64,000 bases of DNA from Sminthopsis crassicaudata (taxonomy: Eukaryota): contig NC_133617.1 of assembly GCF_048593235.1 (NCBI RefSeq), forward strand, positions 70,020,937 to 70,084,936, in the 5' to 3' direction. Each line of letters begins with the position of its first letter. Positions within the stretch are counted from its first letter, which is position 1. The position numbers and the translations under genes were made by a program. Shown here one piece after another: positions 1-64,000 of this stretch. The notes beneath the pieces were generated by a model. That model saw only the letters and a list, made by a program, of their open reading frames with translations, had not been told where the DNA came from and did not search any database.

Positions 1-579
1 AAGAGGAATATAGTCCATTGAGATTTGTATGGAACCAGAGACTTGGATCCAGACCCACACTTGCTATAATCCCAGCAACTCTGTGATCCTTCTTTCCTTC
101 GGTAAGCTTCTGTTTTTGTTGTTTGGTCACGGGGTTTTCTTGGCTGGAGTAGTTGGTCATTTCCTTCTCCAACTCATTTTACATATGAGGAAACTGAGGC
201 AAACAGAGTTAAGTGACTAGCCAGGGCTCACAGCTACCAAGTGTCTGAAGCCAGATTTGAGATCAGCTAGACCAGTTTTCCTGATTCCAGGCCCAGCACT
301 CTATCCACTGTGCCATCCCCTCACCCGGCTTCAGTTTACTGTGCTATAAAATGAGTGGGTTTCACCAGTCAGTCTCAATGCCTCCAGATAATTTAGCACT
401 AAATCCTATACCCCCCTGAAATCACCTCACTCTGGTCCACAGTTCTCACTTCTAAAAGAAAGCTGATCTATATGGTCTTGAAGGTCCTCTGCAGCTCTGC
501 TATTGGGCTGTTGTAGAGACTGGCTACAGGTGGGGAGGGGGATCATGGAAACAAGGGCATGAAAGGGCTCTGCCCACAG

Positions 580-1892
580 GTGGCCGCAGCCAGCGCTTTT
601 GCCCAAACACTTCGGCGCTACACCTCCCTCAATCACTTGGCCCAGGCGGCCCGGGCTGTGCTTCAGAACACGGCCCAAATCAACCAGATGCTCAGCGACC
701 TCAATCGTGTTGACTTTGCTAATGTACAGGTACCAGCGGTGCCTAAGGAGAGCTGGGGCTCTCTGGGAGGGGAGGGTCCTGGGCATCTTGGTCCTGACCA
801 TCCTGCCTCCTGCCTCCAATTCCAGGGTTTCTGGGGATGGTGGGACGTGGTGTGGGGAGGAAACCCCTGGTGGGTTTGGGCTGCGCTTCCTCCCAAGCCA
901 CACTTCTCCGGCTCTGTGTCCCCAGGAGCAGGCCTCATGGGTATGCCGCTGCGAGGACCGTGTGGTGCAGCGGCTGGAGCAGGACTTCAAGGTGACTCTT
1001 CAGCAGCAGAACTCACTGGAGCAGTGGGCAGGCTGGCTGGATGGTGTGGTGAGCCAGGTGCTCAAGCCCTACCAGGGCAGTGCCAGCTTCCCCAAGGCTG
1101 CCAAACTCTTCCTTCTCAAGTGGTCTTTCTACAGGTGGGTGGTATCTGATGAATGGGGGTTGGGGGCAGCCTGGCTCAGCCCACCAACCCCAGGTCTGCC
1201 TTCTCTTCCTCCAGCTCCATGGTCATCCGGGACCTGACCCTGCGCAGTGCAGCTAGCTTTGGTTCATTCCACCTGATCCGCCTCTTGTATGATGAGTACA
1301 TGTACTACCTAATAGAGCACCGGGTGGCCCAGGCCAAGGGAGAGACACCCATCGCTGTCATGGGCGAGGTGAGTACAACAGGTAGATTGGGGAAGATTGG
1401 GAGGGAGGGAGGAGGGAAAAGGAAGCAGCCCACCCACCCTAACTGCTCCCCTGGGCCCACTCTCCCCTGTACAGTTTGCCAACCTGGCCAGTTCCCTGAA
1501 CCCCCTGGATCCTGACAAAGGTAGGAAGGGCTTCTCCCACCTCAGCTCCTCCTGGGGCTGGTGAGGACCTTTGGATACCTGGGTCCCCACCTCATTTGGG
1601 CACCAGATGTGGGGGCAGGGGTGGGCAAGGGGCCCAAGCATCCCAGCCCCATTGGTGAGGAGTGGGAGTGGGGAGGAGTTCCTGCCTAGAGCAATCCCTG
1701 ATCTCAGATCCCTCCATGAACCCAGATGAGGAGGAAGAAGAAGAGGAGGAGAGTGAAGATGAACTGCCCCAAGAGATCTCTCTCAACTCCAGTGAGTCGA
1801 CTGCCCTCAGCTCAGAGCCCTTGGAGCCCCCTGCCAAGCTGGCAAGGACGGATGGACGGGGCATCTTCGTGCAGGCCCTGCCCTCGAGCTAA
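580..1892 (+). CDS. RFX1: Regulatory factor X1, 3' part (dimerization domain and acidic C-terminus); upstream exons lie outside the window
   Basis: Exons 580-729, 926-1134, 1215-1368, 1475-1520, 1726-1892, all AG/GT bounded with consistent phases. They translate VAAASAFAQTLRRYTSLNHLAQAARAVLQN...EQASWVCRCED...SMVIRDLTLRSAASFGSFHLIRLLYDEY...FANLASSLNPLDPDKDEEEEEEEESEDELPQ...LFVQALPSS-like C-terminus (here GIFVQALPSS*), matching RFX1. Stop TAA at 1890-1892. Confidence 0.97.
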
Positions 1893-3838
1893 AAGCCCTG
1901 GCTGTGTGCTGGGGCTCCCCAGGACTCTGGCCCTCAGAGGGCAGGGCAAGGGCTGTTTCAGGGGCCACCTACCCCAAACCCACCTCGGAACCATGGGAGT
2001 CCCATGAGCCCAGGCTTCCGGCAAAGGAGAAGCTCAGCCTCACCAGCCTTCTGCCCTCCCCCTCCTCTCCTTCCCCCCAAAGACACCAAAGTCCCAGCCA
2101 GACTCCAGGCTTCCCTGTAGCTCGTGGGACTTGGTGTGTTTCTGCTCTGGCCCTGTCATGGGGCAGGATGCACTCCCAGCTACTGAGGGGGAAGCAGGAG
2201 AGCTCCTCAAAGCAGGGAAGGCATTGGCCCTGCACCCCCTCACACCTGCAAACCCACCCCTTCCTGTGGCCTTTGTTTGCCCCTGCGGGGTACGGGGGTG
2301 GGTGGCAGCACAATCCCAGGGCAAGAACCACTTGGCTGCACTGGAAGGATTTTTCTTGGGGGGAGGGGGGGCAGGGGAGCTGGCTCCTCAACACTGACAC
2401 AAAAGACAAAGACGTGCCTTAAGGAACAAACTGAGCGTCCTGGCTGGCGACAGGCTCCCTGGGGCAGTAGGCATGGCCCGAAACCAGAGAGAGAATGGAG
2501 CATCTTCTCTCCCCCTGGCCACCTGCACAGGCCCAGAGCTGTGCCAAGCCTGACCCAGGGGGCTGTGTGCCCGGTAGGGAGTCGCAGCTCCCTACAGTGG
2601 GCATGGTGGTTCCCTGGTTTCCCTTACCCTCTCCTCCTCCTCCCCCCTGGAACTAATTCCAAGCTCTGGCTTTGCACAGTGGCTTGCCCCCCACCCCCAC
2701 CCCAGGCTGCCTGGGGCTTAGGGGATGCTGAGCTGCCACCTTGGACACAGGTAGTATGGGTGGGGGGGTCATTGCTTTTTTCAAGACCACTTGCTCAAGT
2801 GCAGAGGTCCCTTGTCACCACCCAGAATCCTTCCTCCTCCCAGTCCTCCTTGCTTCCCTTCTTGGTTTAAGTGCAATTAAAGCAGTTCTGGGCACTGCTT
2901 TAGGTGAGGGCTTGTGGGTCAGGGCCCTGCCCATCAATCTTCTTCCCTGACACCCCATCCCGCACCCTCTGCCGAGGGAGCAGTGCAGGCCTCCCATCAA
3001 GCCTCGGGACAGGCCCTCTCCTTCATAGGCTGTATCTCCACCTCAGTACCCTTCCTCTGCCCCATCCAACCCAGGCCTGGAGCTGTGGCAGGATCCTCTC
3101 CCCCTCCCCCCCCCAAGGGCAGAGGAAGAGACAGCTGATGGGAGGAATTAGCTTCCTTCTCCCAGCTTCCAAAGACCAGTGCTAGACTGACACTGCCCTG
3201 AGAGCTGCCAGCCTAACCCAGCTCAGGGAGATAAGGCCAAGGTGCCTCCTCCCAAGTGTGGCCAGCCTCCCCTGGAGCAGGTAGGCAGGCAGGGGGGCCT
3301 GGGTAGCCCTCACTCATAAAAGATCACCCTCCCACACATACTCTTTCCCCCCCCCCCCCCAACAGCTGCCCTCTAAGATGCTGGTTTGTCATGGAATCTT
3401 CTTAGCTATTCTAGTTTTCCAGAGATCTGTGCTTTTGTAATGTAATGATCTAACCCTCTCTCTAAACCACATAACTATTGTGCGATTTGTGAGCGATATC
3501 CACTCAGTTGGTAGCTGTTGGGGTTTTTCCAACCATCATGGCCTTATTCGTTCTAATTTTTTCAGTGTTTTCAACATGTGAGATAGATGTTTATGGCAAA
3601 ACAAAACAAAACAAAAAAAAAAAAAAACCTGACCTTATTGTATAAAAAAAAAATCACTATTTTGTGTGCTCCAAGTGCAGCAGCTGAGGGGACAGGCCCC
3701 CCCACTCTGCTGGTGGCTGGTGCCACCTTGGGCCTGGACACCCAGGCCCTCTTCCCCGTGGTGGTGAAAGTGTCAAAGCGTGTGGTAGTCTAGAGAGCCC
3801 GAGCTGTTTTCTACCTTTTGTAGTCTTTCTTAAAACAC

Positions 3839-3844
3839 AATAAA
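3839..3844 (+). terminator. Probable RFX1 polyadenylation signal (AATAAA), giving a ~1.95 kb 3' UTR
   Basis: AATAAA at 3839-3844 followed by T/G-rich sequence, just before the convergent DCAF15 3' end. Confidence 0.7.
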
Positions 3845-4115
3845 TTCTGCTGTGTTATTTGGCTACCAGCTGACTCCCCCAGGCCTAGTTATCTGTTCCA
3901 CAGCTTGTCCTGAAGCTTCCTCTGCTTTGGTGCAGGTCAGGGCTCTGGGTTCCTAACTATTCATTTTGTGTCTAGAAATGATATCCCCAACCTTTAACTT
4001 TAGGGTAAAGGTGAGATGCAGAGCCAACTGTCTCACAGACTGATTGCAGGAGAGTGTTTGGGGGTGGGGCAATATGATCCTGAAGGGAGTTCACACAAGC
4101 TCAGAAATTAAAACA

Positions 4116-4121
4116 TTTATT
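4116..4121 (-). terminator. Probable DCAF15 polyadenylation signal
   Basis: TTTATT on + (AATAAA on -), about 570 nt downstream of the DCAF15 stop codon. Confidence 0.7.
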
Positions 4122-4684
4122 ACATGAATGGGGAGGAGGGGGCAGGGAGAGGGGTCAGCTAGCTCGACCTCCTCACGGAACTGGCATCCACAACTGGCAG
4201 CCAAGAAAACTTTTAGAATATACATGAAACCAAAGGCCCCGGCCTGGAAGGGAGGAGGGGGTGGGGAGAAGCTGAGTCTCTTGAAGCTTCTCTTGGCCCC
4301 CTTCCCTGTGCCCAGGGCTGACAGAGCTCTCTTTGCCAAGGAACTCGGCAGCCTAGGTAGCCCTGGCCATTTAATCCCCAGGGGTCCCTCCCTGCCCCCA
4401 TTTAAATAGGCATAAATAAAAGGAATCTGGGCTCCAGGGCTCGTGGGGGGGAAGGGAGAGGGGCTTAACCTCCCTCCAGCCTACCCCACTTTCCAAGGGG
4501 GGGAGGGGGGAAGGTCTTCCAGAGCCAAGCCTTCCCTCCCCCCAATCCCCACCTCCCCACCTAATACTAGGGGACAGGATGGGAGAAACAAAAAGCCCCC
4601 GAGTAACAACAAAATCCAACCCAAAACGAGGAGGTAGTATCGAGTCAGTGTCCAGAGCAGTGGGTGCCATAGCCCCCGGGCTCC

Positions 4685-7600
4685 TCACAGCACAATCCAT
4701 GTGTACCGCTCGTTGTCAGCCAGGACCTTCAGGGAGCAGCCTGGAGGGGGTGGGACACACACACATACACACACACAAGACAAGTACATCCCAACTTCTT
4801 TTGGGCACCGTTTCTGCCTCTTGTTCATAGGCTCAAAGGAGTTTAAGCTGGAATGGCCCTTAGAACATCCAATCCAACCCCCTTACTTGACAGAGGAAGG
4901 GAAACTAAAGCACAGAGAGAAGACACTGGGCCAAAATCACACAGGAAAGATCACAGGATTTTAAAAAGTTGGAGGGGCCATTCTACTGAGGCCCAGAGGT
5001 TAAATGACATGCTCGAGGTCAGAGACAGTAAACAAAAGAGCCAGCATTTAAATCCAGTGCTACTTCTAGGATAAAGGATATGATACACACTCTAAATGGA
5101 GCCAAACCTTTAGGAACTCATCATCTCTGTTCCTAGTGTCACTGACAGACACCTCTGGGAGGTCCCAGGTCCCCATAAAGTTAATTCCTATCACAAGAGT
5201 AGGGCAGCCCTTTGTCCTAAATTATCTCATAGTATAAAAACAAAGGCTCCTTACTCTGTTAATAAATTTTGGGATCTAGTGACCAAACTCAGCCAAGGTC
5301 ACTCTACCCTTGCCCTCCACAATCTCTTCCCCTCCCTCCCCCACCCAGTCTTCCCTTTCCAGACAGGAGTCCTCTTTAGTCTGTTTTCAGGAGCTCTCCC
5401 TCTCTGCCAATCCCTTCCTCCTCCATCAGCCCCCTTCTATCTGGGCTGCCATTAGCTTTGGGGCCTTTTCTAGTTCCATCCTATCTGGAATTGGGACGAC
5501 AAGTCCTAGGCACAGTCCTAGTGTTGCAGTTACAGATCAATGATTGATACTTGAATGAACAGGGCCTTTATATGAGGGGAGGGGCAGGTTTTTAGATGGG
5601 GGCCTCTGCGCCCTCAGAGTCAAAGCCAGATAAGAAGACCAACAGGCCAAGCAAGCAGAGGAAGAGAACGCTGGGTTGTTGAGACGGCCTGAGCCCCACC
5701 TTTGTGCAGCGCCTCATTGGTCATCCTGTTGACATAGCGGCCACTGTTCTCAGGCACGAGCCACTTCATCACCATGTCGACACAGCTCTTGCGATAGGAG
5801 CTCCAGACGCTGCCACTAGAAGGAAGGAAAGCAGCTCAGCCAAGACTAGGTACAGCTCAGACTCCCTCTCCTCCTGAATTGCTCCCAGCCTCACCTGGTC
5901 TGTCCTTTGACCTCAGTGAGATCACCCACGCTGACCGTCACGAAGATGCCCGTATTCAGGTCCCAGGCCACCTTCAAGCTGGTGTGATAGGTCTTTGGTC
6001 TAGAGGGCAGGACAGAGGATAAACTGAGGGCCGAGGAAAGGGGACTGCTGGGGAAGGGGTGGAGTGAAGAGTGGAAATGAGAGTATCATAGAGCACTGAG
6101 CTTTGAGGAACCTTAGCATTTCCCTCAACCAAGCCCCTTTGTTTAGAGATGGGGAAACTGCAGCCTTGAGAAGGGAGGCACCACACCCAGGATCACCCAA
6201 CTCCCAAATGGCCGAGAAGGGACCTGAACCCCAGGTGTTCTTGACTTCCAAATCTATGGCTCGGTCAGCTAAGCCATCACAGTTGTCAAGCGGAGAGCTA
6301 AGAGGCCCACAGGGAAGGCAAAGGGGGCAGGGTCACTCTCCTACACTTGGTCAGTGGCAGGCCTGGGGGTTACAGGGATCAGCATTTGCCTCCCCCCCCC
6401 CCCTCACCGGAGCTGGGCCTCCTCATTGGGGGAAGGGAAGGCCAGGAGCAGCAGGCCAATGTTGATGAGGACCTGGTTGGTTTCAGGACAGACCTGGTAA
6501 GGGAGAGAACAGGGGAGGACAATGAGGAGAGGCCCCAGAGCACTGGAACATCATAGGCTGGAACCCAATAATCACAAATAACATTTCTATAGCAATTTAA
6601 AATTTTCAAAATACTTCATGCAAAACTCTCTGTTGTGAGCAAGTAGACTTCCCGTTTTAGAGATGAGGAAACAGACTCGGAGAGTAAATGATATCCCTAA
6701 TCATACAGCTGGAAAAGTATCAAAGCCAAGATTTAGGTCATCACCTAATCTGTGAAAACTGTTGTACTAAGACAGCAATGTTACACTCTCTACCCTCAAA
6801 GAGCTTACATTCTGTTAAGGAGGAACGTGTACATTTGCAAGACCCATACAAAGTGAACACAGGGTGGTTTTAAGTGAGAAGGCCTTCCATGCTGTTCCTG
6901 TCTCCTAGGCCCACTCCTGACCCAAGAGAGCACACACCTCCAAAATAACGATGTCATAGTCACTGAAGGAGCAGAACTGGTGGCTCCAAGTAGCATCATT
7001 CCGGATGACTTCATTAATAACGTACTCAAAGTCCAGCGTGAGCTGCTCCACTGTCAGGTACTGGCCCTTTAATAAATAAAGGGCCAGAGATGTACATACA
7101 CAGATGCTCGGCCCCTCTTTGGCCCAGGCTGGCCTTCCTCTGTCCCCGAGCTCTGCTGCATACCTGGAAAACTGCCCGCTCTCTCATAGGCCGCAGATTC
7201 CTGCCCCGGAGGTCGGTCACCACAAATGGAAGGGAGATCTTATCATCCTCAAACCCTAGAGATGGTGGAAGATGGGCACAGGAAGATAGGGGTGAGCCTT
7301 TGAGGTACAGAGCGAGCCCTGCTCTGCCCTCTCCTCACCTGCACCCCCTTCTCACCATCCTCTGGTTCAGCCCAGTCCCCTGGCTCCAGCACATAATGGA
7401 GCTTGGTGTAGTTGACATAACCCGGCTCTGCAACTGGGGGTACTGTGTCAGGAGGACTGTCCCGGGGTCCTGACTCCCTGTCCAGTGGTGGGGCCTCACA
7501 GGGCAGTCGACATCGGCTGCCTGAGGCCCCCAGACAAGGGGGTTGTCGGGCCTCCTCCACAGTGCCGCCCTTTGCCTCCTTGGCCCTCCGGAAAATGTCA

Positions 7601-10600
7601 GCCACAAATTCCTTGGCTTTGGCAACAGCTGGCGAGGGCTCTGGAGGACGAGCAGGGGTGGCCTCTGGGCAGGGTCCTCGGGATGCTGGGGGATCCTCTC
7701 GGCTCGGGGGCCCAGGAGGGTCAGGTGGGGCTGGCGGATGGGTAGTTCGGTCATAGAGGATTTGGCAGAAACTGCTGTCACCTACAATCGGAGGATCCGA
7801 GGAAAGAGAAAGTTGAAGGAAAGGAAAGTGAATGCTCAGAACTTATAAAGGCAAATCAGCACTTTGGGTTAGAACCTGGGGCAAGCCATTTCTCTCTGTA
7901 AATGTAGAAGGCAGCCTTCAGTACATGAGAGCTAAGGCTCCTGTCTCTCTAATCTATGACTGAAGGGCAGGTTAGTCTCTTTCCCCTCTCTAGAATTCTC
8001 TCTCCTGTAGATAAGATTTACATCCAGAAAGTACTTTAGAGATTATGAATCAATGCTCCAAGGTAGTCAAGAAACACATACATTGAAGACAAGTCACTCT
8101 TATATCTTATCCTTTCACTTAGTCATGGTAAGGAAAGACTATCAAGAAGGGAAAAATATTTTCCACCCACTAGAGGATGGACATCAGCTATGTTGTCTAG
8201 GAATTATCATTCTAAAGAGATACTGGATGAGAAATCAAGCTACTTCCTTGTGATTGTACTTTTCAGAGCCTCAGTTTCCCCATTTGTAAAAAAAAAAAAG
8301 AGGTTGGATTCCCTGATTTTCAAAGTCCTTCCCACTCTCCACTATAAACCAGCAGGCCTGACCCCAGTGTTCCGATAAAGTATCTTTCAGCTCTGCAAGT
8401 GGCTAAGGGAGGGCCAGGAAGCCGGGCTAAAGTCTGGACTTGGGGTCATAAGCCTACCTGCTGAGCAGACAGAGACTGCACAGGCCACCAGGGAGTAACT
8501 GGTGTTGAGCAACACCACCTGGTCCTTTTTGAGCTGGAAGGCTGGCTGGAAGGTGGGGAAGGGATAGACCACCTGATACTTCGTATGCAGCATGAACCCG
8601 TGTCTCAGGCAATGGGCACTAGGGTCTCCTGAAACACACACAGAGCTGTAACAAATCCCACGGTATGTGCCAGTGACCCACTTCCACACAAGCTCCATGC
8701 CGCACACCTGAACAGACCTGTAACACACCCACTCCAAGACATGCCCAACCCAACACAAAATGAGGTCCCCATGCAACAAGCACCTGCCAACGCACAGGCA
8801 GCCCACAACTCCCCTGCTCCACACACAACACACACAAAATACAAGCATGCTCACAGCACGTGCCAGTGACACTTCCATGCCTATACTGCACCATCGGGGC
8901 ACAAACACCTAACGGTGAGAACCCTTCCCACTAAGTGGGAACTCATGTAACATGCAGCACTGCTGGTCCCTGTTCCCAGCCGGGGTCATGTGCAAGAGTC
9001 AAGCCCACCCCCACAGATCCACTCACCAGGATGGGCAAGGCTGGCATCTCGGCAACTAGGGCAGCGGTCTCTGGGTGGCATAGCCACAGTGCTAATGTAG
9101 ATGTCCCGGTGGTTCTCATCACTCATCATCATCATGTTCATTAGAATCCCATTGGCTGACCGGGTACTAAGGGGGCAGGGGGAAGGGGCTGAGCCTAAAT
9201 CAATCCCAATCCCCCCCCCTTTCTCCCCAGTGTTGACCCCCACCCTCTCATGTTCTCCACCCCATAGGCCCTCACTTGAAGCCAAAGACGATGACTTTGG
9301 AAGAGTCACTGGGCCACTCGCAAACAGTCAGATACAGGTCACTGTAAATCTCCTCGTCCTGGAAGAGCCGCACCTGCCTCACCTGTAGGCAGGATTGCAC
9401 AGGAACCAGGAATAGCATTAGTAATACAAGACCCTTTGCGATCACCTCATCCAACCCTCTCATCTCACAGAAAAGGAAACCAAGTCCCAAGGAGGGGGAG
9501 GAACTTGCAAAGACTCAAACCCAGGCTTCTTCCTTCTTGGCCCAATACAGAGTGAGAGCTGGGTGGGACTGACCCCTGCCCAGGGAAGAGGAAGGGTCAA
9601 ACAAGTGGCGAGGAGGCCCACGGAGGGGTTGCTCCAACCCCGCCTTCCTACCAGCTTCAACTTGCTGTGGACGTTGAATTCCCACCAATAGAGGTGGTAG
9701 ATATAGAAGGAGAAGTCATCGTCGCCGCTGTTGCTTGTATAGGAGAGGACATAGCGGCCACACTTGGAAAAGCCCAGGAAGATGTGCCTGCGGAGGGGGA
9801 GTATTCTGGTACCTGACAACGCACTAGTCATTCTCTTCCTCCCTCTACCCCTGCCCCCCCCCATTCTGATACCCATCTCCCCCATCCCATCCACCCCACA
9901 CTGTCCCGACTTAGCACACATCCAGAGCCCTGTCCCAACCTCACCCTGCACAAAGGAAGTCCTCGTCCACAATGCTCTTTAAAGATACGCAGACACGGGG
10001 CGGTAATTTGCGGAAGAGCCGAGGGGAGAGCTGCCCACTAATCTGGGGATGGGAAGAGGGGCAGGTCAGGCATTAAACTGCTTCTCTCCATTCCAGAGGC
10101 AGAGTCCATCCAAGGCTGCCCTGCTCCTAAATTTATACTCTACTCTTCCCTTCAATGAACTCCTTCTGATTCCCTTCACTGTTACCCCATTTCCCAATTT
10201 TCTTCTCTCTCTTCTTATAAGAAAAGTAGTGTAATCGTCTTGAGCCTAACTCACCTACAACCTTGAACATCAATTAGCCTTTCCTCCTTCCTATGCCTTT
10301 GCTCCTGTCATTCCTCTTTATCCATATCCTGCTCCTTTGGTGTTTCTCTTTCTAAGGAGGATGCTCATTTCCACTCTCTGAAGACAGACATCGAAGCTCA
10401 GAGTTCAGTCACTCAGTCCAACTTAGATCTGAAGTGGAAAGCTCTGGACATCATCTCTGACAAGAGGTCCTTGAGCTGTTTCTTAAAGACCCTCCAGAAA
10501 AGGGAAGCTACCTTCTCCTAAGACAGCCCATTTCCTTTTGGGAAAGCTCTCTTTGTGAAGAAATGTTTTCTTACATTAAACCTAAGACTGCCTCTCTCCA

Positions 10601-12547
10601 ACTCCTACCCACTGATCTTACTTCTGCCCTCTGGGACCATGTGGAACCAACCTCTGCCTTCTTCCACATGATGTCATCTTCAAATATTTGATTATCAAAT
10701 CCTTTTCTAGAGTGTCTTTTCTGGCCTAAGCATCCCCCTTTATGTTATTCTCAATTGTCTCCAGAATTAGCTTTTTTGGCTGTCATTTCACATCACTGAC
10801 TCATGTGAATCTTACAGTCATCAAATTCCCCAAAATCTTTCAAATAAGCTATTGACCAGCCATCTCTCCTTCAATATTGGCCTAATGAAGTTGGTCATTT
10901 GAACTAACATGAAAGACTTTGCATTTGTCCCTAATAAATTTCACCTAAATTGAATTAAGTCCACTATTCTAGCCTCCTGGAAAATCTTTTGGGATCATTT
11001 CATTTGTGTCAACTCTCCCCCCAAACTTCAGAACACTGATAATACTGATGAGCATGCCCTTTAATCCAAGTGAATGACAAAAACAACAACGCCACATCCC
11101 CACTCCTCAAACGCAGTGTTCAAGACCACCATTTTCCCATCCTTCAATATTCACTGCATGAAAAATTCCATTACACAAAGATTATACATATCTATATATA
11201 GGCATATAGTGTATAGGTATGAGCAAACACATATGCGCATCCTTCTGAGTTCAAATCTGGCCTCAGGCACTTACAAGCCGAGGCACCCTGTTTGCCTCAG
11301 TTTCTCCATCTGCCAAATAAGCTGGAGAAGGAAAATGGCAAACCACCCCAGAATCTTTGCCAAGAAAACCCCCAAGAGGGTCTTGAAGAGTCTAAACACG
11401 ACTTTAAAAAAAGCCTGAACAGCCATGCCTCCGTTTTCTCATTGGTTTAAATCATCTTTAAAGTCTCTTCCTCTCTACACCTGGCCCCTTCCCCAGCTGG
11501 GAGCGGGCTCACCCAAGTGTCCGGGAACGCAACGCTGGGAGCCTGAGTCTACAACTGCCAAGTTTCCTAGGTTTTCACCCTCTCCCGGGTCCCCAGGGAC
11601 AGAGACAATGTGAATGTGGGAGGGCATTATGGGTGAATAAGAGCCTGTGTGGGGCAGGCTAAATTAAAATAGAAAGGAATTAGACCAGTTCTCCATCTTC
11701 AGGAAGCTCAAGTCAAGGGGGAGACAAGATTCCTGCACATCCAACCTGAGGTTTTCACCCGCCCCTTCCTGTGCGGACACATGCCCCCCACGCCATCGCC
11801 ACCGACCTGGAACAGTCCCCTCTGCCAGAAGCCGGCCCCCCTCTCCAGCACGGCCGTCAGGTCCACGCCTCTTCCTCTGTGTCCCCCTTCCTAACGCCCA
11901 TGCCCGCTGGCCGCTCGCACCCAGTGCAGGGGCTTCTGCTCTGCAACGTGCTCTTCCCCATCACTTCTCTCCTCCGACGCTCTCGCTAAAAAGCGGCCTC
12001 CCCTCTCTTCGGCCACCCCGGAGAGCCCCTTCACCCCCACTCCTAGGCACCCCCTCTCCTCCGCCAGGTCTCCATCACCCCCTTCTCTGTCACTCCTCCC
12101 ATCAGCCTAGGCCTTCCTCCTGTGTAAAGCGCTCTCCTCCATCACCTTCTCCTCCGCTTCCGATGCTCGCGCCCTCACGACCCACCTCGCCGACCCCCAA
12201 AAGGCCTCCTCCTCCAGGCCCCAGCCCCCCACTCCCTTCTCGCCATAATCCCTTCCTTTTCCTCATCCTCCACCCCCAGCGCCCTCCCCTCTAGGCCCTT
12301 CCCCCCAGAATGCACACCCCCCCTGCCCCTCCCCCCCGACGCCCTCCCCTCTCCGGTTTTCCCCTCGGGCGCCCCCTCCCCCGCCCGATCCTCCCGGCCC
12401 CGGCCGGGCTCTCACCCTGACACGCTCCAGCTGCTTGAGGACATGTTCCCGCCGCCGCCCTCCGGCTCGCTTCCCTCCAAGGCCTCCGCCGCCTCCGCCG
12501 CCGCTCCCGGCCCCGCTGTTCCGCTCCGATTTCGAGCTGGGCGCCAT
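4685..12547 (-). CDS. DCAF15: DDB1- and CUL4-associated factor 15 (597 aa, 13 coding exons)
   Basis: Exons 12416-12547, 9945-10042, 9652-9787, 9276-9382, 9027-9166, 8458-8628, 7356-7781, 7164-7255, 6938-7066, 6408-6493, 5895-5999, 5700-5815, 4685-4740. Total 1794 nt, all GT-AG, phases consistent. Protein [19 protein letters not shown]...[18 protein letters not shown]...[26 protein letters not shown]...[18 protein letters not shown] matches DCAF15. Confidence 0.98.
11243..11405 (+). mobile_element. Mar1/MIR-type CORE-SINE in DCAF15 intron 1
   Basis: B-box-like GAGTTCAAATC, CORE (GCCTCAGTTTCTCCATCTG) and the Mar1-type tail GCTGGAGAAGGAAAATGGCAAACCAC...ATCTTTGCCAAGAAAACCCC. Boundaries approximate. 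Confidence 0.8.
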
Positions 12548-12900
12548 TTTCACCCCCTCCCTCCACTTCCGGAGCAACCGGCCCCGTCGCCCCACCCCCT
12601 CCGCCTCTTCATTGGCCCTATCCGAGGGATGCGGCGAGCCGGTTGGAGGGGAGTCGGACCTCAGAGCTTCTTCCCGCTCGACTTGTCCATCAAAGTCATC
12701 TCGAATGATGATTGGTAAATCTGGCGCCGCAGTCGCATTTCGGTAGGCCGCATGCGCTGCCAGTTCCATTGACTCCGCCTTCCCCTTGATATTAACCAAT
12801 CTATATGCAAGATATGTTCGGATCTCTAGAAGATAGCTCTTAGTCTATGGACAGTGGGCCTTGTCAATCTCATTATCGACACGCCCCCGTGAGGCCACTA
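11770..12900 (-). promoter_or_regulatory. DCAF15 CpG island / promoter
   Basis: CpG-dense region around exon 1. CCAAT boxes (ATTGG 12611-12615 and 12711-12715; CCAAT 12796-12800), NRF1-like GCATGCGC 12750-12757, YY1-like GCGCCATTTT over the start codon (12541-12550). Confidence 0.85.
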
Positions 12901-13020
12901 GGTTTCCATAGAGACCATAAGAGGCCCTGGCACCCAGGGCTCTCTGTGGTCCAGAAGGGGCCTAGTTCCACTTCTTTGAGGTGTCTGTGGATAGTGCCTG
13001 ACAGACTATACTTAAGTCTT

Positions 13021-13034
13021 GTTGCCCTAGCAAC
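13021..13034. promoter_or_regulatory. RFX X-box motif GTTGCCCTAGCAAC
   Basis: Exact match to the X-box consensus GTNRCC-N(0-3)-RGYAAC, about 470 bp upstream of the DCAF15 ATG. Confidence 0.55.
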
Positions 13035-14579
13035 CACCTAGAGCCTTTCATTCATTTTTCCCCCTCCCCAGAGTACCTACTATGAGCTGGACAGGGAGAG
13101 ATGAGAGGTTGCTTTCAGTGGAAAACGACAACAGCATCATGAAGTTCAGAGCAGGGATAGTTGCTCCCCATCTACCATCTAACCATCAGCGAAGGCTTCC
13201 AGCATTCTGAGCTGGATCTTGAAGAATGGGGAGGGCTTCCAGATTTAGGCTAATTCAATCTCAAAAGAAAGACATGAGGAAAACTTGAAGGCACCTAAAG
13301 TGGTAGAGTGAGTGGGCCAGTCCAGAGGGGCCGTCAGGTAAATAAAGGAGGGGGCAGCGCAGATCGTGCAGAGGAGGATTGCAAATATCTTCCGTTTACC
13401 TTTACTCCTATGGGCAGTGAGGTTCCTGAGAAGCAAAGGGACCTGATGATGGCTTGTGCAGCAAAGACTGGTCTTAGGAGAAACTGAGCTCAGGATTAGG
13501 AGGCGATAGTCCAGGAGGGAGGCAACGAGGCATTTAGGGAAGGGCAAAAGTGTGAGTAGTAATAAGTCTAGGAGGGCCTCGCAACTGATTGGATGGGGTG
13601 GGGAGGGGGGAGGATAAGGAAGGAATCAAAGACAACTCAAAGGTTGCAGTTTTCCCTGAGAGCTAAAATTGTTTACTTTGGGTTTTGTACATAATATAAC
13701 ATACAGTAATCCCTAAGTAAATACGCACTGAATTGAGTGATCAATTACCGGAGAGGGATCTGCTACTATTTTCTTGATCTTAGGACCATAACCCTGTGGG
13801 TTGTCCCCAGAACTCCTTAACCGCTAGCATTTTGGGGCCCCCACTAGTGTACTTCCTCTTAACAACCAGTCAGGTGAGTAAATTCGGTTCTTTAGGGAAA
13901 GTATTTCTTCAAACGGCAAGAATGATAGTAATAAAATATTTCCCCCCAAAAATCATGAAGTGCACTTTCATACAAAGACACCAAGAACCTATTGGGAGGA
14001 GGAGGGACAAGAGAAAGAACCAGTCTGTAGTACGATAGAAATGAGGTTGACACACATGTAGAGAACTAGCCGTGGCAATTCACACCTCTGCAACTTCAGA
14101 GCCTCCACTGGATGATCTTCACAAAATTTTCTGAAGGATAATCAGGTTTGTGATACTTAAGGATATCAGTGTTCCAATGGTAGGCTGAAGCTCTCTCAGC
14201 CAATTAATCCACCTTTAGATTAGATTGAGTGAAAAGTAGGCCTTGAAAATTACGAAGGTCTGTCTCTTCAATTCTTCCAACCCCCATTAAGTCTCAGCCT
14301 GTTTTCTACAACTGTTTTTCACATATATACATAACTCTAGGAAAGCACTCACTCATATCCCAGAGAGAAAGGAATAAATAGTCTCATTGACAAAAATGCC
14401 GTGGACTAGTAAACAAGAAAAATCTCCACTACCACCTCATTCTGATTGTTCTCAAATCTTGGTCAACAATTTGCCTCCAGCAAATACTCTAGAATACAGA
14501 GTATAGGCATCCTATGCCATCTCCTCCCACAAATCTCTAACCTGAGCCTCTGATATCCCTACCAATTAGTCAGGAACAA

Positions 14580-15110
14580 TATGGAAACTCATGCTTCTGG
14601 CTCTGACCCACAGATACCTAGTAGTCAAAGAGATTCCATAAGAAGATTGAAAAAGTGTCTCAAACAAAAGTGTTGCTTTTAAGAGTGTTGCTATGGGACT
14701 GAAGTAAACCAGTAAACTGAAGCACCAGGAGAATAATTTAAATAATAACAACATTGAAAGAAAAACAATTTTGAAAATCTTAAGAACTCTGACCAATGAA
14801 ATGACTAATCAATGATTCTGAAGCATGTTTTCCACCTTCTTGCAGAGCGATGATGGGCTCAGGGCACAGATTGAAACTTAAGAGTTTTTAAACACAACTA
14901 ATATAGGAATTTTTTTTTTTACTTGAATATGTGGGTTTGTTGCAGTGATTTTCTTTGTCTTTTTTTTTTTTTTCTCTCGGAGAAGGAGAAGGAGGAAAAG
15001 GTAAAAAATGAATTTTTGTTCATTTCTTAAAATTCATTTCTTAAAATTAATTAAAAAAAAAGAGTTTTGGAAAAAAAGAATCTAAGCTTGGCTATGGTTT
15101 GAGATAGTTA
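14580..15110 (+). mobile_element. Degraded old L1 fragments (ORF1-like and 3'UTR-like)
   Basis: CCAGGAGAATAATTTAA resembles the L1 ORF1 RSRRDNL region; the following T-rich block resembles marsupial L1 3' UTR. Heavily decayed, boundaries approximate. Confidence 0.4.
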
Positions 15111-15169
15111 AGGCTCTGGTTGTTAAGTATTATAATGTAGAATTTTCATCAGGGCTTACTAGGCCAGGC

Positions 15170-15887
15170 TGATATGGGTTGTGCTCCTTTTAAGAAATTA
15201 ATCTTTTCTGATTTATTCCTTTCTGATTTCCCAACCCCTCCTAGCTGATGAATTATCAATTCAAGTAGATATGGGTTGTGCTCCCTTTAAGAAACTAGTC
15301 CTTTCAGATTGATTTATTCCTTTTTTGATTCCCAGCCCCTCCTACCTGATGCATTAACAATTCAAGAAGCTAGGATCTTTGATTCATGAATCCTGGTCAA
15401 AAGCATCCCTTTGAATTCCAATAGGAGATCCTGGCTCTCCCAGCCCCCTGGGATCTGAGCCAACTTGGGACTCTATCCACAGGCCCCTTTAGCTAAATCT
15501 CTCATTATAAAAGAGCCAAGCTGGGGTCCTCTCTTTGCAGAGGTTCCTAATATGGCAGCCTTCCACTTGGCATGCCAAGGATCTCTGCCCACTGGAACAC
15601 TAGTTCGGTACCATCTTCTCTTTACTTAACACCTTTTACTAAATAGACTTTAACTTTACTTCCAAACCCTACAATAAATCTCTTTTATCAATCTAGGTTT
15701 TCAGGTCTGTAAATTCCGTTACAGGAAACTCTTGTGCTGCTACTAGACCTCATTTAACTTCGTATCCTTGCGCTGAATCCAAAGGGGTTGCAGGGGAGCT
15801 CTATTTGACTCCCTGTATCCTCAACTTGCCACTAGACCTCAATTAAACCCTAATTTCATTTAGGTACCCCAATTCTAAACCTCGTCA
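15170..15887 (+). mobile_element. Solo LTR A (718 bp) with internal 97-bp duplication
   Basis: TG...CA termini, TATAAAA at ~15506, AATAAA at 15673-15678, direct repeat starting at 15171 and 15268. Flanks AGGC/AGGT form an imperfect 4-bp TSD. Confidence 0.75.
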
Positions 15888-16113
15888 AGGTTGGTAGCTT
15901 AGGTCTGAGATTGGAATTGTAGAAGTTTTGCTTATTTTAAGAGGGAAAGACAATCAGAACAAAAGAAGAATATTCATCAAGAATAAAGCATTGAGTTAAT
16001 TATACATGGTTTCCCAGTGATGGTGATTGCTATTGGTTTGCCCATCTATTAGAAGAACTTTCAGGAAGGAGGCCATGACTCCTAGTGTCCTACATTTTCT
16101 ACTCAGGAAGCTA

Positions 16114-16796
16114 TGTTAACAGCCCAAACTTTATTTCTCTGTGCCAACCAAACTTCAAAGTTTAAATGCCTTTTACTAGCTTAACCTATCTGGAACAGAA
16201 TCTTTAAAAAGTTAACCCAATCTACATGGTAAGTGACCCTGATAGAAACAATTTCTTCTACCTTAGATGCCTAATGAAAAAAGAGGGAAAACAATAGTTG
16301 TACCTCAGTTCTCTTTTATTGTCCTGATCCAGTTTCCCTAATTGTCCTATTCAGTTACTCTGCCTCAGGTTATAACCATTCCCTCTTAATTTTGATAGGA
16401 TGGATAAAGGTCTTATTTCTTAGACTTTAGACTATAGTCATTCCCTCTTAATGTTTCATGGGATAAAGGTCTTTATCCATTGTAGACATCATTAGAATAT
16501 CAGGAGCCTCTCCAGTACCTTCTTCCATTATGCCTCCCTCTATTATGTCATCCTATGTACCTGCCTCCATTATGTCATAATCATCCTAGGTTCCTCCCCC
16601 CAATACGTCATTGATCTTGTAACCCTATAAAAGAATCTTGTGTCGGACATTCATTGCTGGATTCTTTGAGACTATAGTCTTGTTTGGCCCTGGGACCAAC
16701 CATGGATCCATTTGGTCCCAGTAAATCTCTCCATTTAATAAATTCTGTATTGAATACTCTCTAATCTCTATCTTGTTCAGTTTCTCTGGCATTACA
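16114..16796 (+). mobile_element. Solo LTR B (~680 bp)
   Basis: TGTTA...TTACA termini, internal short repeats (CATTCCCTCTTAAT..GATAAAGGTCTT x2; CCATTATG repeats), TATAAAA ~16626, AATAAA 16737-16742. No TSD found, so the 5' boundary is uncertain. Confidence 0.65.
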
Positions 16797-17629
16797 TAGG
16801 CACTTGCAATTTTCAGAGTATTCCAATATTCAGAGATATTGCACAAATATTTTCTCATTTGATCATTAGAACAATACTGTAGAATAGAAGGAATTATGAA
16901 TTTTATTAGACCATTTTAGAGATAAAGAAACTGAAATTTTGAGAGACTGTTGCCCAGAATTGCAGTCAATAAATGCCAAGAAACAGGATTTCAACGTATT
17001 TCTAAGAGGGAAATGATGAATTCAGTTTATGATATTTTGAGTTTGAAGTGTTGAGCAGTATGTCTAAGTGAAAATGTCTACTAGGCTATACAAGTGGGGA
17101 ATTTAGGAGCTAAAGAAATAGACTTAGATGCCATATGCATTGAAATGATCATTGAAGCTACAGGCAATGAAAAGAATATGCAGAAGAGAGACATTCTAGG
17201 AGAGAAGATGAGAGAAGTCCCAGGAAAGGTGAGGAATTCTAGAAGACTCTAGGGGACACAGGATAGGAGAATGAATCAGAGCTGGTGAAAGAGAAAAGCA
17301 ATCTAAGAAGTAGGATATAAGACTAGAAGTCAGTATAACAAGTCAAGAGAGGAGAAAAGTATTCAGGGGAGAGATAGCCACCAAATGTCAAATAGTATAA
17401 ATTTTAAAAAGTCAAAAAGAATGAAGACTGAGAAAAGTTATTGATAAGGAAATCACTGTTGATCTCTGAGAGTGAAACTTCAATTCAGTGATGGGATTAA
17501 GGATTGACTGAGTGGGAGAAAAATGAAGCAGTAAGTATAAATAATTTCTAGAAATCTTGTGATGAAAGGGAGGAGAGAGATGCTTCAGAAGATTGTAGAG
17601 TTGAGGAAAAGGCATTTTTAAAAACTTTA

Positions 17630-18430
17630 TTTAGTGTTTGATTTTTCTCCAGTTACATGTAAAACCAATTTTTAACATGCATTTTTAAAACTTTGAGTTC
17701 AGATTATCTCCCTTTCTCCCCCCCCCCACCTTCTCTCATTGAGAAGACAAACAATTATAGGTTATGCATGTATAATCATGCAAAGCATTTCAATAATAAT
17801 CATGTTGTGAAAGAAAACTTAGACCAATAAAAACCTCAAGAAACAATAAAGTAAGCATCAATCTGTATTCACACACCATCAGTTATTTCTCTGTGGGTGC
17901 ATAGCATTTTTTATTATTGTTTTGGATCATTATGTTGCTGAAAATAGCTAAGTCAGTTATAGTTGCTCATCTTACAATATTGCTGTTACTTTATACATAG
18001 TCCATTTCACTTTGCATCAGCTCATGGAAATTTTTCCAGATTCTTTTGAGAGAATCTTGTTCATCATTTCTTACAGCACAACAGTATTCCATTATAATCA
18101 TATAACACAGTTTATTTAGCCATTCCCCAAATGATGGGCATTCCCTCAATTTCCACTTCTTTGTCTCCAGAAAAAACTTGCTTTCAATATTTTTGTACAT
18201 ATAGCTCCCTTTCATTTTTGTGTTTTTTAAAATCTCTTTTGGGATACAGACCTAATAGTGGTATAGCTAGATAAAAGGATTTCATAGCCCTTTGGACATA
18301 GTTCCAACTTGCTCTACAGAGTGGTTGAATCAATCCACAACTCCACCAACAATGCATTAATGTCTAATATCTCCCACATCACCTCCAGCATTTGTCATTT
18401 CTCTTTCCTATCCTATTAGTCAATTTAATG
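17630..18430 (-). mobile_element. Old L1 3' end (ORF2 C-terminus remnant and 3' UTR)
   Basis: Minus-strand ORF 17991-18215 (..KWKLRECPSFGEWLNKLCYMIIMEYCCAVRNDEQ..) is the degenerate L1 ORF2 tail; T-rich tail on the left side. Confidence 0.85.
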
Positions 18431-18461
18431 CCTGTTACAAACTTAATTGGGAGTTGTCTAT

Positions 18462-19057
18462 TGTAATATTCTTCTCTAAAATATATTGTTCTCTGCGAGC
18501 AGGTTTCTTGGGGGGCTTCTGGAGGCAGCCTTAGTTTCAGTTCAGTGTAATCACCCCAAATACAGCCAGGAGTTAAAATCCAAATCCTTTATTGTCTCCT
18601 TCCTGAGGCCCAGTTCTTTCTTAGAGGGCTCTCTCCTTGGTTCCTGCCACTAGTCCTTTGCCTCTGCCAGTTTCTGCCTTTAGCTCCCTCTGAATATCTC
18701 TGAATCTAAAGGTTTTTCTTCAGTCTCCAGCCAGCACAAAAGTGGAAGATGGAATGAGTCTGCCTCCTCCTCCGAGAGTGGGCTTGTCCTCCCTGGCCCT
18801 GCCAACTCCTCCTTATATGCCCCACACTGAGTATACACCAATCATTATATCATTAGGAAACCATTATTTGTTGTAGGATTAAATCATTGCTAACTAGATT
18901 TAACCACTATCTCTTCAATTCCACTTAGTACCTTGTTTCAAGTTCTGGTCCATAACATGTCCTTGTAGGATCAGATCATCATACTGAACCATGCTAAATT
19001 AGATAACTATTGTCTCTATCAATTCCAGTGACTTAGCACCTTGTAAGAATCCTTACA
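18462..19057 (-). mobile_element. Solo LTR C (596 bp), class II/beta-like by TSD length
   Basis: TGTAA...TTACA termini with a perfect 6-bp TSD GTCTAT (18456-18461 and 19058-19063). AATAAA on - at 18588-18593; TATA-like CATATAAG on - near 18815. Confidence 0.88.
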
Positions 19058-21889
19058 GTCTATCATGACTGCACAGGGTTTGGTCAAGAGAGGATCTCTC
19101 CTTAATCTGTGGAATTTAACTCAGATGGTCCTGATGTTCAATCCCAGAGCTTTATCCACTGTACCACCTAGCTCCCTCTAGGTTACCTCTAAATTAATCT
19201 TTGAAGAATTAAAAAGATTTCAGTAAGTTATGATGAGGAAGTAGAAGTTTAGTCATTTGGATAGATGTACTAATACACCAAGGTAGGAGGTGGTAGACAA
19301 GATCAGATAAGACTTTAGAGTTTGTGGATAATATAGTTGATAGCCTAGAGAAGAGGAAAATCCCCTTCTCCAAGATAGTTGGACTACATGGAGAGTTAAA
19401 GAAGCTCAGAGAGGTAGGCTAGATTACCAAAGTATAGGTAGAAATATAATAACTAACATTTATATGGCATCTCCTATATGACAGGCATTGCACCAGCATG
19501 TTTCATTTCATCCCTACAACAGTCTTAGAAGGTAGGTGCTATTACTATATTCATTTACAGTTGAAGAAATTGAGGCAAATTGAGATTAAGTGACTTGCCC
19601 AAAGTCATACCACTAGTAAGTATCTGAGGCTGGATTTGCACTCAGATCTTTCTGACTCTAAGCCCAACCCTTTTATCTATCACACCATAAGGTGCCCTGA
19701 TCACTTATCATCATTGGATAACATAAAAGGTAGCCCTGTTTCTGTGACATATAGATTATTTCCAGCTCTAGTTATGAAAGTGAATAAATTCTATTTTAAG
19801 AAACTCCATATCACCTTCAAGTTACTTTTTTTCCACTTGAGTTTTACTCCAAAAGAAAATGTAGGTGAGTTGTCCCACATAGCAGATGTTGAACAATATT
19901 GAACACTGAGGACCAGGAAGAAGAAGATGTTTTGGATTTATTTGCTTTTTTTTAAGGAGATACATTTATATAAATGCACCTGAGATTTCCTAAGATCTAG
20001 AACTGGAAGGGACCTGTGAAATCATTTAGTTCACAATTGAGAAAAATGAGGGCCAGTGAAAGAAAGTAAGTGACTATCCCAGTAGTGACAGGAGCACAGT
20101 CTACAGGTGGTCATGGCACGACTCTCTCAATCCATTCAATTAGTGAATCAACTTTTATGAAACATCTATGATGTGCCAGGTACTATACTAAGTCATTCAC
20201 AATAACTTTGACTTATACAAAATTTGATAGAGAAATATGATTAGTTCGATGCTCACAATCTCGCTCTCACCTACCTTAAATCTTAATGCTCCCTTAAATA
20301 CTCTAACTTCCCAGTTTACCCTGCTCTGATCACCTACTAGGATAGTCACATCTCTAATCTTCCCATCACCCATAAAATGTTTCACTTCAATAATCAAGAA
20401 TTCTGAAAATTCTTTCTCTGAACATAATCACTCCATCTCTCCCTAAGTGTTACCCCTCCTAAACCAAACCCTTACTCTCACCATGACTTCTAATTCCTTT
20501 CCCACCCCATACTAATCCAAATCATCACTCCTGTTCTTGTTCATATTCTCCTAGCTTCCCTATCTTGACTTCTTGCTGAATCATTTCAATTATATACTGG
20601 CCCTTTACACCCTTTACACCTTTGTTCTATATCTACCATTGCTCCTATCATTAGTCTCTATTGATTCCTCCTTATTCTTTATTAAGCAGAACTAGAAGAC
20701 TCACACAATAGAAGACTCACACAACTGTGCTGACTGGGTTCACTTTAATTTTATGGATTTAAAAAAATTATCTTTCTTTTACATTGCTTATCTTTCCCTT
20801 TGTATCCTTCTCCCTGAGAACCAAACTTTACAAACGCCTTTTTTATTAAAGAGAAGAAAAGAGAAAAAAAAATTCATCAAAACCAATTAACAATAAAAAT
20901 ATCCATTCAATATTCTCTACCTTTGATGATCTCATTTCCCTAATGAGTCCAATTATCATCTCTATGTAGATAATTCTCAGATCTATATAGTCAGTCCTAA
21001 CCTCTCTTCTGATCTTGTATAATCTGATCTATAGTTTTGTATTACTAACTATATGGTCCTGGAGAAGTCATTATCTTTTTACCAAAACCACATCTTTTCC
21101 CAAACTCTCTTATTTCTATCAAGGACATCATCATTCTCCCAGCCACCTAGATTCAAATCCTCAGTTGTTCACAGTCACCTTATATCCGTGGCCAAAGTCT
21201 GTCATTCCTATCTTTACAACAACTTTCATAAATACATATATCTATATACATACATACACACACACACACTTCTCATCACTCCATATGTGCATGTATATCT
21301 AAGTGTGCAGGCATCCTACACATGTGTATATATATATGCACATATATACATATATGTATGACACGTGTGTATGCATTTATTCTTTACTCCACTCCACTCC
21401 ATCTCTACTCAACTGTCCAAGAAATCTGAACATAGTCTGACCACGTCACCCTCAAATTCAATAAAATCAGTGATTCTCAATCACATCTAATAAGTATAGA
21501 ATACACTATTTGGCTTTTAAACCCTTTTTTTGATCTGCCACTTTCCTACTTTTACAACTGTTTATTCTTTATTCTTCTTCCTATACTTTTGTAATTTGGT
21601 GATCCATGATTTTTACTGGATATCCCTCCACCCTGGAATTTTCTCCCTCCTCATTTGTACTTCTTGGCTTTCTTCAAGATTCACCTTAAATATCACCTTC
21701 TTCAAAGATCTGTTTCTGTTCCCCTTTCCTTTGAGATTATCTCCCATCTACATTGTATATACCTTGTATTTCTAAGGTGTGGACTCCTTGAGGACAGAGA
21801 CTATATTTGCCTTTCTTTGTATGACCTCATTGCCTGTGAAAACACAATAGTATATCAGTGCCATGCCAGGAAACTGATCACTTCCATTT

Positions 21890-22200
21890 GAACTGTCTTT
21901 GGAAGATTCTGATGATCACCTGGCAGGGTAAAATACCAGACACTGAGGTCCTTTCTCGAACTAAAGTGCCAGCCATTTAAACTACTGCCGAGAGCACAAC
22001 TCTGCTGGGCTGGCCACATTGTTCAAATGCCAAACTTACTCTTGCCAAAAAAACTATTTTATAGAGAACTCACACTGAAAAAGCACTCACGTGGTGTTCA
22101 GAAAAAGCAATACAAGGACACTTTTAAAGTCTATCTTAACAACTTTAGAATTGATTGCTTGACATGGGAGACACTGGTATCAAAGAAGATGATGTGCTCT
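21890..22200 (+). mobile_element. RTE-clade LINE ORF C-terminal remnant
   Basis: Translates to ..KIPDTEVLSR../MPNLLLPKKLFYRELT..KHSRGVQKKQYKDTFKV..IDCLTWETL, typical of RTE LINE 3' coding sequence. Confidence 0.75.
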
Positions 22201-23199
22201 GTGAATAAAATTGAATTAAAGCAGCTCAAATGTAAAAAAAAAAATTTTAAAAAAGAATTATTATTAAAATGAAAAAAAGAAATGTGAGATGCACAAAGTT
22301 AGAGAATCCACCCCAAATATTCATAGGGACTTATTTGTACTTAACCTGTGGCAGAACATTTCAAGTTCATATTGGTCTGATCAGCCACAGCTGGATATAC
22401 TGTAACTTGACTTTAACATAGTAATGTCATTTTAGTCCTCTTCAAGAACAAAGGACAACAATCAACCAGTCTTTAGCACAGTGTTTGGTACATAGTAAGT
22501 GCCTAATAAATGTATGTTGACTGATTGGCCATAATAAGAATGGGGGGGGGGGGCATGATATTATATGTCTTTCTTGGACCCATAGCTTGCTCTTTATAAT
22601 TTTAAACATTTGTTTTATTTGATTTTGCTATTGTTATTGTTTCTATTTACATTGTTATAGTTATTATTTTCCTGTCTATAATTCCTTAACTCTACATCAG
22701 TTCATACAATTCTATGATTCTCTGCATTCATAAATGTTTGTAAGTTCTTACAGCAGAATGATTATATTACTATGATACATTCTATTATACACATGTTTAA
22801 TCATTATGTAATTGGTAAGCATCTACTTTGTTTCAGTTTTTTGCTACCACAAAAAGTGCTGCTATAAATATTTTGATGTCTATGGAGTCTTCCTTTTTTT
22901 GTCAATTGTTTCCTTGGAGTCTAAGGAAGGCCTAGCAGTGGAACCTCTTGGGTATGGACATTTTAGTCACTTTATTTGCATAATTACAAATTGCTTTTCA
23001 GAATTTATGTATCAGTTCACAACTTCACCCACAATGCATTAGTACACCTGACTTTCCACAACCATTACCATCTTTTGAAGCTTTTGCCGATTTGCTTGGT
23101 GTGAGGTAAAACCTTAGAGTTGTTTTGAGTTTAATTACTTACATTAGTGATTTGAAGCATTTTTAATATGGTTAACAGCTTGAAATTTTTTGGTTTTAT

Positions 23200-26100
23200 C
23201 TAATCTCAACTCAGTCTTCCTTTTCACAAAGCAATTCTTTTATTCCTCCCTAGTTGATTCTCTAGCCTATTCATCACAATACTTATTTAAAATTTTCTCT
23301 TTTCTCCTCAAGCCTCCCATGGCACTTTTTCCTGTCCTCTTAGTCAAAGATCTCTTCTCACGTCAAGGCCATCCTCAGTGTGTTTCCTCTTCTCTGATCC
23401 TTCTTATCTCAAAACCCCTAAGCAACATCCTCCACTATTTCCTTCTTTATTCCAGTATCTGATGAAGTAGTCCTTTTTCCATGCTATAACAAGTTTCATT
23501 ACATGTACCCTTGATTCCATGCTCTTCTTTTTAAAATAAGTTTTTATTGATGTTTTCTCTTTTTTTTCTATCAGTCAACACACTATCCCATGTACCCTTC
23601 CTTCTCTCCCTCAAGTACTCAAACTATGATCTCATGCTTTTCTTTTGTCTCTATCAGATTGCCTCCACAATCACACAACTCCCCTCAGCCCTAATCTTCA
23701 GTCTTTCCATATTTGGCTTCTTTCCTATTGCTTAAAAACACGTTCAAATCTGCCTCATCCTGGGGGAAAAACTCATTTGGTCATACTGTCCTCATTGATT
23801 GTTGCCTTATATCTCTATTCTCTCAGCTAAATTCTGAACCAAAAATAGATCCATTTACACATAGTACCCCCCATGGCTTGTATTTTTCTCCAAGTCTCTT
23901 CTTTAAATTTCTTTAAAACTATTTGCAATCTGACTCACAATCTCACTCAGTTCAATCTCAATTGAACTGTTTCCTTCAGTGTTACCAATGATTTCTTTGT
24001 TGACAATTCTATTAGATCCTTCTTAGTCGTCTTCCTTCTTGACTTCTCTGCATTATTTAACACTATCAGCCCTCCTTTTCTCTTGGATATTGTCTCCTCT
24101 TCCTCCTAAATCTGCTTCTTTGCTTCTAGAGTTCTATTTCCTCCACTCCTCGGTGCTTTCTCAAGTCAATACCCCAACTCTGACTTAACTTGTTTCCCTC
24201 TAGCTTCAGCTCAGTAAAAAGTCATTTCAATACAATTGTTACTATCCTCTTGTCCTATCACTATTCCATTTGCCACATCTCAGTCTTGAATTATTTCCAT
24301 CATCCTCTTTCTCCATTCTTACAAGTTGCTGAATGCAACTATAGGAAGTCTCACAGTTGTACTGATTAGGTATATTACAAGTTCATATTATTCATCATTA
24401 ACTGTTGCAAGGCAGTCTTTTTATTCCTCCCTTATTGATTCCCTACCTTACTCTTTATAAAAGTTATCTCAGATCTCTTCTCTTGTCAAGCTCCTTCATA
24501 TTTCCTCCTCTCACTCTCTCTCAGCTGAAGACCTTGAGCCTTACTTTACTCAAAAAGTTGAGGACTTTCTACACGAGTTCCCTCTTCTCCTTTTCCCTTC
24601 ATCACCAAGCCCCTAGACAAAATCCCCTACTGTCTCCTCCTTTTCCAGAGTCTTTGACAAAGAGGTAACCTCTTCCCTTGCCAAGGCCAACCCCTGGACA
24701 TGTGCATCTGATCCTATTCCCTCCTTTCTTCTCTAGTGTGTTACACGCTCAATCATCCTGTCTGACCACTTTTTCTTACTCTCTTTTGCTGACTCATTAT
24801 TAACTCCATTTTCTTAGATGCAATTTTCCCCAAAGTTCTTTCACAGAACTATGAATAAATGATAAATAATAGTATAGAACTTTCATAAGTTCTTACATAA
24901 TTCTTATATCCTCTTAATTTCTCCTATCCCCTTTCTTGGTACCCTCATCAGCTCCCATGGATTAAACTGTCATTTCTATGCAGATGACAGCCCCCAGTCT
25001 CTCCTCCAACTGCTAATCCCAGGTCTCCAATGGCTAGTTAGACGTTTCAAAATGGATAACACAGAGACATCTCAAATGCAACATGTCTAAAACTGAACCA
25101 TTATTTCCTCCTAAATCCTTCCCTCTTTCAAACTTTCTTATTTTGAGTGAAGATATCACCATCCTTCCAATATCTTAGATCATCATCCTTTCCCTCATCC
25201 AATCATCTGTGAAATATTGTCAGTTCTATCTTTACTTTATCTCTTGAAACTGATTTTTCTTTACTGGATTGATTACTTCTTGAGTTCAGGCCTTCATAAC
25301 CTGAATTATTACAACATCCTCCTCATTGGTCTCCTTGTCTTCACTCACCATTCCAGTCCATCACTGCTGCCAAAGTAATTTTTCTTAAGCAAAGATATGA
25401 CCATTCATCTCCCTTATTCAACCAACTCTAGTAGCTTCCTATTGCCTCTTGGATAAAATCTTATCTCTTTTGTTTAATTTTAAAATTCCTATACAACTTT
25501 GTCCCAATATATTTTTCTAACCTTATTGGAAATTATTACTCCTCATCCCATATTCTGTGAGCCAGCCAACTGGCTTCCCTATTACTTTTCATCCCATACT
25601 CTGTGAGTTAGCCAACTAGCTTCCTAGTATAAGACTTGTCATACATTTCCTTCCTTATGCCTCTACATTAACCATTCCCTAAGCCTGGAGGGTATTCCTT
25701 CTCTATTTCTGTCTTTTGAAGTCTCCTTTTTCCTTCAAGATTTAGCTCAGGCATCATCTTCTGCATTTGAGCCTTTCCTGACCACTTCCACCTACTAGTG
25801 GTCCTCTTCCTAACTACCTTGAATTTTACTATTGTATGTATTTGTAGTTATTCACTTTATATTTATGCTTTATATTTTAATATGTACTTGTCATTTGTGT
25901 AAAATCAGTGAAAGTAGGAATTATCTTGTTCTCTATACTTTTATCCTATGCCTGACACATAGTAGATGTTTAATATTTGTTGAATGTTTTCTCCCAGTTC
26001 TTCTTTTGCCTGTCTGCCCCACTCTTCCTCAGTGATTTTATTTGACTATTATCTATTTCTTGCCCGCTAACTGTAAATATCTCAAGGCTGATTTTTTCTC

Positions 26101-26620
26101 TTTCTACATACTCTTACTTAGTGACTTCATCTGACCCTTGGGTTCAATGATCCTCTCACTGTAGATGGCTCCCAGGTCTACATATCCATCCCTAGACTCT
26201 CTCCTGAGCTCCAAATCCCATCCTGCACATTAAATATCTCAAATTCCTGTAGACTTCTGAAACTCAATACATCCAAAAGATAATTCATTATCTTCCCTTC
26301 AAACTCTACCCTGCTTTTGAACTTCCATTTTTCTGTGGAAGACACCAACATCCTCCCAGTCACCCAGGTTTTAAACTTCGGTGTCATACTCTATTTCCCA
26401 CTCTCACTTGCTACAAATATCTAAAATGTTTGCCAAATCATATTTCTAACTCATGTCTGTTATGTCTTATTCACATCCTAGTTCGAATGCCAATTATGGA
26501 GCTTGGTCTCCATTCTTCGAATCTCTCTCCTTTTCAATCCATCCTCCATACTATTGCCAAAATGATTTTCTTAAGGTATATGTCTTATCATGTCATCCCC
26601 TGCCTCAATAAATTTCAGTG
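23200..26620 (+). mobile_element. Ancient LINE-2 (L2) fragments
   Basis: CT-rich L2-type sequence including the RT core remnant CTATGCAGATGAC (YADD, ~24977) and ACATCTCAAATGCAACATGTCTAAAACTGAA. Interleaved fragments in both orientations; similar fragments at ~20300-21800. Confidence 0.7.
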
Positions 26621-28004
26621 TGGACCCACACTTAACACCACATTAGTAGAGAAGATCAAAATGGGTCCATGATTTAGGCATAAAGAATGAGATCATAAAT
26701 AAATTAGAGGAACATAGGATAGTTTACCTCTCAGACTTGTGGAAGAGGAAAGAATTTGTGACCAAAGGAGAACTAGAGATCATTATTGATCACAAAATAG
26801 AAAATTTTGATTACATCAAACTAAAATTTTTCTGTACAAACAAAACTAATGCAAACAAGATTAGAAGGGAAGTAACAAATTGGGAAAACATTTTTACAGT
26901 TAAAAGTTCTGATAAAGGCCTCATCTCCAAAATATATAGAGAATTGACTTTAATGTATAAGAAATCAAGCCATTCTCCAATTGATAAATGGTCAAAGGAT
27001 ATGAACAGACAATTTTCAGATGATGAAATTGAAACTATTTCCACTCATATGAAAGAGTGTTCCAAATCACTATTGATCAGAGAAATGCAAATTAAGACAA
27101 CTCTGAGATACCACTACACACCTGTCAGATTGGCTAAGATGACAGGAACAAATAATGATGAATGTTGGAGGGGCTGTGGGAAAACTGGGACACTGATGCA
27201 TTGTTGGTGGAGTTGTGAAAGAATCCAGCCATTCTGGAGAGCAATCTGGAATTATGCCCCAAAAGTTATCAAACTGTACATATCCGTTGACCCAGCAGTG
27301 CTACTCCTGGGCTTATATCCCAAGGAAATACTAAAGAAGGGAAAGGGACCTGTATGTGCCAAAATGTTTGTGGCAGCTCTTTTTGTAGTGGCTAGAAGCT
27401 GGAAGATGAATGGATGTCCATCAATTGGAGAATGGTTGGGTAAATTATGGTATATGAATGTTATGGAATATTATTGTTCTGTAAGAAATGACCAAACAGG
27501 AGGAATACAGAGAGGCTTGGAGAGACTTACATCAACTGATGCTGAGTGAAACGAGCAGAACCAGAAGATCATTATACACTTCAACAATGATACTGTACAA
27601 GGATGCATGCTGATGGAAGTGGATATCTTCAACATAGAGAAGATCTAATCCAATTCCAATTGATCAATGATGGACAGAATCATCTACATCCAGAGAAGGA
27701 ACACTGGGAAATGAGTGTAAACTGTTAGCATCTTTTGTTTTTCTCCCCAAGTTATTTATACCTTCCTAATCCAATTCTTCCTTTGCAACAACAACAAAAT
27801 TCGGTTCTGCACATATATATTGTACCTAGGATATACAATAACATATTTAATATGTATGGGAATGCCTGCCATCTAGAGAGACAGGGAAGGAGGGGAAAAA
27901 TTCGGGAAAGAAAGGAGTACAAGGGATAATGTAAAAAAATTACCTATGCATATGTACTGTCAAAAAAAGGTTATAATTATAAAATTAATTTTAAAAATTT
28001 TAAA
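26621..28004 (+). mobile_element. 5'-truncated young L1 (1.38 kb) inserted into L2
   Basis: 14-bp TSD AATAAATTTCAGTG at 26607-26620 and 28005-28018. ORF 26737-27549 encodes the L1 ORF2 C-terminus with the Cys-rich motif CWRGCGKTGTLMHCWWSC. A-rich tail present. Confidence 0.96.
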
Positions 28005-28253
28005 AATAAATTTCAGTGACTACCTGTTTTTCCCAGACTCAAATGTCAGTTCTCTTCTGGGAATTTAAAGCTCTTCCCACAGCTAAGTAAGGAAATTCTC
28101 CTTTTATTACATATAGGAGTGGCTTACAGTATAAGGCTCAAAAATCTTTTGCTCCAGTTAGATAACTTAATAAAAGTTTATATTAGTGCTTATAGTAAAA
28201 TTTTAGTCTACAGTCTATTTCATTAAAGAGCCTGAACAGTTTCACATATTTAT

Positions 28254-28593
28254 TTATTTTTATTAATTTTATAATTATAATTTTTGACAGTACATATTCA
28301 TGAGTAATTTTTTTTACAACATTATCCCTTGTATTCATTTTTCCAAATTTTCCCCTCCCTTCCTCTACTCCCTCCCCTAGATGACAGGTAATCCCATATA
28401 TATTAAATGTGTTACAGTATAACCTAAATACAATATATGTGTGTAAAACCAAATTTCTTGTTGCATGGTAAGAATTGGATTCCGAAGGTATAAGTAACAT
28501 GGGTAGAAAGACAATAGTGCAAACAGTTTACATTCAATTCCCAGTGTTCCTTCTCTGGGTGTAGCTGTTTCTGTCCATCATTGATCAACTGGA
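28254..28593 (-). mobile_element. 5'-truncated L1 3' UTR insertion (340 bp)
   Basis: 16-bp TSD AGTTTCACATATTTAT at 28238-28253 and 28594-28609. Sequence is the reverse complement of the same type of L1 3' UTR seen at ~27650-28000. Confidence 0.9.
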
Positions 28594-29139
28594 AGTTTCA
28601 CATATTTATATAGTAAAAGAGCACTTTGCTGACTTTACTACCTTTCCAATCTTCCAATCATTTTCACTCCCTTCCATACAGTTTATGGTTCAATCATACT
28701 GGCCTACTTATTGGTCCTCCTGTGAAACACCTCCCTCTCCTCATTGTGCTTTAACCCGGGTTGTCTCTTCCACTCCCCACCCCCTAACGGCTAATCTGTC
28801 TTCCACTCTCTACTTCTTCTCCACCTCTTGGAATCTCTAATTTCCTTTGTGATTCAGCTCAGGCACCACCAACTAAATGAAGCCTTTCCTGACTCCAGTT
28901 TCTACCGCCCTCCAGCCTCAAACTACCTTGCATTCTTTTTGTATATATTCTATTTATACTTATGTAACCAGGGACCAGCCAATGAGAGCCCAGTCATATG
29001 AGCATATAAACAGCAGGCTTTACCAGATGAAATACTTAGTGTGGACTATGGAGAATACACCAGAATTATGTGACTTTTTCTTGTATACTTTCTGATGAAA
29101 GGAAAGGGACTGCCTAGTGAGCTGGAAGAGAACTTGCAA

Positions 29140-29383
29140 AATTAAAGGGAAGGAGGAGGAAGGGAAGGAGGGAGAGAAAGATGGGGAAGAGAGAGGTGGA
29201 ATGAGGGAGAGAGAGAGAAAGGGATGGACAGAGGCAGAGAGACAGAGTAGAGGGGGGAAGGGAGGGTGAGAGAGAGGAGGGAGAGACATGGAAGGAGGGA
29301 AGGAGAGAGAGGAGATTAGGAAAGATGGGGAGAGAGAGAGAGAGAGAGAGGAGAGAGACAGAGACAGAGAGAGAGATACAGAC
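29140..29383 (+). repeat. GA-rich polypurine / microsatellite tract
   Basis: Almost pure A/G with (GA)n and GAGACA units, directly abutting the provirus. Confidence 0.9.
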
Positions 29384-29847
29384 TGTAACGAGCTGTCGTC
29401 TCTAGAAGCTGCCGGATCGCTCTCTGGGAAGAGATCTGCTGTGTCTACTCAAATCTTTAAGACAGATTCTTCTTCCTGTAGTGAACCGTTGTCTCCAGGC
29501 AGTTGCTGTTAACTCTTGTCCTTAGAAGTGACTTCCCTTCCTGCAGAGAGCCCCGTCAGGCCAGATGTAATGCAAAGTCTTCTTCTTGAATCCTGGCTCT
29601 GAATCTCCTCCAGCTCTTATCCTTCTCCAGGCCGATCTGCTCTCTGCGCCCAGTGCTGTCTCTTTTTATCCTCCCAGATAATGGGCATGGGATAATGCAA
29701 GGGCTTCTGGGAAAAACCACCCCAGCCAATGAGCTTGCCCCCTCTATCAAGTCAACCTGAGTTCTCACCTTGTAATTGTCCAGAAAACCTGAATTCTCAC
29801 CTTGTCACCATCCAGACAACCTGAGTTCTCACTTAGTAATCCTAACA
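29384..29847 (-). repeat. Proviral 3' LTR (464 bp)
   Basis: TG...CA termini; direct repeat of 32482-32947; adjacent to the PPT. Confidence 0.96.
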
Positions 29848-29860
29848 TCTCCCCCTTTCT
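29848..29860 (-). other. Polypurine tract (AGAAAGGGGGAGA)
   Basis: Purine run immediately upstream of the 3' LTR on the minus strand. Confidence 0.92.
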
Positions 29861-30179
29861 TTTGATTTAGAACATAGGACAGTCATGACCTTGAAACATA
29901 AATCCATCAATATGGGAAGTATTACAGATAATTACATAAATGACCTTGAAACATAAATCCATCAATATGGGAAGTATTACAGATAATTACATGAATTACA
30001 TAAGCACATAGTAACATAGTAACATAACACATGCTAGAAGTATATAACATAATCATAAATTGAAAATTTATAAATGTCCATAAGTCCATTGTCCATTAGT
30101 CTCATCTTGTGTGAGGAAGTCCAATGATTCCTGCTGGTTTTTAAAGTTCTTTAACAGTCTTCTTATTATCCATGCTCTT

Positions 30180-30390
30180 TCAGTGTCAGATGTTTCTTAG
30201 ATCTTCTCCTTTATTTTGAGATCTTTCTCTTTTTCTGTCTCTCTCTGATGGACAAGGCGAATATGACTCGTTGGCACCCATCTGATTCCTTCTCCTGCTG
30301 AAGAAATACAAGCAAACCCTCTCTCCCAGGCAGTTAACCTATCTAATTTCCTTCTATTTACCACTTTCTAAATCTCTTCTCATCATCTGA
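30180..30390 (-). pseudogene. Degenerate retroviral integrase C-terminal remnant
   Basis: Reads QMMRRDLESGK*K.. then, after a frame change, ..RLTAWERGFACISSAGEGIRWVPTSHIRLV.., resembling the betaretroviral IN tail (W.D...G.WKGPD...WGRG.AC......WVP...R). Contains an in-frame stop and a frameshift. Confidence 0.7.
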
Positions 30391-30393
30391 CAA

Positions 30394-32223
30394 TTACATT
30401 GGAGTTGTTTGCACTGGACACAGCCCTATTGGTTTAAAAGGCCTGTATTCTCCCCAAGTGTAATCCATTTTTGCAATCTGATTGCCTTTTGGCTCACTTA
30501 TCAGGTAATCCCTTTCTGCCATGTGATTGCTTTTCTGCTGGTTGATCACATCAGAGTCCTGACCTTCTAAAGGCTCTTTGGGTATAACATCAGCTGCCAT
30601 CATGCCCCAAGTCTTTTTTGCCTGGGGCCCTGGACCTGGACCCCTCATCCCATTTCCCTGAATTATTCTACACTCTGATGCCCAATGGAGTCCTCTGTTG
30701 CATTTTGGACATGGGGTTTTAGGTCTTCTTTCACCCTGTCTTCTCACTGTATCTCCATACCTACACTGAGCTCTTAGATGTCCAATTTTTCCACATTGAA
30801 AACATCGCCGAGTTTCTCTAGAAGTCCCTTGCCAGGAGGGACCCTGTCTTTCCACATTCATCATTGTCCGGGTGTAAAAAGCATTTGTTCCCACTGTAGC
30901 ACAGTGTCTTATGATCTCCTCTAAAGGAGCATCTTTGTCTAATCCCCATATAATTCTTTTGCAAATCTCATTGGTATTTTCCTTAGCCAGATGTCTGGTC
31001 ATTATTTCTGTAGCTGAATTTTCTCCAATAGTTCTTTTGACAGCAGTTTGCAGACGTCCCACAAAATCTGCAAAAGGTTCATTGGGACCTTGCTGTATTT
31101 TAGTGAAAGCCTCTCCACGATCTTTCTGTCCAGGAAGGACACCCCAAGCTTTTATTGCAGCCTTAGCAATTTGTTCATATATTGTCATGGTATAATCAGT
31201 CTGTTCTGAATTCTCTCCATACCGACCTTCACCAGCCAAGTGCTCAAAAGTGAATTGTGTGTTAACTCCTATTTCCAAATTGCATCTGACTTGAATTTTA
31301 CATAATTCATGAAATTCCGAAAGCCATAATAAATTTTCTCCAGGTTCCAGGCATATCCTTGCTATGGATTTCCAATCATTCGGGGTTAGGACTTCATAAG
31401 ACAAACCATCTAGTAACATTTTGACATAAGCTGATGTAGCCCCATAAAGGGTACAACCTTTTTTCAAATCCTTAATTTTATTCAAATCTAAAGGTGCATA
31501 TCTTCTCCTTTTTTTACCTACAGAGTCAGTATTTTCAATCACAGGATATGCATGTATAAAATCACTTATATCCTGTCCTTCTCTCTTAGCTTTAACCAAT
31601 GCTTTTTCTAATCTTGTCATAGGCTTAGGCTTCTTCACAGGCAATTCTGTTTGTGTTTCTGCCTCTTCCCCTCTTTCTTCCTCCATCTCTGAAGGTGGGG
31701 TTGATGTGGGCCTGTCAATAATCTGTTCTCTAGGCAGGGTTGAAGCTTCTTCAAGAGAATCATACCATAATTCCTCATTTAAATCCTCTTGCTCTAGGGA
31801 AAGATCTTGATCTTTCCTTTTTTCCTCACACTTCCTCCTCTGTTCATTTTTAGAACTTTTCCTTTTCCTACAACTTGCTTGATAGTTTAAGGCTAATTGA
31901 ACTATGTTGTAGATATAAAATACTTCTGCAGAAATTGAACGAGGCCCATTTTTTGCTTGAAATTCTTTCATTTCATATCCCACTAGCTTCCATTTATCTA
32001 CATCTATCTTTTCTTCCTCTAAGAACCAAGGGGATGTGCGTCTTAATGCAGCCAAGAGTTTAGCAATCTGTACCCAGGTTACAAGTAAACTCTGCTCCTC
32101 AATTATGTTGATTATACTCTCTATAGTACCACTCCTGAATGGGGGTGGAGCTGAGGTTGCTTCTGGGGCTGGGGATGAGTCGGCTGAAGTCCAGGGATTG
32201 AATATAGCTAACATCTGCCCCAT
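30394..32223 (-). CDS. gag: Retroviral Gag polyprotein (609 aa), betaretrovirus-like
   Basis: Uninterrupted ORF. N-terminal MGQ myristoylation signal, beta-type matrix motif (SPWF...D..KWKLVG), major homology region IQQGPNEPFADFVGRL, two CCHC knuckles CFQCGKIGHLRAQC and CPKCNRGLHWASEC. Confidence 0.95.
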   Translation of the reverse strand: MGQMLAIFNPWTSADSSPAPEATSAPPPFRSGTIESIINIIEEQSLLVTWVQIAKLLAALRRTSPWFLEEEKIDVDKWKLVGYEMKEFQAKNGPRSISAEVFYIYNIVQLALNYQASCRKRKSSKNEQRRKCEEKRKDQDLSLEQEDLNEELWYDSLEEASTLPREQIIDRPTSTPPSEMEEERGEEAETQTELPVKKPKPMTRLEKALVKAKREGQDISDFIHAYPVIENTDSVGKKRRRYAPLDLNKIKDLKKGCTLYGATSAYVKMLLDGLSYEVLTPNDWKSIARICLEPGENLLWLSEFHELCKIQVRCNLEIGVNTQFTFEHLAGEGRYGENSEQTDYTMTIYEQIAKAAIKAWGVLPGQKDRGEAFTKIQQGPNEPFADFVGRLQTAVKRTIGENSATEIMTRHLAKENTNEICKRIIWGLDKDAPLEEIIRHCATVGTNAFYTRTMMNVERQGPSWQGTSRETRRCFQCGKIGHLRAQCRYGDTVRRQGERRPKTPCPKCNRGLHWASECRIIQGNGMRGPGPGPQAKKTWGMMAADVIPKEPLEGQDSDVINQQKSNHMAERDYLISEPKGNQIAKMDYTWGEYRPFKPIGLCPVQTTPM

Positions 32224-32391
32224 TTCAGCTATAAGAGATTCCTGGTTTAGCCCTTAACAAGTTAAGTTCCTTATTTATCTATTAGCACGCTCACTTAATC
32301 TTTAACAAAGTTTCCTCGTTACTCATGGTTCTGGGTCAGAGAGACTGAGATCTAGATCGGAAGCTTTTCCACTGGAATCAGGACTGTGTCT

Positions 32392-32409
32392 GTCCCTGTT
32401 CGGGCGCCA
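32392..32409 (-). other. Second primer-binding site, tRNA-Lys3 type (TGGCGCCCGAACAGGGAC)
   Basis: Perfect 18/18 match to the known Lys3 PBS (as used by HIV-1 and MMTV). Confidence 0.95.
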
Positions 32410-32460
32410 AAATGCGAAGGTCTGGTCTAGCTCCTCTTGTCAGGATAAGCAAAAGTCCTT

Positions 32461-32478
32461 GCCCCACGTTGGGCGCCA
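32461..32478 (-). other. First primer-binding site, tRNA-Lys1,2 type (TGGCGCCCAACGTGGGGC)
   Basis: Perfect 18/18 match to the known Lys1,2 PBS (as used by MPMV/SRV), 3 nt from the end of the 5' LTR. Confidence 0.95.
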
Positions 32479-32481
32479 AAT

Positions 32482-32947
32482 TGTAGCGAGCTGTCGTCTC
32501 CAGAAGCTGCCAGATCGCTCTCTGGGAAGAGATCTGCTGTGTCTACTCAAATCTTTCAGACAGATTCTTCTTCCTGTAGTGAACCGTTGTCTCCAGGCAG
32601 TTGCTGTTAACTCTTGTCCTTAGAAGTGACTTCCCTTCCTGCAGAGAGCCCCGTCAGGCCTGATGTAATGCAGAGAGTCTTCTTCTTGAATCCTGGCTCT
32701 GAATCTCCTCCAGCTCTTATCCTTCTCCAGGCCGATCTGCTCTCTGCGCCCAGTGCTGTCTCTTTTTATCCTCCCAGAGAATGGGCGTGGGATAATGCAA
32801 GGGCTTCTGGGAAGAACCACCCCAGCCAATGAGCTTGCCCCCTCTATCAAGTCAACCTGAGTTCTCACCTTGTAATTGTCCAGAAAACCTGAATTCTCAC
32901 CTTGTCACCATCCAGACAACCTGAGTTCTCACTTAGTAATCCTAACA
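32482..32947 (-). repeat. Proviral 5' LTR (466 bp)
   Basis: Direct repeat of 29384-29847. CCAAT box, TATA-like GATAAAAA on -, and ~32-bp U3 repeats (AACCTGA[G/A]TTCTCAC x3). Confidence 0.96.
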
Positions 32948-32953
32948 ACAGAC

Positions 32954-33146
32954 NNNNNNNNNNNNNNNNNNNNNNNNNNNNNNNNNNNNNNNNNNNNNNN
33001 NNNNNNNNNNNNNNNNNNNNNNNNNNNNNNNNNNNNNNNNNNNNNNNNNNNNNNNNNNNNNNNNNNNNNNNNNNNNNNNNNNNNNNNNNNNNNNNNNNNN
33101 NNNNNNNNNNNNNNNNNNNNNNNNNNNNNNNNNNNNNNNNNNNNNN
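32954..33146. other. Assembly gap (193 N)
   Basis: Run of N immediately after the proviral TSD. Confidence 1.
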
Positions 33147-35100
33147 CCGGCTCTGGCCTAACTTTAGGAGACTAACATATTCTGAAAGAACTTCTATTTA
33201 AGACTGACAAACCCTTTTTAGTTTTTTTTTTGTTTTGTTTTGTTTTTTTGTTTTTTTTACAAAGCATTTTCCCTCTGTGCAGGGAATGCAATTATCTCCA
33301 TTTTACAGATAAGAAAAATAAGACTCAAAGACGATAGTGCAAAGTCCTGTGGATAGTGCCCTGGATTTCTTCCAGACGGTGCATTCTTGTTAGAGCAGGA
33401 GAAAATCTAAGATTCAGGACATAAATATCACTTGGCTGAGAAATATCCCAAGTTGGTCCCAAGTAGACAAGGATCCCAGACCTAAGAATCATCCACCAGA
33501 CCTTCACAGGCTGTGTCCAGGGGGCAGGATAGTAGTACCCAAGTGCCCAATCCCCAAAGAGGAAGAAGATTTCTGCTGAGCTTGAGGGAATAAGGGAGGG
33601 GGGAGCAAAAAGAAGTTTAGAACCCAAACGCCTTCCTCACTTCCCCAACTATTTCCTCTACACCTTGTAAGTTTTCCTCCCTCACCCATTTTTCCTGCCT
33701 CTGCTCACATCGTCCCTGCATTTGGAATAAAGTCAACTACCCCATGGACCTTCCCTGCAAAGCCTGCCTTGGAGGCCACCTCATTCAAGTAGTTGTCTAT
33801 TTCTCTTCAGGTGAAAATGATTTCTCCCACCTTGGATTTCTCTTTGCACTTGGCTTGACTCTCCTCTAACTCTATCCAGGCAGCCTGTCCACACTTCTCA
33901 ACTTACCTCCCACCAGCACTCTCAATTCAAGCTCTGAGTAATGCCTTATCTTGCTCAGAATCAAGGCCACCCTGCACTTCCTAGTCATTTCCAAATCATA
34001 GCTCTGTGGCTTACTCTCCCTTCCCTTTTTAGCTCTTCTTTATGGGTCATCTTCCCTCTTTAGAATATAAGTTCTCTAAGGGCAGGTGATGTTTTGCTTG
34101 TTTGTATTTATACATGCAGTGCTTAGCACAATAACCCAGCTCTGAAGAAGCCCTTTACTCTCTAGTTGTTTTCTCCTGCATTGAACTTAATTCTGTATTC
34201 TTCTTTTTAGATTTTTGACTTCTTTAAAGTAGAACCTAGGTCATTTTTTATCCTTGCATCCCCAGGGCTCAATACACCCATTTCAGACTCAGAATTAGAC
34301 AGGACCTTTAGCTCAAGTATACCTGCTCATGAATCTTCTTTACAGTCTGCCCAATAAATGATCATCTAGTCTCTACTAGACTTTCAATGACAGGGGGCTC
34401 ATTACCTCACAAGATTATCCTTTTTTCTTTTGGACTGCTCTGGATGACTGGGATGTTCTGGGGATATCTAGTTTAATTAATAGAAAGTTAAGAAATTAAT
34501 TTTTCTTCCTACTCAGTTTAAATCAGCCTCTCTTCAGTGTCTCTACCTATAGTTCCCAGTTCTGCCTTCTGTCCCCAGAACAACCCTTAAAATACTTGAA
34601 GATAGCTACTACATCCCTACTAAATCTCGTCTCTCAGGAACAGCCACAGAGCTGAGGGGGTTTATGAAACCCCCTAAAATAGATAAAACCAAATAGCTCT
34701 TCCTCCCCTGCCACCTCTCCTCAAGCCTTTACCCGATGGGCTGCTGTGGTTGAAATACCAGACTGGTGAGGCTGGGCCTTTTCCCGAGCATTCCTCCCAG
34801 CCCCAATTACGCAAGCTAAGTCCAGAGGGGGAAATCCATCCCTCTAACTCCCCCTCCCCCACTGGGGGGGGGGGGACACAGGCAGCCCAGCCCCCAGTCT
34901 CTTCCCCTAGACCGTCTCTAGGGGTTGGAGGCAGGGGGATGGCTGTGGGAGGTGGGGGATATTGATGGTGTTTGTACAGGCAGAGGGAAGGGGAACAGGA
35001 GGGGGAGCAGGAGGAGGAAGCCCGAGTGTGCTGACGGCTGGATTCAATTAGGAAGCCAAGTTACGCAGAAGCTAAGCAGAGACAGAGCTGGAGTCTGGCT

Positions 35101-64000: not shown

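What the first reader, a model, noticed from the sequence alone, without database searches (positions are those of the whole stretch)
29384..32947. Gag-only non-autonomous betaretroviral element: intact gag, no pro/RT/env, decayed integrase tail
Seen: the internal region is only 2634 bp. A 609-codon gag with all hallmark motifs is open, while the only pol trace (30180-30390) already has a stop and a frameshift, and the LTRs differ by only about 2%. Inference: the IN tail probably decayed before this insertion while gag stayed open. That suggests a replicating defective lineage that supplies its own Gag in cis and borrows Pro/Pol from a helper, conceptually like MaLR or deleted IAP elements. 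An expressed Gag-only locus could also act as a transdominant restriction factor, as established for Fv1 and enJS56A1. Caveat: at about 1% post-insertion change, an open 1.8 kb ORF can survive by chance.
Basis: partly seen in the sequence, partly recalled or inferred. Interest (0 to 1): 0.7.

Follow-up and report, generated by a model that had tools for sequence, protein, structure and literature searches.

The report
Gag-only defective retroelement family in dunnart
This is one copy of a multi-copy, defective retrovirus-derived element of a dunnart-like marsupial that kept its whole shell-protein gene but lost its enzymes, so it must borrow them from intact relatives; it is a new variant of a known kind of genomic parasite.

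Summary
Observation confirmed: minus-strand provirus, LTRs of 466 and 464 bp (8 substitutions, one 2-nt indel), 6-bp target duplication, 2634-bp interior, open 609-codon gag, broken integrase tail. It derives from MEBrv 3, the env-less betaretrovirus clade amplified in dasyurids (PMC11334065). A roughly 3-kb deletion starts at the natural end of gag and joins it in frame to 17 integrase-derived codons. That junction is a family trait: 6 of 13 Sminthopsis crassicaudata Gag proteins in hand carry the same tail, namely all 6 that reach it. They lie on four chromosomes at 88-99% identity, and one also shares the integrase stop. So it is a replicating non-autonomous family, not a one-off deletion. 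New here: two matrix types on one capsid and two tandem primer-binding sites. Selection on Gag is unsettled: common frameshifts avoid gag (p about 0.005), but synonymous excess is not significant (10 of 29). A same-LTR helper was not shown. This copy has private changes at conserved capsid sites, which argues against a restriction-factor role. It works like mouse IAP 1Delta1 and plant TR-GAG. New variant of a known kind; interest 0.45.

The parts
32482..32947 (-). 5' LTR, 466 bp, TG...CA
32461..32478 (-). Primer-binding site A, 3 nt after the LTR; 18-mer of the tRNA-Lys1,2 type (tRNA assignment recalled)
   Evidence: the same 18-mer follows the LTR of the MEBrv 1 record (by eye)
32410..32460 (-). 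Spacer between the two primer sites; ends in CA plus 3 nt like an LTR end, possibly the relic U5 end of an earlier LTR (inference)
   Evidence: sequence; repeat D12; joint 32408-32479
32392..32409 (-). Primer-binding site B; 18-mer of the tRNA-Lys3 type (tRNA assignment recalled)
32224..32391 (-). Leader, presumed packaging region; folding no better than shuffles (z 0.67)
30394..32223 (-). gag, 609 codons, open: matrix 37-112, capsid 242-439, two CCHC knuckles 473-519, tail
31660..31690 (-). Recombination breakpoint near Gag residue 185: upstream matrix type differs between junction-bearing copies, downstream 90-100% alike
   Evidence: loose end at 31680 in run X14
30437..30547 (-). Remnant of the pro frame overlapping the gag 3' end, interrupted by a stop near 30495
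   Evidence: 43% over 37 residues to P0013, E 7e-9
30445..30448 (-). Deletion junction: natural gag end joined to the integrase C-terminal region; about 3.0 kb of pro/RT/RNase H/integrase missing relative to the MEBrv 3 record
   Evidence: by-eye comparison; natural Gag ends in P0007, P0031, P0037
30397..30447 (-). 17 integrase-derived codons read in frame as the Gag C-terminus
   Evidence: (by eye)
30197..30393 (-). Decayed integrase C-terminal tail: stop at about 30356-30354, frame break near 30345
   Evidence: loose ends at 30344
29864..30196 (-). 3' untranslated region, about 0.33 kb against about 1.1 kb in the MEBrv 3 record; holds a 55-bp tandem duplication (29885-29994); no env
29848..29863 (-). 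Polypurine tract
29384..29847 (-). 3' LTR, 464 bp
29378..29383 (.). 6-bp target-site duplication, left copy (right copy 32948-32953)

Best explanation
One integrated copy of a non-autonomous family derived from the dasyurid env-less betaretrovirus clade MEBrv 3. Shown: a single ancestral deletion removed pro, RT, RNase H and most of integrase, starting at the end of gag; descendants with that junction spread to several chromosomes, diverged into sub-lineages and exchanged their matrix region. This copy arrived by integrase (two LTRs, 6-bp duplication). Follows from retroviral biology: without protease, RT and integrase it must have been packaged with Gag-Pro-Pol made by an intact MEBrv 3 element. 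Inferred: its own full Gag (or the act of translating it) helps its RNA into mixed intracellular particles in cis, as reported for IAP 1Delta1, and this is why the frame stayed open through rounds of copying while the pro and integrase remnants decayed. After insertion each copy, this one included, drifts. Odds: replicating non-autonomous family 0.92; Gag kept because it helps in cis, given that, about 0.6.
For: Same integrase-derived tail in 6 of 13 S. crassicaudata Gag proteins in hand, all 6 that reach the junction, on 4 chromosome-length records. Identity among the 7 junction-bearing proteins over residues 270-605 is 88.0-99.1%, beyond the 1.7% LTR difference of this copy at the low end. 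P0003 (88%) runs through the junction to the same integrase stop. Contig 19 of run X18 bridges the junction with 5 differences in 198 nt. 89,846 and 48,252 contigs lie on the stretch in two DNA runs. Of 7 common indels, 6 frame-shifting ones lie in the 1270 non-coding bases and the one in gag is 6 nt (p 0.005). Variable columns among 5 close copies: 12 of 355 in matrix/capsid/nucleocapsid, 21 of 252 elsewhere, p 0.010. The break falls at the natural gag end. Integrase sequence without this copy's frame break shows as loose ends at 30344 in 4 of 4 runs. Intact gag-pro-pol MEBrv 3 with identical LTRs reported in the dunnart.
Against: Synonymous share of the 29 listed gag variant sites is 10 against 8.2 expected (p 0.29); segregating sites 7 of 21, capsid only 6 of 12 (p 0.09); only 40 of 279 sites were shown. 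Annotated proteins are biased to open frames, and 7 of the 13 end early or leave gag. The least variable region is the spacer (2 of 129), which structural constraint does not predict. No helper with this LTR or this Gag subfamily was seen: the closest Sminthopsis Gag of another subfamily is 55% identical and the published representative has another LTR (by eye). The junction was placed by eye against a quoll record. Transcription rests on runs whose RNA status is a guess; no protein evidence.
Confidence: 0.56

Rival explanations
1. Same non-autonomous family, but gag is a passenger: it is kept as RNA (packaging signals, size) or because a few young master copies happened to be open; all proteins come from the helper.
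For: No significant synonymous excess; one copy stays open by chance with probability 0.13-0.49; many mammalian non-autonomous ERVK families have no ORF at all (PMC10089650, PMC10924933, passages).
Against: Common frameshifts avoid gag; the frame is open across sub-lineages 88-99% alike and across two matrix types; the deletion spares gag to its last codons.
Confidence: 0.34
2. This locus is a host-kept, transdominant Gag restriction factor like Fv1 or enJS56A1.
For: Open full Gag behind an LTR; contigs 98-100% alike to this gag occur in two runs that may be RNA.
Against: One of many near-identical copies with both LTRs; residues 417 and 440 differ from all other aligned rows that cover them and from 87-100% of laid depth in the two DNA runs, and 417 lies in a capsid motif kept in HERV-K and the Mason-Pfizer-like structure hit. 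A defective Gag can still be transdominant, so this does not exclude it.
Confidence: 0.04
3. A one-off deletion after insertion of a full-length provirus, gag open by chance.
For: Chance survival of one open frame is 0.13-0.49.
Against: The same junction and integrase stop are in other loci and in a contig that differs from this copy.
Confidence: 0.02
4. The shared junction spread by segmental duplication or gene conversion between proviruses rather than by retrotransposition.
For: Mosaic Gag proteins could come from conversion; flanks of the other loci were not seen.
Against: This copy has its own target duplication; loci lie on four chromosomes and fall into sub-lineages.
Confidence: 0.04

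Closest known systems
MEBrv 3 (marsupial endogenous betaretrovirus 3; Harding et al. 2024, PMC11334065)
   Same: Dasyurid host, class II Gag, no env, LTR near 465 bp, matching Gag tail, pro-frame overlap, integrase C-terminus and 3' region (by eye); devil Gags of this kind 52-88% alike by region.
   Different: 3.6 kb against 7.3 kb; pro and pol deleted; different LTR sequence; two primer sites. The main text has 0 hits for 'non-autonomous' or 'nonautonomous' and its classification used copies over 6 kb.
Mouse IAP 1Delta1 (PMC6466679, PMC7411935; passages only)
   Same: Env-less class II parent; one internal deletion shared by an amplified subfamily; in-frame gag-pol fusion; needs enzymes in trans.
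   Different: 1Delta1 loses 1.9 kb including part of gag and needs Gag in trans; here gag is complete and the pol part is only 17 codons. The cis effect is shown for 1Delta1, only inferred here.
TR-GAG retrotransposons of plants (PMC8704663; passages only)
   Same: Two LTRs, a single full gag frame, no pol, mobilised by an autonomous relative.
   Different: Plant LTR retrotransposons (the Arabidopsis case is Copia); this is a retrovirus-derived element in a mammal.
ETn/MusD, bovine ERVK[2-1-LTR] D-type, recKoRV, deer-mouse mysTR derivatives (PMC6466679, PMC10924933, PMC10089650; passages only)
   Same: Defective class II (or KoRV) partners copied in trans by competent elements.
   Different: Those lack intact genes or swap the centre for foreign sequence; this keeps one complete gene and is a plain deletion.
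Fv1 and enJS56A1 (recalled)
   Same: Endogenous Gag that could co-assemble with and disturb related capsids.
   Different: Those are single loci with shown restriction; this is a multi-copy family with no sign of locus-specific conservation.

Membership tests
MEBrv 3 | Dasyurid host | tested here: met
   Closest named proteins are S. crassicaudata, 96% over the full length; all 20 holders are one organism
MEBrv 3 | Gag and pol sequence of the clade | tested here: met
   Gag N-terminus, Gag tail, pro overlap and integrase C-terminus match the published representative by eye; only 3 of the 8 records were looked at, in whole or part
MEBrv 3 | RT phylogeny | not testable with these tools
   RT is deleted from the element
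MEBrv 3 | No env frame | tested here: met
   No open frame of 60 codons or more on the minus strand between the integrase tail and the 3' LTR
MEBrv 3 | Intact gag, pro and pol, about 7.3 kb (autonomous form) | tested here: not met
   3564 bp; so a deletion derivative of MEBrv 3, not an autonomous member
IAP 1Delta1-like element | One deletion shared by an amplified subfamily | tested here: met
IAP 1Delta1-like element | Deletion removes part of gag and gives a long gag-pol fusion | tested here: not met
   gag complete, fusion only 17 codons
IAP 1Delta1-like element | Translation product acts in cis on mobility | not testable with these tools
   needs a cell assay; sequence signals mixed
TR-GAG | Two LTRs, primer site, polypurine tract, single full gag frame, no pol | tested here: met
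   (apart from the short integrase relic)
TR-GAG | Plant LTR retrotransposon origin | tested here: not met
   Betaretrovirus-like Gag; analogue, not member
Domesticated Gag restriction factor (Fv1, enJS56A1) | Single orthologous locus under purifying selection | tested here: inconclusive
   Multi-copy, private changes at conserved sites; orthologous alleles not seen
Domesticated Gag restriction factor (Fv1, enJS56A1) | Protein expressed and blocks related elements | not testable with these tools
   no proteomic or functional data
MaLR | Class III, ERV-L related | tested here: not met
   Class II Gag; MaLR class from PMC6466679 passage

The most novel reading that the evidence does not exclude
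A mammalian counterpart of plant TR-GAG: an amplified retroviral parasite under selection to make its own full-length Gag, which has changed matrix domain, LTR and primer tRNA by recombination to follow or switch helpers, and whose protease-less Gag could dilute helper particles and so set the pace of MEBrv 3 expansion in dunnarts.
Probability: 0.25. Interest if true: 0.68.

Novelty: new variant of a known kind. Interest (0 to 1): 0.45.

Why it matters
MEBrv 3 is the dominant endogenous retrovirus of dasyurids and has been proposed as a source of genome instability (PMC11334065). A short gag-only derivative below that survey's 6-kb classification cut-off could account for part of the amplification. 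With many natural copies sharing one junction, it offers a direct test of whether a defective ERV is selected to keep Gag in cis, a question so far resting mainly on IAP 1Delta1. It also warns that dunnart 'ERVK Gag-like' gene models are mobile-element copies, not domesticated genes.

Tried and rejected
No genome is held for this window, so copies could not be collected as DNA and no true dN/dS was computed. Searching for the helper's integrase with the 55-residue tail failed twice: 0 of 14 candidates, and 4 unrelated repetitive proteins, rejected. A search of shorter proteins with Gag 450-609 gave 5 hits, none with the junction tail. P0001 itself is not in the protein collection. No RNA holder is on record as RNA; X14 and X18 are guesses and DNA carry-over of a multi-copy element could give such contigs, so expression is not claimed. 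Summed contig depth is no copy number and was not used as one. X18 contig 18 and X4 contig 26 cross the junction by under 31 letters and were not counted. Runs X21-X24 hold none of the words, no proof of absence. Leader folding not better than shuffles. No Rfam match in 29000-33000; no tRNA gene in the window. Earlier-findings look-ups returned nothing. Literature: ten searches found no report of a gag-only MEBrv 3 family or of tandem primer sites in it; two 10-base motifs had 0 hits in the paper's supplement, a weak test as the file is broken into blocks of ten. Repeat libraries (Dfam, Repbase) and subscription journals were not searched, and may already hold this family as an unnamed internal sequence. 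No structure was predicted; it would not decide anything here.
Full report
Anatomy. The element lies on the minus strand. The 5' LTR is 32482-32947 and the 3' LTR 29384-29847; they differ by 8 substitutions in 464 columns and one 2-nt indel, and enclose 2634 bp. The same six bases flank both ends, the mark of integrase-mediated insertion; the right flank runs into an N gap at 32954. A polypurine tract precedes the 3' LTR. gag (32223-30394) is open for 609 codons and carries matrix, both capsid domains and two zinc knuckles; its best solved relatives are betaretroviral Gags. A Gag-Pro relative matches only gag and a 37-codon overlap of the pro frame, which has a stop. The integrase tail scores weakly and has a stop and a frame break. 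If the neutral rate is 2-4 x 10^-9 per site per year (assumed, from no call), the insertion is roughly 2-4 million years old.

Host and parent. The nearest named proteins are from Sminthopsis crassicaudata (96% over the full length) and then the Tasmanian devil. Harding et al. 2024 (PMC11334065; main text parts 1-5 of 7 read; supplement parts 1, 3, 4 of 12) describe MEBrv 3, an env-less betaretrovirus-like clade making up about two thirds of dasyurid ERVs, with intact gag-pro-pol copies and identical LTRs in the fat-tailed dunnart. By eye, the window matches their quoll representative in the Gag N-terminus and tail, the pro overlap, the integrase C-terminus and part of the 3' region, though not in the LTR.

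The junction. In the representative and in three devil proteins Gag ends at or within three residues after a DYN motif. The window Gag has the matching motif at residues 587-592 and then 17 more residues that resemble, in the same frame, the stretch just before the integrase C-terminal domain of the representative (by eye). So about 3.0 kb were lost from the end of gag to late integrase, the break lying near 30447.

The junction is a family trait. Of 13 S. crassicaudata Gag proteins in hand, 6 carry that tail (P0002, P0003, P0022, P0024, P0028, P0030). The other 7 stop before the junction, leave gag, or belong to another subfamily (P0005); none shows the natural end. The six sit on four chromosome-length records. 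With the window protein they are 88.0-99.1% identical over residues 270-605. P0003, the most distant, shifts frame near the end and reads on to the same integrase stop as the window, so that lesion too is older than this insertion. Laying four runs on 29848-32947 gave 89,846, 48,252, 785 and 326 contigs with all 30 bins covered; one contig of X18 bridges the junction by 45 and about 150 letters with 5 differences. Loose ends at 30344 in all four runs show integrase sequence that lacks this copy's frame break, as intact relatives would have.

Recombination. Residues 30-185 of the window Gag are 29-33% identical to P0030 and P0004, while residues 186-592 are 90-100% identical. The P0030 matrix groups with devil P0009 and the window matrix with P0005, P0008, P0010 and P0019, whereas all close dunnart capsids form one group (supports 97/95, 99/100 and 94/100). 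A loose end at 31680 in X14 fits the other matrix type. Since the capsid is nearer P0009 and P0006 (68-88%) than P0005, P0008 and P0010 (55-74%), the window arrangement is probably the recombinant one (inference). The leader has two complete 18-base primer sites 69 bases apart, of the Lys1,2 and Lys3 types (recalled). The spacer ends like an LTR, which suggests a new LTR and primer site were added upstream of the old ones (inference). A joint that skips the first site occurs in 2 contigs each of X1 and X4 with only 22 letters on the short side, a weak sign of single-site copies. How many copies have both sites was not measured.

Is Gag under selection? For: of 7 common indels, six frame-shifting ones lie outside gag and the one inside is 6 nt, p about 0.005 if placed at random (a post-hoc test that ignores homopolymers); variable columns among five close copies are 12 of 355 in matrix, capsid and nucleocapsid against 21 of 252 elsewhere (p 0.010); the deletion spares gag to its end while both overlapping or following remnants decayed. 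Against: 10 of 29 listed gag variant sites are synonymous against 8.2 expected (p 0.29), with 0 stops against 1.3 expected; segregating sites give 7 of 21, capsid 6 of 12 (p 0.09); only 40 of 279 sites were shown; annotated proteins are chosen for open frames; the spacer is the least variable region. One copy of this age stays open by chance with probability 0.13-0.49. The balance leans to selection on the frame but does not prove it.

This locus. Residues 417 and 440 differ from every other aligned row that covers them and from 87-100% of the laid depth in the two DNA runs; 417 lies in a capsid motif conserved in the two structure alignments. That fits drift after insertion rather than domestication. 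The element lies between genes: an RFX-domain gene and a leucine-rich-repeat gene flank the region. Contigs 98-100% alike to this gag occur in X14 and X18, but their RNA status is a guess, so expression is open.

Mechanism. Shown: LTR-bounded, integrase-inserted, shared deletion, multi-locus, recombinant. From retroviral biology: protease, RT and integrase must come in trans from intact MEBrv 3. Inferred: the element's own Gag binds its RNA and co-assembles with helper Gag-Pro-Pol in intracellular particles, giving a cis advantage as reported for IAP 1Delta1 (PMC6466679 and PMC7411935, passages); co-packaging would also explain the matrix and primer-site mosaics. Not shown: a helper with this LTR.

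Comparison and novelty. It is a deletion derivative of MEBrv 3, not an autonomous member. It works like IAP 1Delta1 but keeps all of gag, and has the layout of plant TR-GAG (PMC8704663, passages) without being one. Other mammalian defective ERVK partners read here lack intact genes (PMC10924933, PMC10089650; passages). Ten searches found no description of this family; the MEBrv paper does not use the term non-autonomous, and a devil LTR preprint does not mention MEBrv or dunnart (10.1101/2025.10.06.679394, passages; its supplements are closed). Repeat libraries were not searched. Verdict: real, a new variant of a known kind, interest 0.45.

Noticed in passing
window 32392-32478: Two complete tandem primer-binding sites of different tRNA-Lys types, 69 bases apart, the spacer ending like an LTR; suggests LTR and primer replacement.
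   Followed up: partly
P0004, P0029, P0030 (S. crassicaudata): A second matrix type on the same capsid; P0030 also has the junction tail, and has arginine in place of the glycine at position 2.
   Followed up: partly
window 29885-29994: Near-perfect 55-bp tandem duplication in the 3' untranslated region; the published MEBrv 3 record has a longer array of another unit there.
   Followed up: no
window 27654-28594: Large inverted repeat: arms of about 350 bp, 78-92% complementary, around a 240-bp centre; probably two opposed copies of a LINE or SINE end.
   Followed up: no
window 26650-27546: 299-codon open stretch on the + strand without a Pfam hit; reads like a decayed LINE-1 ORF2 piece (recalled).
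   Followed up: no
window 517-1146, 12266-12844, 35605-42018, 44947-45870: Host genes around the element: RFX BCD domain and leucine-rich repeats by Pfam; order fits RFX1, DCAF15, PODNL1, CC2D1A (names recalled). The provirus lies about 2.7 kb upstream of the first LRR-gene exon seen, pointing away from it.
   Followed up: partly
P0023, P0026, P0029: Annotated dunnart proteins that leave gag in capsid or nucleocapsid and go on in unrelated sequence; perhaps spliced or read-through models into host DNA.
   Followed up: no
PMC11334065 supplement, MEBrv 2 record, about 9700-11106: The record ends in an inverted MEBrv 3 3' fragment (by eye), so it is longer than the MEBrv 2 provirus itself.
   Followed up: no
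window 29150-29380: The provirus is inserted at the end of a purine-rich simple repeat.
   Followed up: no
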